Shown here: positions 1-64,000 of the stretch, in pieces
Layout: each line of letters starts with the position of its first letter
Position numbering within the stretch: position 1 is the first letter of the stretch
DNA from: Alphaproteobacteria bacterium
GTDB taxonomy: Bacteria; Pseudomonadota; Alphaproteobacteria; UBA828
Reading direction: 5' to 3'
Length of the DNA: 64,000 bases
NCBI GenBank assembly: GCA_965221125.1
Contig: CBDCRW010000005.1
Span: 608,001-672,000 of the forward strand
Notes under the pieces: generated by a model
What the model was told of the DNA's origin: nothing
Seen by the model: the letters and a program-made list of their open reading frames with translations, nothing else
Database searches by the model: none
Translations under genes and position numbers: made by a program

Positions 1-486
1 GACAAGCTGGTGCTCTGCCTCATCCACGGCTATGCCGTGGGCGGCGGCCTGCAGCTCGCGCTCGCCTGCGACATCCGCGTCTGCACGCCCTCCGCCCGGC
101 TCGGCCTGCCCGCGATCAAGGAGGGGCTGATTCCCGGCCTCGGCACCTTCCGCCTCGCGCGTTACGTCGGGCTCGGCCGCGCCAAGTCGCTCATCATCCG
201 CGGCAACATGATCGACGGCACCGAGGCCGAGCGCATCGGCATGGTCGATCACCTGGTCGCCGAGGAAACCGCGTTCGAGGACTACGAGGCCTATCTCGCC
301 GAGTACGCGTCAACCAACTCCGCCGGCTGCCGGGCGTCGAAGCAGATGCTGCTCGACTGCTTCGACCTCGGCTGGCAGGGCTTCTTTCACAAGTACCTGG
401 TGCTGCAGAACAAGGCCATGGCCGCGCCCGACTTCGCCGAGGCGATGGAGGCCTACCTGGCCGGCCGCGATCCCCGCTGGGAGTAG
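1..486 (+). CDS. Enoyl-CoA hydratase/isomerase (crotonase) family protein, 5' end outside window
   Basis: Open frame from base 1; IHGYAVGGGLQLALACDIR and GLIPGLG crotonase motifs. Confidence 0.85.
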   Translation, partial: DKLVLCLIHGYAVGGGLQLALACDIRVCTPSARLGLPAIKEGLIPGLGTFRLARYVGLGRAKSLIIRGNMIDGTEAERIGMVDHLVAEETAFEDYEAYLAEYASTNSAGCRASKQMLLDCFDLGWQGFFHKYLVLQNKAMAAPDFAEAMEAYLAGRDPRWE

Positions 487-545
487 GGCGCGTCCATCGT
501 CACCCTGATTTCGGTAGTGGAAACTGCGGCTCTAGCCGATCCAGA

Positions 546-1031
546 TCACGATTCGAGGGCCAGGTCGGCGGGCGAGATCAACACGCCGAACTGCACGCAC
601 CAGATGACCACGCTCGGGTAGTCGTTCAGGTCCACGCCCTTCGGTATGGGGTATTTCTGGCTGCCCTCGAAGGCGCGCAACTTGCCGAGATCGATGTACA
701 TCGTTCCCTTGACGTCCGAGGATTCGCGGACTTCTTCCTGGGGCACGAGGTAGACGTGAAACGCGGGCCCCGGCCCGACTTTGAAATCCTCTTCGAGGAA
801 CACGAGGTCCTCGTAAACCGTGACGTTTCCTTCTCCATAATGGATGGGATCGGAGGGATTCGCGTGAATGAAGGTGCCGCGCGCGAGCACCTCGGTCTGC
901 TCCTCGGCGGTGAGGGTTTCCATCGCGGGCGGCGGCGGAAACACGTAGGGAAAGATGAAAAACCCGACGGCGACGCCGAAGGCCGTACCCATGACCCCAC
1001 CAATGAAGAACGCGATAATCCATTTCCGCAT
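546..1031 (-). CDS. Membrane-anchored DM13 domain protein
   Basis: GGAGG RBS before MRKWII; hydrophobic N-terminus; GPGPAFHVYL, IDLGKLRAFEGSQKYPIP, VVIWC match DM13. Confidence 0.75.
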   Translation of the reverse strand: MRKWIIAFFIGGVMGTAFGVAVGFFIFPYVFPPPPAMETLTAEEQTEVLARGTFIHANPSDPIHYGEGNVTVYEDLVFLEEDFKVGPGPAFHVYLVPQEEVRESSDVKGTMYIDLGKLRAFEGSQKYPIPKGVDLNDYPSVVIWCVQFGVLISPADLALES

Positions 1032-1534
1032 CGCCACCTCCTTCAGCGTGACGGGCTGCAACCCCGTCCACATTAGTTGCAACAAAGGGCCGGGAATAAC
1101 GGACTGCAACATGCGACTTTCGCAAACGAAACCGTCCGGAGAACAACCTCAACCGCGTGCTTTGACACTACCTTAGACAGTAGTTGCGCGGATTGACCCT
1201 TTCAAGGGGCGACGCCCGGCGTGGTCCGAATCACCAATGGCGGGATGCTGCCGCGCAAGGCTCGCACAGCCTCGCCGCCCGCAGCCGCCCGCTTCGGTTC
1301 CCGTCTACGTAACCCGGTTGGGGGTGGGCGGTCGACGCCAACGCCGAGCCGCGATAGGCGGCGCACGTGCCCCACGTTGATCATGCGCAGGTAAAGGTGC
1401 GGTGTTATCATCAATGCAGGTCACGCAGACCGGGACACCCTTTTTTTGGAACTGCCGGCGCACGCAATGACGGCGGCGGCTGCGCCCGAACCGGCTAAGC
1501 GGTTTGCGGCGCCACACCAAGGGGAGGAACAACG

Positions 1535-2737
1535 ATGAGCAAGAACAGGACCGATACGAAATCGCAGCCGACGAAGCGCCGTGTATCGCGGCGCGGCGTG
1601 CTCAAGGGCGCGGCCGCGGCAGCGGTCGCCGGCTTCACCTGGAAGAGCACCGGCCCCTTCGTGCGGAACGCGGAGGCGGCAACGCTGGAGCTGCGCTGGC
1701 TCGGCTGGGAGCACTACAACGTCAAGAGCCTGACCGCAGAGTTCGAGGCCCGGCACGACGTCAAGGTCAGCGCCGGCTTCTTCGACGGCAACTCCGAAGC
1801 CTGGAACAAGCTCCGGGCCGGCGGCACCCAGGACTTCGACCTGGTGATGGCGGACGGGTTCTGGCCGCGCCTCTACGCCAAGCAGGGGCTGGTGCAGGCG
1901 GTCGACTACTCGAAGCTCGACCTCAGCAACGTGTTCGACGACTTCGTGCCGCCCAAGTTCACGCTGCTCCGCGCGGAGGACAGCGAGGACATGATCGCCG
2001 CACCCAACTGCTGGGGCGGCTACGGGTTCACGGTCAACATGGACAAGGTCGCGGCCGAGGATCAGGAATCGGTGAACCTGCTCTTCAACGAGAAGTACGA
2101 CGGCCACCTCTCCACCAGCGCCCGCTTCGAGGAGAACATCGCGCTCGCCGGCATCCTTGCCGCCCACAACATGGGCACGAAGGACGGCCCCCGGCCCGAC
2201 GGCAAGAGCTTCAACCCCTACGTGCTCTCGGACGAGGAGCTTGAGGAGTGCAAGCGCCTCCTGATCAAGCAGAAGCCGCTGCTGGTCAACCGCTGGAACG
2301 ACGAGGACACGCTTGAGCGCCTGCTGCGCGCGCAGGTGGTGTGGGCCTCGCCGGAGTGGTCCGGCATCTACCGGCGCATTCACTTCGACAAGCTGGACGG
2401 AAAGTCCGACCTCAACATGCGCCACGTCCTCAAGCCCACGGAAGGCGGCCTCGGCTGGGTGGACCAGTGGTCCATCACGTCCGGCGTGACCGACAGCGAG
2501 AAGATGGAGATCGCGCACAAGTGGATCGACTTCCGGCTCGAGCGCGAGAGCATGAAGACCGTGGCGGTCGAGATCGGCTGGGCGCCCACGGTCGACGTTC
2601 GCGACATGCTCGACGATCGCTACGTCGACACCCTCTTCCTCAACGAGACCGAGGCGATCCACGGCCTCTACCAGTTCGACGCGCCGTCCTCGCCCGAGAA
2701 GTGGGAGCGCATCTGGTCGGCAGTGGAAGCGGCCTAG
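1535..2737 (+). CDS. ABC transporter substrate-binding protein, PotD/PotF-like, Tat signal
   Basis: SRRGVLKG twin-arginine motif; PTEGGLGWVDQW; heads an ATPase + two permease operon. Confidence 0.85.
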   Translation: MSKNRTDTKSQPTKRRVSRRGVLKGAAAAAVAGFTWKSTGPFVRNAEAATLELRWLGWEHYNVKSLTAEFEARHDVKVSAGFFDGNSEAWNKLRAGGTQDFDLVMADGFWPRLYAKQGLVQAVDYSKLDLSNVFDDFVPPKFTLLRAEDSEDMIAAPNCWGGYGFTVNMDKVAAEDQESVNLLFNEKYDGHLSTSARFEENIALAGILAAHNMGTKDGPRPDGKSFNPYVLSDEELEECKRLLIKQKPLLVNRWNDEDTLERLLRAQVVWASPEWSGIYRRIHFDKLDGKSDLNMRHVLKPTEGGLGWVDQWSITSGVTDSEKMEIAHKWIDFRLERESMKTVAVEIGWAPTVDVRDMLDDRYVDTLFLNETEAIHGLYQFDAPSSPEKWERIWSAVEAA

Positions 2738-2764
2738 CCCTGACGACCGGGCAACCTGAGCAGG

Positions 2765-2794
2765 GAGGGATCGGACCTCACGGTCCGGTCCCTC
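2765..2794 (+). terminator. Intercistronic hairpin after the binding-protein gene (attenuator or mRNA stabiliser)
   Basis: GAGGGATCGGACC-TCAC-GGTCCGGTCCCTC, 13-bp stem with one G-U, followed by TTT. Confidence 0.55.
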
Positions 2795-2881
2795 TTTCAG
2801 GGCGCTGAGGTTGGTCTTGCGCAGACGAGGCCGGCAGCCGACGCTTGCGGCAGCGGCGCGGATGCCGGGGCTGCGGGCGCG

Positions 2882-3976
2882 ATGACCGATCAGCCAATCC
2901 TGCGTATCGAGGCGGTCGAGAAGCGCTTCGGTACGGTCCGCGCGGTCGACGGCGTGAGCCTCGAGGTCGGCCGGGGCGAGTTCTTCGCGCTGCTCGGGCC
3001 GAGCGGCTCGGGCAAGACCACGCTGCTCCGCATCGTCTCCGGCCTGGAAGCGCCCGATGGCGGCCGGGTGGAGATCGGCGGCGTCGACGTGACGGCGCTG
3101 CCGCCCTATCTGCGGCGCATCGGCATGGTGTTCCAGGATTTCCTCCTCTTCCCGCACCGCACGGTCGCCGAGAACATCACCTTCCCCCTCAAGATGCAGG
3201 GCCGCAGCCGGGCCGAGCGCGAGGAGCAGCTCGACTGGATCCTGGGCTTCGTCCACATGGAAGGGCTCGGCGACCGCTTCCCGCATCAGCTCTCCGGCGG
3301 CCAGAAGCAGCGCGTGGCACTCGCGCGGGGGCTGATCGCACGGCCCGAGCTTCTCCTGCTCGACGAGCCGCTGGCCAATCTCGACCGCGAGCTCCGCAAG
3401 GAGATGGAGATCGAGGTGCGCCGCTACCAGGAGGAGCTCGGCATTCCCTTCGTCTACGTGACGCACAACCAGGAAGAAGCGCTCACCATGAGCGACCGCA
3501 TGGCGGTGATGCAGCAGGGCGTCCTGGAGCAGATCGGGCCGAAGCTCGACGTCTACAACGCGCCTGCCACGCGCTTCGTCGCCTCGTTCGTGGGGGCGCC
3601 CAACAAGCTCGCAGGCCGCGTGATCGAGGGCGACGGCGAACGTATGCGTATCGATTGGGGCGGCATCGCGCTCACCGGTCGCGGCGCGAGCGGCGCCCGG
3701 CCCGACGATCCGGTGGAGCTGTTCATCAAGAGCGAGCGGATCGTGCTCGGCCCCGCGGCGGAGAGCATCGAACACGAGAACCGGTTCGAGGGGACGGTGC
3801 GGGACATCATCTTCAAGGGCCAGTTCGCCGATTACATCGTCCGCGCCGACAACGACGTCGAGCTGGTCGTGAGCGGGCCGCCCAGCATCGCGGGCGTGGA
3901 TCGCAATTCCCGCGTGAGCCTGGGCTGGGCCGTCGATGCGGCCGACGTGTTCACGGTCGGGGACAGCGAGCCGTGA
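2882..3976 (+). CDS. ABC transporter ATP-binding protein, PotA-like
   Basis: GPSGSGKT, LSGGQKQR, LLLDEP; TOBE-like C-terminus. Confidence 0.93.
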   Translation: MTDQPILRIEAVEKRFGTVRAVDGVSLEVGRGEFFALLGPSGSGKTTLLRIVSGLEAPDGGRVEIGGVDVTALPPYLRRIGMVFQDFLLFPHRTVAENITFPLKMQGRSRAEREEQLDWILGFVHMEGLGDRFPHQLSGGQKQRVALARGLIARPELLLLDEPLANLDRELRKEMEIEVRRYQEELGIPFVYVTHNQEEALTMSDRMAVMQQGVLEQIGPKLDVYNAPATRFVASFVGAPNKLAGRVIEGDGERMRIDWGGIALTGRGASGARPDDPVELFIKSERIVLGPAAESIEHENRFEGTVRDIIFKGQFADYIVRADNDVELVVSGPPSIAGVDRNSRVSLGWAVDAADVFTVGDSEP

Positions 3977-4854
3977 CGGCGCGCCGCGCCCTGCATCTCG
4001 ACCCGCGCGTGCGCTTTGCCGCGCTGGTGGGGCCGGGCGCCCTCTTCATCGTCCTCTTCCTGCTGATTCCGCTGCTCTCGATCCTGGTCTTCAGCTTCTG
4101 GCGGACCGAAAGCTACGAGCTGATCGACGACTGGAACGTGAACAACTACGCGTCGGTTCTCGGCGAGTGGATCTACCTCAAGTTCCTGCTGCGCTCGCTC
4201 CTCATGGCCGCCGCGGTCTCCGCCGTCTGCCTCGCGTACGCCTGGCCCTGCGCCTACCTGATCGCCAAGCACGGCGGGCGCTACCGCCTGATCCTCGTGC
4301 TGCTCACGGCGGCGCCGTTTCTCACCGGCATCCTGCTGCGCATCACCGCCATGCAGCAGATCCTGGGACCCATCGGGCTGGTCAACATGGCGCTGATGGA
4401 GCTCGGACTGCCCCCGGTCGAAGTGCTCATGTACACCAACGTCGCGAGCGCGGTCGGTCTGATCTACCTGTGGATCCCTTTCATGCTGCTCGCCATCTAC
4501 CTCTCGCTCTTCAACTTCAATTTCGAGTTGCTGGAGGTGGCGAAGGTGAACGGCGCACGGCCGTGGCGGGCGTTTCTCGAAATCACCTGGCCACTCAATT
4601 GGATCGGGACGGCCATCGGCATCGTCCTCGTCTTCATTCCCACCTTCGCCGCCTCGGTGACGCCGCGCTTCCTGGGCGGCACCGACGGCGCGATGTTCGT
4701 CAACCGTCTCGAGCACCAGTTTGGCTCGGCCGGCACGTGGGCGCTGGGCTCGGCGATGGGGGTGGTGATGTGCGTGGCCTCGCTCGTGGTCACCTTCATG
4801 CTCTGGCGAACGATCCGGCTGCGGCGCGCAGGCTTCACGGGCGCGGGGGCCTGA
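3973..4854 (+). CDS. ABC transporter permease, PotB-like
   Basis: GTG start overlaps ATPase stop (GTGA); multiple TM segments; LLEVAKVNGA EAA-like loop. Confidence 0.88.
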   Translation: MTARRALHLDPRVRFAALVGPGALFIVLFLLIPLLSILVFSFWRTESYELIDDWNVNNYASVLGEWIYLKFLLRSLLMAAAVSAVCLAYAWPCAYLIAKHGGRYRLILVLLTAAPFLTGILLRITAMQQILGPIGLVNMALMELGLPPVEVLMYTNVASAVGLIYLWIPFMLLAIYLSLFNFNFELLEVAKVNGARPWRAFLEITWPLNWIGTAIGIVLVFIPTFAASVTPRFLGGTDGAMFVNRLEHQFGSAGTWALGSAMGVVMCVASLVVTFMLWRTIRLRRAGFTGAGA

Positions 4855-4855
4855 G

Positions 4856-5674
4856 ATGGCCGCGGTGAACCCCGGCGAGCGCTTCGTGGTCGGTGGCCAG
4901 ACCGTTCTGCTGTTGGCGCTCTACCTCTTTCTCTACTTCCCGATCTTCTACATCGGCTACCTCTCGGTCACGGAGAACACCGTGTGGCCGTTCCCGCCGC
5001 TGTTCACCGGCGAATGGTACGGCCGCCTCATGATCATGAGCGACTTCCACACGGGCCTGGTGAACAGCGTGCTCATCGGGGCCGGCACCGCCGTGCTGTC
5101 GACGCTCTTCGCCACGACCGCGGCGATCGGGATTCTGCGCTACCCGCTGCGCCGCCGCGGGTTCGTCGTCGTCCTGTTTCTCGCGCCCCTCTTCATCGCC
5201 CAGATCCTCATCGGCATCTCGACGCTGATGTTCAACCGCAACGTCCTTGGCATCCCCGGCAACATCGAATCGGCGATCGTGGCCAACACGACCTACAGCG
5301 TCTCCTTCGCCTTCCTCGTGATCCTGGCGCAGCTCGTGCGCTACGACTGGCGCTTCGACGAGGTCGCCCAGGTGTTCGGCGCGCGCCCGTTCCGCTGCTT
5401 CCGCGAGGTCACGTTCCCCAACATCTGGCCGGCCGTGCTCGGCGCCTTCATCATCAGCTTCATCCTCGGCTTCAACAATTTCGAGATCACCTTCTACAAC
5501 GTGGCCGCCATCCCGACGCTCCCCACCATCGCCTGGGGCACGCTGCGCCACGGCATCGAGCCGGAGCTCTATGCGCTGGCCACCATCGTCAACGCGCTGG
5601 TCTTCGTCCTTCTGTTCGTGATCTACCTGCTGATCCGCGTCGGCGCGCTCCGCCTCGGCGTCCCTGACGATTGA
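4856..5674 (+). CDS. ABC transporter permease, PotC-like
   Basis: TM segments; FDEVAQVFGA EAA-like loop; TLPT motif. Confidence 0.88.
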   Translation: MAAVNPGERFVVGGQTVLLLALYLFLYFPIFYIGYLSVTENTVWPFPPLFTGEWYGRLMIMSDFHTGLVNSVLIGAGTAVLSTLFATTAAIGILRYPLRRRGFVVVLFLAPLFIAQILIGISTLMFNRNVLGIPGNIESAIVANTTYSVSFAFLVILAQLVRYDWRFDEVAQVFGARPFRCFREVTFPNIWPAVLGAFIISFILGFNNFEITFYNVAAIPTLPTIAWGTLRHGIEPELYALATIVNALVFVLLFVIYLLIRVGALRLGVPDD

Positions 5675-5689
5675 AATCCCGGCCGGCGG

Positions 5690-6808
5690 CTACGCCTGCA
5701 CCCGATAGTCGCGGATGACGTCAGGGTCGGGCTCGGCGCCGAGGCCGGGGCCGGTGGGGATGCGGAAGCGGCCGTTCTCGTCCGGGTCGACGAACCCCGG
5801 ATAGAGCGTCGCCTCGAGCCGCGTGTAGAAGCGCTCGGCCCAGCCGCCGCCGGGGCGGCCGGTGAGCGGCATCGCGCCCAAGAGCTGCAGCGTCGCGAGC
5901 CAGCCGGGGCCGAAGTAGGGCGAATGCGGCATCACGGTCACGCTGTAGCCCTCCGCCACGGCCAGCACCTTGAGGAACTCGGTGATGCCGCCCACCTTGG
6001 TCACGCTCGGCTGCGCGTAGCGCACGGCGCCGGCGTCGAGCATGCGGCGGAACTCGAAGGCGGTGCACGCGTTCTCGCCACAGGCGAGGTCGATGCCCGA
6101 TTCCTGCTGCAGCCGCGCCAGCGCCGCAAAATCCTCGGGCGGGAAGATGGGCTCCTCCAGCCAGTGGAGGTCGTAGGGCTTGAGCCGCGCCACCATCGCG
6201 CGCGCCTCGGCCGGGGTCCATGGGCAGTTGGTGTCCGTGCACAGCGGCATGTCCGGCCCCATCGCCTCGCGCGCGGCCGCGATCTCGGCCTCGCCCGTCT
6301 CGTGCAGCTTGATGGCGGGGTAGCCGTCCTCCACCGCATCGCGCACGGTCTTGGCGACCAGTTCGCGATCCCGGTACTTGAGCAGGCTCGCGTAGCCCGG
6401 CACGAGAGGCGGCGTGGCCGGCCCGCCGAGGAGCTGGCCGAGCGGCCGCCCCGCCCGCTTGCCCGCGAGGTCCCAGAGCGCGATGTCGATGGCGGAGATC
6501 GCGAACATGGTGATGCCGTAGCGGCCGAAGAGGTGGAGCGCCTGCTGGAGGTCGCGGTTGATCGCCGCGATGTCCGTGGCGTCGCGGCCGATCGCGATGG
6601 GCGCCACCGTCGCATCGACGGCCGCCTTCAGCGCCGGCATGCAGTTGTAGCTGAAGCCTTCGCCCCAGCCGGTGGCGCCGTCCTCGGTCTCGATGCGGAC
6701 CAGGAGGATCGTGAGCCCCTGCCACGCCTGCCCACCCCAGGCCGGCGGCGGCCCGCCGTGATCGTGCGGGATGGCGAGGGGGATGGTCTCGATGCGGGTG
6801 ATCTTCAT
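5690..6808 (-). CDS. Mandelate racemase/muconate lactonizing enzyme (enolase superfamily)
   Basis: MKITRIETIP start; AIDIALWDL; DTN/EEP/GEN metal ligands; K-x-H; PTGPGLG. Confidence 0.9.
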   Translation of the reverse strand: MKITRIETIPLAIPHDHGGPPPAWGGQAWQGLTILLVRIETEDGATGWGEGFSYNCMPALKAAVDATVAPIAIGRDATDIAAINRDLQQALHLFGRYGITMFAISAIDIALWDLAGKRAGRPLGQLLGGPATPPLVPGYASLLKYRDRELVAKTVRDAVEDGYPAIKLHETGEAEIAAAREAMGPDMPLCTDTNCPWTPAEARAMVARLKPYDLHWLEEPIFPPEDFAALARLQQESGIDLACGENACTAFEFRRMLDAGAVRYAQPSVTKVGGITEFLKVLAVAEGYSVTVMPHSPYFGPGWLATLQLLGAMPLTGRPGGGWAERFYTRLEATLYPGFVDPDENGRFRIPTGPGLGAEPDPDVIRDYRVQA

Positions 6809-6842
6809 GGGTGTTTTCCGATGGCGGTGTGGCAACGCTAAA

Positions 6843-7559
6843 TCAAGGAAGGTCGCCGACCAGGTCGCGGATGTGGCCGGGCGGCGGTGGTGGCAGCGCG
6901 ATGTCGAAGCGGCGTTTCAACGCGTCGGCGATGAGCTCGAAGCAGGCGCCGTAGCGGACGACCTCGAACGTCTGCAGGTCGAGCAGCGTCGATGAGGCGC
7001 GGTACAGGTGATAGAGGCGGAGCCCGTGGTCGATGACGATGTCGGCGATGGCCATCAGCTCCGGCTCGATGTCGTCGACGCGGAACTTCGTGCCGGAGAG
7101 CGAAAGGTTGGCGGACGAGCCGAACAGCGGGTGCTGCGCCTCGCGGCTGAGCCGCGTGATCGCCGCGTGGAAAGGGCCCGCGTTGAGCAGCATCAGCACG
7201 GTGCCGGCGCTGGTGGAGGCTTCGAGCGCCGCCGGCTCCATCCCGGCGAGAATGGGGTGGTCCATGCGCGCGGGCGCGATGGCGCCGAGCGGCAGGTCGT
7301 AGTCCTCGATCAGGGTGCTGGCGACGTCCCACCCCCTCTGGTCGAGGACGTGCAGCGCGCGGTGCAGGGCCATGTCGCCCAGCATCGCGTTCAGCTTCGC
7401 GGGCGCGCGCCGCTTGGTCTCGAAGATCGTCTTCAGCGCCGCCGCCGACCCGCCGATGGCGGAATAGCCGACGCTCATGGGCAGGATGGCGATCCCGCCC
7501 CGTTCGAGGACGGCGAAGGCCCGCTCGGCATCGCGCCCGACGTCCGGTCTGCCTGTCAC
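6843..7559 (-). CDS. Sua5/YciO/YrdC-family paralog
   Basis: GGIAILP, IFETKRR, SSANLS, SSTLLDL, VRYGA; canonical PTETVYG replaced by PMSVGYS. Confidence 0.7.
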   Translation of the reverse strand: MTGRPDVGRDAERAFAVLERGGIAILPMSVGYSAIGGSAAALKTIFETKRRAPAKLNAMLGDMALHRALHVLDQRGWDVASTLIEDYDLPLGAIAPARMDHPILAGMEPAALEASTSAGTVLMLLNAGPFHAAITRLSREAQHPLFGSSANLSLSGTKFRVDDIEPELMAIADIVIDHGLRLYHLYRASSTLLDLQTFEVVRYGACFELIADALKRRFDIALPPPPPGHIRDLVGDLP

Positions 7560-7614
7560 GTTCGGGATTCCCTCCTGCTTCGCGCGCCCCCGGCTGCCGT
7601 GCGCGAGACGTGCT

Positions 7615-7647
7615 TAGAGCGTTTCCGTGAAAAAGGGAAACGCTCTA
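7615..7647. repeat. 33-bp TA-bounded palindrome (REP/MITE-like), copy 1
   Basis: TAGAGCGTTTCC-9 nt-GGAAACGCTCTA, perfect 12-bp inverted repeat. Confidence 0.75.
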
Positions 7648-7682
7648 GTATCCGCCGCACCCTCAGTATCCGCCGCGCCTTC
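7647..7682. repeat. 18-bp tandem direct repeat x2
   Basis: AGTATCCGCCGCACCCTC / AGTATCCGCCGCGCCTTC (16/18 identical). Confidence 0.7.
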
Positions 7683-7744
7683 AACCGGGAGAGCACGATG
7701 ACCCCGTCCACCATCCCCGTCGGCAAGCGCGCGCCAAGGCACGC

Positions 7745-9766
7745 ATGAACGACGCGGTCAGGGTGGGGGTCGAGGTCGGCGGCACGTTCACCGATCTCGT
7801 CGCGTTCGAGGGCGGCGGCGTGCGCATCACCAAGGTGCCGAGCACGCCGCAGGCGCCGCACCGGGGCGCCGTCGCCGCGCTCGACGAGTCCGGTCTGCCG
7901 CTCAGCGCCGCCGGCGATCTCGTGCACGGCTCGACCGTCGCCACCAACGCGGTGCTCGAGCGCAAGGGCGCAAAGGTGGCGTTCTTCGCCACCGAGGGCT
8001 TCCGCGACCTGCTTTCCCTGCAGCGCCAGAGCCGGCGCTCCATCTACGACATCCATTACCGCAAGCCCGAGCCGGTGGTGCTGCGCCGCGATACCTTCGA
8101 GATCCCCGAACGCGTGGGCCCGGACGGCGAGGTGGTCATCGCCCTGGATGAGGCGGCCGCGCGGCACCGCATCGCCCAGACGTTGCAGGGCGGCGGCTAC
8201 GAATCCGTCGCGATCTGCTTTCTCAACAGCTACGCGAACCCCGCGCACGAGCGGCGTGTGGCGGCGATGATCGCCGAGCGCTTCCCCGGCGTCGGCATCA
8301 CGTGCTCCTGCGACGTGACCCGCGAGTTCCGCGAATACGAGCGCGCGTCCACCACCGTGCTCGCGGCCTACGTGCAGCCCGTCATCGACCGCTACCTGGG
8401 CGCGTTCGCGCGCGCGTTGGGCGAGCGCGGGTTCGAGGGCCGCTTCAGCCTGATGCAGTCCAACGGCGGCCGGCTGCCCGCCCGCGGCATGGCCGGCAAT
8501 GCCATCACCTCGCTCTACTCCGGGCCGGCGGCGGGCGTGATGGGCGCGATCCGCCAGGCGGAGCGCTCCGGCTACCGCGACCTCATCACCTTCGACATGG
8601 GCGGCACGAGCACGGACGTCTGCCTCGTGCGGGACGGCACGCCGGTGCTCACCAGCGACGCCGAGATCGACGGCCTGCCCATCCGCATTCCCGTGCTCGA
8701 CATCGTGACGGTGGGCGCGGGCGGCGGCTCGATCGTGTGGCGGGACGACGGCGGCATGCTCCGGGTCGGCCCGCGCTCGGCCGGCGCCGAGCCCGGCCCC
8801 GCCTGCTACCGGCGGGGCGGCGCCGACCCCACGATCACCGACGCTCACCTGATCCGCGGCACCGTGCTCGCCGACACCTTCCTCGGCGGGCGCATGGACG
8901 TGGATCCTGACCTCGCCCGCAGCGCCTTCGCCGCGCTGGCAGAGCAGTTCGGCCGCAGCGTCGAGCAGGTCGCCGACGACGCGGTGCGGGTGGCCGAGCA
9001 CAACATCATCCGCGCGATCCAGCTCGTCTCGACCGAGCGGGGGCGGGACCCGCGCGACTACGTGCTGGTCCCCTTCGGCGGCGCGGGGCCGCTCCACGCG
9101 GCACGGGTCGCAGACGTGCTCGGCATCGCCACCATCGTCATTCCGCCGGCGGCCGGCGTGCTCTCCGCCTTCGGCCTCGTCGCCTCGGACTTCGTGCGCT
9201 ATGCGAGCCGCACGGCGCGCTTTGCCCTCGACGAGAGGGGTGTCGCCGCGCGCGTCCGCGCGCAGTTCGCGGCCATGCGGGCGGACGCCGAGGCCGCTTT
9301 CGCGGCGCTCGGGCTCACCGGCGGCCTCCGCTGCACCCACACGCTCGAGATGCGCTACGTGGGGCAGGCCTTCGAGGTCCCGATCCAGCTCGGCGAGGAC
9401 GAGATCGCGCGGCTCGACGCGGCCCACCTCCGCGAGCGCTTCAACGAGGCGCATCACCGCATCTTCGAGTTCGACGATTCGCGCACCAACCGGCCGGAGA
9501 TCGTCTCCTTCCGGCTCGGCATCGCGTCGCCGCCCCCGGCCGTGCCTCAGCTCACGGGGACGGACGACGCACCGCATGAGGCCGCCGTCACGCTCTTCGA
9601 TGGCGGCACTGAGCTGGAGGCCCGCAGGCTCAATCGCCGCGCGCTGCTCGAGGCCGGCGCCAGCAAAGGACCGCTGCTCGTCGCCGACGAGACCTCCACG
9701 GCCTACGTCCCGCCGGGATGGCGTGCGCGCATGGATGCGCACCATAATGTCATCCTGAGCCGCTGA
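7745..9766 (+). CDS. Hydantoinase/oxoprolinase family subunit A
   Basis: EVGGTFTD, HGSTVATNA, SGPAAG, DMGGTSTD, GAGGGS, FGGAGPLH. Confidence 0.93.
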   Translation: MNDAVRVGVEVGGTFTDLVAFEGGGVRITKVPSTPQAPHRGAVAALDESGLPLSAAGDLVHGSTVATNAVLERKGAKVAFFATEGFRDLLSLQRQSRRSIYDIHYRKPEPVVLRRDTFEIPERVGPDGEVVIALDEAAARHRIAQTLQGGGYESVAICFLNSYANPAHERRVAAMIAERFPGVGITCSCDVTREFREYERASTTVLAAYVQPVIDRYLGAFARALGERGFEGRFSLMQSNGGRLPARGMAGNAITSLYSGPAAGVMGAIRQAERSGYRDLITFDMGGTSTDVCLVRDGTPVLTSDAEIDGLPIRIPVLDIVTVGAGGGSIVWRDDGGMLRVGPRSAGAEPGPACYRRGGADPTITDAHLIRGTVLADTFLGGRMDVDPDLARSAFAALAEQFGRSVEQVADDAVRVAEHNIIRAIQLVSTERGRDPRDYVLVPFGGAGPLHAARVADVLGIATIVIPPAAGVLSAFGLVASDFVRYASRTARFALDERGVAARVRAQFAAMRADAEAAFAALGLTGGLRCTHTLEMRYVGQAFEVPIQLGEDEIARLDAAHLRERFNEAHHRIFEFDDSRTNRPEIVSFRLGIASPPPAVPQLTGTDDAPHEAAVTLFDGGTELEARRLNRRALLEAGASKGPLLVADETSTAYVPPGWRARMDAHHNVILSR

Positions 9767-9805
9767 GCGCGGAGCGGAGAGCCAGGAGCCGCGAGGGGAG
9801 GGACC

Positions 9806-11425
9806 ATGGCGCTCGACCAGGTCGACCAGGCGATCATCTCTCAGGCGCTGATCGCCGCCGCGAAGGAAATGGGGATCAAGCTCGTGCGCTCGGCCTATTC
9901 GCCGATCGTGCGCGAGGCCAACGACTGCTCGGCCGCGCTGCTCGACGTGGACGGCAACGTGGTGAGCCAGGCGGAGCTCATTCCCATGCAGCTCGGCCCC
10001 ATCGGCACCACCTTCCGCCCCTGCGCCGCGCTCTATCCGCCCGAGACACTGGAGCCCGGCGACTTCTACATCAACAACGACCCCTACAACGGCGGCCAGC
10101 ACATCCCCGACATCTTCATCTTCACGCCCATCTTCTACCGTGACCGGCTCGTGGGCTTCAGCGCGACCGTCGCCCACCACCTCGATCTCGGCGGCGGTGC
10201 GCCGGGTCTCAACATGGCGGCCGGCGACGTCCACCAGGAGGGCCTGATCTTCCCGCCCAGCCGCTACAACGTGAACCGCGACTGGAACGGCGGCCCCTTC
10301 GAGCGCCTGGTGCGCGCGAACGTCCGCGTGCCCGAAAAAACCATCGGGGATTGCAACGCCCAGTTTGCGGCCAACGGCGTGGGCGCGCGGCGCGTGGTCG
10401 AGCTCTGCGAGAAGTTCGGCGCGGACGCGGTCACGGAGGCGATGGCGGGGCTGCTCGACTACGCCGAGCAGCGCATGCGGGCCGCGATTGCCGCCGCGCC
10501 CGATGGCGTCTACGCGGGCCGGGACCAGCTCGACAGCGACGGCGAGAACGACGAGCCGCTGGTGGTCCGCGCGCGGGTGGAAATCGCGGGCGATACCGTC
10601 TCGGTCGACTACGAGGGCACCTGCGACCAGGTACGCACCAACGTCAACTGCCCCTTCGCGTCCACCATCGCGGCGGGGCTCTCCTGCATCAAGTCGGTGC
10701 TGACCAGCCCCGACATCCCCTTCAACGAGGGCGCGAAGCGGCCCATTACCATCGCCGCGCCCTACGGCTCGCTGCTCAATCCCCGCCCGCCGGCGCCTGT
10801 GCGCGCGCGCATGCTCTCCGCCTACCGCGCCTACAACGCGGTGATGAAGGCGCTGGCCCACGCGGTGCCCGAGCAGGTGATGGCCGCCGGCTTCGACACC
10901 ACGCATGCCACCTGCCTCTCGCACCTGGGCGAGCAGGGCTACGGCATCTACCTCGAGATTTTCGGCGGCGGCTACGGCGCGAGCGCGCTGGGCGACGGCT
11001 GCGACGCGGTGGACAGTCCGCTGTCGAACTGCTCGAACATCCCCGTCGAGGCCATCGACATGGAGCACGCCTTCTTCCGCGTAGCCGAGTACGCGCTCGT
11101 GGCGGGCTCGGGCGGCGCCGGGGAGAACCGCGGCGGGCTCGGGGTCCGGCGCGTCTACGAGGTCCTCGCCGACGACGTCGAGTACCAGTCCTACTCGGAC
11201 CGCTTCACCATCGCGCCGGAGGGGCTCTTCGGCGGCGCGGACGGCGGGGCGGCGTTCGTCAGCGTGCTGCGCGGCAACCAGGAAATCTCGCTCGGGTCCA
11301 AGACGAGCTTCCGGCTGGCGAAGGGCGACCGCGTGGTCATGAGCACCGGCGGCGGCGCGGGCTACGGCGACATCGCCCGCCGCACGCCCGAACGCGCAGC
11401 CCAGGACCGCGTGGACGGCGCCTGA
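9806..11425 (+). CDS. Hydantoinase B/oxoprolinase family subunit
   Basis: RSAYSPIVRE, NDPYNGGQHIPD, AHHLDLGG, SGGAGENRGG, GGGAGYG. Confidence 0.93.
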   Translation: MALDQVDQAIISQALIAAAKEMGIKLVRSAYSPIVREANDCSAALLDVDGNVVSQAELIPMQLGPIGTTFRPCAALYPPETLEPGDFYINNDPYNGGQHIPDIFIFTPIFYRDRLVGFSATVAHHLDLGGGAPGLNMAAGDVHQEGLIFPPSRYNVNRDWNGGPFERLVRANVRVPEKTIGDCNAQFAANGVGARRVVELCEKFGADAVTEAMAGLLDYAEQRMRAAIAAAPDGVYAGRDQLDSDGENDEPLVVRARVEIAGDTVSVDYEGTCDQVRTNVNCPFASTIAAGLSCIKSVLTSPDIPFNEGAKRPITIAAPYGSLLNPRPPAPVRARMLSAYRAYNAVMKALAHAVPEQVMAAGFDTTHATCLSHLGEQGYGIYLEIFGGGYGASALGDGCDAVDSPLSNCSNIPVEAIDMEHAFFRVAEYALVAGSGGAGENRGGLGVRRVYEVLADDVEYQSYSDRFTIAPEGLFGGADGGAAFVSVLRGNQEISLGSKTSFRLAKGDRVVMSTGGGAGYGDIARRTPERAAQDRVDGA

Positions 11426-11479
11426 GGGAGCCGGCCGCTACGTATACGGCTTTTCCGACACCTTGCGGCGGGGAGTGCG

Positions 11480-12208
11480 ATGAAGGACCGCGTCGTTCTC
11501 ATCACCAACGTCGAGCACTTCGTGGGCCGGCCCGTCGCGGCGGAGCTTGCCGCGCAAGGGGCGAGCGTGGTCTGCCACGACGGGAGCTTCGCCGATGCCG
11601 CCGCCGCGGAGGCGTTCGCCGCCGCCAATCCCGCGCTCAGCACGGTCCGTGCTCAGGCGCCGGCGGAGATCGTCGCGGCCGCGACCGAGGCCTGCGGCCG
11701 GATCGACGTGGTGGTCTGCAACGACGCGGGCGCTGCCGTCCGCGCGCCCATCGAGGCGGCGCGCCCCGACGACCTGCGCGCCGCGCTCGAGGAGATGACG
11801 GTCTTTCCCTTCGAGATGGCGAGCGCCGTCGTGCCGCAGATGAAGGCGCGGAAGAGCGGCAAGATCCTGTTCATCACCTCGGCGACGCCGCTAAGGGGGC
11901 TGCCCAACTACTCGATGTACGTGGCAGCGCGCGGCGCCACCAACGCGCTCACGGTCTCGCTCGCCCAGGAGCTCGGGCGCGACAACATCCAGGTCAACGC
12001 CATCGCGCCCAACTATGTCGAGAGCCCGACCTACTTCCCGCCCGAGCTGGTGAACGATCCCGCGACCCTGGCGAAGATGACCCGCAACATCCCGCTGAAG
12101 CGCCTCGGCAAGCCGGAGGAGGTCGCCGCGCTGGTGGCCTTCTACGCCTCCGACAGGAGCGACTTCATCACCGGCCACGTCATGCCCTTCGCCGGCGGCT
12201 GGGCCTGA
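11480..12208 (+). CDS. Probable halohydrin dehalogenase (SDR fold)
   Basis: T9-x4-F-x-G (TNVEHFVG) in place of TGxxxGxG; S134-x12-Y147-x3-R151 triad; APNYVESPTYFP loop. Confidence 0.85.
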   Translation: MKDRVVLITNVEHFVGRPVAAELAAQGASVVCHDGSFADAAAAEAFAAANPALSTVRAQAPAEIVAAATEACGRIDVVVCNDAGAAVRAPIEAARPDDLRAALEEMTVFPFEMASAVVPQMKARKSGKILFITSATPLRGLPNYSMYVAARGATNALTVSLAQELGRDNIQVNAIAPNYVESPTYFPPELVNDPATLAKMTRNIPLKRLGKPEEVAALVAFYASDRSDFITGHVMPFAGGWA

Positions 12209-12245
12209 GCGGCCCGCGCCGGCCGGCAGACCGAGGGAGAGAGCC

Positions 12246-13013
12246 TTGAGCAACATCGTGAGTGAGCACGCGGACGACTGCCTCCGCATCCGCCTTAGCA
12301 GAGGCACCGCCAACGCGCTGACGACGGCGGTCATTCAGGACCTTGCGCAGGCGGTCGCGGACGCCAACCGGGGCGCGCGCGGCGCAATGCTCTGCGGCGG
12401 CGAGAAATTCTTCTGCAACGGCCTCGACCTCGACTGGGCGCTCGCGTGTTCGCGCGCCGAGATCAAGGAGATGTTCCACGAACTGGCGGGGCTCATCCTA
12501 GCCATGCTGGAATCGCCGCGCCCCGTCGTCGGCGCGATCAAGGGCCACGCCATCGGCGGTGGCACGGCCATCTACCTCGCCTGCGACTACCGCTACGCCG
12601 CGACCGGGCACGTGCTCATCGGCAAGCCGGAAATCCTGCTCGGCATGCCCAATCCCTACTACGGCGACCAGTTGCTGCGCTTCGTGGCCGGCGACTTCGT
12701 CGCCTCGGACATGATCTACACCGGTAAGCTCGTGCCGGCCGAGGAGGGCCGCGCTCTCGGCCTCGTCCACGAGACCGGGCCGAAGGCGGAGATCGAGGCG
12801 AAGGCGTGGCAGCGCCTGCTCTTCCTGCGCGACCTCGCGCCGGAGGCGTTCCAGGAATCGAAGCGCATGCGGCTCGGCAAGTTCTGCGCCGACCTGCGCG
12901 AGCAGATGCCTGCCCGCATCGCCCGCCAGGTCGAGATCTGGTCGAGCGACGAGGCGCAGGCCCGCCTCCGCGCCGGCGCGGAGCGGCTCAGGCGCCGCCG
13001 AAATGCGGGTTAA
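12246..13013 (+). CDS. Enoyl-CoA hydratase/isomerase family protein
   Basis: FFCNGLDL, AIKGHAIGGG, ACDYRY, PEILLG. Confidence 0.85.
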   Translation: MSNIVSEHADDCLRIRLSRGTANALTTAVIQDLAQAVADANRGARGAMLCGGEKFFCNGLDLDWALACSRAEIKEMFHELAGLILAMLESPRPVVGAIKGHAIGGGTAIYLACDYRYAATGHVLIGKPEILLGMPNPYYGDQLLRFVAGDFVASDMIYTGKLVPAEEGRALGLVHETGPKAEIEAKAWQRLLFLRDLAPEAFQESKRMRLGKFCADLREQMPARIARQVEIWSSDEAQARLRAGAERLRRRRNAG

Positions 13014-14110
13014 CCGATCAGGCGGAGCGCGCGGGGGAAGGACGTGAGCGAACGCGCGCCGTCCTCGGTGACGGTCACGTCGTCCTCGATCCTGACGCCG
13101 ACGTCGCCCGCGCCGTAGAGGCCGGGCTCGATGGTGATGACGTAGCCCGGCTCCAGTATCTGGTGGTTGCCGACCATGACCTGGGGCGCCTCGTGCACGT
13201 CGAGGCCGAGGCCGTGGCCGGTCTTGTGCACGATCAGATCGGCGAAGGGCGAGGCGCGAAGCACGCCGGTCACGGCCGTATCCAGCTCGTGCGCCGTGAC
13301 GCCCGGCCCGGCCGTGCGGCGGCCGAGGGCGTTCGCCTCGCGCACGGTCTCGTAGATCTCCCCGTGGCGGTCGCTCACGTGCTCGCAAAAGAAGGTGCGC
13401 GTGATGTCCGCGCTGAACCCGTCGATCTTCGCGCCGAAGTCGATCAGCAGCGCATCGCCGGGACCGAGCGCCGTCTCGCCCGGCGTGCCGTGCGGGTTCG
13501 CCGCGTTGGCGCCCGCCAGCACGATGGGATCGAAGCCGAAGGCAGCCGAGCCGTGGGCCAGCATGCGGGTCTTGAGCAACGCCGCGATGGCCCGCTCCGT
13601 ATCGCCGGCGCGGACCTCGTCCAGGGTTTCCGCCAGCGCCAGCTCGCTGATCTCGATGGCGCGCGAGAGGCTCGCGATCTCGTCCTCGTCCTTGGCGATG
13701 CGGAGCGCCTGCAGGGCGGCGTCGGCGTTCCGCACGTCGCCGTTGCCTGAGTGGCGGCGCAGCGCATCGTACTCGAACATGCGCATCCGCCCGCCTTCGA
13801 CGCCCACCGCGGCGGCGCAGAGTGCGCGTGTCGCAGCCTCGAAGGCGTGCTCGAAGCCGTCGCTGTCCTGCCAGTAGAAGGTCTCGGCCTCGGGAAACGC
13901 GCTCGACCACTTGAGCCGCTCCAGCTCCGGCATGATAGCGAGGACTCCGCCCGCCGCCGTGACGAAGAGCAACGTCGGCCGCTCCATCAGGGGGAAGTCG
14001 AGGCCGGTGAGATAGTGAAAGCTCGGCCCCGGCACGAAGGCCGCGGCGTCGAGGCCCGCGCCCCGGATCAGCGCCGCCGCACGCTCGCGTCGCCCGGCAT
14101 GGCGCGTCAT
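13010..14110 (-). CDS. Xaa-Pro peptidase (M24 family)
   Basis: LIDFG, ADITRT, HKTGHGLGLDVHE, TIEPGLY, GVRIEDD; start overlaps GntR stop. Confidence 0.92.
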   Translation of the reverse strand: MTRHAGRRERAAALIRGAGLDAAAFVPGPSFHYLTGLDFPLMERPTLLFVTAAGGVLAIMPELERLKWSSAFPEAETFYWQDSDGFEHAFEAATRALCAAAVGVEGGRMRMFEYDALRRHSGNGDVRNADAALQALRIAKDEDEIASLSRAIEISELALAETLDEVRAGDTERAIAALLKTRMLAHGSAAFGFDPIVLAGANAANPHGTPGETALGPGDALLIDFGAKIDGFSADITRTFFCEHVSDRHGEIYETVREANALGRRTAGPGVTAHELDTAVTGVLRASPFADLIVHKTGHGLGLDVHEAPQVMVGNHQILEPGYVITIEPGLYGAGDVGVRIEDDVTVTEDGARSLTSFPRALRLIG

Positions 14111-14838
14111 AGCGCGCCGAGCCCCTCGCCGAAGCGCTCGAGCCCCATCGCCCCGCCGAAGCGGGGCTCGAGCGAGCGGGCGACGATCGCGGCGTCGGCC
14201 AGCATCATTCGCTCGATCGCGCGATCGCTCGCATCGGCATCGCCGGTGAGCACCGCCTCCGCCAGCGCCTGCAGCCGGGCGACAGACGCGCGGCGCTCGT
14301 CCGGGGTGGCGTTGGGCACGTAGTGGAGCACGCGCATGCGCATCCCCGCATCGATGACCTCGTCGAAGAACTTGATGAGAAAGATGTTGCGGGAGAGCCC
14401 CGCCAGGTGGCGCAGCACCTCCAGCTCGCTCCTGAGCGAATCCTCCCACTCGTCCGCGTCCACGGCGCGGACGAAGCGCTGCACGTTCTCGTTCAGCACC
14501 GCCGCCTCGGCCCGGCCGGAGAGCGCCGCGGCCCGGGCCACCGCGCGGCCGACGATCAGAGCGGTGTCGAGATAGTCGCCCGCATTGTCGAGCGAGAAGG
14601 GCGCCACGATGCTGGTCCGGTTCGGCAGGAACCGGACGAGCCGTTCGCCGGCCAGCAGCAGCAGGGCCTCGCGGATCGGCGTGCGCGAGACCTCGAAGCG
14701 GGCGGCAAGGTCGCGCTCGTCCAGGGCCGTGCCCGGCGCGATGCGCACCCAGAGGATTTCCTCGCGCAGCGCGTCATGGACCTGCAGCGCGCCGCGGCGC
14801 CCGCGCTTGCGTGTCTTTGCCTCGGGCTTCGCTGCCAT
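14107..14838 (-). CDS. GntR family transcriptional regulator
   Basis: LDERDLAARFEVSRTPIREAL winged HTH; FCD-like C-terminus. Confidence 0.9.
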   Translation of the reverse strand: MAAKPEAKTRKRGRRGALQVHDALREEILWVRIAPGTALDERDLAARFEVSRTPIREALLLLAGERLVRFLPNRTSIVAPFSLDNAGDYLDTALIVGRAVARAAALSGRAEAAVLNENVQRFVRAVDADEWEDSLRSELEVLRHLAGLSRNIFLIKFFDEVIDAGMRMRVLHYVPNATPDERRASVARLQALAEAVLTGDADASDRAIERMMLADAAIVARSLEPRFGGAMGLERFGEGLGAL

Positions 14839-14878
14839 GCGACGATGATCAGGCGGGCGATCCGCGCGTTCGGGGGCT

Positions 14879-14906
14879 TTGCATTATGTTGGCATAATGA
14901 TAGGCT
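14879..14906 (+). promoter_or_regulatory. Candidate promoter overlapping a palindromic operator
   Basis: TTGCAT-16-TAGGCT; CATTATG-N4-CATAATG inverted repeat at 14882-14899, between divergent GntR and catabolic operon. Confidence 0.5.
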
Positions 14907-14941
14907 GACCCGAAGTCAAGACTGACCAGGGAGAGCATGAC

Positions 14942-15934
14942 ATGACGCGATCCATCTCATTTGTGCTGGCGGCTGCGGCCCTGGCCCTCGCCCTTGCCGC
15001 ACCGGCAATGGCGGACTCCAAGAAAGTCGCCTTCTTCGCGGCCTCTTCGCAGAACGGCTTCAACCAGGCCACGTACGAAGGGGTCGAGGAGATGGCCATC
15101 AAGCTCGGCTACGAGGCCGAGATCTACGACGGCAAGTTCGACGCCATCCACCAGTACAGCCAGATCGAGGACGTGCTCGCCAGCGGCCGCTTCGCGGGCA
15201 TGATCGTGGCGCCCAACGACCCCGTCGGCATCTCCGGCGCCTTCGAGCAGGTGATCGAGGCCGGCGTGCCGATCGCGACCGTGCTCTTCCCCATCGGGCC
15301 GGACCTCACCACCCTGCAGCCGCAGGTGGAGGGAATCACGTCGACCGTCGCATCGCCGCCCGTCGACGGCGCCACCTGGCAGGCCGAGGCCGCGGCGGCC
15401 CATTGCGCGGACAAGGACCCCTGCAACGTCATCATCATCATCGGCTTCAAGACCTTCCCCTTCGACAATCTCCGCCTCGAGACCTTCGAGAAGGTCCTGG
15501 CCGGGTATCCCAACATCAAGATCGTGGGGATCGGCGAGGGCTGGTATTCGCCGGATACCTCGCTGAAGGCGATGCAGGACATGCTGCAGGCGGCGAAGGA
15601 CGTGCACGTGGTGCTGTCCAACGCCGACCAGCACCTGGTGGGTGCCGAGATCGCGCTGGAGGCCGAGGGCTACAACGTGGCCGACCTCTACCTCATCGGC
15701 GGCGGCGCGGCGGCGATCTCCATCGAGGCGATTCGCGAGGGCCGCTGGGATGCGACGCTCGCCTACTTCCCCAAGACCATGGGCGCGCTCGCCATGGAGC
15801 AGATCGCCAACGCCATCGAGGGCAAGCCCGTCGACAACGCCATCAACATGGACGTCTCGGGCCCGCTCCAGGCCATGATCGACAAGGCCATTCTCGACGC
15901 GAACCCCGACTTCAGGGGCGAGTGGGAGCAGTAG
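14942..15934 (+). CDS. Sugar-type (RbsB-like) ABC substrate-binding protein
   Basis: Sec signal peptide; periplasmic binding protein type 1 pattern. Confidence 0.85.
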   Translation: MTRSISFVLAAAALALALAAPAMADSKKVAFFAASSQNGFNQATYEGVEEMAIKLGYEAEIYDGKFDAIHQYSQIEDVLASGRFAGMIVAPNDPVGISGAFEQVIEAGVPIATVLFPIGPDLTTLQPQVEGITSTVASPPVDGATWQAEAAAAHCADKDPCNVIIIIGFKTFPFDNLRLETFEKVLAGYPNIKIVGIGEGWYSPDTSLKAMQDMLQAAKDVHVVLSNADQHLVGAEIALEAEGYNVADLYLIGGGAAAISIEAIREGRWDATLAYFPKTMGALAMEQIANAIEGKPVDNAINMDVSGPLQAMIDKAILDANPDFRGEWEQ

Positions 15935-15998
15935 CCGACGATACTGCCTGCCGGGGCCTTCGCGCCCCGGCGGCGCACTCGCGCCGGGAGATGCCGCG

Positions 15999-18026
15999 TT
16001 GACCCGACACTACCGGGTGTCCGCCGATATCGGCGGCACGTTCACCGATATCGTCTACCAGGATTGCGAGTCCGGCGCCTGCGGTGCGGCAAAGGTTCTC
16101 TCGACGCCCGACGACCCGGCCCTCGCCGTGCTCCGGGGCATCGAGACGGCGATCCCTGCCGAAGCCGCCATCGATTTCTTCGTGCACGGCACCACGGTGG
16201 GGCTGAACGCGCTGCTCACCCGGCGGGGCGCCAAGGTGGCGCTGCTCACCACCGAGAATTTCCGCGACATCTACACGATCCAGGGCAACGACCGGGGCGA
16301 GATCTTCTCTATCCGCTGGAACAAGCCCGAGCCGCTGACGCCGCTGGAGCACACCTTCACGGCGCGGGAGCGGATGGCGGCGACCGGCGAGGTCGCGACC
16401 CCGCTGGAGACCGCCGACCTCGACCGCCTCGTGGACGCGGTGAGCGAGCAAGGCTTCGAGGCCATCGCCATCGCCTTCCTCTTCGCCTTCAAGAACCCCA
16501 AGCATGAGCTGGAGGCGGCGGACTATCTTGCCGCCCGCCTCCCCGGCATCCCCATCGGGCTCTCGCACCGCGTCTCGCCCGAGTGGCGGGAGTTCGAGCG
16601 GACGTCGACCACGGTGATGAACAGCTACCTCGCGCCGGTCGTACGCGGCTATCTGGAGACCCTGATCGGCGGGCTCAGCGACCGCCTGCCGCGAGGCCGG
16701 GGGCTCCACGTCATGCAGTCCAACGGCGGCGTGATGACGGCGGAGACCGCGAGCGAGACGCCGCTGCAGACGCTCCTTTCCGGCCCGGTCGGTGGCGCCA
16801 TCGGCGGCCGGGCGCTCTCCGCCGCGACCGGGCGGCCCAACCTCATCTGCATCGACATGGGCGGCACCTCCTTCGACGCGAGCCTCATCATCGACGGGCT
16901 GCCGTCGGGCTCCAACCAGGCCAAGCTGGAAGGGCTGCCGGTGCAGATGTCGGTGGTGGACATCCACGTCATCGGCGCGGGCGGCGGCTCCATCGCGTGG
17001 GAGGAAGCGGGCGCCATGCGCGTGGGCCCCCAGTCCGCCGGCTCCATGCCGGGGCCGGCCTGCTACGGCCTCGGCGGGACGGAGCCCACGGTCTCCGACG
17101 CCAATCTCGTGCTCGGCCGCCTCGACGGCGCGAATTTCTCGGGCGGCGCCATGACGCTCGACCGCGCAGCGGCGGTGCGTGTGCTGGAGGGCATCGGCGC
17201 TTCGTTCGGGCTTTCCACCGAGGCCATGGCGCAGGGCGTCGTCGATGTCGTGAACGCCAAGATGGCGGACGCCATCCGCACGATCACGGTCCAGCGCGGC
17301 ATCGACCCGCGGGATTTCTCGCTCGTCGCCTTCGGGGGCGCCGGGCCGGCGCAGGCCGGCGCGCTCGCCGAGGAGCTGCAGATCCGCGAGGTCATCGTGC
17401 CGGTGCACCCCGGCGCGTTCTCCGCCTGGGGCATGCTGCAGACCGACGTGCGCCACGACTACAAGGAGACCCTCTACGGCTTCTGGGACCTCATGGAGCC
17501 GGCAGCGCTCGAAGCCGCCTTCGCGGGGCTGGAGGAGAGGGGCCGCCGGCACCTGCTTGCGGAAGGCATCGCCGAGGACGCCATCGCCTTCGAGCGCTCC
17601 ATCGACTTCCGCTACTACGGGCAGGAGTACGTCCTCACCATCCCGGTTCCAGATGGGCCGATCGACATGGCGGCCGTGCGCACCAGCTTCGATGTGGCCT
17701 ACGATCGGCAGTACGGCCATTCCAGCCCGGAGAACCGCGTCGAGATGGCGAATATCCGACTGGCCGCGCTCGGCCGCCTGGCGCGCCCGGATTCCGCGCC
17801 GCCCGCGCAGGAGCCCGCGCGGGAGCCACGCGAGCGCGACGTCTTCTTCGCCGGCCGGGCGCTGAGGACGCCGGTCCTCGACCGCAACGGGCTTGAGATC
17901 GGCGATGCCGTGCCCGGCCCTGCGATCATCGAGGAGACGACGGCGACGACGCTGGTGCCGCCCGGCTGGCAGGCCGCGGTGATCGAGGGCGGCCACCTCT
18001 CCATGACGCTGGAGGCGGGATCATGA
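15999..18026 (+). CDS. Hydantoinase/oxoprolinase family subunit A
   Basis: DIGGTFTD, HGTTVGLNA, SGPVGG, DMGGTSFD, GAGGGS. Confidence 0.93.
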   Translation: MTRHYRVSADIGGTFTDIVYQDCESGACGAAKVLSTPDDPALAVLRGIETAIPAEAAIDFFVHGTTVGLNALLTRRGAKVALLTTENFRDIYTIQGNDRGEIFSIRWNKPEPLTPLEHTFTARERMAATGEVATPLETADLDRLVDAVSEQGFEAIAIAFLFAFKNPKHELEAADYLAARLPGIPIGLSHRVSPEWREFERTSTTVMNSYLAPVVRGYLETLIGGLSDRLPRGRGLHVMQSNGGVMTAETASETPLQTLLSGPVGGAIGGRALSAATGRPNLICIDMGGTSFDASLIIDGLPSGSNQAKLEGLPVQMSVVDIHVIGAGGGSIAWEEAGAMRVGPQSAGSMPGPACYGLGGTEPTVSDANLVLGRLDGANFSGGAMTLDRAAAVRVLEGIGASFGLSTEAMAQGVVDVVNAKMADAIRTITVQRGIDPRDFSLVAFGGAGPAQAGALAEELQIREVIVPVHPGAFSAWGMLQTDVRHDYKETLYGFWDLMEPAALEAAFAGLEERGRRHLLAEGIAEDAIAFERSIDFRYYGQEYVLTIPVPDGPIDMAAVRTSFDVAYDRQYGHSSPENRVEMANIRLAALGRLARPDSAPPAQEPAREPRERDVFFAGRALRTPVLDRNGLEIGDAVPGPAIIEETTATTLVPPGWQAAVIEGGHLSMTLEAGS

Positions 18027-19744
18027 ACGACACGCGTGCGCGGAACGTGGCGGACCCGGTGACCACCGAGATCGTGCGCAACTTCGTCATCTCCTGCGCG
18101 GAGGACATGAACGCCTCGCTCTGGCGCTCCGCCCATTCGGCGGTCATCTACGAGGGCCGGGACAGCGCCGTGGGCCTGCTCGATGCGAACGGCAACATGC
18201 TCGGGCAATCGAGCGGCGTGCCGCTCTTCATCGGCGCCATCGACGCCAACGTCCACCACGTGATCGACTACTACGGCGACGACATCGCGCCCGGCGACAT
18301 CTTCATCATGAACGACAGCTACATGCAGGGCTCCCACCTGCATGACGTCTCCGTGGTCGGGCCCATCTTCTTCGACGGCGCGCTGATCGGCTTCGGCGCC
18401 GCGCGCGCACACTGGAACGACATCGGCGCCATCGACCCCGGCACGGTCATGGGCTCCACCAACATCTATCAGGAGGGGCTGCGCCTCGGGCCCACGCGCA
18501 TCGTGGCCCAGGGCAAGCCCATCCGCGAGTGGTTCGACCTGCTCCGCCTCAACACCCGGATGCCGGACGCGAGCATCGGCGACCTCGGCGCCCAGATCGC
18601 CGCCGTGCGCACCGGCGAGCGCCGGCTGTCGCAGCTGCTGGAGCGCATCGGCATCGAGACCTACCGGGCGGCCTGCGACAACATCTTCGAGCAAGCGCGG
18701 CGCATGGACCGCGAAGCCATCGCCGCGATCGAGGACGGCACCTGGTACCGCGAAGGCTACCTCGACAGCGACGGCGCGGGCGACGACCCGGTCAAGGTCG
18801 CGCTCAAGCTCACCGTCGAGGGCGAGGCGCTGATCGTCGACCTCGAGGGCTCGTCCGGCATCGTCCCCGGCTCGGTCAACTGCGGCGCGAGCCAGACCGT
18901 CTCGCTGCTGCGCCTCGCCTACAAGACGATGATCAACCCGGAGCGCGCGATCACCGGCGGCTCCTTCGAGACCATGACCGTCCGTATCCCCGACGACTGC
19001 ATGTTCAACGCCAGGGAGCCGGCGGCCTGCGAGTGGTACTTCACCGGCCTCGGCCTGCTGGCGGACCTCTTCATTTCCTGCCTCTCCGAAGCGATCCCCG
19101 AGCGCTCCACCGCCGCCCACTATGGCGATTCGATGGTCTCTCTCTTCTTCTCCGTCGACCGCACGCGGGGCCAGTGGATGTCCATCGAGGCCACGGCCGG
19201 CGGCTGGGGCGGCCGCAACGACGGCGACGGCCAGAGCGCGCTCATCAACCTGGTGAACGGCAGCTTCCGCAACATCCCGGCCGAGGTGATGGAGACGAAG
19301 TTCCCCGTCCGCCTCGAAGAATTCTCCATCCGCACCGATTCCGGCGGGCCGGGGCGGCACCGGGGCGGCTGCGGCGTCGTGCGCCGCTACAGGACGCTCG
19401 AGGACTGCTACTGCGCGCTCTGGTTCGAGCGCTCGCGCACGCCGGCCTGGGGGCTGAACGGCGGGAGCGACGCGCGCGGGCCGGAGGTCGAGATCACCCA
19501 CGCCGACGGCGCGTGCGAAGGGCCGCTCAAGATGCGGGCGCGGCCCGTCGCGGCGGGCACCGTGGTCGAGACCAGGACCGGCGGCGGCGGCGGCAACGGC
19601 GACCCCAGGGCGCGCCCCTTCGAAGAGGTGCGGCGCGACGTGCAACGGGGCTATGTTTCCCCCGACGGTGCCTGGAGGGACTATGGCGTGCGGATCGGCC
19701 CTGGCCTCTCCATCGACGTGCAGGGGTCCGAACCGCGCGCCTGA
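18023..19744 (+). CDS. Hydantoinase B/oxoprolinase family subunit
   Basis: [40 protein letters not shown]; ATGA overlap. Confidence 0.93.
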
Positions 19745-19756
19745 TTGCGGGAAGTG

Positions 19757-21271
19757 ATGGCTGACGAGCCGGCGTTACGAGCGAACGGGATCGGCGTCGC
19801 CTTCGCGGGCGTCTGGGTGCTCAGCGACGTCTCGGTGGACATCCTGCCAGGCGAAATCCATGGGCTGATCGGCGAGAACGGCGCCGGCAAGTCGACGCTC
19901 GGCAAGGTGTTCGGCGGCTACTACGCGGCCAGCGCCGGCTCCCTCGACGTCTTCGGCGAGCGCACGAGCGCGTGGGACCCGCTGATGGCGCTGTCGAAGG
20001 GCGTCGCCATCATGCACCAGGAGCTCCAGCTCGTGCCCGCGCTCACCGTGGCGGAGAACGTCTTCCTCGGGCTGGAGGACCAGCGCTGGGGCGTGCTGCG
20101 CCGCACCGAGGCGGACCGCCTCACGGACCTGATGGAGGCGAGCGGCTTCCAGCTCGACCCCAACGCCATCGTCTCGCGGCTGCCCATCGCCGACCAGCAG
20201 AAAATCGAGATCCTGCGCGCGCTCGCGCGCGAAGCGCGCATCATCGTGATGGACGAGCCCACGTCCTCGCTCTCGCGGGACGAGGTCTCCCAGCTCCACC
20301 TCGCGATGCGGAAGCTCCGGGACGAGGGGCGCTCGATCATCTACGTCTCGCACTTTCTCCACGACATTCTCGAGGTCTCCGACCGGATCACCGTGCTCCG
20401 CGACGGCTTGCACGTGAAGACGGCGCCGGCCGCCGGCGAGACCCGCTCCAGCCTGGTCGCGGCGATGCTGGGCGGGGGCAAGAGCGAGACTCCCTTCCCG
20501 CCCCGCGCGCGCCCCGAGAAGCCCGAGCCCGTGCTGGAGGTACACGAGCTGGAGAGCGAGGCGGGCGCCAACGGCGCGAGCCTCTGGGTCGGCCGGGGCG
20601 AGATCGTGGGCCTCACCGGCCTCGTCGGCAGCGGCCGGAGCGAGATCGCGCGAGCCATCGTCGGCGCCGATGCGGCGACGGCCGGCGAGGTCCGGCTGCG
20701 GGGCGAGGCCTACCGCAACCGCTCCATCCGCCGCTCCGCCGCGCTCGGCATGGTGATGTCGCCGGAGGACCGCCGCAAGCAGGGCCTGGTCATGACCATG
20801 CGCGTCTCGCCCAACATGACCTTGCCTCACCTCGGCCGCTTCGCGCACCTTGGCGTCATGAAACGCCGCGCCGAGCGCACCCGCGCACTCAGCCTGATCG
20901 AGCACTTCAACGTGCGCCCGGCGGACCCCAACGGCAACGTCGCGACCTTCTCCGGCGGCAATCAGCAGAAGGTCCTGATCGGCAAGTGGCTCATGGAGAA
21001 CCCCGACATCGTGATCCTCGACGAGCCGAGCCGGGGCGTGGACGTGGGCGCGCGCGAGCGCATCCACTTCGCCATCGCGGAGCTTGCGGCGGGCGGCACC
21101 GGCGTGCTGCTCATCTCCAGCGAGATCGAGGAGGTGCTGGGCCTCGCCCACCGCGCCTACCTCACCGACGGCGGGCGCATCGTCGAAGAGGTGATCCCCG
21201 AGGAGTCGAGCGAAGCCGACCTTCTCGCGCTGCTCTTCCAGCACCAGAGCCAGAGGCGCGGCGCCCAATGA
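19757..21271 (+). CDS. Sugar ABC transporter ATP-binding protein (two NBDs)
   Basis: GENGAGKST, MDEPT, SGGNQQKV, LDEPSRGVDVG; start could be 19745. Confidence 0.92.
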   Translation: MADEPALRANGIGVAFAGVWVLSDVSVDILPGEIHGLIGENGAGKSTLGKVFGGYYAASAGSLDVFGERTSAWDPLMALSKGVAIMHQELQLVPALTVAENVFLGLEDQRWGVLRRTEADRLTDLMEASGFQLDPNAIVSRLPIADQQKIEILRALAREARIIVMDEPTSSLSRDEVSQLHLAMRKLRDEGRSIIYVSHFLHDILEVSDRITVLRDGLHVKTAPAAGETRSSLVAAMLGGGKSETPFPPRARPEKPEPVLEVHELESEAGANGASLWVGRGEIVGLTGLVGSGRSEIARAIVGADAATAGEVRLRGEAYRNRSIRRSAALGMVMSPEDRRKQGLVMTMRVSPNMTLPHLGRFAHLGVMKRRAERTRALSLIEHFNVRPADPNGNVATFSGGNQQKVLIGKWLMENPDIVILDEPSRGVDVGARERIHFAIAELAAGGTGVLLISSEIEEVLGLAHRAYLTDGGRIVEEVIPEESSEADLLALLFQHQSQRRGAQ

Positions 21272-22209
21272 CGGTACGCGGCTTCCACGTCGGGCGCTTC
21301 CTGCAGACCTACGCGGTCCTGATCATGATCGTGTTCCTGGTCATCGCGCTCAGCATGATGTCCGAGAACTTCCTGACCGCCCGCAACCTGCTGAACATCC
21401 TCAACCAGAACGCGCCGCTCGCGATCATGGCCTCGGCGATGACGCTGGTGATCATCGCGGGCGGGTTCGACCTCTCGGTGGCGGCGATCTTTTCCATGGG
21501 CTCGGTCATGTCCGCCTGGATCGCGATCCACGTGGACCCCTACCTCGGCCTCTTCCTGGCACCCTTCATCGGCCTCATTCTCGGCACCATGAACGGCGTG
21601 GTGATCAACGCGCTCCGGGTGCACTCCTTCCTCGCCACCATCGCCACGAGCCTGATCTTCAAGGGCGTGGCCATCGTCATCTCCGACGGGCGGCTGATCT
21701 CCGTCCGCCTCGACACCTTCACCTGGCTCGGGCGCGACAAGGCGGGCGGCGTCTTCATCGCCGTCTGGATCATGGCGGTCTTCGCCCTGATCCTGACCTT
21801 CACGCTGACGCGAACCGCCTTCGGGCGCCGCGTCTTCGCCGTCGGCGGCAACGAGGAGGCCGCCGTGCTCTCCGGCATCCGCACGGACCGGGTGAAGACC
21901 GCCACCTTCGCCATCGCGGGCTTCGCGGCGGGCCTCGCCTCGATCATCGCGACCTCGCGCGTGGCGCTGGGGCAGGCGGCGGCCGGGCAGGGCATGGAGC
22001 TGCAGGCCATCGCTGCGGTGATCCTGGGCGGCACCAGCATCTACGGCGGCGCGGGCGCGGTCTGGCGCAGCCTCGGCGGCGTCTTCCTGCTGGCGCTCAT
22101 CAGCAACGGCTTCAACATCCTGAACGCCGATCCCTTCTACCGCGACCTGACCACCGGGCTGGTCATCCTCGCCGCGATCGGAATCAGCGCGGGCGGCAAT
22201 CGGAGGTAA
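21268..22209 (+). CDS. Sugar ABC transporter permease (RbsC-like)
   Basis: GGFDLSV, FGRRVFAVGGNEEAA, ELQAIAAVILGGTS. Confidence 0.92.
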   Translation: MTVRGFHVGRFLQTYAVLIMIVFLVIALSMMSENFLTARNLLNILNQNAPLAIMASAMTLVIIAGGFDLSVAAIFSMGSVMSAWIAIHVDPYLGLFLAPFIGLILGTMNGVVINALRVHSFLATIATSLIFKGVAIVISDGRLISVRLDTFTWLGRDKAGGVFIAVWIMAVFALILTFTLTRTAFGRRVFAVGGNEEAAVLSGIRTDRVKTATFAIAGFAAGLASIIATSRVALGQAAAGQGMELQAIAAVILGGTSIYGGAGAVWRSLGGVFLLALISNGFNILNADPFYRDLTTGLVILAAIGISAGGNRR

Positions 22210-22212
22210 GCC

Positions 22213-23487
22213 ATGGGCTACACCATCGCCGAGAAGATCCTGGGGCGCGCGAGCCGCGCGGGCGCGCCGGTGCGCGCCGGCACGGAGGTCGAGGTCAAGC
22301 CCGACTACGTGCTGGGCTACGATTTCCCCGGCTACCTCGACCTGATCTTCAGGCAGATGAAGGAGGAGTTCGGCATCGAGCGCGTGGCCGAGCCGGAGCG
22401 CTTCGCCCTCTTCATCGACCACATGGTGCCCGCCAACACGCCGGAGGAGGAGGAGCTTCACATCGTCACCCGCACCTGGTGCGCGGAGAACGGCGTGAAG
22501 CTCCACGAGCGCGAGGGGATCGGCCACCAGGTCGCGGCGGAAGCGGGCTACGCCGTGCCCGGCGGCTTCGTCGTCCACTTCGACGGCCACGTCGCGCAGC
22601 TCGGCGCCTTCGGCACGCTCGCCGTCGGCATTCACACGCAGCTTCTGGAGGCCTTCGTCCGCGAGCGGATCGACTTCACCGTGCCGGAGACCACGCGCGT
22701 GAACCTCACCGGCCGGCTCGCGCCCGGCGTCATGGCGCGCGACGTGTTCCACCATCTGGTGCGCGTGCTCGGCCCCCGCTCCTGCCGCTTCCAGGTGCTG
22801 GAGCTGGGCGGGCCGGCGCTCGGCGACATCTCGCTGGAGGGGCGCCAGACCATCACCGGGCTTGCCATGTTCACCGGCGCGCTGACGGCGATCTGCAACC
22901 CGGACCGCCTCGCGCTCGATTACGCGAAGGCGCACGTGAGCCGGCCCTTCGCGCCGCAGGCGAGCGACGCGGCCGCCACCTACGCCGCGCTGCACGAGGT
23001 GGACCTTACCGATCTCGCCCCCGTCGTCGTGGTGCCGCCCAACCCGGCGGCGACCGCCGACCTCGCGGACCACGCCGGGCTCGCGGTCCAGGCCGGCTAC
23101 CTCGGCTCCTGCGCCTCCGGCCGGCTCGAGGACCTGCGGGTCGCGGCGGCGGTGCTCAAGGGCCGCCGCGTCGCACCGGGCTTCCAGCTTCACGTCGTGC
23201 CGACGAGTCAGGCCATCATGGCCGACGCCGCCCGCGAGGGCCTGCTGACGACACTGATCGAGGCCGGCGCCTTCGTCACCTCGTCCTCCTGCGACTACTG
23301 CTACGGGCGGATCGCCACCATGACCGCAGGCCAGCGCGCGGTCTCCACCGGCACGCTCAACGTCACCGGGCGCATGGGGAGCCCGGACTCCGAGATCTAC
23401 CTCTGCAACGCCGCGGCGGTCGCGGCGTCCGCGCTGGAGGGGCGGATCGCCGACCCGCGCCCCTACCTCTCGGAGTCAGATACGTGA
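22213..23487 (+). CDS. Aconitase-family hydro-lyase large subunit (LeuC/HacA-like, divergent)
   Basis: TIAEKIL, DHMVP, GIGHQ, GSCASGR, CDYC [4Fe-4S] ligands, GRMGS. Confidence 0.85.
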   Translation: MGYTIAEKILGRASRAGAPVRAGTEVEVKPDYVLGYDFPGYLDLIFRQMKEEFGIERVAEPERFALFIDHMVPANTPEEEELHIVTRTWCAENGVKLHEREGIGHQVAAEAGYAVPGGFVVHFDGHVAQLGAFGTLAVGIHTQLLEAFVRERIDFTVPETTRVNLTGRLAPGVMARDVFHHLVRVLGPRSCRFQVLELGGPALGDISLEGRQTITGLAMFTGALTAICNPDRLALDYAKAHVSRPFAPQASDAAATYAALHEVDLTDLAPVVVVPPNPAATADLADHAGLAVQAGYLGSCASGRLEDLRVAAAVLKGRRVAPGFQLHVVPTSQAIMADAAREGLLTTLIEAGAFVTSSSCDYCYGRIATMTAGQRAVSTGTLNVTGRMGSPDSEIYLCNAAAVAASALEGRIADPRPYLSESDT

Positions 23488-24005
23488 GCCTCGCGCCGCT
23501 CTGCGGCCGCGTCGCCTACGTCTTCGCGGAGGCGGACTTCGACGTCGACCAGATCGTGGGCGTCGAGAACATCCGGCTCACGGACCCCGACGAACTCGCC
23601 GCGTGCGCCATGCGCCGCTTCGACCCCGGCTTCGCGGACAAGGTCGCGCCCGGCGACGTCATCGTCGGCGCCGAGAATTTCGGTTACGGCCATCCCCACT
23701 TCGCGCCGATGATCGGGCTCCGGCGCTTGGGCGTCCGCGCCGTGATCGCCGACTCCTTCGCCACCGGCTACTGGCGCGAAGAAATCGCCGAGGGCTTTCC
23801 ACAGATCGCCTGCCCCGGCATCACCGGCCTGGCCCGGCGCTGGGACGAGATCGAGATCGACTGGGAGGCAGCGCAAGTCCGCAACCTCAGCCGGGGCGGG
23901 GCGCTCCCCATCGCGCCCTATTCCACCGCCGAGCGCGGCATGCTGCAGGCCGGCGGCCTAATCCCCTACCTGCGCGACAAACTGGCTGCCGAGAACGGCG
24001 GGTAA
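23484..24005 (+). CDS. Aconitase-family hydro-lyase small subunit (LeuD/HacB-like)
   Basis: DVDQI, GAENFGYG, AVIADSFA, AGGLIPY; GTGA overlap. Confidence 0.85.
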   Translation: MSLAPLCGRVAYVFAEADFDVDQIVGVENIRLTDPDELAACAMRRFDPGFADKVAPGDVIVGAENFGYGHPHFAPMIGLRRLGVRAVIADSFATGYWREEIAEGFPQIACPGITGLARRWDEIEIDWEAAQVRNLSRGGALPIAPYSTAERGMLQAGGLIPYLRDKLAAENGG

Positions 24006-24062
24006 GGCCGCCTCCCCGGTTTCCTGTCTCGGACGTACCCGCGCACGACGCGAACTCTCGCT

Positions 24063-24091
24063 GCCATGGCCGGACTTGCTCCGGGCATGAC
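24063..24091. repeat. REP-like hairpin between convergent genes
   Basis: GCCATGGCCGGA-CTTGC-TCCGGGCATGAC imperfect 12-bp stem. Confidence 0.5.
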
Positions 24092-24149
24092 GAAACGGGT
24101 TGCCGTGGACGGGTCGACGAGCGGGCGTGGCCGGCCCGGACGGAGAGTG

Positions 24150-25055
24150 TCAACCGCTGCCAAGGCACCAGAGCAGGATCGCCTTCTGCGCGGGCACGCG
24201 GTTGGCCGCCTCGTCGAGCACCACGGACTGCGGGCCGTCGAGCACCGCGTCGGTCACCTCGCAGCCGCGCTTCGCCGGCAGGCAGTGCATGAAGATCGCG
24301 TGGGGCGCCGCCATCGCCATCACCGCCTCGTCGACCCGGTAGGGCTCGAACGAGACGTTGCCCTTGCGCGCAGGCTCGTCGTGCATCGAGACCCAGCTGT
24401 CGGTCACGACGCAGTCGGCGCCCGCGACCGCGCTGGCCACCTCGGTGCCGACCGCGATGTCGGCGCCCCGCTCCCTGGCCCAGTCCACGATCTCCTGAGC
24501 AGGGGGGCAGGCGGCCGGGCAGGCGAGGCGCAGGCTGAAGTCGCAGAGCGCCGCCGTCTGCACCCAGGTGGCCGCCATGTTGTTGCCGTCGCCGAGCCAG
24601 GCGACCGTGCGGCCGGCGATGGGCCCGCGGTGCTCCTCGTAGGTCATCACGTCGGCCACCAGCTGGCAGGGGTGGCTGCGGTCGGAGAGCGCGTTGATGA
24701 CCGGCACGCTCGCGCCGTCCGCCAGCGCCATCAGGGTCTCGTGCGAGCGGGTGCGCAGCGCGATCGCATCGACGTAGCGCGAGAGCACCCGCGCGGTGTC
24801 CTCGATGGTCTCGCCGCGCCCGAGCTGCATGTCGGCCGCCGTCATGGTGATGGTCTTGCCGCCGAGCTCGTCCATGGCGACCTCGAACGAGACCCGGGTG
24901 CGCGTCGACGGGCTCTCGAAGATCGCGGCGAGCGTCTTGCCGGCGAGAGGGGCTGCGCCGTTCCGCCCCTTCAGCGTGCGCGCGCTGTCGATGGTCGCGC
25001 GCAGCGTGGCGGCGTCGAGCGCGTCGAAGTCGAGGAAGTGGCGTGGCCCGGTCAC
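24150..25055 (-). CDS. argF: Ornithine carbamoyltransferase
   Basis: STRTRVSF, HPCQ, GDGNN, WVSM, FMHCLP; follows argD. Confidence 0.95.
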   Translation of the reverse strand: MTGPRHFLDFDALDAATLRATIDSARTLKGRNGAAPLAGKTLAAIFESPSTRTRVSFEVAMDELGGKTITMTAADMQLGRGETIEDTARVLSRYVDAIALRTRSHETLMALADGASVPVINALSDRSHPCQLVADVMTYEEHRGPIAGRTVAWLGDGNNMAATWVQTAALCDFSLRLACPAACPPAQEIVDWARERGADIAVGTEVASAVAGADCVVTDSWVSMHDEPARKGNVSFEPYRVDEAVMAMAAPHAIFMHCLPAKRGCEVTDAVLDGPQSVVLDEAANRVPAQKAILLWCLGSG

Positions 25056-26220
25056 GTGCCCACCTGGCCCAGCGCCCGCTCCAGCGCGCCGCAGGCCTCG
25101 TCGATCTCGGCCTCGCCGATGGTGAGCGGCGGCAGCATGCGGAGCACGTTGCCGTCCGCCGGCAGCGCCAGAACCCTGTTCTCGCGCAGCGCGCCGAGAA
25201 GCTCCATGTTGGGGATGACGCACTCCAGGGCCAGCATCAGGCCGCGCCCGCGCACGCCCGTATAGACGCTCTTGTTGCCGGCAAGCGCGGTCAGCCGCTC
25301 GGTCAGCAGCGCTCCGTTCTTCTGCACGCTGTCCAGAAAGCCCTCGCCCAGCACCACGTCGAGCACGGCGTTGCCCACCGCGCAGGCCAGCGGGTTGCCG
25401 CCGAAGGTGGTGCCGTGGCTGCCGGGGACCATGGCGGCCGCCACCTCCTCCCGCGCGAGGCAGGCGCCGATGGGAAGCCGTTGCCGAGCGCCTTGGCGAC
25501 GGCCATGACGTCCGGCGCCACGCCTGCCCACTCGTGGGCGAAGAGCCGGCCGGTGCGCCCGACGCCGCACTGCACCTCGTCGAAGATGAGCACCAGGCCC
25601 GCCTCGTCGCAAAGCGCGCGCAGGCCCTGCAGGAACGCGTCGCTCGCCGGATAGACGCCGCCCTCGCCCTGGACCGGCTCCACCATGATCGCCGCCGTCT
25701 CGTCGCCGATGGCGGCGCGGGTCGCGTCCAGATCGCCCAGGTCCACCTGGTCGAAGGCGTCGACCGCCGGCTCGAAGCCCTTGAGGTGCTTGGCCTGGCC
25801 GCCGGCCGCGATGGTCGCCAGCGTGCGCCCGTGGAAGGCGTTGCGGAAGGTGATGACGCGGTAGCGCGCAGGCGCGCCCCGGCTCGTCTGGTAGATGCGC
25901 GCGAGCTTGAGTGAGGCCTCCACGGCCTCCGCGCCGGAATTGCAGAAGAGCACGCGGTCGGCGAACGTCGCGGCCGTCAGTTGCTCGGCGAGGCGCGTCT
26001 GCGGCGGGATGTGGTAGAGGTTGGAAACGTGCCAGAGCTGCTTCGCCTGGCCCTCCAGCGCGGCGACCACATGCGGATGCGCGTGGCCCAGGCTGGTCAC
26101 GCCGATGCCGCAGCCGAAATCCAGGTAGCGCTCGCCGTCGGCGGTGAAGAGGTAGGACCCCTCGCCCCGCTCGAAGGTCAGGTCGAAGCGGCCATAGTTG
26201 GCCATCACGGACGTGGACAC
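25052..26220 (-). pseudogene. argD: Acetylornithine aminotransferase with a 1-nt frameshift at ~25473 (real or sequencing error)
   Basis: [32 protein letters not shown] in one frame; IGA...[12 protein letters not shown]...LRMLPPL in another. Confidence 0.85.
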
Positions 26221-26304
26221 GGCAACGCCTCCTTGAATTTGGGAAGCGCGCACTATCCGTTCGCAGGCTCCGCAAGTCAACGCGAGTGCGCGGTCTGCGC
26301 GCGA

Positions 26305-27972
26305 TCAGATTGGGTATTCGATCTTGCCCAGGCGGGCCGAGAGCTTCATGTTCTCGCCGTAGTCGATGGGCACGCCGATCACCGCAGGCCCCGGCTGGCT
26401 GAAGGCCTCCTCCAGCGCCGGGCCGAGCTCGTCGGCCTTCTCGATGGTTCGCCCCCAGGCGCCGTAGGACTGCGCCCAGAGCGCGAGATCCGGGTTGGTG
26501 AAGGAGAGGTCGAAGTGGCGGCCGTCGAAGGCGTTCCGCTGCTTCCACTCGATGAGCCCGTAGGCGCCGTCCATCCAGATCATGGCGACGACGTTGAGCT
26601 TGCGCCTGACGGCGGTCTCCATGTCCTGCGCGTTCATGAAGAAGCCGGCGTCGCCGTTGATCGAGAGGACGCGGCGGTCGGGCATGGCGATCTTGGCCCC
26701 GAGCGAGCCGGGGAAGGCGAAGCCCATGGTGCAGAAGCCGTTGGAGATGAGGCAGGTGTTGGGCTCGTCGCACTGGTAGTAGCGGGCGATCCACATCTTG
26801 TGCGCGCCCACGTCGGAGAGCAGCACGTCCCCCGGCCCCATGAACGCGCGCACGTCGTGGAGCACCTTCTGCGGGCGCATGGGGAAGTGGCTGCTGCCCC
26901 GCTCGGCAGTGAGATCGTCGTGGATGGTGTGGCGGAGCGCCTGGCGCTCGCCGATGTCGAAGAGCGGCAGGCTCGGGCCGCCCTCCCTGGCGCGGCGCTC
27001 GATCTCCTCGTTGATCTGCCAGAGCGCATCGGCGATGTCGCCTTGCACGTCCACCGCCACGTCGTAGTCGCCGTCCACCTCGGCGGGCCAGAAGTCGATA
27101 TGGACGATGGTCTTGTCTGCCCCGCGGTTCCAGAAGGCCGGCGAATACTCCACCAGGTCGTAGCCGACGGAGACGATGACGTCGGCCTCGCGCAAGGCAC
27201 CGATGATGTGGTCCTTGCCCTGGAGGCCCACGGTGAAGAGGCAGTGCTCGTCGCCCCTCGGCACGGCGCCCTTGCCCATGAAGGTATTGACGACGCCGAT
27301 GCCGGTGAGTTCCGCGAGGCGCCGGAGCTGGGTCGAGGCGCGCTTGCGGATGGCGCCGTTGCCGGCGAGGATCAGCGGGCTTTTCGCGCCCACGATCGCG
27401 TCCACGGCGCGGGCCACCGCCTTGTAGTCGGCGCCGGGGCGCCGCGTCTTGACGGGGGCAATGGGCGCGCCCGCTGCCTCGTGCTCGGCGATGTCCTCCG
27501 GCAGCTCGATCAGCACCGCACCGGGCTTCTCGGCCTCGGCGACCTTGAAGGCCTTGCGCACGATCTCGGGGATGTTGTCCGGCTGGTGCACCGTCTGCGC
27601 CCAATTGGTGATGGGGCGGAACATGGAGACCGAGTCCATGTTCTGGTGGCTCTCCTTGTGGAGGCGCTGGGTGCCGGCCTGGCCGATGAGGCAGACCAGG
27701 GGCGCGCGGTCCATGTTGGCGTCGGCGACGCCGGTCACGAGATTGGTCGCGCCCGGGCCGAGGGTGCCGAGGCAGACCCCGGCCTTGCCCGTGAGCCGGC
27801 CGTAGACGTCGGCCATGAAGGCCGCCGCCTGCTCGTGGCGGCAGAGGACGAAGTCGATGTCACTCTCGATCAGCGACATCATCACGTCGGCGTTCTCTTC
27901 GCCGGGAATGCCGAAGATATGGGTCACGCCCTCGGTTTCGAGGCACTTGACCAGAAGATCGGACGCTTTCAT
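26305..27972 (-). CDS. Acetolactate synthase large subunit family (ThDP enzyme)
   Basis: RHEQAAAFMAD, TLGPGATN, SDVGAHKMW, GDAGFFMN. Confidence 0.92.
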   Translation of the reverse strand: MKASDLLVKCLETEGVTHIFGIPGEENADVMMSLIESDIDFVLCRHEQAAAFMADVYGRLTGKAGVCLGTLGPGATNLVTGVADANMDRAPLVCLIGQAGTQRLHKESHQNMDSVSMFRPITNWAQTVHQPDNIPEIVRKAFKVAEAEKPGAVLIELPEDIAEHEAAGAPIAPVKTRRPGADYKAVARAVDAIVGAKSPLILAGNGAIRKRASTQLRRLAELTGIGVVNTFMGKGAVPRGDEHCLFTVGLQGKDHIIGALREADVIVSVGYDLVEYSPAFWNRGADKTIVHIDFWPAEVDGDYDVAVDVQGDIADALWQINEEIERRAREGGPSLPLFDIGERQALRHTIHDDLTAERGSSHFPMRPQKVLHDVRAFMGPGDVLLSDVGAHKMWIARYYQCDEPNTCLISNGFCTMGFAFPGSLGAKIAMPDRRVLSINGDAGFFMNAQDMETAVRRKLNVVAMIWMDGAYGLIEWKQRNAFDGRHFDLSFTNPDLALWAQSYGAWGRTIEKADELGPALEEAFSQPGPAVIGVPIDYGENMKLSARLGKIEYPI

Positions 27973-28140
27973 GCAGCCCCCTTCCAGGGCGCGGTCTCGC
28001 CTTCTGCGCCCGCCTGAGTGCGCGGCGCACGATGCGGCCGCGGTACGCTCAAGTCAACGCGCCTGCGGCGTGGATCACGTCGCTGTTTGAAGAGTTGAAT
28101 GATCGTCCCAAGCGAACGTTCTGCGCGACGCTGGCTTGAC

Positions 28141-28314
28141 CTAATCGCGAGATGGAGGGAAGCGCGGCTTATCCTGCATCGCCTCAGCGTCGTCTTCGTG
28201 CGCCTGCCGCGCGATATCCTCCTCGCTCGTCGTATCCAGCACCGCATGATCGACCCGCCCCGGAGGAAGGCTGCGGCGATCGTCCGGGTCAATCTTGACG
28301 CGTGTCCTGCTCAT
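28141..28314 (-). pseudogene. Truncated XRE/HTH antitoxin-like gene (57 aa; HTH lost)
   Basis: Hand translation MSRTRVKIDPDDRRSLPPGRVDHAVLDTTSEEDIARQAHEDDAEAMQDKPRFPPSRD*; GGAGG/GGAG upstream; overlaps BrnT remnant. Confidence 0.6.
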
Positions 28315-28354
28315 ACTCCCGAACCTCCTTGGCCTTGCGCGCTGAAATGATGCG
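28289..28354 (-). pseudogene. C-terminal remnant of a BrnT-family toxin
   Basis: Hand translation RIISARKAKEVREYEQDTRQD*; RIISARKA is the BrnT C-terminal hallmark. Confidence 0.65.
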
Positions 28355-28362
28355 GCACGCGC

Positions 28363-30777
28363 CTAACCCGCGTCTTCGCCCGAGCTGCTGCCCGCATCCT
28401 CCGGCCCGTCGGCGGTCCGCTGGCGGGGCGTGCGATCGCGCTGCTCTGCCCGTCTCTTCCGCTCCGCCTTGTCGTCACCGGAGGCGGGCGGCGACGCCGG
28501 GCCGTCCCCGTCCCCGCGCGCTTCCTCGATGACCACGCGGGCGGCAGGCGCCCGGCCCTGCTTGTCCTCGCCGAAGTAGATCTGGGTGTGGGGGAAGGGA
28601 ATCTCGATGCCGCGTTCGTCGAAGGCGGCCTTGAGCCTGCGGTTGTACTCCCGCCCGGTCGCCCACTGCGTGAGCGGCCTGGTCTTGAGCCGGGCGCGGA
28701 CGATGACGGCCGAGTCGCCAAAACTGTTGAGGCCCATGATCTCCAGCGGCTCCAGCATGTTGGGGCCGTGCTCGGGGTCCCGCTGCAGGTCGGCGCCCAC
28801 CTCGCGCATGACGCCCGCCACCTCGTCGTAGTCCTCGCGGTAGGCCACGCCCATGTCGATCAGGTAGTAAGAGAACTCCTTGGTCATGTTGGAGATCGTG
28901 TCGACCGAGCTGTAGGGCACGGTGTGCACCTGCCCCTGCAGGTCCCGCATCCGGATCGTGCGGATGGTGATCGCCTCGACCGTGCCGGTATGGCCGCCGG
29001 CGGTCACCACGTCGCCGACGGCGACGCTGTCCTCCAGCAGGATGAAGAGCCCGGTGATGATGTCCTTCACCAGGGTCTGCGCGCCGAAGCCGATGGCGAG
29101 GCCGGCGACGCCGACGCCCGCCAGCACCGGCGCGATGTCGATGCCGATCTCGGAGAGGATCATCAGCGCCGCGATGATGCCGACGACGACGCGGAGCGCG
29201 TTGCGCGCGAGCGGCAGCAGCGTTCGCGCGCGCTGGCTCCGCTCCACCATCTCGCCCTTCTCGTCGACCTGAGTCAGGTAGCGGTCGATCAGGGTCGTCG
29301 CCACTTCCAGCACGATCGTGGCGATCAGCGCGATGGCGACGATGGAGGCGAGCGTCGCGATGACGGTGCGGCCCGTCTCGCTCGCGAGCCAGGTGAAGAT
29401 GTCGGCGTTCCAGGCCTCGAGGATGAGGCAGATCCCCAGCAGCAGGATCACCGCCTGCGCCGCGCGCCGCGCCACCGGCAGGTAGCGGTTGACCCTGGCC
29501 TGGAGCCCCGGATAGCGCTCGTGCAGCTCGGCGCGAATGCGGAAGCCCCGCTCGAAGGCGCGGCGGACGCCTGCGAAGCCGAAGCCCGTGGCCCAGGCGA
29601 TGACGACCGTGGCGGCGCTCCCCTTGACGAGGAAGAGGAAACCCTCGAGCCCCTCTGCCGCCGCCAGCAGCCCGCCGGCGACGACGTAGAGGATCGCCGG
29701 GATGTGCCAGAAATCCGCGAGCTTGCCGAGGAACGCGAAGACCCGCAGGTGCGCCCGCGTGCCGCTGGTCCGCCCGGTCTCGTGCAGCCAGCGCGCGAAG
29801 GCGATGCGGTTCTGCAGGATGAAGGTGATGAGGAGACCGACCAGGAGGACGCCGAGCAGGCGCACCAGCGCGGCATAGCCGCTCTCCGGCAGGCCGAGCA
29901 GCAGGGCCGCCTGGCAGAAGACGTAGCCGTAGGCCCCGATGTTCACCAGGCGCCGCCACCAGACCGAGCAATAGGCGGCGTTCTCGTCGCTGATCGGGGC
30001 GAGGCGCAGCTGCGGCGCGTAAGGCGCCAGCACCAGCGTGCCGGCCGCCTTGACCACGCTCACGATGAGGTGGGCGTTGATGATCGCAAGCGCGATCACG
30101 CGCAGCGCATCGGCCGGCGAGATGACGGTGAGGACGCCGTAGGCCACGCCGGCGGCGATCAGGTTGGGCGCCGCCCGGAGCACGGCGTGATAGAGCAGCA
30201 GCGGAGGCCGCAGCCAGAGGGAGGGCGCCTCCCGCCGCTCCACCCGGCGCCTGAGCGTGGTGAGCGCGTAGAAGGCGATCAGCCCGCCGGCGATGCCTGC
30301 GGCGATCACCGCGACCAGCTTGCCGAAGGAGATCAGCCAGGCGTCGCGCTCGTCGGGCTCGCCCCAGTGCTCGATGAGCCAGGCGATGGCATCGGGGATG
30401 CCGGCGATCTCCCGCGCGAGTGCCACGATGTGCTTGCCAAGCACGGCGACCCCGTCGGAGATCGCCCGCATGGCGGATGCACCCTCGGCATCCGCGCTCT
30501 CCTCCTCGGCCTGCCGGGCATCGAGCGCGGCCTTCAAATCGGCGAGGAAGCGCGCGCGCTGCTCCTCCGATTCGAGGGTCTCGACGAGGTTCTCGAGGGC
30601 CTGGGCATCCGCCGCGTCGGCGGCAGGCGCGCTCTCCTGCGCGAGCGCCGGCGCGCTTGCGGCGAGCCAGAGCGCCGTCAGGCACAGCGCCACCCAGCTC
30701 ACGATCCATGCGCGCGAGGGGCTCAGGCGCGGCCTCTGGACACCCGGCGGAAGCGCGTGCCAGAGTGCCGCCGCCAT
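28363..30777 (-). CDS. Large MscS-family mechanosensitive channel (YbiO-like); start uncertain
   Basis: Many TM helices; AGVGVAGLAIGFGAQTLVKD, VGDVV, IEIPFP. Confidence 0.9.
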   Translation of the reverse strand: MAAALWHALPPGVQRPRLSPSRAWIVSWVALCLTALWLAASAPALAQESAPAADAADAQALENLVETLESEEQRARFLADLKAALDARQAEEESADAEGASAMRAISDGVAVLGKHIVALAREIAGIPDAIAWLIEHWGEPDERDAWLISFGKLVAVIAAGIAGGLIAFYALTTLRRRVERREAPSLWLRPPLLLYHAVLRAAPNLIAAGVAYGVLTVISPADALRVIALAIINAHLIVSVVKAAGTLVLAPYAPQLRLAPISDENAAYCSVWWRRLVNIGAYGYVFCQAALLLGLPESGYAALVRLLGVLLVGLLITFILQNRIAFARWLHETGRTSGTRAHLRVFAFLGKLADFWHIPAILYVVAGGLLAAAEGLEGFLFLVKGSAATVVIAWATGFGFAGVRRAFERGFRIRAELHERYPGLQARVNRYLPVARRAAQAVILLLGICLILEAWNADIFTWLASETGRTVIATLASIVAIALIATIVLEVATTLIDRYLTQVDEKGEMVERSQRARTLLPLARNALRVVVGIIAALMILSEIGIDIAPVLAGVGVAGLAIGFGAQTLVKDIITGLFILLEDSVAVGDVVTAGGHTGTVEAITIRTIRMRDLQGQVHTVPYSSVDTISNMTKEFSYYLIDMGVAYREDYDEVAGVMREVGADLQRDPEHGPNMLEPLEIMGLNSFGDSAVIVRARLKTRPLTQWATGREYNRRLKAAFDERGIEIPFPHTQIYFGEDKQGRAPAARVVIEEARGDGDGPASPPASGDDKAERKRRAEQRDRTPRQRTADGPEDAGSSSGEDAG

Positions 30778-30799
30778 GCGATGCACCGGGAGGGACGAC

Positions 30800-31147
30800 A
30801 TGGCGGTGACTATTTACCACAACCCGCGCTGCTCCAAGTCCCGTCAAGCGTTGCAGTTGTTGCGGGACCGGGGCGTCGAGCCGGAAATCGTGGAGTACCT
30901 GACGTCGCCGCCGTCCGCCGACGAGATCGACGCGGTGCTCGCCAAGCTCAGCCTGGAGCCGCGCGCGGTGATGCGCGCGAAGGAGGCCGCCTACCGCGAG
31001 GCCGGCATGGGCGACGAGGGCCTCTCGCGGCGCGCGCTGATCGACCTCATGGTCGCCAATCCCGTCGTGATCGAGCGGCCGATCGTGGTGAACGGCGAGC
31101 GCGCGGCCCTCGGCCGCCCGCCCGAGAACGTGCTCTCGGTCCTCTAG
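30800..31147 (+). CDS. arsC: Arsenate reductase (glutaredoxin-dependent family)
   Basis: IYHNPRCSKSR, IERPIV, GRPPE. Confidence 0.9.
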   Translation: MAVTIYHNPRCSKSRQALQLLRDRGVEPEIVEYLTSPPSADEIDAVLAKLSLEPRAVMRAKEAAYREAGMGDEGLSRRALIDLMVANPVVIERPIVVNGERAALGRPPENVLSVL

Positions 31148-32113
31148 GTGCCCGTGGCGCTGCCGGTCGTCTTCCACCCGGACTACACCGTCCCGCTGCC
31201 GCCCGGCCATCGCTTCCCCATCGGCAAGTTCGGCCGGATCAAGGACGTGCTGCTGGAGGACGGCGTGATCGCGCCGTCCGATCTGGTGGAGCCCGTGCCT
31301 GCGAGCCAGGCGTGGCTCACGCGCGCCCATGACGAGGCCTACGTCGACGCGGTGATGGCGTTGGCACTCGACCGCCGGGCGGTGCGGCGCTTAGGGTTGC
31401 CGCTCTCCGACGCGCTGGTGCGCCGCGGGCGCGCGGCGGTCGGCGGGACCGTGCTCGCGGGCCGGCTTGCGCTCAGGCACGGGCTCGCCTGCAACACGGC
31501 GGGTGGCAGCCACCACGCCTTCGCCAATCACGGCGCGGGCTTCTGCCTCTTCAACGATGTCGCCGTCGCCATCCGCGTGCTGCGGGGCGAGGGGCTGATC
31601 GAGCGCGCGCTGGTGGTCGATCTCGACGTCCACCAGGGCGACGGCACCGCCGCGATCTTCCGGGGCGAGCCGGAGACCTTCACCTTCTCGCTCCACTGCG
31701 AGGCGAACTACCCGCCCGCCAAGGAGACGAGCGACCTCGACATCGGCGTGCCCCCCGGCACCGGCGATGCGGTCTACCACTCGGTGCTCGCGACCCACCT
31801 GCCGGGCCTCGTCGCCCGCCATCGGCCCGACATCGTGTTCTACAATGCCGGCGTCGATCCCCACGCCGAGGACAAGCTCGGCCGGCTCGCCCTCACGGGC
31901 GAGGGGATCGCCAGGCGCGACCGCTACGTGATCGAGACCTGCCGCGCCGCCGGCGTGGCGTGCGCCTGCGTCGTCGGCGGCGGCTATGCCGACGATCTCG
32001 ACCGCCTCGCCCGGCGGCACACGAGCGTCCACCGGGCCGCGGTGGCGGTGGCGGCGATGGCAGCCCCGGCAGAGGGGCGGCCGCGGGTCCGGGTCGCGGG
32101 AGGAAGGCGATGA
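31148..32113 (+). CDS. Histone deacetylase family protein
   Basis: [27 protein letters not shown]. Confidence 0.92.
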
Positions 32114-33141
32114 AGGCTGCGGTTATCCACGGCTACGGCGAGGCGTTCGACACCATCGTCTACGAGGACGTGCAGACGCCGGCGGCCGGCCCCGGAGAGC
32201 TGCTCATCGAGGTCCATGCCTCCGGCGTGAACCACTGCGATACCGACCTGCGCAAGGGCCTCTTCGGCGTGGACAGCCCCATGCCCCATGTCATGGGGGT
32301 CGACGCGGCAGGCGCGGTCGCCGACGTCGGCCCCGGCGTGACGGGGTTCGCCGAGGGCGACCGGGTCGCGCCCCACTTCATGCTGAGCTGCGGCGCCTGC
32401 GCCGACTGCCGCGACGGGCGCGAGAACCTGTGCATGAACGCCGGCGTGCTCGGCGTCACCCACTGGGGCGGCTACGCCGAGTACGTGAAGGTGCGCCACG
32501 ACCACGTGGTCCGGATTCCCGATTCGCTCTCCTACGAGGACGCGGTGGCGGGCCAGATCCCCTTCGCGACGGCGTGGGAGGCGCTGATCGAGGAGATCGG
32601 CGTTCGCGCCGGCGAGACGGTGCTGATCACGGCGGCGGGCGGCGGCGTGGGCTCGGCTGCGGTGCAGATCGCGAAGCTTGCGGGCGCGCGGGTGATCGCG
32701 GCTGCCGGCGCCGAGGAGAAGCTGGAGAAGGCGCTCGCGCTTGGCGCCGACGCGGCCATCGACTACACGCGCGAGGATCTGGGCGACGCGGCCCGGCGGC
32801 TCACCGACGGACGCGGCGTGGACGCGGCGCTGGAGATGACCGGCGGCGCGATCCTGGTGGGCGCCATCGACGCGCTCGCGCCCGGCGCCCGCCTCGCCAC
32901 CATCGGCGCCCACGGTGGCGAGCAGGTGGAGATCGACTTCATCGAGTTCTTCCGCAAGCACATCGCCGTGCACGGCTGCGGGCGGTCCACCAAGACCCAC
33001 GTGGAGCAGGTGCTGCGGCTGATGGCGGAGGGCCACCTCAATCCGGTGATCCACCAGACCTTCGCCTTGAGCGAGGCATCGGCGGCGCATGCGCTGATGG
33101 AGAGCCGCAACTTCTTCGGCCGCATGATCATGCGGCCCTGA
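32110..33141 (+). CDS. Zinc-binding alcohol dehydrogenase/quinone oxidoreductase (MDR)
   Basis: CGACADC...C structural Zn site; AGGGVG; ATGA overlap. Confidence 0.88.
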
Positions 33142-33155
33142 TTCGATCGAACACG

Positions 33156-33806
33156 GTGCCCGATCCGCTCGGCAACTTCGCGTTCACCTGGCCGTTCTAC
33201 GCGGGCGGGGTCATCGCCTATCTGATCGGCGCGCTGCCCATGGGCTTGATCGTGGCGCGCCTCTTTCGGCTCGGCGACCTGCGCCGCATCGGCTCGGGCA
33301 ACATCGGCGCCACCAACGTGCTGCGGACCGGCAACAAGGCGGCCGCGGCGCTCACCCTGCTGCTCGACGGCGGCAAGGGCGCCGTGGCGGTGGTCATCGC
33401 CCAGCGCTTCGGCCCCGACATGGCGGTGATCGCCGCCGGTGCCGTGGTCGTCGGCCACGTCGCGCCGGTCTGGCTGCTCTTCAAGGGCGGCAAGGGCGTG
33501 GCCACGACGCTGGGCGTCCTGCTCGCGATCGCCTGGCCGCTTGGCCTGATCGCCTGCGGGCTCTGGCTCGCCGTCGCCGGGCTCTTCCGCTATTCCTCCC
33601 TCGCCGCGCTGATCGCGATCTGCGCCACGCCGGGGTTCGCAATCCTCTTCGACATGCCGCAGATCGCCTGGCTCGCGGGCTTCCTCGCGGTCATCGTGAC
33701 GCTACGCCATGCCGGGAACATCGTGCGCCTCGCCCGTGGTCGCGAGCCCCGGATCGGGCGGAGCGCCCCGGCCGCGCCCGAGGCCGACCCCCCGGCGGGC
33801 CAGTGA
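33156..33806 (+). CDS. plsY: Glycerol-3-phosphate acyltransferase PlsY
   Basis: GSGNIGATNVLR, FKGGKGVAT, RHAGNIVRL. Confidence 0.95.
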   Translation: MPDPLGNFAFTWPFYAGGVIAYLIGALPMGLIVARLFRLGDLRRIGSGNIGATNVLRTGNKAAAALTLLLDGGKGAVAVVIAQRFGPDMAVIAAGAVVVGHVAPVWLLFKGGKGVATTLGVLLAIAWPLGLIACGLWLAVAGLFRYSSLAALIAICATPGFAILFDMPQIAWLAGFLAVIVTLRHAGNIVRLARGREPRIGRSAPAAPEADPPAGQ

Positions 33807-34951
33807 GCGTTCCCGGTCCCGACGAGCGCCGCACGCTCTCGGACGCCGAGCGGCTCGACTGGCTGCGCCTCGCCAGAAGCGAGAACGTGGGCCCCATCAC
33901 GTTTTTCGCTCTGCTGGAGCGCTTCGGCACGGCCGCCGCCGTGCTCGAGGCGCTGCCGGCGCTCGCGCGGCGCGGCGGCCGGCGGCGCCCGATCAAGGTC
34001 TGCGCGCGCACCGCGGCCGAGCGCGAAATCGAGGCGCTCAGCGCGCTCGGCGGGCGCATGATCGCACTGGTCGAACCCGCCTACCCCGAGCCGCTTGCTG
34101 CCACCGCCGACCCGCCGCCGGTGCTCAGCCTGCGGGGCCGCGCGGACCTGCTTGCGACCGACTGCATCGCGGTCGTGGGCGCGCGCAACGCGTCGGCGAA
34201 CGGACTTCACTTCGCCGAGCGCCTGGCGGCGGACCTCGGCGCGGCCGGGCTCACCGTGGTCTCGGGCATGGCGCGCGGCATCGACGCCCGCGCCCACGTC
34301 GGCGCGATGGATACCGGCACGGTGGCGATCATGGGCGGCGGCGTCGACGTGCTCTACCCCAAGGAGAACGGCTCGCTCTTCGAGCGTCTCCTGACGGAAG
34401 GCGCGGTGATCGCGGAGGCGCCGCTCGGCACCGTGCCCATGGGCCGCCACTTCCCGCGCCGCAACCGCATCATCGCGGGCCTCTCCCGCGGCGTCGTCGT
34501 GGTGGAAGGGGCGGCGCGTTCCGGCTCGCTGATCACGGCCCGGCTCGCGCTCGAGCAGGGACGCGAGGTGATGGCGGTTCCGGGCTCGCCCCTCGACCCC
34601 CGCGCGAGCGGCCCCAACCGCCTGATTCGACAGGGGGCGACACTGGTGGAGAACGCGAACGACGTGCTCGACGCGCTGGCCGAAGGCGGCCGCCCGGTGC
34701 TTGCCGAGTGCCGGCAACGGTGGCCGTCAGACGCCGCTCCCGCCGCTCCGGAGGAGGACCAAGCGCCGGCCGATGCACGCGAATCCCTGGCCCAACTGCT
34801 GGGCGCCAGCCCGGTGCCGGTGGACCTTCTGGTGCGGCAGAGCCGGTTGACTCCCGCGATGGTGGCGACCATTTTGCTGGAGCTTGAGTTGGCGGGACGC
34901 CTGGAGAGACACTCGGGCAACCGCGTTTCACACTCTCAGCCGGCGGCGTAG
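33803..34951 (+). CDS. dprA: DNA-processing protein DprA
   Basis: VVGARNAS, VSGMARGID, FPRRNRII, SGSLITA. Confidence 0.95.
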   Translation: MSVPGPDERRTLSDAERLDWLRLARSENVGPITFFALLERFGTAAAVLEALPALARRGGRRRPIKVCARTAAEREIEALSALGGRMIALVEPAYPEPLAATADPPPVLSLRGRADLLATDCIAVVGARNASANGLHFAERLAADLGAAGLTVVSGMARGIDARAHVGAMDTGTVAIMGGGVDVLYPKENGSLFERLLTEGAVIAEAPLGTVPMGRHFPRRNRIIAGLSRGVVVVEGAARSGSLITARLALEQGREVMAVPGSPLDPRASGPNRLIRQGATLVENANDVLDALAEGGRPVLAECRQRWPSDAAPAAPEEDQAPADARESLAQLLGASPVPVDLLVRQSRLTPAMVATILLELELAGRLERHSGNRVSHSQPAA

Positions 34952-34986
34952 CGCCGCCCACAGGCGCTACCGGAAATCGTTTCAGG

Positions 34987-37605
34987 ATGAACGTCGTCGT
35001 CGTCGAATCGCCTACCAAGGCGTCAACCATCGGCAGGTACCTGGGGCCCGACTACACGGTCGTGGCCTCCTACGGCCATGTCCGCGACCTCCTGCCGAAG
35101 GACGGGTCCGTGCGCCCGGACGATGCCTTCGCCATGGACTGGACCGTCTCCGACGGCGCGGAGAAGCACATCGGCGCCATCGGCCGGGCACTCAGAGGCG
35201 CCCAAAAACTCTACCTCGCCACCGACCCCGACCGCGAGGGCGAGGCGATCTCCTGGCACGTGCGGGACGAGCTCGGCCGGCGCGGGCTGCTCGACGGCGT
35301 CGCCGTGCAGCGCGTGGTCTTCTCCGAAGTCACCAAGTCCGCCGTGCTCGACGCCATGGCCGCGCCCCGCGACCTCGACGACAACCTGATCGACGCCTAT
35401 AAGGCGCGCCGCGCGCTCGACTACCTGGTGGGCTTCACGCTTTCGCCCGTGCTCTGGCGCAAGCTCCCCGGCTCGCGCTCGGCCGGCCGCGTGCAGTCCG
35501 TGGCGCTCCGGCTGATCTGCGCGCGCGAGGTCGAGATCGAGGCCTTCAAGCCCCGAGAATACTGGTCGATCGAGGTCGATCTCGACACGCCCAGGGACGA
35601 GCGCGTGGTCGCCCGCCTCGTGAGCCTGGAAGGCGAGAAGCTCGGCAAGTACGCGCTCGGCGATCAGGCGGCGGCGGAGCAGGCTGCCGCGCTGGTGCGC
35701 GACGGCCGCTACCGGGTCGCGTCGGTCGAAACCAGGCGGGTCAAGCGCAATCCGGCACCGCCGTTCACCACGTCGACGCTGCAGCAGGAGGCCTCGCGCA
35801 AGCTGGGGTTCGCCGCGCGGCGCACCATGCAGGTGGCCCAGCAGCTCTACGAAGGCATCGCCGTGGGCGGCGAGCAGGTGGGCCTCATCACCTACATGCG
35901 GACCGACGGCGTGCAGATCGCCGAGCAGGCGCTGCGCCAGGCCAGGGACGTGATCGGCCGGCGCTACGGCAAGGCCTATGTGCCCGAGAAAGCCCGCCGC
36001 TACCGCACCAAGGCGAAGAACGCACAGGAGGCGCACGAGGCGATCCGCCCCACCGATCTCGCCCGCGATCCGCGCTCGCTCGCAGGCGCGCTCAACAAGG
36101 ACCAGGCCCGGCTCTACGAGCTGATCTGGAAGCGCGCGCTGGCGAGCCAGATGGCGAGCGCCGAGATCGACCGGGTGAGCGTGGACATCGCCTCCGGCGA
36201 CGGCCGCGTGGGCCTGCGCGCCACGGGCTCCACGGTCGCCTTCGACGGCTTTTTCCGGGTCTATCAGGAGGGCCGGGACGACACGCGAAAGGACAGTGGC
36301 GACGACGCGGACGATGAGCGCACGCTGCCTGCGGTGAAAGAGGGCGAGGCGATGGCGGTCGCCGGCGTCACACCGAACAAGCACGTGACCGAGCCGCCGC
36401 CCCGCTACTCCGAAGCGAGCCTCGTGCGCCGGCTGGAAGAACTCGGCATCGGCCGCCCCTCCACCTACGCCTCGATCATCTCGGTGTTGCAGGACCGCAA
36501 CTACGTGCGCCTGGAGAAGCGCCGCTTCATGCCGGAGGATCGCGGGCGCATCGTCACGGTGTTCCTGGAGAGTTTTTTCAGCCGCTACGTCGAATACGAC
36601 TTCACGGCCTCGCTGGAAGGCCAGCTCGATACCGTCTCCGCCGGCGAGATCGACTGGCGGCAGGTGCTGAGCGAATTCTGGCGCGATTTCGCCGGCGCGG
36701 TGGAGGAGACCAAGGGGCTCAGGGTCAAGCATGTCCTGGATGCCCTTGACGAGACCCTGGGCAGGCACCTGTTCCCGGCCGAGGACGGCGGCGAGGATCG
36801 CCGCTGCCCCTCCTGCGAGGACGGCCGGCTCGGGCTCAAGCTCGGCCGCTACGGCCCCTTCGTCGGCTGCGCCAACTATCCCGAGTGCCGCTTCACCCGC
36901 CCGCTCGCCGACGCCGGCGACGAGGCGGCGGAGCCCCGCACGCTGGGCAGCGATCCGGAGACCGGCCTGCCGGTCGCCTTGAAGCGCGGCCCCTACGGGC
37001 TCTACGTCGAGCGCGTCGCCCCGGAAGGCGCCAAGGAGAAGCCCAAGCGGGTCTCCCTGCCGCAGGACCTCGCGCCCGACATGGTCGACCTGGAGACGGC
37101 GGTGGGCCTGCTCGCGCTGCCCCGCGAGGTCGGCACCCATCCCGAGAGCGGCAAGCCGATCACCGCCGGGATCGGCCGCTTCGGCGCCTACGTCAAGCAC
37201 GACGGCGCCTATCGCTCGCTGCCGCGCGGCGAGAACGTGCTGACGGTGGGTCTCAACCGGGCGGTGGTGCTGATCGCCGAGAAGAAGGGGGGCGCAAAGG
37301 TGCTGCGCGAGCTCGGCGCCCATCCCGCGGGCGGCGAGCCCGTGCGGCTCTACACCGGCCGCTACGGGCCCTATGTCCAGCATCGCAGGCTGCGCGCGTC
37401 GCTGCCCAAGGGCACGTCCGACGAGGACCTGACCCTCGAGCAGGCCGTCACGCTGCTCGCCGCCAAGGCGAAGAAGGGCGGCGCGAAGAAGACCGCCGGA
37501 GGGCGGCGGAAGTCGGCGGCGGCGAAGGCCGGCGGGGCGCGAAGGACGAAGGCGAAGCGCGCCCCGAGCCCGCAGCCGGACGCGCCTGCCGGCGGCGCGC
37601 CATAG
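34987..37605 (+). CDS. topA: DNA topoisomerase I
   Basis: VESPTKA, ATDPDREGEAI, SAGRVQS, ITYMRTD, GIGRPSTY; Zn ribbon and C-terminal repeats. Confidence 0.97.
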   Translation: MNVVVVESPTKASTIGRYLGPDYTVVASYGHVRDLLPKDGSVRPDDAFAMDWTVSDGAEKHIGAIGRALRGAQKLYLATDPDREGEAISWHVRDELGRRGLLDGVAVQRVVFSEVTKSAVLDAMAAPRDLDDNLIDAYKARRALDYLVGFTLSPVLWRKLPGSRSAGRVQSVALRLICAREVEIEAFKPREYWSIEVDLDTPRDERVVARLVSLEGEKLGKYALGDQAAAEQAAALVRDGRYRVASVETRRVKRNPAPPFTTSTLQQEASRKLGFAARRTMQVAQQLYEGIAVGGEQVGLITYMRTDGVQIAEQALRQARDVIGRRYGKAYVPEKARRYRTKAKNAQEAHEAIRPTDLARDPRSLAGALNKDQARLYELIWKRALASQMASAEIDRVSVDIASGDGRVGLRATGSTVAFDGFFRVYQEGRDDTRKDSGDDADDERTLPAVKEGEAMAVAGVTPNKHVTEPPPRYSEASLVRRLEELGIGRPSTYASIISVLQDRNYVRLEKRRFMPEDRGRIVTVFLESFFSRYVEYDFTASLEGQLDTVSAGEIDWRQVLSEFWRDFAGAVEETKGLRVKHVLDALDETLGRHLFPAEDGGEDRRCPSCEDGRLGLKLGRYGPFVGCANYPECRFTRPLADAGDEAAEPRTLGSDPETGLPVALKRGPYGLYVERVAPEGAKEKPKRVSLPQDLAPDMVDLETAVGLLALPREVGTHPESGKPITAGIGRFGAYVKHDGAYRSLPRGENVLTVGLNRAVVLIAEKKGGAKVLRELGAHPAGGEPVRLYTGRYGPYVQHRRLRASLPKGTSDEDLTLEQAVTLLAAKAKKGGAKKTAGGRRKSAAAKAGGARRTKAKRAPSPQPDAPAGGAP

Positions 37606-37620
37606 CGGCCCGCACACGCC

Positions 37621-39825
37621 TTGGCGGGCAAGCCGGCTCCCTTTCCCAGCAAGGACGAGGTGCTGCGCTTTGTCCGGGAGAGCCCGGGCAGGGTCGGCCG
37701 GCGCGAGATCGCGCGCGCCTTCGGCATCCGCGGCAACGACCGCGCCGCGCTGACGGAGCTCCTGCGCGCGCTGGAGGAGGAAGGCGCGCTCGAAGGCCGG
37801 CGCAAGCGGCGCCGTCCTGCCGGAACCCTGCCGTCCGTCACGGTGCTGGAGGTCGACGGCCTCGACGAGGACGGCGCGCTCACGGCCCGGCCCACGCGGT
37901 GGGAGGAGCCCGATCCGCCGCCGCCGATCACGCTCGACCCGGCGCCACGGGGCGTGCACGAGCCGGGGGAAGGCGACCGGGTGCTGGCGCGGCTCAGGCC
38001 CGCGCCGGATGGCGGCGGCTACCTGGCGCGGCCCATGCGCGTGCTGGACGACCGCCCCCGCCGGGTGGTCGGGGTCTTCCGCGCGGACGGGCGGGGCGGC
38101 GGGACGATCGAGCCGTCCGACCGGCGCTCTCGGCGGGATTTCGCGGTAAGCGCGGAGGATAGCGCCGCTGCCCGCTCCGGCGAGCTGGTGGTGGCCGACA
38201 CCCTGGAGGGCCGGCGCCACGGCCTGGTGGAAGCCAAGGTGGTCGAGCGGTTGGGCGACGGGGATTTGCCCGGTGCGATCAGTCTGGCGGTGATCCATGG
38301 CCACGGCCTGCCGGTCGACTTTCCGGCAGAAGCGTTGGCGGAGGCGGAGCAAGCGGTGGCGCCGGGTCTCGACGGGCGCTCCGACCTGCGGGCGCTTCCG
38401 CTCGTCACCATCGACGGCGCGGACGCCCGCGATTTCGACGATGCGGTCTGGGCCGAGGCCGATTCCGCGCCAGACAATGCGGGCGGCTGGCGCGCCGTCG
38501 TCGCCATCGCCGACGTGGCGCACTTCGTGCGGCCGGGCAGCGCGCTCGACAAGGCGGCGCGGGAGCGCGGCAACTCCGCCTATTTTCCCGACCGCGTGGT
38601 GCCGATGCTGCCGGAGGCGCTTTCGGCCGGCCTCTGCTCGCTGAAACCCGGCGAGGACCGCGCCTGCCTCGCCGCGCACCTCAGGATCGACGCGGACGGC
38701 ACACTGCGCGACTGGCGCTTCGAGCGCGCGCTCATGCGCTCGGCCGCGCGCCTCACGTACGCGGCCGTGCAGGACGCTGCCGATGGGGAGGGCGACGGCC
38801 TGCCCGAGCCAGCCAAGGCCGCGATCCCCGCCCTGTACGGGGTCTACGGCGCGCTCAGGGCGGCGCGGGAGCGGCGCGGTGCGCTCGACCTGGAGCTGCC
38901 CGAGCGTGTCGTCACCCTCGCGGACGACGGCACGGTGGCCCACATCGGCTTCGCGCGCCGCTACGATAGCCACCGCCTGATCGAGGAGCTGATGGTCGCG
39001 GCCAACGTCGCCGCCGCCAGCGCGCTCGAAGCGAAGCACGCACCCTGCATGTACCGCGTCCACGACCGGCCCGACACGGCGAAGCTGGAGACGCTCCGCG
39101 AGTTCATGCGCAGCCGCGGGATCGCGCTGCCGCGGGGCGGCGCGGTCCGCCCCGACACCTTCAACCGCTTCCTCGCCCTGCTCGAAGACCCGAGAAACGT
39201 GGGGGTCGCCAGCCTGATGATCCTGCGCGCCCAGGCGCAGGCCGAGTACAGCCCGCGCAACATCGGGCATTTCGGCCTCGGCCTCGCGCGCTACGCCCAC
39301 TTCACCTCGCCGATCCGCCGCTACGCGGACCTGCTGGTGCACCGCGCCCTGATCGACGCCTACGGCCTCGGGCCGGGCGGCTCCGGGCGCGGCGGTGCGG
39401 ACGCGCTGGAACTCGCGGGCACGCACATCTCGTCGACCGAACGGCGCGCGCAGGCCGCCGAGCGCGACGCGCTGGATCGCTACTGCGCCGCCTATCTCGC
39501 CCAGCACACGGGCGCGGAGTTCGCCGGCCGCATCGCCGGCGTGACCCGCTTCGGCGTCTTCGTCTCGCTCGACGAGACCGGGGCCGAGGGGCTCGTGCCG
39601 GCACGAACGCTCGGCGCGGGCAGGCCGCGCTTCGATGCCAGGCGCCAGACCCTCGATGCAGGCGGCCGCACGCTCTGCCTGGGCGATCCCGTGGTCGTGA
39701 TGCTGGAGGAGGCGGAGCCCATGTCGGGCGGCCTGACCTTCTCGCTCGTCGCCGTGGGCGGAGAGGGCTGGGAGGCGTCGGGCCGAGACGGCGGGCGGCG
39801 CGGGAGGCCGCGGCGGCGGCGCTGA
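37621..39825 (+). CDS. rnr: Ribonuclease R
   Basis: TIDGADARDFDDA, HFTSPIRRYADL, S1 domain. Confidence 0.95.
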   Translation: MAGKPAPFPSKDEVLRFVRESPGRVGRREIARAFGIRGNDRAALTELLRALEEEGALEGRRKRRRPAGTLPSVTVLEVDGLDEDGALTARPTRWEEPDPPPPITLDPAPRGVHEPGEGDRVLARLRPAPDGGGYLARPMRVLDDRPRRVVGVFRADGRGGGTIEPSDRRSRRDFAVSAEDSAAARSGELVVADTLEGRRHGLVEAKVVERLGDGDLPGAISLAVIHGHGLPVDFPAEALAEAEQAVAPGLDGRSDLRALPLVTIDGADARDFDDAVWAEADSAPDNAGGWRAVVAIADVAHFVRPGSALDKAARERGNSAYFPDRVVPMLPEALSAGLCSLKPGEDRACLAAHLRIDADGTLRDWRFERALMRSAARLTYAAVQDAADGEGDGLPEPAKAAIPALYGVYGALRAARERRGALDLELPERVVTLADDGTVAHIGFARRYDSHRLIEELMVAANVAAASALEAKHAPCMYRVHDRPDTAKLETLREFMRSRGIALPRGGAVRPDTFNRFLALLEDPRNVGVASLMILRAQAQAEYSPRNIGHFGLGLARYAHFTSPIRRYADLLVHRALIDAYGLGPGGSGRGGADALELAGTHISSTERRAQAAERDALDRYCAAYLAQHTGAEFAGRIAGVTRFGVFVSLDETGAEGLVPARTLGAGRPRFDARRQTLDAGGRTLCLGDPVVVMLEEAEPMSGGLTFSLVAVGGEGWEASGRDGGRRGRPRRRR

Positions 39826-39827
39826 CC

Positions 39828-41045
39828 GTGGCGCTCGTGCGCACCCGCTGGGACATCGTCGCAATTGCATTTGCGGCGGGCTTCATGGTCGGCATGCAGG
39901 TCGGCAAGGTGCCGCCGGCGCTGCCCATGCTGCAGGCCGAGCTCGAGCTTTCCCGCGTCATCGCCGGGCTGATCGCATCGTCGTACTACGGCATCGGCGC
40001 CATACTCGGCGTCGCCGGCGGGCTGCTCGTGGACCGGCTCGGCATCCGGCGCATGGTCGTCGTGGGCGGCGCCGCGATGGCGCTCGCGAGCGTTGCGGGC
40101 GCGTTCGCCGAGAGCGGGGGGCCGCTCCTCGCAGCCCGCATCGTCGAAGGTTTTGGCTTCGTCACCCTCACTGTCGTGGGCCCCAAGATGCTGGTCAGCG
40201 CGGCGGATGCCGGGGTGCGCCGCTTCCTCCTCGGCGTCTGGGGCACCTACATGCCGGTCGGCATAGCGCTCTCGCTTGCGATCGCGACCGCGTCGCTGGA
40301 GGGGATCGGCTGGCGCGGACTCTGGTTCCTCAATGGGGGGATCATTCTGCTCTTCGTGCTCGTCTTTCTCTGGGGCGCGGCACCGGGGCGCTGGCGGGCG
40401 CCGGCGGTGAGCGGCGGGGGCTTCGACCGCGCGGGCGTGCGCGCGACTCTGGCGCGGCCGGGGCCCTGGCTGTTCGGCCTGAGCTTCGCGATCTTCGCGG
40501 TCGAGTGGCAGGCGCTGATGGCATGGCTGCCGACCTTCCTGATCGAGACGCAGGCGCGCTCGCTCGCCGCCGCCGCGCTCTTCACCGCGCTTTTCGTCCT
40601 CGTCACCGCCGCGGTCTCGATTGCCTGCGCCCGGCTCCTGCAGCGGGGCATCGCCCGCTGGCCGCTGCTGGCGATCACCTTCGCAGGCATGGGGGTCAGC
40701 GCAGCGGCGCTCTTCGCGCCGTTCACGCCTGACGACGCCAAGCTGCCGCTCGCCCTCTGCTTCGCGCTCGCTAGCGGGCCGCTGCCTGCCGTCTGCTTCG
40801 AAGGCGGCGTGGCGCACGCGCCGAGCGCCGGGCAGGTCGCGATGGCCGGCGGCTTTGTGGCGCAGGGCGCCGCGCTCGGCGCGGTGCTCGGCCCGCCGCT
40901 GCTCGCCGCCGTGACCGAGGCACTGGGCGGCTGGGAGGCCGCGTGGTGGACGATGCTGGTCTGGTCCTCGCTCGGGCTCGCGGTCGCCGCCGGCGTGTGG
41001 CGGGCCGATGCGCGTCTCGCGCGCCTGGCGGCGGTCGCGCCATGA
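39828..41045 (+). CDS. MFS transporter
   Basis: About 12 hydrophobic segments; GLLVDRLGIRR motif A. Confidence 0.88.
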   Translation: MALVRTRWDIVAIAFAAGFMVGMQVGKVPPALPMLQAELELSRVIAGLIASSYYGIGAILGVAGGLLVDRLGIRRMVVVGGAAMALASVAGAFAESGGPLLAARIVEGFGFVTLTVVGPKMLVSAADAGVRRFLLGVWGTYMPVGIALSLAIATASLEGIGWRGLWFLNGGIILLFVLVFLWGAAPGRWRAPAVSGGGFDRAGVRATLARPGPWLFGLSFAIFAVEWQALMAWLPTFLIETQARSLAAAALFTALFVLVTAAVSIACARLLQRGIARWPLLAITFAGMGVSAAALFAPFTPDDAKLPLALCFALASGPLPAVCFEGGVAHAPSAGQVAMAGGFVAQGAALGAVLGPPLLAAVTEALGGWEAAWWTMLVWSSLGLAVAAGVWRADARLARLAAVAP

Positions 41046-42028
41046 GCGGACGCCTGCTGGCCCGCATGGCCGTCGCCTTGCTGTTGGGCGCGGCGACGCT
41101 CGCGTCCGGCGGCGCTTCTGCCGCCTCCATCCAGCTTTCCGCGCGGCCGGTCGCTCTCGATCCCGATGACCGCGCCCGCCAGCAGGTCGGCGACTTGCAG
41201 TTCCTGGGCGGGCTGGACCTGCGAAGCGACGCGGCAGCGTTCGGCGGGCTCTCGGGGCTGAGCGTCGGCGCGGACGGGCGGCTCGCCGCCGTCACCGACC
41301 GCGGCCACTGGCTCACCGCCCGCATCGTGCGAAACGACGTCGGCCGCCTCGTGGATCTCGCCGACGGCGAGATGGGGCCGCTTAGGGACACGCACGGCCG
41401 GTCGGTGGCGAACGAATGGCGCGATGCCGAGTCACTGGAACGGCTGCCCGATGGCGACTGGCTGGTGAGCTTCGAGGGCGAGCACCGCGTCTGGCGCTAC
41501 CCGGCGGAGACCGGAGGCCTGCAAGGCCGGCCCGTGCCCTTCCCGGCGCCCGAGGCCATCGCGCGCGCCCCTGCCAACGGCGGGGTGGAGGCGCTTGCGC
41601 CGCTCCCCGACGGGCGCATCCTGATGCTGGCGCAGGGCCTGAAGCGGGAGGGCGGCGCCCGCGCCGGCTGGCTCGTGGGCGACGGCGCGGTCGAGCCGCT
41701 GGGCTACCGCACCGCGCCGAACTTCCTGCCGACCGACGCCGCGGCGCTGCCGAACGGCGACGTTCTCGTGCTAACGCGCAATTTTACCGTGCTCGGCGGC
41801 GCCAGGGTGCGTCTGGAGCGCGTACCCGCGGCAGCGGTCGACGCCGAGACCACCCTTCAGGGCACACTGCTGGCGCGCTTCCAACGCCCGCTCACCGTGG
41901 ACAACTTCGAAGGGTTGGCGACGGTGCAGGGCGAGGACGGCGCGACGCTCGTCTACATCCTCTCGGACGACAACTTCAACTTCTTCCAGCGCACGCTGCT
42001 CCTCCTCTTCCGCCTGCGGGGCGACTGA
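41042..42028 (+). CDS. Secreted esterase-like activity of phytase family protein
   Basis: Signal peptide; FGGLSGL, DAESL, VSFE, DNFEGL, SDDNF. Confidence 0.8.
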   Translation: MSGRLLARMAVALLLGAATLASGGASAASIQLSARPVALDPDDRARQQVGDLQFLGGLDLRSDAAAFGGLSGLSVGADGRLAAVTDRGHWLTARIVRNDVGRLVDLADGEMGPLRDTHGRSVANEWRDAESLERLPDGDWLVSFEGEHRVWRYPAETGGLQGRPVPFPAPEAIARAPANGGVEALAPLPDGRILMLAQGLKREGGARAGWLVGDGAVEPLGYRTAPNFLPTDAAALPNGDVLVLTRNFTVLGGARVRLERVPAAAVDAETTLQGTLLARFQRPLTVDNFEGLATVQGEDGATLVYILSDDNFNFFQRTLLLLFRLRGD

Positions 42029-42078
42029 CGGCCTCGCGCCCGTGACAGCGGCGCGAAATCCGCGCTAGCTTCTCCCCC

Positions 42079-43035
42079 ATGCGGAAAATCCTCGTCACCG
42101 GGGCGCTGGGGCAGATCGGCGCCGAGCTCGTGCCGGAACTCAGGCGGCGCCACGGCGCCGACAACGTCATCGCGTCCGGCTGGCGGCGGCGGGACGTGGG
42201 GACGGTCGTTGACGGCGGGCCGTTCGAGATCGTCGACTGCACGAAGCCGGGCGACATCGCGGCCGTCGTCGAGAGGCACGAGATCGGCACCATCTACCAC
42301 ATGCCGGCGTTCCTCTCGGTGCTCGGCGAGGAGAAGCCGGAAGACGCCTGGGCGCTCAACCTCGGCGGCTACGCCAACGCGCTGGAGGTGGCGCGCCGCC
42401 ACGATTGCGCGGTGTTCTTCCCGAGCTCCATCGGCGCCTTCGGGCCGGGCACGCCGCTCCAGAACACGCCGCAGGACACGATCCAGCGGCCGAACACCAT
42501 CTACGGCGTCTCCAAGGTCGCGGGCGAGCTGCTCGGCGACTACTACCACGCGCGCTTCGGGCTGGACACGCGGGGCCTCAGGCTGCCCGGTCTAATCTCC
42601 CACGTGGCGCTGCCGGGGGGCGGCACCACGGATTACGCGGTCCACATCTTCTACGACGCGCTGAAGGAGGGGCGCTACACCTGCTTCCTGCGCCCCGATT
42701 CCCGCCTCGACATGATGTACATGCCGGATGCGGTCGCCGCGATCCTCGACCTGATGGACGCCGATCCCGCCGAGCTCCGCCACCGCAACGCCTTCAACGT
42801 GAGCGCCATGAGCTTCACGCCGGAAGAGCTTGCCGCCGAGATCCGCCGCCACGTCCCCGGCTTCGAGATCGACTACGAGGTCGACCCGCTCAAGCAGGCC
42901 ATCGCGGATTCCTGGCCGGACTGGATGGACGACAGCGCCGCTCGCGAGGAGTGGGGCTGGCAGCCCCGCTACGACCTAGCCGCCATGACGGCGGAGATGA
43001 TCGGGACGCTCCGGCGGAAGCAAGACCTCGCCTGA
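42079..43035 (+). CDS. SDR-type L-threonine 3-dehydrogenase (epimerase/dehydratase family)
   Basis: GALGQIG, YGVSK, PGGGTTDYA, ADSWP. Confidence 0.85.
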   Translation: MRKILVTGALGQIGAELVPELRRRHGADNVIASGWRRRDVGTVVDGGPFEIVDCTKPGDIAAVVERHEIGTIYHMPAFLSVLGEEKPEDAWALNLGGYANALEVARRHDCAVFFPSSIGAFGPGTPLQNTPQDTIQRPNTIYGVSKVAGELLGDYYHARFGLDTRGLRLPGLISHVALPGGGTTDYAVHIFYDALKEGRYTCFLRPDSRLDMMYMPDAVAAILDLMDADPAELRHRNAFNVSAMSFTPEELAAEIRRHVPGFEIDYEVDPLKQAIADSWPDWMDDSAAREEWGWQPRYDLAAMTAEMIGTLRRKQDLA

Positions 43036-43695
43036 GGCAGCGGGGCGCGAACGGTCGGGACGCTCCGGCGGCAGCGCCACGTCGCCCGAAGCCGTCCGGC
43101 GGGGGAACGCTCGCTCCCCGAACCCCCAGCTGCGCACGGGGCCCACGTCGATGTGCACGAAGTCGGACGCCCGGTAGAGGCCAACGCCGCCCCGCCGCAG
43201 GTCGACCGCCACCCGCCACACCGCCTCGGAGGCGATGCCGGGCACCCTGATGTCGGCGGCCATGCCGATCGTGTGCAGCGAGTTGCGGGCGACGCCCCTG
43301 CCGTTGGCGCGGAGCCACGCGTTGGTCCCCGCCGAGCGGTAGCCCGAGACGAGATCGATCCGCGCGGGCCTCTCCAGCGCCTTCCACAGGAAGAAGAGCT
43401 GATCGAGCACGCCGTAGAAGATCGGCTCGACCTCGCCGTTGCGGCGGTCGCGAAACAGGTAGCTGTAGGCATCCAGCGCGTGCCGGTCGTAGGCGCGGTC
43501 GCGCCAGTAGACGAGATCGCGCCTCTCGCCGGTCCACAGGTTGCGGATCGGCACCCGGCGCTCGGCGTCGTCCAGAAAGCTCCGCGCGCCGGCCGCGCCG
43601 GGAGATGCTGCAAGGCCGAGCAGGGCCGCCGCTCCGGCCGCACAGAATTCCCGACGGGCGAGGCGCCTGCCCCGCGCCCCTCCCCGGTCGCGCAT
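42976..43695 (-). CDS. YcbK/DUF882 (peptidase M15, MepK-like) with Tat signal
   Basis: ARREFC; SGYRS; SLHTIGMAAD; FVHIDVG. Confidence 0.88.
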   Translation of the reverse strand: MRDRGGARGRRLARREFCAAGAAALLGLAASPGAAGARSFLDDAERRVPIRNLWTGERRDLVYWRDRAYDRHALDAYSYLFRDRRNGEVEPIFYGVLDQLFFLWKALERPARIDLVSGYRSAGTNAWLRANGRGVARNSLHTIGMAADIRVPGIASEAVWRVAVDLRRGGVGLYRASDFVHIDVGPVRSWGFGERAFPRRTASGDVALPPERPDRSRPAASGEVLLPPERPDHLRRHGG

Positions 43696-43823
43696 TCCGC
43701 AGCCTAACACGGTGCCCACCCTTGAGTGCAGAGGCGGGCGTGCCTTGCCGGCCTGGCGCCGCATCGGCGATACTGCCGGCCTTCCTCAGCACCCCAATCC
43801 GCCGACCGAAGGGATTCCATACC

Positions 43824-45314
43824 ATGAGCACCGCCGCCGCCGAGATCGTGAAGGGCGTCTTCCTCCAGGACCAGTCGCTGTTCCGCCAGCAATGCTACGT
43901 GGACGGCAAGTGGCTGGATGCCAAGTCGGGGCGGACCACCGACGTGGTGAACCCGGCCGACGGCAACGTGATCGGCACCGTGCCGGCGTTCTCCGCCGCC
44001 GAGACCCGCGCCGCCATCGAGGCGGCGAACCGGGCCTTCCCCGCGTGGCGGGCCAAGACCGCCAAGGAGCGCGCCCAGATCCTGCGCAAGTGGTACGACC
44101 TGATGATGGCGAACCAGGAGGATCTCGCCATCATCATGACCGCCGAGCAGGGCAAGCCCATGGCGGAATCGCGGGGCGAGATCGGCTACGGCGGCTCCTT
44201 CATCGAGTGGTTCGCGGAGGAGGGCAAGCGCGCCTACGGCGACGTGATCCCGCCGCACCTGAGCGACCGGCGCATCGTGGTGACCAAGGAGCCGGTGGGC
44301 GTCGTCGGCATGATCACGCCGTGGAACTTCCCGAACGCCATGATCACCCGCAAGGCCGGGCCCGCGCTGGCCGCCGGCTGCACCGTGATCGCGCGCCCCG
44401 CCACGGCGACGCCGTTCTCGGCGCTGGCACTCTGCGAGCTGGGCGAGCGCGCCGGCATCCCGCCCGGCGTCTTCAACGTCATCACCGGCCCGTCCGGCGA
44501 GACCGGCGGCGAGATGACCGCCAACCCCATCGTGCGCAAGCTCTCCTTTACCGGCTCGACCGAGGTGGGGAAGATCCTGCTCGAGCAGTGCGCGCACACG
44601 GTGAAGAAGGTCTCGATGGAGCTCGGCGGCAACGCGCCCTTCATCGTCTTCGACGATGCCGACATGGAGTCCGCCGTGAGCGGCGCCATGATGTCCAAGT
44701 ACCGCAACACGGGCCAGACCTGCGTCTGCGCCAACCGCTTCCTGGTGCAGGGCGGCGTCTACGACACCTTCGCCGAGCGCCTGGCCGAGGCGTCGTCGAA
44801 GCTCGTCGTCGGCCCCGGCCTCGAAGGCGAGACCCAGCAGGGGCCGCTGATCGACGCGGACGCCGTCGCCAAGGTCGAGGAGCACATCCAGGACGCCGTC
44901 GACAAGGGCGCCGAGGTGATCCAGGGCGGCAAGCGCCATCCGCTCGGCGGCAACTTCTTCGAGCCCACCGTGATCGCCAACGTGAACACCCAGATGAAGG
45001 TCGCCCGCGAGGAGACCTTCGGCCCGCTCGCGCCGATCTTCCGCTTCGAGACCGACGACGAGGCGGTGCAGCTCGCCAACGACACCGAGTTCGGCCTCGC
45101 GGCCTACTTCTACAGCCGCGACATAGGGCGCATCTGGCGGGTGGCCGAGCAGCTCGAATACGGCATCGTCGGCATCAACACCGGGATCATCTCGACCGAG
45201 GTGGCGCCCTTCGGCGGCATGAAGGAATCCGGCATCGGCCGCGAGGGCTCGCACTACGGCCTCGATGAGTTCCTCGAGGTCAAGTACATGTGCATGGGCG
45301 ACATCGACAAGTAG
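43824..45314 (+). CDS. gabD: NAD(P)-dependent succinate-semialdehyde dehydrogenase
   Basis: ITPWNFP, SFTGSTEVG, MELGGNAP, GQTCVCANR, EETFGP. Confidence 0.93.
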   Translation: MSTAAAEIVKGVFLQDQSLFRQQCYVDGKWLDAKSGRTTDVVNPADGNVIGTVPAFSAAETRAAIEAANRAFPAWRAKTAKERAQILRKWYDLMMANQEDLAIIMTAEQGKPMAESRGEIGYGGSFIEWFAEEGKRAYGDVIPPHLSDRRIVVTKEPVGVVGMITPWNFPNAMITRKAGPALAAGCTVIARPATATPFSALALCELGERAGIPPGVFNVITGPSGETGGEMTANPIVRKLSFTGSTEVGKILLEQCAHTVKKVSMELGGNAPFIVFDDADMESAVSGAMMSKYRNTGQTCVCANRFLVQGGVYDTFAERLAEASSKLVVGPGLEGETQQGPLIDADAVAKVEEHIQDAVDKGAEVIQGGKRHPLGGNFFEPTVIANVNTQMKVAREETFGPLAPIFRFETDDEAVQLANDTEFGLAAYFYSRDIGRIWRVAEQLEYGIVGINTGIISTEVAPFGGMKESGIGREGSHYGLDEFLEVKYMCMGDIDK

Positions 45315-45367
45315 CCGCGCTCCGAGCGCCGCGAAGCGACGAGCGCGAGAGAGCCCCGCTTGCGGCG

Positions 45368-46060
45368 GTGACCGCCCGCTACGCCATCTACGTCGCACCC
45401 GATGCCGGCTCGCCGCTCGCGCGATTCGGCGCCGCCTGGCTCGGGCGCGATGCCGAGACCGGCGCGCGCGTGAGGCGGCCCGCGGTCGAGGGTTTTGGCG
45501 ACGAACGACTGGAACGGATCACCGAGACGCCGCGCGGCTACGGCTTTCACGCGACGCTGGCGCCGCCCATGCGGCTCGCCGATGGCTGCACGCCCGGCAT
45601 GCTCGACGACGCGCTCACCGCATTCGCCGCCGGGCGCGCGCCGTTCCTGGCACCGCCGTTGCGTCTCTCGCCCATGAAGGGGTTTCTCGCCTTGCTGCTC
45701 TCGGCCGAGAGCGACGCCATGCAGGCGCTCGAAGACGATACGATCCGCACCTTCGAGCGCTTCCGCACACCGCCGAACGCCGCCGAGCTTGCACGGGGCG
45801 CGGACGAAGGGCTCACGCCGCGCCAGGAGGCCCTGTTCCGCGCGTGGGGCTACCCCTACGTGCTGGACGAGTTCCGCTTCCACATGACGCTCTCGTGCGA
45901 GCTCGATGCGCCCGAGCTGCAGGTGTTGCAGACGGCGCTCGCGCCGCTCGCGGCGCCCCATTGCGCCCGGCCGCTCGAAGTAGGCGGGATCGCGCTGTTC
46001 GAGCAGGCGACGCAGGACGCACCCTTCATGCTCGCCGGGCGCTACCCGTTCACGGCCTGA
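45368..46060 (+). CDS. DUF1045 family protein (2H phosphoesterase-like)
   Basis: RYAIY, YGFHATL, WGYPYVLDEFRFHMTL (two HxT motifs). Confidence 0.8.
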   Translation: MTARYAIYVAPDAGSPLARFGAAWLGRDAETGARVRRPAVEGFGDERLERITETPRGYGFHATLAPPMRLADGCTPGMLDDALTAFAAGRAPFLAPPLRLSPMKGFLALLLSAESDAMQALEDDTIRTFERFRTPPNAAELARGADEGLTPRQEALFRAWGYPYVLDEFRFHMTLSCELDAPELQVLQTALAPLAAPHCARPLEVGGIALFEQATQDAPFMLAGRYPFTA

Positions 46061-46099
46061 CCGCGCGCCCGGCGCCCGCCCGACGAGGCCGGATGCGCC

Positions 46100-46921
46100 C
46101 TACGCGGCCTCCTCGGCGTCCGCCGGCTCGGCGCTGCTGCCCGGCAGGCAGCCGCCGCAGACGGTAAGCTCCTGCGCCGTGATGTGGCGGCCGCGCTCGC
46201 TCGCGAGGAAGACCGCCATGTCGGCGACGGAATCGGTAGTGACCAGCGCGCCCAGCATGTTGGCGCGCATGTTCTGCGCGTAGTGGGTCTCGTAGTCGAG
46301 GCCGAGATCGGCGGCGAGGCCGCGGTGCGCGTCCTGCGCCATCCTGGTCTCGACCCAGCCGGGGCAGATGGCGTTGACGCGGACGCCCACGCCGCCCACC
46401 TCGTCCGCGAGACAGTGCATGAATGCGTTCAGCCCGTTCTTGGTCATCGCGTAGGCACCCCAGCCGGCCGAGTAGGCGCCGGCCGCGATCGACGAGACGA
46501 AGATGATCGACGCGCCCGCGCCGGAAGCGCGGATCGCCGGCAGCGACGCCTGGGTCGCGAGAAAGGCAGAAGTGAGGTTGGTCTCCACCATGCTGTCCCA
46601 ACTGGCGAGGTCCATCTCGGCCACCGGCTTGCGGATGAAGGTCCCGGCGTTGTTGACCAGGATGTCGAGGCCGCCGAGGCGCTCGATGGCGGCGGCGCAC
46701 ATGCGAGAAATGGCGGCGCGGTCGCGAAGGTCGGCTGCGGCGGCGAAGGCACGGCCTCCCGACGCCTCGATCGCGTCCACGGTCGGCCTGGCGCGCTCGT
46801 CGCTCCGGGCATGTACGGCGACATGCGCGCCCTCCCGCGCGAAGGCTTCGGCGATGGCGGCGCCGATGCCGCTTGCCGCCCCGGTAACCAGGGCGCGGCG
46901 GCCCTGAAGAGAAGTCTCCAT
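46100..46921 (-). CDS. Classical SDR oxidoreductase
   Basis: TGAASGIG, NNAG, YAMTK, PGWVET. Confidence 0.9.
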   Translation of the reverse strand: METSLQGRRALVTGAASGIGAAIAEAFAREGAHVAVHARSDERARPTVDAIEASGGRAFAAAADLRDRAAISRMCAAAIERLGGLDILVNNAGTFIRKPVAEMDLASWDSMVETNLTSAFLATQASLPAIRASGAGASIIFVSSIAAGAYSAGWGAYAMTKNGLNAFMHCLADEVGGVGVRVNAICPGWVETRMAQDAHRGLAADLGLDYETHYAQNMRANMLGALVTTDSVADMAVFLASERGRHITAQELTVCGGCLPGSSAEPADAEEAA

Positions 46922-47076
46922 TCTGGTCTCCCTGCGATGCTGCGTGTCGGTCCGGGACGGCGGCCCGGCCGGCCGCCAAATGGGGATCGAACAGGCGAGT
47001 TGCGCTATTGCCTCGCGGTCATGATGATCCGCTTCGCGCAATCATGCCAGAGACGAGGGACGACGGGGGAGCCGCG

Positions 47077-48099
47077 ATGGCGACGGAAACACCGTTTCAA
47101 GTGAGAGAGGGTATGCATGCGCCGGCGGTGCGCCGCGCGACTGCCGCCGAGGTGCCGGTCGTCGATTTCGGCGCGCTCTATTCGCCGAGCGTGGCCGAGC
47201 GCAAGACCATGGCGCGGGCGATCCGCGCGGCCTGCGAAGGCCCCGGCTTCTTCTACATCGTGAACCATCAGTTTCCGCAGGCGGTGATATTGCGCGCGCA
47301 GGCCGCCATGGAGCGGTTCTTCGCGCTGCCGGTCGCCCGGAAGATGCGCAACCACTATCTCGACTGGCCCAATCACCGGGGCTACGTGCCCTCGGGCGGG
47401 ATCACCGCCGACCACAGCCTCGAAGGCTCCAGCGACATCTCAGAGGCCATCGAGATGGCGCACGACCTGCCGGCGGACGATCCCGACCACGTGCGCGGCA
47501 TCCGCTTCTACGGCCCCAACAACTGGCCTCAGGAGCCCGCCGACTTTCGCTGGGCGCTCGGCACCTATTTCGACTGCCAGCTGGAGCTGGGCCGCCAGCT
47601 CTTCCGCGCCTTCGAGTACGCCCTCGATCTGGAGGAGGGGTACTTCACCGCCAAGTACACCAAGCCGCTGGCGCGCCTCCGCGTCTGCTACTACGAGCCG
47701 CAGCCGGAGCCCCTCGACATCGCTCACATCGGGCTCGGCGCGCATACCGACTACGAGTGCTTCACCACCGTCTGGCAGGACCGCGAGGGGTTGCAGATGC
47801 TGAGCCGCGACGGCGAGTGGCTGATCCTGCCGCCGGTGGACGGCAGCTTCGCCGTCAACCTCGGCGACCTCATGCAGCAGTGGACGAACGACCTGTTCGT
47901 CTCGACCATGCACAGGGTCATCAACACCTCGGGCCGCAGGCGCTACTCGCTCGTGCAGTTCTTCGGCGTCGATTACGACGTGGAGGTCGAGGCGATCCCC
48001 GGCTGCGCCGGCCCGAACAACCCCTGGCGCTACGAGTCAATAAAAGCGGGCGACCACTCGGAGAGAATGGTCGCCCGCACGTACCACTACGACGAGTAG
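47077..48099 (+). CDS. 2-oxoglutarate/Fe(II) oxygenase, IPNS-like
   Basis: GFFYIVNH, HTD...H facial triad, RYS. Confidence 0.9.
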   Translation: MATETPFQVREGMHAPAVRRATAAEVPVVDFGALYSPSVAERKTMARAIRAACEGPGFFYIVNHQFPQAVILRAQAAMERFFALPVARKMRNHYLDWPNHRGYVPSGGITADHSLEGSSDISEAIEMAHDLPADDPDHVRGIRFYGPNNWPQEPADFRWALGTYFDCQLELGRQLFRAFEYALDLEEGYFTAKYTKPLARLRVCYYEPQPEPLDIAHIGLGAHTDYECFTTVWQDREGLQMLSRDGEWLILPPVDGSFAVNLGDLMQQWTNDLFVSTMHRVINTSGRRRYSLVQFFGVDYDVEVEAIPGCAGPNNPWRYESIKAGDHSERMVARTYHYDE

Positions 48100-48114
48100 A
48101 GAGTCAGCGACTCC

Positions 48115-49014
48115 CTACTCGGCTTCGATCAACGAGACCTCTGCCCGGCGATTGCGGCCGTCGGCCACGTTGTCGCTGGTCTTGGCGATCGGCTCGGATT
48201 CGCCGAGGCCCTCTGCGTGGATCACGAAGCGCCCGGCCCCGTTCTCGATGAGGTAGCTCGCCACCGAGAGCGCACGCTGCTCCGAGAGCTTCATGTTGTA
48301 CGCGTCAGGCCCGGCCCGGTCGGTGTGGCCGCGGATGAGGATCTTGTAGGGCCTCATCTCCGTCGCGGTCGCCGCCGCTTCGTCCAGCGTCTGCATCGCG
48401 GCGCCCGAGAGATCCGAGCTGTCGAACTCGAAGAACACCACGTAGTAGGTGACGTAGCTGGGCTCGGGCTCAGGCTCGGGCTCAGGCTCGGGCGGCGGCG
48501 GAGGCCGCATCGCCACCTCGGCGGCAACCACCGAGCCGTAGAACGCGTTGCGGCATTCGGCGATGTCGTCGGGCTGGTGGCCTTCCTCCTGCTCCTGCAC
48601 CCAGCAGTCGAAGCTGAGCTGCGCGTGGGCTGCGGAGATGGGCGCCTTGCCCTTGCCGCTCCCGACCAGCATGGCCATGAGCCTGTTTCTCGCTTTCGCA
48701 AGCTCTTCCACCGCGTCGGCTGGAATCCGGCGCTCCTCCAGGGCGGTCGGCCGCACGTCGTCTCCCCTGGCCGCGACGGCCGCCTTTGCCGCGAAGTAGT
48801 CGGAATCCCGGTAGTCGTTCTCTCCAAGCTCGTTCGCGGAGAGCTCGATATAACCCGCATAGAGCTGCTGGTTGAACTCCGATCCCTGGGGATCGAGGCC
48901 CTGGACGCCTTCGAGCGCGACACCGCCGCACGCGCCGAGCATCGCGGCGATACCCGCGACCGCTGCGAGGCGAAGCCCGGTCGAAGAGACCTTGGTTCCC
49001 TTGAGCATTCTCAT
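48115..49014 (-). CDS. OmpA-family lipoprotein with Pro-Glu linker
   Basis: LGAC lipobox; PPPPPEPEPEPEPEP; GHTDRAG, NMKLSEQRA, NRRAE. Confidence 0.9.
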   Translation of the reverse strand: MRMLKGTKVSSTGLRLAAVAGIAAMLGACGGVALEGVQGLDPQGSEFNQQLYAGYIELSANELGENDYRDSDYFAAKAAVAARGDDVRPTALEERRIPADAVEELAKARNRLMAMLVGSGKGKAPISAAHAQLSFDCWVQEQEEGHQPDDIAECRNAFYGSVVAAEVAMRPPPPPEPEPEPEPEPSYVTYYVVFFEFDSSDLSGAAMQTLDEAAATATEMRPYKILIRGHTDRAGPDAYNMKLSEQRALSVASYLIENGAGRFVIHAEGLGESEPIAKTSDNVADGRNRRAEVSLIEAE

Positions 49015-49114
49015 TCGTTGCCTCCCGTGCTGTCACTCGGACTATAGCGCGATCCACCGCACCGCATAAAGCACGATGACAGGTGAATTTGGGCATTTTG
49101 AGGCGGACGGAACC

Positions 49115-51204
49115 CAGGAACATTTTTTAGTCATGGCTGAGAGGGCGGGATGACCGAGAGCGGGCAGGCTTGGGCCGATGAAGGTCCTGGCCGAGCTTGG
49201 CTGGGCGGCTGCATGGGGTCCGCGGGGGCCGGTAGGGCTCGGTTTTCGGGCTCGCCGGGCAAAGCGATCCCGCCGCGCCGTTCGACGGCGCGTCCCGTCG
49301 CGCTCTGCGACGCGGTTACGCCCGCAGGATCATGCAGCGGGCGCGATCAGGATCGCGTCGAGAGCCTCCTGGGCGCGGGCGGCATAATGCCGGTTGGCCT
49401 CGGGCAGGAAGCGGAAGCGCCCGTCGCAGCGCACGATGGCGATGGCCGCGTTGGTCAGGCAGGAGAGATTGCGCGGCAGGTGGCGCACGTACGCCCGGCA
49501 GCGGTCTTCGTCATAGGTGAAGTCGCGCACGTAGTGCAGCCGGTTCTCGATGTGCCAGTGATTGCGGACCAGAGCCAGAAGCTCCTCGGGCCCGGCGCGG
49601 TCTGCGCCGAGCGAGGTCAGGCTCCAGGTCACCTCGACGCTGCGCTCGCCGGTCTTGAGGATCTCGCGCTCGCGTTCGATGCGCATCGCCTGGCGGCGTC
49701 CGTGAAGGTTGGCGTAGCCGTCCCATTCGGCAGCGGAGAGGTCGACGACGGCGCAGCGGCGGCGCTCGATGCGGCCATGGCCCTTGTCGACGGTTTCGTG
49801 CCAGGGCGCGTCGGAGAAGTCGATCGCCTTGAGGTCTTCGAGGATGGTCTCCTGATTGTCCTTCACCGCGGTGACCACGTAGTCGGCGCGACGCCCGAGC
49901 AGGCAGCGCGCGGTCTCGTGCTGGGCGTGCATCGCATCGAGGGTGACGGTCCGGCCTGCGAGGTCGAGACTGCTGGAGAGTTCGCGCACGGCGGGGATCT
50001 CGTTGCTCTTTCTATCGACCTCGACCTGTCCCAGGACCATGCCGGTCTTGTGCACCAGCGCCGCGACCATCATGCGCCGCCCGTCTTCGGTCTGCTTCGA
50101 GGCGCCGCGCAGGTCCTTTCCGTCCATGGCGACCGGGGCGTGCGCGCCGTCGTGCTGGCCGGTCCACCGGCCGATGGCGTTGTCCAGCGTCTCCGGCGGC
50201 AGGGCGGCGAGGATGTTGTGGAAGGTGGTGATCGCGGGCGCGGTGTAGCGCTTCTTCGAAGGGCTCCAGAACGCGCCGACCGCCTCGAGCTGCTCCTGCG
50301 AGAGCAGGGCGGCGAACTGGGCGAAGGCTGTCGAGCCCCGGTAGCCGGCAAGGCGGGCGGCGACGGCAACCGCCAGCACGGTCTTCAAGGGATAGCGCTT
50401 GCCCCGGGCATGGCGGCACTCGGGCACCTCGCCCAGGCACTCGAACAGGCTGCGCAGCCGGGGCGCCGTCATCGGCTCGCTGTGTTGCTCGGCGTTCCAG
50501 TTCGCCGGGATCTCGGCCCGGCTCAGCGCTTCGGCGGCGCCATCGCTAAGTTCGAACACGAAGACCTCCTTGGGCTGGCCGTGGTGGCGCCAGCGCGGAG
50601 CAGCTCCGGGGTCACGGGCAAAGCCGCGCGTCATCCCCAGCGAGCGCCAGTTCGACGCGCGGTAGCAGGTGCCGGCGAAGCGCGCGGGATCGACGAAGGT
50701 CTCGGCCAGGAGCGCCGGGTATCCATGCACCGCCTGGGTGTCCGCAGACAGCCGCCGCAGGCTCAGCCCCAGAACCCGCGAGGCCAGGTTGGGAACCCGC
50801 TCAGGCGTCAGGATCACGAAGCGCGAGTTGTTCGCGATCAGATGCAGGCGCCGGAACTGCTGCTCCGCCGACCAGCCGATCCAGCGGTCGCGCGCGGCCA
50901 GCTTGAACGCGCCCGGCTGCCAGCCGATCAGGGCGAGCCAGGTCTCGCCATGCACCGCGACATGGCGCAGCCCCTTGCCGACGACGCCGTGGAATCGCAG
51001 GTAGTGGTGCTCCTCCACCAGCCGGTCCCAGCGCCGGTGCTCCCGCGCGCCCCAGGTCGGGCGCACCGTGACCGCACGCAGATCAATGGACGAATCCAGG
51101 CCCGGCAACGTCGCCATGGCCGCTACACTGCCACAGCGAAAACGAAATGACCAGCGCCGCGATCACCTCACGCCGCTCGCCGGGCGGACAAAAAACGAGC
51201 CCTG
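49115..51204 (-). mobile_element. Complete ISAs1-family insertion sequence, 2,090 bp
   Basis: 10-bp direct repeat GGACGGAACC at 49105-49114 and 51205-51214; 18-bp imperfect terminal IRs beginning CAGG (12/18 match). Confidence 0.9.
49330..51117 (-). CDS. ISAs1 transposase with N-terminal DUF4338 (DruA-like) domain
   Basis: N-term HHYL, NNSRF, NLASR, ETFVD, GTCYRASNW; C-term MDGK, KSNEI, TLDAMH, VKDNQ, HGRIERR, HWHIENRLH. Confidence 0.9.
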   Translation of the reverse strand: MATLPGLDSSIDLRAVTVRPTWGAREHRRWDRLVEEHHYLRFHGVVGKGLRHVAVHGETWLALIGWQPGAFKLAARDRWIGWSAEQQFRRLHLIANNSRFVILTPERVPNLASRVLGLSLRRLSADTQAVHGYPALLAETFVDPARFAGTCYRASNWRSLGMTRGFARDPGAAPRWRHHGQPKEVFVFELSDGAAEALSRAEIPANWNAEQHSEPMTAPRLRSLFECLGEVPECRHARGKRYPLKTVLAVAVAARLAGYRGSTAFAQFAALLSQEQLEAVGAFWSPSKKRYTAPAITTFHNILAALPPETLDNAIGRWTGQHDGAHAPVAMDGKDLRGASKQTEDGRRMMVAALVHKTGMVLGQVEVDRKSNEIPAVRELSSSLDLAGRTVTLDAMHAQHETARCLLGRRADYVVTAVKDNQETILEDLKAIDFSDAPWHETVDKGHGRIERRRCAVVDLSAAEWDGYANLHGRRQAMRIEREREILKTGERSVEVTWSLTSLGADRAGPEELLALVRNHWHIENRLHYVRDFTYDEDRCRAYVRHLPRNLSCLTNAAIAIVRCDGRFRFLPEANRHYAARAQEALDAILIAPAA

Positions 51205-51291
51205 GGACGGAACCGCTGCCGCTCGACAACATCGACAATTCCGCCTAGATCACAAGCGACCAGAGCAACGCAACCAGACCGGAGGCGCGCC

Positions 51292-52296
51292 ATGCTGCAG
51301 AGGCTCCTCGTTCCCGTCCTTCTCGCCGGTGCGCTCGCCGCGCCCGCCGCCGCCGAGGAGGACTCGCGCTATTCCGAATGGCGCGCGGACGGCGCCGAGG
51401 CCGAGGGCACGGACGCGCTCGACGCGCTGGCGCGGGAGCTCGAGGCCCTGATCGACGATGCCGAGAAGGCGCGGGCGGCGGATCCGCGCTTCCTCCAGGA
51501 CCTGCGCGACATGATCGCGGCCCACGTCGCCGAGGCCGCGCCGCGCGAAGCCCTGATCCGCGACGACTTCTCGGATGGCGACTACACGGACGATCCGAGC
51601 TGGGAGGTGGTGAGCGGCGAGTTCTCGGTCGAGGGCAGGCTCGGTTTGCGCACGACGATCCCGCTGAGCGGCGCCGATGCGGAGACGATGAGGATCTCCC
51701 TCGACACCATCATGGAGACCAAGGACGAGCTGCTCGACAAGGGCGGCGCGCTGCTCGACAAGGGCAAGGACACGGTCACCGACTTGCTGAGCGGCGAGAA
51801 GACCTTTGGCGACCTCCTGGGCGGCGACGACGACGAGGAGGCGAAGGAGGACACCGGGCCGGCCGGGCCGGAGCCTGCGGTGATCGTCCTCGACGCGGAC
51901 ATCCCCAACGCCTTCGCCCTCGAGGTGGAGATGATGTCGGGGATCGCGCACAGGGACGCCCAGTTCGAGGTCGACCTGTTTCAGGGCAGAGGCGGGGCTT
52001 CGGGCTATCGCCTCGCCTACATGGCGGGCGACGATCCCGGCCTCACGCTCTCGCGCTTCAGCCGGCGGGGCGCGGAGGTGATCGGCGAGCATGACGATGC
52101 GCTCGCTCTCGAAGACGGTGAAAGCCACACGCTCGCTCTCGTGCGCGAGGGCGACGGGACGATGACCGCGACGGTCGATGGCGCCGAGCTGATCCGGGTG
52201 AAGAGCAGCGCGCTGGAGGATCCCTTCGACGGCCTCTCCCTCGTCAACGGCGGCGGCGACTACGCCATCCGCAGCATCGCGGTCTATGGCGAGTAG
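51292..52296 (+). CDS. Secreted acidic hypothetical protein
   Basis: GGAGG RBS; signal peptide ending AAA; coherent GC3-rich codon usage. Confidence 0.75.
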   Translation: MLQRLLVPVLLAGALAAPAAAEEDSRYSEWRADGAEAEGTDALDALARELEALIDDAEKARAADPRFLQDLRDMIAAHVAEAAPREALIRDDFSDGDYTDDPSWEVVSGEFSVEGRLGLRTTIPLSGADAETMRISLDTIMETKDELLDKGGALLDKGKDTVTDLLSGEKTFGDLLGGDDDEEAKEDTGPAGPEPAVIVLDADIPNAFALEVEMMSGIAHRDAQFEVDLFQGRGGASGYRLAYMAGDDPGLTLSRFSRRGAEVIGEHDDALALEDGESHTLALVREGDGTMTATVDGAELIRVKSSALEDPFDGLSLVNGGGDYAIRSIAVYGE

Positions 52297-53674
52297 TCGT
52301 TCGAGAGGGAACGCGCGGGCGGCGGTGGAGCGCTGCCTCGCGCGGATCGAACAGCTCGATCCCGTGTTCAACGCCATGATCACGACCACGGCGGAGCGGG
52401 CGCGGGAGGAGGCCGATGCCTGCGATGCCGCCGCCGCCGAGGGGCGCTGGCTCGGCCTCCTGCACGGCATGCCCGTGGCCCTCAAGGACAACATCGAGAC
52501 GGCGGGCGTGCGCACCACCAGCGGCGCCGCGTACCTCGCCGACCACATTCCCAACAGCGACGCTCCCGTGGTGGGCCGGCTGAAGGCGCAGGGCGCGGTG
52601 CTGATCGGCAAGGCCAACATGCAGGAGCTGGCCTGGGGCGTGGTCTCGACCAACCCGGTGGTGGGCCAGTGCCGCAACCCGTGGAACCCGGAGCGCATAC
52701 CGGGGGGCTCCAGCGGCGGCTCCGGGGCCGTGGTGGCGGCGGAGATGGCCGACGCCGCGCTCGGTACGGACACCGGCGGCTCGGTGCGGATTCCGGCCTC
52801 GATGACCGGCGTCGCGGGCCTGCGCCCCACCCACGGGCGCATCTCGATCCGCGGCATCACGCCGGTCAGCGTCGCGCACGACACCGTGGGCCCCATGGCG
52901 CGCACCGTGGCGGATGTCGCGCGCCTCTTCGCCGTGCTCGCCGCCTATGACCCGCTTGACCCGGTCTCGCGCGACCTGCCGCTCGAAAACTTCCTGCCCC
53001 TGCTGGATGACGGGATCGAGGGCGTGCGCATCGGCCTCGCGCGCAACTTCTTCTTCGACGAATTGGACGCGGAGGTCGAGGCCGCGGTCCGGGCCGCCGC
53101 CGGCACCCTGGAATCCCTCGGCGCTCGCCTGGTCGATGTCGCCGTCCCCGGCGCCGAGACCGCCCAGCGCTGGACCACGGTCATGGCCTACGCCGATGCC
53201 TGCGCTTATCACCGGGAACGCCTCGACGCGGGCCCCGGCGCGCTTTCTGCGCCGGTCTACGAGCGCATGATGATGGGCCGCGAGTTCAGCGCGGTGGACT
53301 ACGCCGAGGCCATGCGCGGGCGCGAGGCCTGGCGCCGCGCGCTGGCGCAGGTGTTCGAGACCGTGGACGTGCTGCTCGCGCCGACCACGCCCCGGCCGGC
53401 GCCGCCGATTGCCGACGACCGCAGCCTCCACCGTGCCACGCAGGACGCGACGCGCTTCACCTATGGCGGCGCGCTGGCGTCGATACCGGGTCTCTCGGTC
53501 CCCTGCGGCTTCTCGTCGGACGGCATGCCCATCGGCATGATGCTGGAGGCCGCCTGGGGCGCGGAGCCGCTGCTCTTCAGGGTGGGCCACGCCTATCAGC
53601 AGGCGACGGAGTGGCACCTGCGCCGCGCGCCCTGCCTTGACGAGGGGGATCGAGGCACCACCTCGAACCAATGA
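52286..53674 (+). CDS. Amidase signature family protein
   Basis: ALKDN, GGSSGGSG, GTDTGGSVRIPA. Confidence 0.93.
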   Translation: MASSRSRGNARAAVERCLARIEQLDPVFNAMITTTAERAREEADACDAAAAEGRWLGLLHGMPVALKDNIETAGVRTTSGAAYLADHIPNSDAPVVGRLKAQGAVLIGKANMQELAWGVVSTNPVVGQCRNPWNPERIPGGSSGGSGAVVAAEMADAALGTDTGGSVRIPASMTGVAGLRPTHGRISIRGITPVSVAHDTVGPMARTVADVARLFAVLAAYDPLDPVSRDLPLENFLPLLDDGIEGVRIGLARNFFFDELDAEVEAAVRAAAGTLESLGARLVDVAVPGAETAQRWTTVMAYADACAYHRERLDAGPGALSAPVYERMMMGREFSAVDYAEAMRGREAWRRALAQVFETVDVLLAPTTPRPAPPIADDRSLHRATQDATRFTYGGALASIPGLSVPCGFSSDGMPIGMMLEAAWGAEPLLFRVGHAYQQATEWHLRRAPCLDEGDRGTTSNQ

Positions 53675-54669
53675 CCGGGGTTCCCGCTGCGCCTGACCCA
53701 GCGCCGCCGGGCGAGGGACGCGATGCGGCGGCCCGCCTGATCGTCGAAGAGGCCGCCGCGCGCTACTGCGCCGCGCGGCGCGCGAAAATCGACGGCTTCG
53801 TGGATCGCAACTTCTCCCTTCTCGGCGCGCTTCGGCTGCACCGCCGGGCGCTCGGCTGGGATCTCCTGCGCTCACCGGCCAATCTGGCGCTGGCCGCACC
53901 CCACCTCGCGGCGCGGGTGAGCGCCGGGCTCGCGCGGCGCGCAGGCCTTGCGCCCGCTGCCGACTGGCTCGACAGCCGGCGCTACTTCCTGCAGACCGAC
54001 GTCGCGCGGGAGCTTGAGTGGCGCATCTACACCGAACTGCTGGAGCTTCCGTTCAGGCAGGGCGGGCGCGTCTCGGAGCGGGATGCGCTGGCGGACGAGA
54101 TCCTGCGCGACCCCCGCATCGCAGCGGGCGGCGCGGATGACCTGCGCTCGCCGGCGGAGCAGGAGGCGTTGCGCGATTGGCTCACAGGCGCGGCCAGCAC
54201 CTACGAGGGGACGCGCGTCGCCGCCGCCGATCTCACGACTGCGGCGGTGAGCGCCGGCGTCGGCGCCTTCGTCTTCAAGAAGTTCACGCCCGGCATGATG
54301 TCGCTCGGGCCCGCGACGGCGCAGGTGCTGGTGCAGAACGCGGCGATCGCGGGCTTTCCGCTCGGCAGCGGGGCGGGCGCGCTCTGGTACGGCGTCTTCC
54401 CGGCGGCGGCGCCGGCCGCGCTCGCCATCGGGCTCACCGGCGGCCTGCTCGCGGCGGGCGCGGTGGTCGGAGCCTTCTCCGGCGTCGTCACCGACCCCAT
54501 CCAGCGCCGCCTCGGCCTGCACCATCGCCGGCTCAGGCGCCTGATCGATTGCCTGGAGCGCGAGTTGACCGGCAAGGGCGACAGCCGCTTCGTGGTGCGC
54601 GATCATTACGTCGCGCGCACGCTCGACGTGATCGAGGCGCTGGGCCTCGTCTGGCGCGCCGCCCGCTAA
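53671..54669 (+). CDS. Conserved hypothetical protein (possibly DUF6635)
   Basis: ATGA-coupled to amidase; LHRRALGWDLLR and DPIQRRLGLH; family recalled from memory. Confidence 0.6.
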   Translation: MTGVPAAPDPAPPGEGRDAAARLIVEEAAARYCAARRAKIDGFVDRNFSLLGALRLHRRALGWDLLRSPANLALAAPHLAARVSAGLARRAGLAPAADWLDSRRYFLQTDVARELEWRIYTELLELPFRQGGRVSERDALADEILRDPRIAAGGADDLRSPAEQEALRDWLTGAASTYEGTRVAAADLTTAAVSAGVGAFVFKKFTPGMMSLGPATAQVLVQNAAIAGFPLGSGAGALWYGVFPAAAPAALAIGLTGGLLAAGAVVGAFSGVVTDPIQRRLGLHHRRLRRLIDCLERELTGKGDSRFVVRDHYVARTLDVIEALGLVWRAAR

Positions 54670-54687
54670 CACCCCGCAGGAGTGCCC

Positions 54688-55353
54688 ATGTCCGCCCGAC
54701 CCACCACGCTCACGGACGCGCTGCACGACTACCTTCAGGCCCTCGGCGTGCGCGAGAGCGCGGTCATGCGTCGCCTCCGCGAAGAGACCGCCCGCCACGA
54801 GATGGCGATGATGCAGATCTCGCCGGAGCAGGGCGCGCTGATGGCGCTGCTGGTTGAGCTGACCGGGGCCACGCGCGCGCTCGAGGTGGGTGTCTTCACC
54901 GGCTACAGCGCGCTGGCGGTGGCGCAGGCGATGGGCGCGGACGGCAGGCTCACGGCGCTCGACATCAGCGCGGAATACACGGATATCGCGCGGCGCTTCT
55001 GGGCCGAGGCGGGCCTCGCGGAGCGGATCGATCTCCGATTGGGAGACGCGCGGGAGAGCCTGGCGGCGCTGCGGGCGGAGGGCCTCGACGGCGCCTACGA
55101 CTTCGCCTTCATCGACGCCGACAAGTCCGGCTACGACACCTACTACGAGCACTGCCTTGCGCTCGTCCGCCCCGGCGGCCTGATCCTGATCGACAACACC
55201 TTCCACATGGGCCAGATCGCGGAGCGTGGGCGCTGGGGCAAGAACGCCCCCGTCGTCGACGCCCTGAACAGGAAGATCAAGGCGGACGAGCGGGTGACGA
55301 TGGTCATGCTGCCCATCGGCGACGGCCTCACGATCTGCCGCAAGCGAGGGTGA
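54688..55353 (+). CDS. Class I SAM-dependent O-methyltransferase (CCoAOMT-like)
   Basis: LEVGVFTGYS, FIDADK, IDN, PIGDG. Confidence 0.92.
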   Translation: MSARPTTLTDALHDYLQALGVRESAVMRRLREETARHEMAMMQISPEQGALMALLVELTGATRALEVGVFTGYSALAVAQAMGADGRLTALDISAEYTDIARRFWAEAGLAERIDLRLGDARESLAALRAEGLDGAYDFAFIDADKSGYDTYYEHCLALVRPGGLILIDNTFHMGQIAERGRWGKNAPVVDALNRKIKADERVTMVMLPIGDGLTICRKRG

Positions 55354-55421
55354 GCGGACGGGCCGCTCCTGCTTTGCTTGAGACCCCCCGTGTTCTACGT
55401 TGCGCGGCGGGAGGTGGGCGC

Positions 55422-56684
55422 ATGGACGCGAAGGCCGAAGCGCTGGCGGCCGCGGCGGCGGTGGACGAGGCGCGGCTCTGGACGCGCCAGATGGCGATGG
55501 CGGAGATCGGGGCGACCGAGAAGGGCGGGGTCAACCGTGCCGCGCTCTCGGACGAGGATCGGCGTGCCCGCAGGCTGATGGTGGAATGGGCGGGGGAGCT
55601 CGGCTTCGAGGTCGCGACCGATGGCATCGCGAACCTCTACGTCCGCCGCCCCGGCCGGCAAGCGGATGCGGCGCCCGTGGTGACGGGGAGCCACCTCGAC
55701 AGCCAGCCGCGCGGCGGCAAGTTCGACGGCGCCTACGGCGTCATCGGCGGCTTCGAGGCGCTGGAGGCCATCGCCCGCGCCGGGGTGCAGACCGAGCGGC
55801 CCATCGACCTCGTCGCCTGGACCAATGAGGAAGGCGGACGCTTCCAGCCCGGCGCCATGGGGTCCGCGGTGTTCGCCGGTGTGCTCAGTCTCGAAGACCA
55901 GCTCGGCCACGTGGACGGCGAAGGGGTGATGCTCGAAGACGCGCTCGCCGAGACGCTGGCGTCCACGCCGGGACTGCCGCAGCGCCCCTTCGGCCAGCCC
56001 TTCTCGGCCTACGTGGAGGCGCATATCGAGCAGGGCCCGCGGCTGGAGAACGAAGGCCTGACCATCGGCGCCGTGACCGGGATCCAGGGCATCTACTGGT
56101 TCGGCGTGGAGGTGCGCGGCGCGGAGGCGCACGCCGGCACCACCCCGCTCAGGGTGCGCAAGGACGCGCTCAAGGCGGCGGTCTCCATGGTGAGCGCGCT
56201 CGAAGAGCTGATGGCCGACGAGACCGACACGATCCGCTTCACCGTCGGCCGCTTCGAGTGCCATCCCGGCTCGCCCGCCACGGTGCCGAGCCGCGTCAAC
56301 TTCACCATCGACTTCCGCCACCCGGACCCGGAAGTGATCGAGCGCATCGGCTCGCAACTCGGGGCGGTCTGCGAAGCGCACGCGCGAGGCTGCGCGGTCA
56401 CGGTCGAGCCCGTCATGGAGATCGCGCCGCTGACGTTCGACCCGGCCCTGATCGACATGGTGGAGGGCTATGCCGGGACCCTCGGCCACCCTGTGATGCG
56501 GATGCCGTCCGGCGCCGGCCACGATGCAGGCCACATCAATCACCTTTGCCCCACCGGCATGATCTTCGTGCCGTGCGAGCGCGGCATCAGCCACAACGAG
56601 GCGGAGAACGCGATCCCCGCCGACCTTGCCGCCGGCGCCCGGACGCTCGCCGCCTGCCTCGTCGACCTCGCCAACCGGGACTAG
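55422..56684 (+). CDS. M20 Zn-dependent N-carbamoyl amino acid/allantoate amidohydrolase
   Basis: GSHLDS, GKFDG, NEEG, EAHIEQGP, HAGTTP, SGAGHDA, GISHN. Confidence 0.93.
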   Translation: MDAKAEALAAAAAVDEARLWTRQMAMAEIGATEKGGVNRAALSDEDRRARRLMVEWAGELGFEVATDGIANLYVRRPGRQADAAPVVTGSHLDSQPRGGKFDGAYGVIGGFEALEAIARAGVQTERPIDLVAWTNEEGGRFQPGAMGSAVFAGVLSLEDQLGHVDGEGVMLEDALAETLASTPGLPQRPFGQPFSAYVEAHIEQGPRLENEGLTIGAVTGIQGIYWFGVEVRGAEAHAGTTPLRVRKDALKAAVSMVSALEELMADETDTIRFTVGRFECHPGSPATVPSRVNFTIDFRHPDPEVIERIGSQLGAVCEAHARGCAVTVEPVMEIAPLTFDPALIDMVEGYAGTLGHPVMRMPSGAGHDAGHINHLCPTGMIFVPCERGISHNEAENAIPADLAAGARTLAACLVDLANRD

Positions 56685-56829
56685 AGCGCGTCCGACTTTG
56701 ACGGACGCGCGATAGGCCGCGACAGCGGCCCGCCGCGCATGCGGCGCCCTCGCGGAGGCGCTGGCCGCAGGCCAGCTGCCGTGAGCGAAAAATTCATAGA
56801 GCGTTTCCGTCTAGAACGGATACGCTCTA
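56682..56829. repeat. 148-bp composite element bounded by two 33-bp TA palindromes
   Basis: TAGAGCGCGTCCG...CGGACGCGCGATA (56682-56714) and TAGAGCGTTTCCGT...ACGGATACGCTCTA (56797-56829) with internal hairpins. Confidence 0.65.
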
Positions 56830-56832
56830 GCC

Positions 56833-58593
56833 ATGAGCAAGCGTCAGAGCGAGTACGCGACCTTCGACCCCGAGGCGATCGATGCGCTCCGGCCGGTGAT
56901 CCGCGGCCACAAGCACGGGATCGTCGCCGGGCACTACCTGGCGGCGCAGGCGGGCTTCGCGATCCTGGAAGCGGGCGGCAACGCCATCGACGCGGGCTGC
57001 GCCGCGGGCATCGCGCTCGGCGTCGTGCACAGCGATCTCGTCAACGTCGCGGGCGTGGCACCCATCATCCTCTACAGCGCGAAGACGCGGCAGGTCGAGA
57101 CCATCAGCGGGCTCGGCACCTGGCCTGCCGCGATGACGCCCGATCTCTTCCAGCGCGAGCACGGCGGGCACATCCCGGTGGGCCCGTTGCGCACCGTCGT
57201 GCCCAGCGCGCCGGACGCCTGGATCACCGCGCTGGAGCGCCACGGCACCATGACCTTCGGCGAGGTGGCGGAGGCGGCGATCAGGCTCGCGCGCGACGGC
57301 TTCGTCATGTACCCGTTGATGGCGAGCGTGATCGCCAAGAAGGCGGAGAACTACGCCCGCTGGCCGTCCAACGCCGCGATCTACCTGCCGGAGGGCCGAC
57401 CGCCCGCCGTCGGCGACGTCTTCGTGCAGGCCGACCTCGGGCGCTCGCTCCAGTACATGGCGGACGAGGAGCGCGCCGCCGCCGGCGGCCGTGCCGCAGG
57501 CCTCGCGGCCGCGCGCGATGCTTTCTACAAGGGCGACATCGCCGCGGCCATCGCCACGTACCATCGCGAGAACGGCGGCCTGCTCACGGCCGACGACTTG
57601 GCCTCCTTCCGCGTGGCAGTGGAGCCGCCGGAGCGGGTCTCGGTCGGCGGCATCGACGTCTATGCCTGTGGCCCGTGGTGCCAGGGGCCGACGCTGCTGC
57701 AGGCGCTCCGCCTGTTGGACATGAAGGCGCTGGCGGCGCACGGCCACAACAGCCCGGAGGCGCTGCACACGATGGCCGAGGCGCTGAAATTGGCCTTCGC
57801 GGACCGCGAGCGCTGGATCGGCGACCCCCGCTTCGTCGACGTGCCGATGGCGGCGCTGCTCTCGGACGAATACACGGAGCAGCGCCGCGCCCTCATCCGG
57901 CCCGGCGAGGCGTGGCCCGAGATGCCGCCGGCGGGCGATCCGGCCCAGGGTCTCGCGACGGCGGCCTGCGCGGAAGCGGCGGCTTCGGCCGGCCCGGCCG
58001 AGCCCGCGCACGATACCTCCTACGTCTGCACCATCGACGCAGACGGCAACGTCTTCTCGGCGACGCCGAGCGACATCTCTTTCGACTCTCCGGTGATCCC
58101 CGGCACCGGGCTCTGCGCGTCGTCGCGGGGCGCGCAGTCCTGGGCCGATCCCGCGCACACGTCTAGCGTGGCACCCGGCAAGCGGCCGAGGCTCACGCCC
58201 AACCCGGCGCTGGCCATCAAGGAGGGCGCCTTCGTCATGCCCTTCGGCACGCCGGGCGGCGACGTCCAGATCCAGGCGATGCTGCAGACCTTCGTGAATA
58301 TCGTCGCTTACGGCATGAACCCGCAGGCCGCCGTGGAGGCGCCGCGCTTCGCCACCATGAGCTTCCCCAACTCCTTCGAGCCGCACGAGTACCACCCCAA
58401 CAAGTTAGTGCTGGAGGCGCGCATTCCCGAGGCCGCCGGCGAGACGCTCGCGGCATGGGGACACGGCGTGGAATGGTGGCCGGAGTGGGCCTGGCCGGCG
58501 GGCGCCATGTGCGTGCTCGTGCAGGATCTCGCGCGGGGCACGATTTCAGGCGGCGCCGACCCGCGGCGGCCGGCCTACGGTCTCGCCTGGTAG
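56833..58593 (+). CDS. Gamma-glutamyltransferase family protein
   Basis: GGNAIDA, KLAFADR, DTS nucleophile Thr, PGKRP, GTPGG, ADPRR. Confidence 0.93.
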   Translation: MSKRQSEYATFDPEAIDALRPVIRGHKHGIVAGHYLAAQAGFAILEAGGNAIDAGCAAGIALGVVHSDLVNVAGVAPIILYSAKTRQVETISGLGTWPAAMTPDLFQREHGGHIPVGPLRTVVPSAPDAWITALERHGTMTFGEVAEAAIRLARDGFVMYPLMASVIAKKAENYARWPSNAAIYLPEGRPPAVGDVFVQADLGRSLQYMADEERAAAGGRAAGLAAARDAFYKGDIAAAIATYHRENGGLLTADDLASFRVAVEPPERVSVGGIDVYACGPWCQGPTLLQALRLLDMKALAAHGHNSPEALHTMAEALKLAFADRERWIGDPRFVDVPMAALLSDEYTEQRRALIRPGEAWPEMPPAGDPAQGLATAACAEAAASAGPAEPAHDTSYVCTIDADGNVFSATPSDISFDSPVIPGTGLCASSRGAQSWADPAHTSSVAPGKRPRLTPNPALAIKEGAFVMPFGTPGGDVQIQAMLQTFVNIVAYGMNPQAAVEAPRFATMSFPNSFEPHEYHPNKLVLEARIPEAAGETLAAWGHGVEWWPEWAWPAGAMCVLVQDLARGTISGGADPRRPAYGLAW

Positions 58594-58621
58594 GCGGCGG
58601 ATCACACAGAGGAGCAGCACC

Positions 58622-59851
58622 GTGACGATCGTCTTCGAGGGATGCAGGGTCTTCGACGGGGTCTCGGCGGAGCCGCGCGAGAACGCGACCGTGGTGGTGG
58701 AAGACGGCCGGATCAGGGAGGTCGCCGACGGCCCGGTCCGCGCGCCGGCTGAGGCGCAGCACGTGGCCTGCGGCGAGCGCACGCTGATGCCGGGGCTGAT
58801 CGACGCCCACTTCCACGCGCTCCTCGTCGAGATCGACGTGCCCGCGATCGAGGACATTCCGCCGTCGCTGCTCTACCAGCAGGCGCGGCACAGTCTGGAG
58901 GGCGCGCTGCGGCGGGGCTTCACCACGGTACGCGACGCCGGCGGGGCCGATCTGGGTCTGGCGATGGCGGTGGAGCGCGGCCTGATCGCGGGCCCCCGGA
59001 TCTTCTTCGCGGGCAAGGCGCTGAGCCAGACCGGCGGCCACGGCGACATGCGCAGGCAGACCAGCTTCGAGCCCTGCGGCTGCGCCGCCTACCACGGGCC
59101 GGTCTCGGAGGTGGCGGACGGGGTCGATGCGGTCCGCAAGGCGGTGCGGGAGCATCTGCGCAAGGGCGCCCACCAGATCAAGATGATGGTCTCGGGCGGC
59201 GTGCTCTCGCCGACCGACCCGCTCTGGATGGACCAGTACTCCGACGAGGAGATCAGCGTCGGCGTGGAGGAAGCCGCGACGCGGCGGACCTACGTGATGG
59301 CGCACGCGCACACGGCCAACGCGGTGCGCCGCTGCGCCGCGCTCGGCGTGCGCTCCATCGAGCACGGCACTCAGATCGACGAAGGGGCGGCAAAGGTGGC
59401 GGCGGCGGCCGGGGCCTTCGTCGTGCCGACGCTGGTGACCCTCTTCGCCATGCTCGAATCCGGGGCCGACATCGGGCTGCCAAAAATCTATGCCGACAAG
59501 CTCCAGGGCCTGGGCGACGAGGGGCTGCGCTCCCTTGAAGTCTGCCGGGCCGCCGGCGTGCCGATGGGCTTCGGCACGGACCTGCTCGGCGAGCTTCAGG
59601 ATCGCCAGAGCCAGGAGTTCCTGATCCGCAGCCAGGTTCTGGCGCCGGTCGACGTGCTGCGCTCCGCGACCTCGGTCAACGCCGAGCTGATCCAGCGCGC
59701 GGGCGAGCTCGGCACCATAGCTGCGGGCGCGGTGGCGGATATCCTGGTGGTGGACGGCGACCCGCTCGCCGACCTCGGCCTCCTGCAGGAGCAGGGCCGC
59801 CACATCCCCGTCATCATGAAAGAGGGCCGGTTTTGCAAGAACGCCCTTTGA
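58622..59851 (+). CDS. Metal-dependent amidohydrolase (Xaa-Pro dipeptidase-like)
   Basis: PGLIDAHFH, GFTTVRDAGG, MAHAH, IEHG, GTD. Confidence 0.9.
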   Translation: MTIVFEGCRVFDGVSAEPRENATVVVEDGRIREVADGPVRAPAEAQHVACGERTLMPGLIDAHFHALLVEIDVPAIEDIPPSLLYQQARHSLEGALRRGFTTVRDAGGADLGLAMAVERGLIAGPRIFFAGKALSQTGGHGDMRRQTSFEPCGCAAYHGPVSEVADGVDAVRKAVREHLRKGAHQIKMMVSGGVLSPTDPLWMDQYSDEEISVGVEEAATRRTYVMAHAHTANAVRRCAALGVRSIEHGTQIDEGAAKVAAAAGAFVVPTLVTLFAMLESGADIGLPKIYADKLQGLGDEGLRSLEVCRAAGVPMGFGTDLLGELQDRQSQEFLIRSQVLAPVDVLRSATSVNAELIQRAGELGTIAAGAVADILVVDGDPLADLGLLQEQGRHIPVIMKEGRFCKNAL

Positions 59852-59913
59852 CGGATCGGGGTTCGATGGGCGGGACGGCGGCGCCCGGTCCGCGCCACGC
59901 GGGAGAGTGATCG

Positions 59914-60870
59914 ATGGCGACCGTACTGCAGACCGACTTCGCCTGGCCCGACGTCGGCATCGAGCGCGACGTGATCGAGGGCGCCGGCCACAGGCTGGTC
60001 ACGGGCCCCTCGGAGCCGAGCCCGGCGGCGGCGGTCGAGGCCATGGTGGCGGAGCACGACCCCGCGGCCATCCTCACCTGCTGGGCGGAGATCTCGGCCG
60101 AGGCGATCCGCCGCCCGACGGCGCTCAGGATCGTGCAGCGGCTGGGCGTCGGGCTCGACAACATCGCCATGGAGGCGGCGACGGCGCGCGGCGCCTGGGT
60201 CGCCAACGTGCCGGACTACTGCGTGGAGGAGGTCTCGGACCATGCGGTGGCGCTGGCCTATGCGTGGTTCCGCGGCATCGCGTCGTTCGACCACGCGGTG
60301 AAGGGCGGCCGGTGGGACCCCTCCGGCGCCAGGCTCCGGCGCGGGGCTGCGCTCACCGCCGGCATCCTGGGGCTCGGCCGCATCGGCCGCTGCACCGCGC
60401 GCAAGCTGGATGCGCTGGGCATGACCGTGCTCGGCCACGACATCGCCGCCCCGCCGGAGAGCGTGCCGGCGCGCATGGTCGGGCTCGACGCGCTCTCTGC
60501 GGACTCCGACATCGTCATCGTCCACCTGCCGCTCACCGACGAGACGCACCACCTGGTGGACGCGGCCTTCCTCGCCCGCGTGAAGCCCGGCGCCTTCCTC
60601 ATCAACGTGAGCCGGGGGCCGGTGGTCGACAACGATGCGCTGATCGCCGCCCTGGAAGCGGGCCATCTCGCGGGCGCCGGCCTCGACGTGGTGGAGGGCG
60701 AGCCGAGCCCGCCCGCCGCGCTCGTGGCGCGGGCGGACGTGATCGCGACGCCGCACGTGGCCTTCTCCTCCGACGCGTCGCTGGCGGAACTGAGACGGCG
60801 CGGCGCGGAGGAGGTGGTGCGCGTGCTGGCCGGCGCGCGGCCCGAGAATCCCTGCAACGACGTCGGCTGA
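59914..60870 (+). CDS. D-2-hydroxyacid dehydrogenase (CtBP-like)
   Basis: GVGLDNI, NVPDYCVEEV, GLGRIG, INVSRG, TPHVAF. Confidence 0.92.
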   Translation: MATVLQTDFAWPDVGIERDVIEGAGHRLVTGPSEPSPAAAVEAMVAEHDPAAILTCWAEISAEAIRRPTALRIVQRLGVGLDNIAMEAATARGAWVANVPDYCVEEVSDHAVALAYAWFRGIASFDHAVKGGRWDPSGARLRRGAALTAGILGLGRIGRCTARKLDALGMTVLGHDIAAPPESVPARMVGLDALSADSDIVIVHLPLTDETHHLVDAAFLARVKPGAFLINVSRGPVVDNDALIAALEAGHLAGAGLDVVEGEPSPPAALVARADVIATPHVAFSSDASLAELRRRGAEEVVRVLAGARPENPCNDVG

Positions 60871-60925
60871 CGATGGGCGGCACGCAGCGCCTCGCCGCTC
60901 CGGCCGGGCGCGAAGGGAGGGGGCG

Positions 60926-61324
60926 GTGAGCGCGCCGAAACCCGCCTTCGTCGATCAGGCGACCTTGGAGTGGGAGAGCAGTGAAGACTCCGGCCTCGCA
61001 ACCGGCAAGGGCATTCGCTGGAAGCTGCTGGTCGCGGGCGAGCGGACCGGGAGCGAGGGCCTCGTCACCGGCATCGCCGAGATCGCACCCGGCGGGCAGC
61101 TCATGCGCCACCACCACGAGCCGGCGGAGACCTATTACATCGTGAGCGGCCGGGGCGAGATGGAGATCGAGGGCCGCGTCGAGGCCGTGGGGCCGGGCAG
61201 CGCGGTCTACATCCCGCCGGATGCCCGCCACACGGTGCGCTGCACCGGCGCGGAGCCGCTGGTCTTCGTCTTCTCCTTCCCGCGCGACCGCTTCGACCGG
61301 ATCGTCTACCACTTCGATCATTAG
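60926..61324 (+). CDS. Cupin protein, DddK/DddW-like DMSP lyase candidate
   Basis: GIRWKLL, AEIAPGG, H62-x-H64-x3-E68-x-Y70, H102, FPRDRF, Y128. Confidence 0.7.
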   Translation: MSAPKPAFVDQATLEWESSEDSGLATGKGIRWKLLVAGERTGSEGLVTGIAEIAPGGQLMRHHHEPAETYYIVSGRGEMEIEGRVEAVGPGSAVYIPPDARHTVRCTGAEPLVFVFSFPRDRFDRIVYHFDH

Positions 61325-61347
61325 AGCGGTCCCGTTTTGCACGCAAA

Positions 61348-61530
61348 GGCCTTAAAGCGGCCTATTCCGGTCTATTCCGGTCCAAAGTGGCCCAAAGTGG
61401 CCCAAGGTGGTCCAAACGAGCGGCCCAAAGTGGTCCAAAGTGGCCCAAGGTGGCCCGCCGCAAGCGGCCCAAAGTGGCCCAAAGTGACCCAAGGCGGCTC
61501 ATGGCGGCCCAAGCCGGCCCGCCCAGGGCC
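61348..61530. repeat. Tandem array of ~17 units of a 10-bp repeat, consensus GGCCCAAAGT
   Basis: Units read directly at 61359, 61369, 61379, 61389, 61399, 61422, 61432, 61442, 61466, 61476, 61486, 61496, 61506. Confidence 0.92.
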
Positions 61531-61544
61531 GCCACCCGCCGGCC

Positions 61545-62168
61545 TCATTCGCCCTCCGCATCCTGCGCCTTCAATCGCCAATAGGCCTCGGCGACGGCTT
61601 CTTCGCCCGCGACCGGATCGTAGATGCCCCAGTGGCCCTCCACCGCCGCGCGGATGTGGGCGACGGCGTCGGGGGAGAGCCCCTTCTTCTGCTCCTCCGC
61701 AGACCTGGGCCAGCCTGCAAGCGGGCCGGCGCCGCGCGGGGCAGGGTTGCGCGCGGCCGCGCTCTCGCGTTCCGCACCGCTCTTCTCGGCGGACTCGATG
61801 CGCTGCAGGGCGAGCGCGAGCGTGGCGATCTGCTCGACGGGGGGCGGCTTCTCTTCGCGGCGGAGGTCGCCGGCGGCGCGCGTGGCGAGGGCTCTCACCG
61901 TCTCGCGCGCGTACCGCCCGGTTCCGCCCTCGGGCTGCTCGCCGAGCGACGCGAGCCAGAAATCGGCAAGCCCCTGGTCCTCCCGCCAGTCCCGCAGCCT
62001 CTCGCGCGCCCCCTTGACGTAGCGGACGACGGCCGAGCGCGAGCAGGTCCCGCCGTTCGCGCGGATGCGCCGGACGATCTCGTCGATGGTGGCGCCCTCG
62101 ACGATCGCCTTGTGCACCCGCGCCAGGATCGGCGGCGGCAACAGCTCGAGGGACGAGCGCCCGGCCAT
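61545..62168 (-). CDS. Phage Mu gp27-like (DUF3486) protein, 207 aa, orphan
   Basis: MAGRSSLELLPP...TIDEI...SRSAVVRY HTH-like N-terminus, helical body, KKGLSPDAVAHIR C-terminal motif; hidden at the end of the 690-aa track ORF. Confidence 0.75.
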   Translation of the reverse strand: MAGRSSLELLPPPILARVHKAIVEGATIDEIVRRIRANGGTCSRSAVVRYVKGARERLRDWREDQGLADFWLASLGEQPEGGTGRYARETVRALATRAAGDLRREEKPPPVEQIATLALALQRIESAEKSGAERESAAARNPAPRGAGPLAGWPRSAEEQKKGLSPDAVAHIRAAVEGHWGIYDPVAGEEAVAEAYWRLKAQDAEGE

Positions 62169-62444
62169 CAGCCGGCTTTCCGGGGCCGCTCCGGCCCCAC
62201 CGTCCCGGCACGGCGGTGGCCTGCTGTCCCGGAAGGGCGATGGTCTGCGCGCTGCATCCGCACAGCCTGCCCCCACCAAGCGGCCCCGTGCACCGCACCA
62301 TGGTCCGGGTCCCCGCCCGCGGCTGAACAGTGGCGGGGTTGATTCGGCGGGGCGAAAGCGGTCACCATGCCCGCACTCGTCGAGCCCCGCACCGCCGCTG
62401 GCGCAGGGCCGCGCCATACGACCCAACTGCAGGGAGAGCAACCG

Positions 62445-63662
62445 ATGACCGAACGCAAGGGCAAGCACAGCAAGCATCTCTACTTTCCGCTTTCGCGGCG
62501 CCACTTCATCAAGGGCGCGGCGGCAGGCGCGGTGATCGCCGGCGCGCCGGCGGTGCTGCAGGGGCTCACGCGCCGGGCCAAGGCGCAGGAGAAGGGCGTG
62601 ATCCGCATGCTCTTCACGGCGCCCACCATGATCCCGGGCGACTGGACCCGCTTCGAGGCCGACACCGGCCTCAAGATGGAAGACACGGTGATCAAGGACG
62701 ATCCCGGCATCTTCCTCACCGAGGTCGAGGTCAACGACGCCGGCGACCGCTTCGACCTGATCTCGACGCTCTCCGGCGTGGAGCAGAGCCTGATCGACGG
62801 CGGCTACATCATCCAGGCCGAGACCGGCGCGGTCCCCAACTGGGGCGGCATGCCGGACAGCATCAAGGGCATCCCCTACCTGGTGCGTGACCTGAGCCCG
62901 GACGGCGGCAACGTCTGGGGCCTGCCGCTCGCCATGAACGCGGACAGCTTCGGCTATCTGCCGGCCAAGCTGAACGAGCCGCGCCCGCCGGAGGAGGCCT
63001 CCTGGGCGCTGGTCTTCGAGAGCGAGAAGACCATGGGCCGGTCCTCCACCGGCGACAACTACATCTACCTCTGGGAGGCGCTGGCCTACCTCAAGAACAG
63101 CGGGCAGCTCGAGGTGGCGGACATCCTCAACCCGTCGCCGGACGAGGCGCGGGCGACCGCCGACTTCCTCATCGAGCGCAAGCAGGCCGGGCAGTTCCGC
63201 AACTTCTGGAAGATTTTTGACGACCAGGTCGCCGACATGAAGAACGGCGAGGTCGACGCCATCCGCTGCTGGGAGCCGGCGGTGCGCGAGGCCAACAAGG
63301 CTGGCGGCGACTGGGTCTACGCCAACGCCAAGGAGTTCTACACCAAGTGGCTCCACGCGGCGTACATCCCGTCCCAGGTCGAGGATCGCGGCAATCTCGA
63401 GGAGGTCTACACCGCCCTCGACTGGTTCCTGAGCGGCGGCTACGCCTCCACCATCACGCCGCTGCGCGGCTACCTCAACGGCCGGCCGGACCTCGCGGTC
63501 GAGTACGCCGAGCGCAACGAGATCGGCGACATCTCGGCCGACATGGACGCCGCCCAGGCGAAGATGAAGCACAAGTTCGCCAAGGAGGATTTCTGGTTCA
63601 GCGCGGTGCCCGAGCACCTGCAGGAGATGCAGGCGCAGATGGACCGCGTGCTCAACGCGTAA
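62445..63662 (+). CDS. Orphan ABC substrate-binding protein (PotD/PotF-like), Tat signal
   Basis: GGAGAG RBS; SRRHFIKG; NADSFGY; WEPAV. Confidence 0.8.
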   Translation: MTERKGKHSKHLYFPLSRRHFIKGAAAGAVIAGAPAVLQGLTRRAKAQEKGVIRMLFTAPTMIPGDWTRFEADTGLKMEDTVIKDDPGIFLTEVEVNDAGDRFDLISTLSGVEQSLIDGGYIIQAETGAVPNWGGMPDSIKGIPYLVRDLSPDGGNVWGLPLAMNADSFGYLPAKLNEPRPPEEASWALVFESEKTMGRSSTGDNYIYLWEALAYLKNSGQLEVADILNPSPDEARATADFLIERKQAGQFRNFWKIFDDQVADMKNGEVDAIRCWEPAVREANKAGGDWVYANAKEFYTKWLHAAYIPSQVEDRGNLEEVYTALDWFLSGGYASTITPLRGYLNGRPDLAVEYAERNEIGDISADMDAAQAKMKHKFAKEDFWFSAVPEHLQEMQAQMDRVLNA

Positions 63663-63730
63663 ACTCCGCCTCGCTTGCGGGCCGGGCCTGCCTCGCCGGA
63701 CGATCCGGCGGGGCGGGCCCCGCCCCCTAG

Positions 63731-64000
63731 GGCGTCTCGTCCATGAAGTTGCACCGCGACCTGAAGGTGACGCAGAAGACCGCGTGGTTCATGCTGCGCC
63801 GTATCCGCGAGGCTTGGTCCGCAGAGAGCGAATCGCTATTCTCGGGGCCGGTCGAGGCCGATGAGACGTACATGGGCGGTCGGCGCGCAAACATGTCGAA
63901 GGCCAAGCGCAAAACGCTGAGCGGACGCGGCGCGGTCGGAAAGAGGCCGTGATCGGAAAGCGCCTGTGCTACGCGGACCTCATCGCCGACAACGGGTTGT
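63731..64000 (+). pseudogene. IS1595-family transposase remnant
   Basis: GVSSMKLHRDLKVTQKTAWFMLRRIREA, VEADETYMGG, then frameshift and jump to terminal GKRLCYADLIADNGL. Confidence 0.85.

Follow-up and report, generated by a model that had tools for sequence, protein, structure and literature searches.

A dispersed family of Mu gp27-like genes, each followed by a 10-bp repeat array, in one alphaproteobacterial genus

A gene of the Mu gp27 (DUF3486) family, presumed to encode the small terminase of Mu-like phages, occurs in the 64,000-nucleotide stretch of DNA analysed here (the window) as the single ORF of a ~1-kb module that carries an array of 10-bp units after the gene. This gene-array-palindrome architecture recurs at about 40 loci in 9 genomes, and the gene has become uncoupled from the Mu-type large terminase that usually follows it. 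We give roughly even chances to the interpretation, built on sequence comparison, that these modules each pair a small terminase with a pac array and direct a GTA-like machine, domesticated and Mu-derived, to package from many places on the chromosome. The fuller proposal, that a domesticated GTA of Mu ancestry is maintained in this sponge-associated genus of Alphaproteobacteria and packages in a programmed, non-random way by means of diversifying TerS/array pairs and ~30 array-only copies per genome, is put forward tentatively, as possible. On the most conservative reading the modules are still an undescribed multi-copy element family that has a palindrome in common with conserved phage-derived genes.

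The module, its gene and its array

The genome from which the window comes is called G000, and other G numbers denote relatives in the same genus. The module spans about 61323-62300 of the window and consists, in order, of a 16-bp palindrome, a leader of ~100 nt, the gp27-type gene, the 10-bp array and a small subterminal hairpin (Table 1). The hairpin lies within a conserved subterminal block, consensus GCCGTTTTGCACGGAAGGGCNTTAAAGCGG, at the array-side end. BLAST copies within G000 begin at window positions 61322-61325, similarity fades upstream of the subterminal block in an alignment of 14 short copies, and at the other end the flanks diverge straight past the palindrome. At some other copies too the stem-loop repeat adjoins the palindrome end, and it also turns up where there is no module; it probably does not belong to the module, being instead a small repeat in its own right or a preferred target. 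Rfam gives two sub-threshold chance rows on 60800-62800 and nothing else, and there is no tRNA attachment site at the module, since the tRNA-Gly of the window is far off at 34669.

Table 1. Window coordinates of the module and its neighbours
Feature	Position	Strand	Remark
Cupin_2 gene	60926-61324	+	profile match
Array-side module end	61323-61357		begins within the cupin stop codon or directly behind it (AGAGCGG...)
10-bp periodic array	61358-61520	+	Tandem Repeats Finder, period 10
gp27/DUF3486 small-terminase-like gene P0001	61545-62168	-	open frame, 207 aa, intact
5' leader, palindrome to start codon	62169-62277	-	conserved
Module end 5' of the gene	62278-62299		GTGCAC + 16-bp palindrome CCGCACCATGGTCCGG (+G)
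Stem-loop repeat CCCGCGGCTGAACAGTGGCGGGG	62306-62337		beside the palindrome end of the module
SBP_bac_8 gene with TAT signal	62367/62445-63662	+	profile match

The assignment of P0001 to DUF3486, made in the initial annotation, is borne out by the HMM search: Pfam PF11985 (Phage_Mu_Gp27) is matched far above cut-off, at E 1.4e-19 and 71.5 bits (cut-off 28), over profile positions 2-171 of 173, and a whole-genome scan with the same profile agrees with the window result. P0001 also matches PHROG 426, "terminase small subunit" (a family annotation, no assay), at E 9.9e-22. The AlphaFold model has a mean pLDDT of 73, with blocks 11-60 at 93-97. In this prediction a three-helix unit resembling a helix-turn-helix forms the N-terminus, followed by long helices in the middle and a tail at the C-terminal end. 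Foldseek found no match to this model in the PDB at E <= 1e-3; its weak rows include the small terminases G20c, P74-26 and Sf6 TerS (E 0.6-1.2), and TetR-like regulators likewise. A wide VIA-align search of the fold gave generic helical hairpins only (Z <= 7.5), and a PDB sequence profile search with the gp27-like protein gave 0 matches. DUF3486 has reportedly come up in a halovirus genome study.

The coding sequence was intact in 11/11 cases examined for selection. Close orthologue pairs have dN/dS values of 0.13-0.42; the 0.6-1.3 of divergent pairs is probably inflated by ~90% GC3, and is also compatible with relaxed or diversifying evolution. Two segments of the gene, 61556-61705 and 61805-61955, are covered with 6-10 differences by contigs of an RNA-labelled run (X15); these contigs come from relatives, and DNA carry-over is possible.

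The array that the initial annotation placed next to the stop codon is real, at a gap of about 25 bp rather than 15. A repeat search of the window finds 11 in-register copies, and a 17-nt two-unit pattern occurs 7 times against 0.01 expected, a number reached in 0/100 shuffles. Two CGGYCTATTC units are followed by three runs of GG[CT]CCAARGT, with 13-14-nt spacers between, and then by degenerate units; each unit has a short A/T patch, in a genome of ~70% GC. Genome-wide there are 13 arrays at lag 10, against 0-4 at lags 7-13. The array is a putative pac-like binding site of the gp27-like protein.

The canonical gene is translationally coupled to its large terminase. At 27/28 control gp27 loci from other alphaproteobacteria, the gp27 stop is accompanied, at -35 to +7 nt, by the start of a long ORF whose N-terminus is that of an LLPYQ terminase, and neither a lag-10 array (0/28, maximum 0.47) nor the palindrome (0/28) was found at these loci. 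P0001 is not directly upstream of a Mu-type large terminase; the array stands in that place, as had been proposed from the window, and TerL is on another contig. The controls thus show the module gene to be uncoupled from the terminase, standing alone with its own upstream palindrome and an array after it, while it retains what marks the family: clear PF11985 membership, a length of ~200 aa and, in the model, a helix-rich fold with an N-terminal DNA-binding-like unit.

Protein and array appear to have diversified together. G000 has three copies of the protein (P0001, L002 and L003), and its array types include GG[CT]CCAAAGT, GGCACAAAGT and GCCGAGAYAA. The proteins of P0001 and L003, whose arrays differ, are 67% identical over residues 1-57, 44% over 58-145 and 97% over 146-207, and same-site orthologues in other genomes are just 38% identical in the tail; judged by these identities, the C-terminal tail is homogenised within a genome. 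T1 arrays follow 9/9 proteins of the clade of at least 56%, and units of the four array types were found upstream of the gene in 0/40 cases, so that in these comparisons array type tracks protein clade. The idea of a protein with a cognate array, raised from the window, gains by this pattern, in which N-terminus and array covary and the C-terminal tail stays identical. Among the points against the packaging interpretation is that the recognition-helix region of the HTH unit, CSRSAV.RY.K, is nearly invariant across clades having different arrays.

A common palindrome and a dispersed Mu-type gene set

In 37/41 loci the 16-bp palindrome CCGSACCATGGTGCGG is located upstream of gp27, 84-165 bp before its start. 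It also lies upstream of TerL and of the portal gene in 4/4 genomes and before the head scaffold gene in 4/4 further genomes, and in G000 it precedes a DUF5675 plus holin-like pair (a lysis cassette) and the head cluster. This distribution makes it a putative common operator or promoter element. A sigma-70 scan found no promoter-like site beside it, and the Mor/C-type activator family was not found in G000.

The "no prophage" of the initial annotation is accurate for the window, which has no large terminase, portal or head genes, and does not extend to the genome, where Terminase_6C, Portal_Mu and the head cluster have their sole matches on a contig other than that of the window. TerL is detected by Terminase_6C alone (the Terminase_6N and TerL_nuclease models have 0 matches in the genome), and the 20 Mu-transposase-like matches in the genome are all outside the window.

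These genes look like residents of the genus. TerL is 76-91% identical in 16/20 genomes, and the capsid, single-copy, is 92-97% identical in 16/20; the two loci are distant from each other, and the TerL-portal pair adjoins pyruvate carboxylase in G000, G004, G014 and G020. The complete genomes G012, G016 and G017, which have no gp27 match, are without TerL and capsid too, a co-occurrence that, given the relatedness within the genus, may reflect one loss event. In G019, TerL and one gp27 match are present, and the query used found no capsid. Extra, more divergent copies of TerL and capsid in G002 and G013 may be true prophages. In G000 itself the portal has lost residues 24-186 in frame relative to G020, and the head scaffold region is interrupted by an IS (DDE_Tnp_1_4); with portal and scaffold damaged the modules may be idle in G000, although in a genome that is 92% complete the damage could be an artefact of assembly.

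Copies, empty sites and the transposable-element explanation

From the window alone the gene had been called solitary, which is false at genome scale: G000 has 3 gene-bearing copies among 35 arrays of the family. Of these arrays, 32 have the palindrome on the expected side, 29 of them short (148-301 bp) and gene-less and 3 long (777-829 bp) and carrying the gp27 gene; a stricter screen found the array on the other side of the palindrome in 0/53 palindrome sites. The short copies keep the 5' leader and the first ~13 codons of the gene, and a deletion junction joining window ~61527 to ~62130 is common to 14 of them, which shows that they lost the gene and retained both ends and the array.

Comparison of filled and empty sites, a check suggested along with the initial annotation, shows the module to be insertion-polymorphic. 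At the window site G020 and G019 are empty, with the cupin stop joined to window ~62330, and G014 has a short copy of another subfamily in the opposite orientation. At another site G013 and G019 are filled and G000 is empty. No terminal inverted repeats or target-site duplication were seen in 14 aligned copies and 3 filled/empty comparisons, with flanks too diverged for base-level junctions; a TGCACGG heptamer lies ~15 nt inside both module ends. The copies contain no transposase or recombinase, the gene-bearing ones holding the gp27-like ORF alone. A role for the palindrome as a XerCD/dif-like or attC-like recombination site is unsupported, because the empty sites are without it. A TniA/TniB-like transposon beside a palindrome at C6:422.6 kb was considered as a mobiliser and rejected: with its 5-bp duplication CCATC and its TGTTG... 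ends, it had inserted independently and broken up a short copy.

The module family is genus-specific. Matches occur in 17/20 other genomes of the genus, at 1-15 each, and in 0/4 genomes from other genera of the family; other genomes of the class have matches in 33/400, at 1-2 each, so that the up to 15 copies per genome here stand against 1-2 elsewhere. A search of genome contigs with P0001 returned 6 loci, five in the same genus and one 31% relative. IMG/VR holds two gp27 relatives, 31% identical, and the exact palindrome is found in 0 of its viral contigs; the module is unmatched in a plasmid collection (distant blastn). The module family breaks assemblies in these genomes.

The copy data had been anticipated in part by the suggestion of a small non-autonomous mobile unit, which accords with the 29 short copies that have no gene and with the empty sites, and they raise the possibility of a selfish transposable element family with MITE-like derivatives, in which array and palindrome are the ends for some transposase, the gp27-like protein is an end-binding or transposition factor or cargo, and the link to packaging genes is common Mu-like ancestry only. 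Multiple copies with defined ends, empty sites, the use of one intergenic site in both orientations and the amplification of a single deletion derivative to >13 copies are what such a family would look like. Many matches lie at contig ends of draft genomes, and a DNA run has the joined short form, with depth over array and palindrome far above that of the flanks. We nevertheless judge this explanation unlikely. Besides the missing transposase or recombinase, target-site duplications and clear terminal inverted repeats, the ORF is all-helical in the model and its family, PF11985, is that of a non-enzymatic phage protein; an array stands at just one of the two ends; and the abundant transposon that encodes a Mu-type DDE transposase has a 5-bp duplication and TGT... 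ends unrelated to those of the module. It also leaves unexplained the palindrome at the same distance from the TerL, portal, lysis and head genes and the genome-specific C-terminal tail. Like MITE and REP families, the module has gene-less copies, short at ~330 bp, that stem from a longer unit with a gene, lie between genes, number in the dozens and are polymorphic for presence and absence, but its parent unit has no transposase and its two ends are a 10-bp array and a promoter-like palindrome. The spread of copies to new loci is, for its part, unexplained by packaging.

A candidate packaging function

Under the packaging interpretation, the common palindrome would be an operator giving joint expression of the gp27, TerL, portal, lysis and head units. 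Once made, the TerS-like protein would oligomerise and wrap its own array by way of its N-terminal and central parts, wrapping being favoured by A/T patches phased at 10 bp, and the C-terminal tail would recruit the resident large terminase. (The predicted complex of TerL and the gp27-like protein, with a median of 0.46 and one control at 0.32, weighs neither for nor against such contact.) Headful packaging of the adjoining chromosome would begin at the array, with gene-less copies as pac sites served in trans. The beneficiary might be the host, through genome-wide transfer, or the modules themselves, if a module and its flanks are packaged preferentially. Another of the roles first guessed for the gene, that of a domesticated factor for phage or GTA packaging of host DNA, agrees with the common palindrome and with the presence of conserved Mu-type terminase, portal and head genes in the same genomes.

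Packaging by GTAs and generalized transducers is commonly taken to begin nearly anywhere, or else at weak pseudo-pac sites. If the packaging interpretation is true, a host-resident system with many dedicated, co-evolving TerS/pac pairs would be a new control over exported DNA. The modules would then amount to pac-site MITEs, the first pac sites that are mobile, and would choose the chromosome regions exported, perhaps competing for a single terminase via the genome-specific C-terminal tail. The family would be a new kind of repeat whose apparent "purpose" is being packaged, and the uncharacterised DUF3486/Mu gp27 family would gain a testable DNA target, with three natural specificities in one genome as a handy model of small-terminase DNA reading.

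Headful phages such as P22, SPP1 and P1 have the pac site in or beside terS, and the module resembles them in having a TerS gene beside an iterated, helically phased site, from which in-situ packaging of flanks is expected. It differs in that TerS and site have no phage genome around them, occur in multiple copies that have diverged into several specificities, and are joined by about 30 site-only copies. Literature searches on DUF3486, small terminases, pac sites, lateral transduction, GTA small terminases and sponge-symbiont GTAs listed no description of such a dispersed family. SaPI and PICI satellites encode their own TerS and pac site, and the likeness is that an element's own small terminase would redirect another's large terminase to the element's site. 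The module, however, is ~1 kb with one ORF, has no integrase, replication, repressor or capsid-remodelling genes, is not visibly excised, and has as its "helper" what looks like a conserved chromosomal gene set. With GTAs the system shares phage-derived head, terminase and lysis genes conserved in the host lineage at several loci. RcGTA likewise has a separate small terminase (excerpted text of PMC6854486). In contrast to RcGTA, the TerS-like proteins of the modules keep a DNA-binding-like N-terminus and cognate arrays, which would mean programmed initiation sites, and the ancestry is Mu-like (Portal_Mu, gp27).

A regulatory role would make the gp27-like HTH protein a transcription factor or roadblock of a Mu-like regulon, and the arrays its operators or titration sites. 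The N-terminal three-helix unit, DNA-binding-like and predicted with high confidence, the TetR-like rows among the weak fold matches and the direct-repeat arrays adjoining the gene all suit it. The position of the arrays does not: they are downstream of the gene and never upstream (0/40; 0/53), they are absent beside other regulon promoters, and about 30 scattered gene-less arrays in unrelated intergenic regions are poorly explained as operators. As the gp27 family is, moreover, the canonical partner of the Mu-type large terminase in the controls, we think a regulator quite improbable.

There is likewise little probability that the modules are anti-phage decoys or satellites of exogenous Mu-like phages, diverting the terminase of an infecting phage to host arrays. 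They would then carry the helper's late-promoter palindrome, and the outcome would be abortion of the phage or movement of the module by lateral transduction, which embedded pac sites drive and alongside which SaPIs are discussed (excerpted text of PMC8575950). The TerS-plus-pac logic matches that of the satellites, and the extra TerL and capsid copies in G002 and G013 may be true prophages. The viral contigs of IMG/VR, however, have just the two distant gp27 relatives and no palindrome, the TerL, portal and capsid that match are single-copy, keep their synteny and are 76-97% conserved, as fits residents rather than visitors, and no defence-system context was seen; the dominant-negative decoy guessed at first has no specific support.

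A plain prophage relic beside a chance minisatellite, which a window without other phage genes might suggest, is refuted by the recurrence of the same architecture across some 40 loci and the 35 arrays of G000, by intact ORFs with low dN/dS in close pairs, and by the absence of arrays from all 28 control loci.

A repeat family around the gp27-like gene

The intact gp27-like ORF and the adjoining 10-bp array described in the initial annotation are both present in the window, separated by about 25 bp rather than the 15 bp first estimated. The assignment to DUF3486, made from motifs, is borne out by the Pfam profile Phage_Mu_Gp27/DUF3486, against which the protein (P0001) scores 71.5 bits (cut-off 28); P0001 also matches PHROG 426, "terminase small subunit". 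Chance would give 0.01 copies of the two-unit array pattern in the window, which has 7.

Features of the gp27 module and of the Mu-like genes in the same genome (G000; C5 to C7 are its contigs)
Feature	Location	Strand	Remarks
gp27-like ORF, 207 aa	window 61545-62168	minus	open; translation
10-bp periodic array	window 61358-61520		beyond gp27 stop; repeat search
Cupin gene	window 60926-61324		flank of module
Solute-binding protein gene, TAT signal			other flank of module
Second gp27-bearing copy	C5:247420-248341		85% identity; BLAST vs G000
Third gp27-bearing copy	C6:145352-146112		75% identity; BLAST vs G000
Large terminase (TerL), Mu-type, single	C7:344504-345916		Terminase_6C; preceded by variant palindrome
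Portal_Mu gene	C7:342183-342824		preceded by palindrome
DUF5675 and holin-like pair			preceded by palindrome
Head/tail cluster (scaffold, cement protein, Phage_cap_E capsid, Phage_tail_S, tape measure)			preceded by palindrome

The gene is not solitary, as had been thought. BLAST of window 60900-62700 against its own genome (4.58 Mb, 7 contigs) delimits a repeated segment at window ~61322-62310, and G000 holds three gene-bearing copies and many short ones of ~330 bp, in which window ~61527 is fused to ~62130. Fourteen aligned short copies share this deletion junction; both ends survive in them, as do the array, the leader and ~13 codons from the start of the gene, with similarity ending at either end. 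A motif census of arrays with at least 3 units counts 35 in G000, 32 of them with the end palindrome on the expected side, at 148-301 bp (29, short form) or 777-829 bp (3, gp27 present). In a stricter screen of palindrome sites, an array lies on the gene side at 28/53 and on the opposite side at 0/53. Periodic arrays in G000 number 13 at lag 10 versus 0-4 at lags 7-13, all from the gp27-module family. The units in G000 are of three types (GG[CT]CCAAAGT, GGCACAAAGT and GCCGAGAYAA). Relatives of the window stretch also occur in a DNA run labelled as sponge metagenome, where depth is 180-410 over array and palindrome versus ~10 over flanks and contigs carry the short-form joints 61521-62130/62151. 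Contigs of an RNA-labelled run overlap the gp27 gene, which does not demonstrate transcription.

Comparison of filled and empty sites, proposed in the initial annotation, finds the module to be insertion-polymorphic within the genus. Two genomes (G020 and G019) have empty sites, the cupin stop meeting sequence that lies upstream of the binding-protein gene within ~10-18 bp, while at the same intergenic site G014 has another subfamily's short copy (~330 bp, unit GGGATTAAGT) in opposite orientation. G000 itself is empty at sites where G013 and G019 have gp27-bearing copies, and at C7:824 kb, a site of elements in G007, G004 and G014, all that it has is a stump of palindrome plus leader. Some module positions are old: the sites of the other two gp27 copies in G000, L002 and L003, are common to seven other genomes and to G004, respectively. 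No target-site duplication or clear terminal inverted repeats were found in the modules, whose intergenic flanks have diverged too far for junctions to be placed to the base.

Coupling of protein and array

Of 20 other genomes in the genus searched with P0001, 17 have 1-15 matches, many at contig ends, and four genomes from other genera of the family have none; PF11985 is found in 33 of 400 sampled other genomes of the class, with 1 or 2 matches apiece. At 27 of 28 control gp27 loci a long ORF begins at -35 to +7 nt relative to the gp27 stop (the sequence of the remaining locus breaks off after 287 nt), and by motif comparison these ORFs start with LLPYQ...W, as does the Terminase_6C-positive protein of G000. 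Adjoining 10-bp arrays, for which the initial annotation had suggested surveying gp27 homologues, are present in modules of the genus and in 0/28 controls (lag-10 maximum 0.47, median 0.38); the 16-bp palindrome of the modules is likewise found in 0/28. In this genus, then, gp27-array coupling has taken over from the canonical gp27-TerL coupling.

Array type tracks gp27 protein clade. CCACYTTGG-type units follow 9/9 proteins with 56% or more identity to P0001 (a count that leaves out L003, L005 and the fragment L043), and CCCACTTAA-type units follow 18/30 proteins of the 35-48% clade, with other variants following the remainder; the units of L003 are GGCTTATCTC. None of four unit types is found upstream of gp27 (0/40). 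All units combine a CTT core with an adjacent variable stretch. Among proteins with different arrays, the presumed recognition helix is nearly invariant. Every unit also has an A/T patch, in 10-bp phase on a ~70% GC background, and patches phased in this way are the usual signature of DNA wrapping around protein.

P0001 and the L003 protein, whose arrays differ, are 67% identical over residues 1-57, 44% over 58-145 and 97% over 146-207. The copy at the L002 site is 75% identical at the N-terminus, but only 38% in the tail, to the orthologue occupying that site in another genome. The N-terminal/central part thus tracks the array and the tail tracks the genome, a pattern that tail contact with TerL or another genome-specific partner would produce. 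The AlphaFold model of P0001 has a confident three-helix N-terminus followed by long helices, and structural searches with it gave no significant match. Coding sequences are intact in 11 of 11 examined. The dN/dS ratio (Nei-Gojobori), another check the initial annotation had proposed, is 0.13-0.42 in close pairs and 0.6-1.3 in distant pairs, for which dS is unreliable because of ~90% GC3. A divergent gp27 subgroup of 245-290 aa (L041, L052 and L054, in G004 and G014) has a long proline-rich C-terminal extension ending ...LWPTDPPFCPSEWSGPG, sometimes with a nested second palindrome and then an array.

A palindrome shared with dispersed Mu-like genes

With its GTGCAC extension, the 16-bp palindrome CCG[GC]ACCATGGTGCGG is present at 37 of 41 loci in nine genomes, 84-165 bp ahead of the gp27 start, and in G000 it also precedes Mu-like genes (see table). 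The earlier statement that there is no prophage therefore holds for the window, which TerL, portal and capsid lie outside, but not for the genome, which has TerL, portal, lysis and head genes elsewhere. The palindrome stands ahead of both TerL and portal in 4/4 other genomes examined. In 4/4 further genomes it precedes the scaffold gene by 130-200 nt, the flanks diverging exactly at the palindrome. It was not found in IMG/VR. The Mu-like genes are single-copy and strongly conserved, with identities of 76-91% for TerL in 16/20 genomes and of 92-97% for capsid in 16/20; TerL is far from capsid wherever coordinates of both are known, and pyruvate carboxylase adjoins TerL-portal in four genomes. 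The three complete genomes with no gp27 match (G012, G016, G017) have neither TerL nor capsid, a joint absence that may represent one loss, as the genomes are kin. Only TerL is missing from G007 (67% complete), and the capsid of G019 was not found using this query.

We read the Mu-derived gene set as a domesticated, GTA-like system, its dispersed loci under one putative operator, the palindrome; neither an activator nor a sigma-70 promoter was identified for it in G000. The packaging system may be decaying in G000 specifically. Two of its genes are damaged there: the portal has lost residues 24-186 in-frame relative to G020 (otherwise 97% identical) and the head scaffold region (C7:425340-426680) is interrupted by a DDE_Tnp_1_4 IS.

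In G000, G004 and G014, TerL and the palindrome-portal unit are separated by a gene for a 449-aa RTX-repeat protein (HemolysinCabind, Peptidase_M10_C; C7:342955-344304; L057:4956-6305, minus); it is absent from this position in G020 and looks like a moron-like insertion into a conserved locus. At C7:846769 and C7:190520 the palindrome fronts other ORFs, one of 303 aa (MATKRQIKANRRNAQKST...) and one of 144 aa with a GIY-YIG-like motif in a low-GC (58%) patch, both possible further regulon members. Portal and lysis leaders, like those of GCCGAGAYAA-type short copies, contain a second conserved dyad (e.g. GATCGGGCCATGATGAACGCCCGATC; examples at L057:4870-4900 and L073:2870-2900) ~35-45 nt downstream of the palindrome, with ATG in its loop; a leader RNA hairpin and a second protein site are both possible explanations.

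Proposed packaging, possible transposition and neighbouring repeats

The best-supported account, to which we give about an even chance, makes each module a putative small-terminase (TerS) gene with its own pac-like array. The shared palindrome would cause the gp27 gene to be expressed together with resident genes for terminase, portal, head and lysis; the gp27-like protein would wrap its own array while its tail recruits TerL; headful packaging of the neighbouring chromosome would begin at the array, and array-only copies would be served in trans. SaPIs work by TerS/pac logic, and the proposed module resembles them in this. Packaging initiated at arrays would also be similar to lateral transduction, where packaging starts in situ at embedded pac sites (PMC8575950). 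The leading alternative, a selfish transposable family tied to the packaging genes by ancestry only, accounts for copy number and insertion polymorphism, but it leaves unexplained both the genome-specific tail and the sharing of one palindrome by TerL, portal, lysis and head units, and we consider it unlikely. No description of such TerS/array modules was found in the literature searched. We regard the modules as a variant on known kinds (TerS/pac, GTA, MITE), and potentially as something beyond these if arrays are shown to start packaging.

G000 also carries a ~4.7-kb transposon in 20 copies with identical Mu-transpos_C matches (e.g. C6:422690-427320, L074), encoding a 211-aa ORF, an HTH_32 + rve + Mu-transpos_C transposase and an AAA_22/TniB-like ATPase, with TGTTG... 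at its ends and CCATC as a 5-bp duplication; a short gp27-family element is interrupted by one of the copies. A separate stem-loop repeat, CCCGCGGCTGAACAGTGGCGGG (window 62306-62337; followed by CAGGTTGATGCCATGAAAAACACCCCC in other copies), recurs at C3:520560, C5:418370, C7:384100, C7:652100 and C4:869640, repeatedly just outside the palindrome end of the module; it may serve as a favoured target or be a small element in its own right. Another dispersed palindromic repeat, rich in the motifs CCCCCTCCGCCC...GGGGGAGGGGG and GGAGGAGAGGG, is found in several module flanks and at C7:345950-346080, there as an insertion that separates the palindrome variant from the TerL start. At the edge of the window, a 69-aa ORF fragment (63743-63952, plus strand) matching DDE_Tnp_IS1595 at 23.7 bits, below the cut-off of 27, is probably a truncated IS1595-family transposase.
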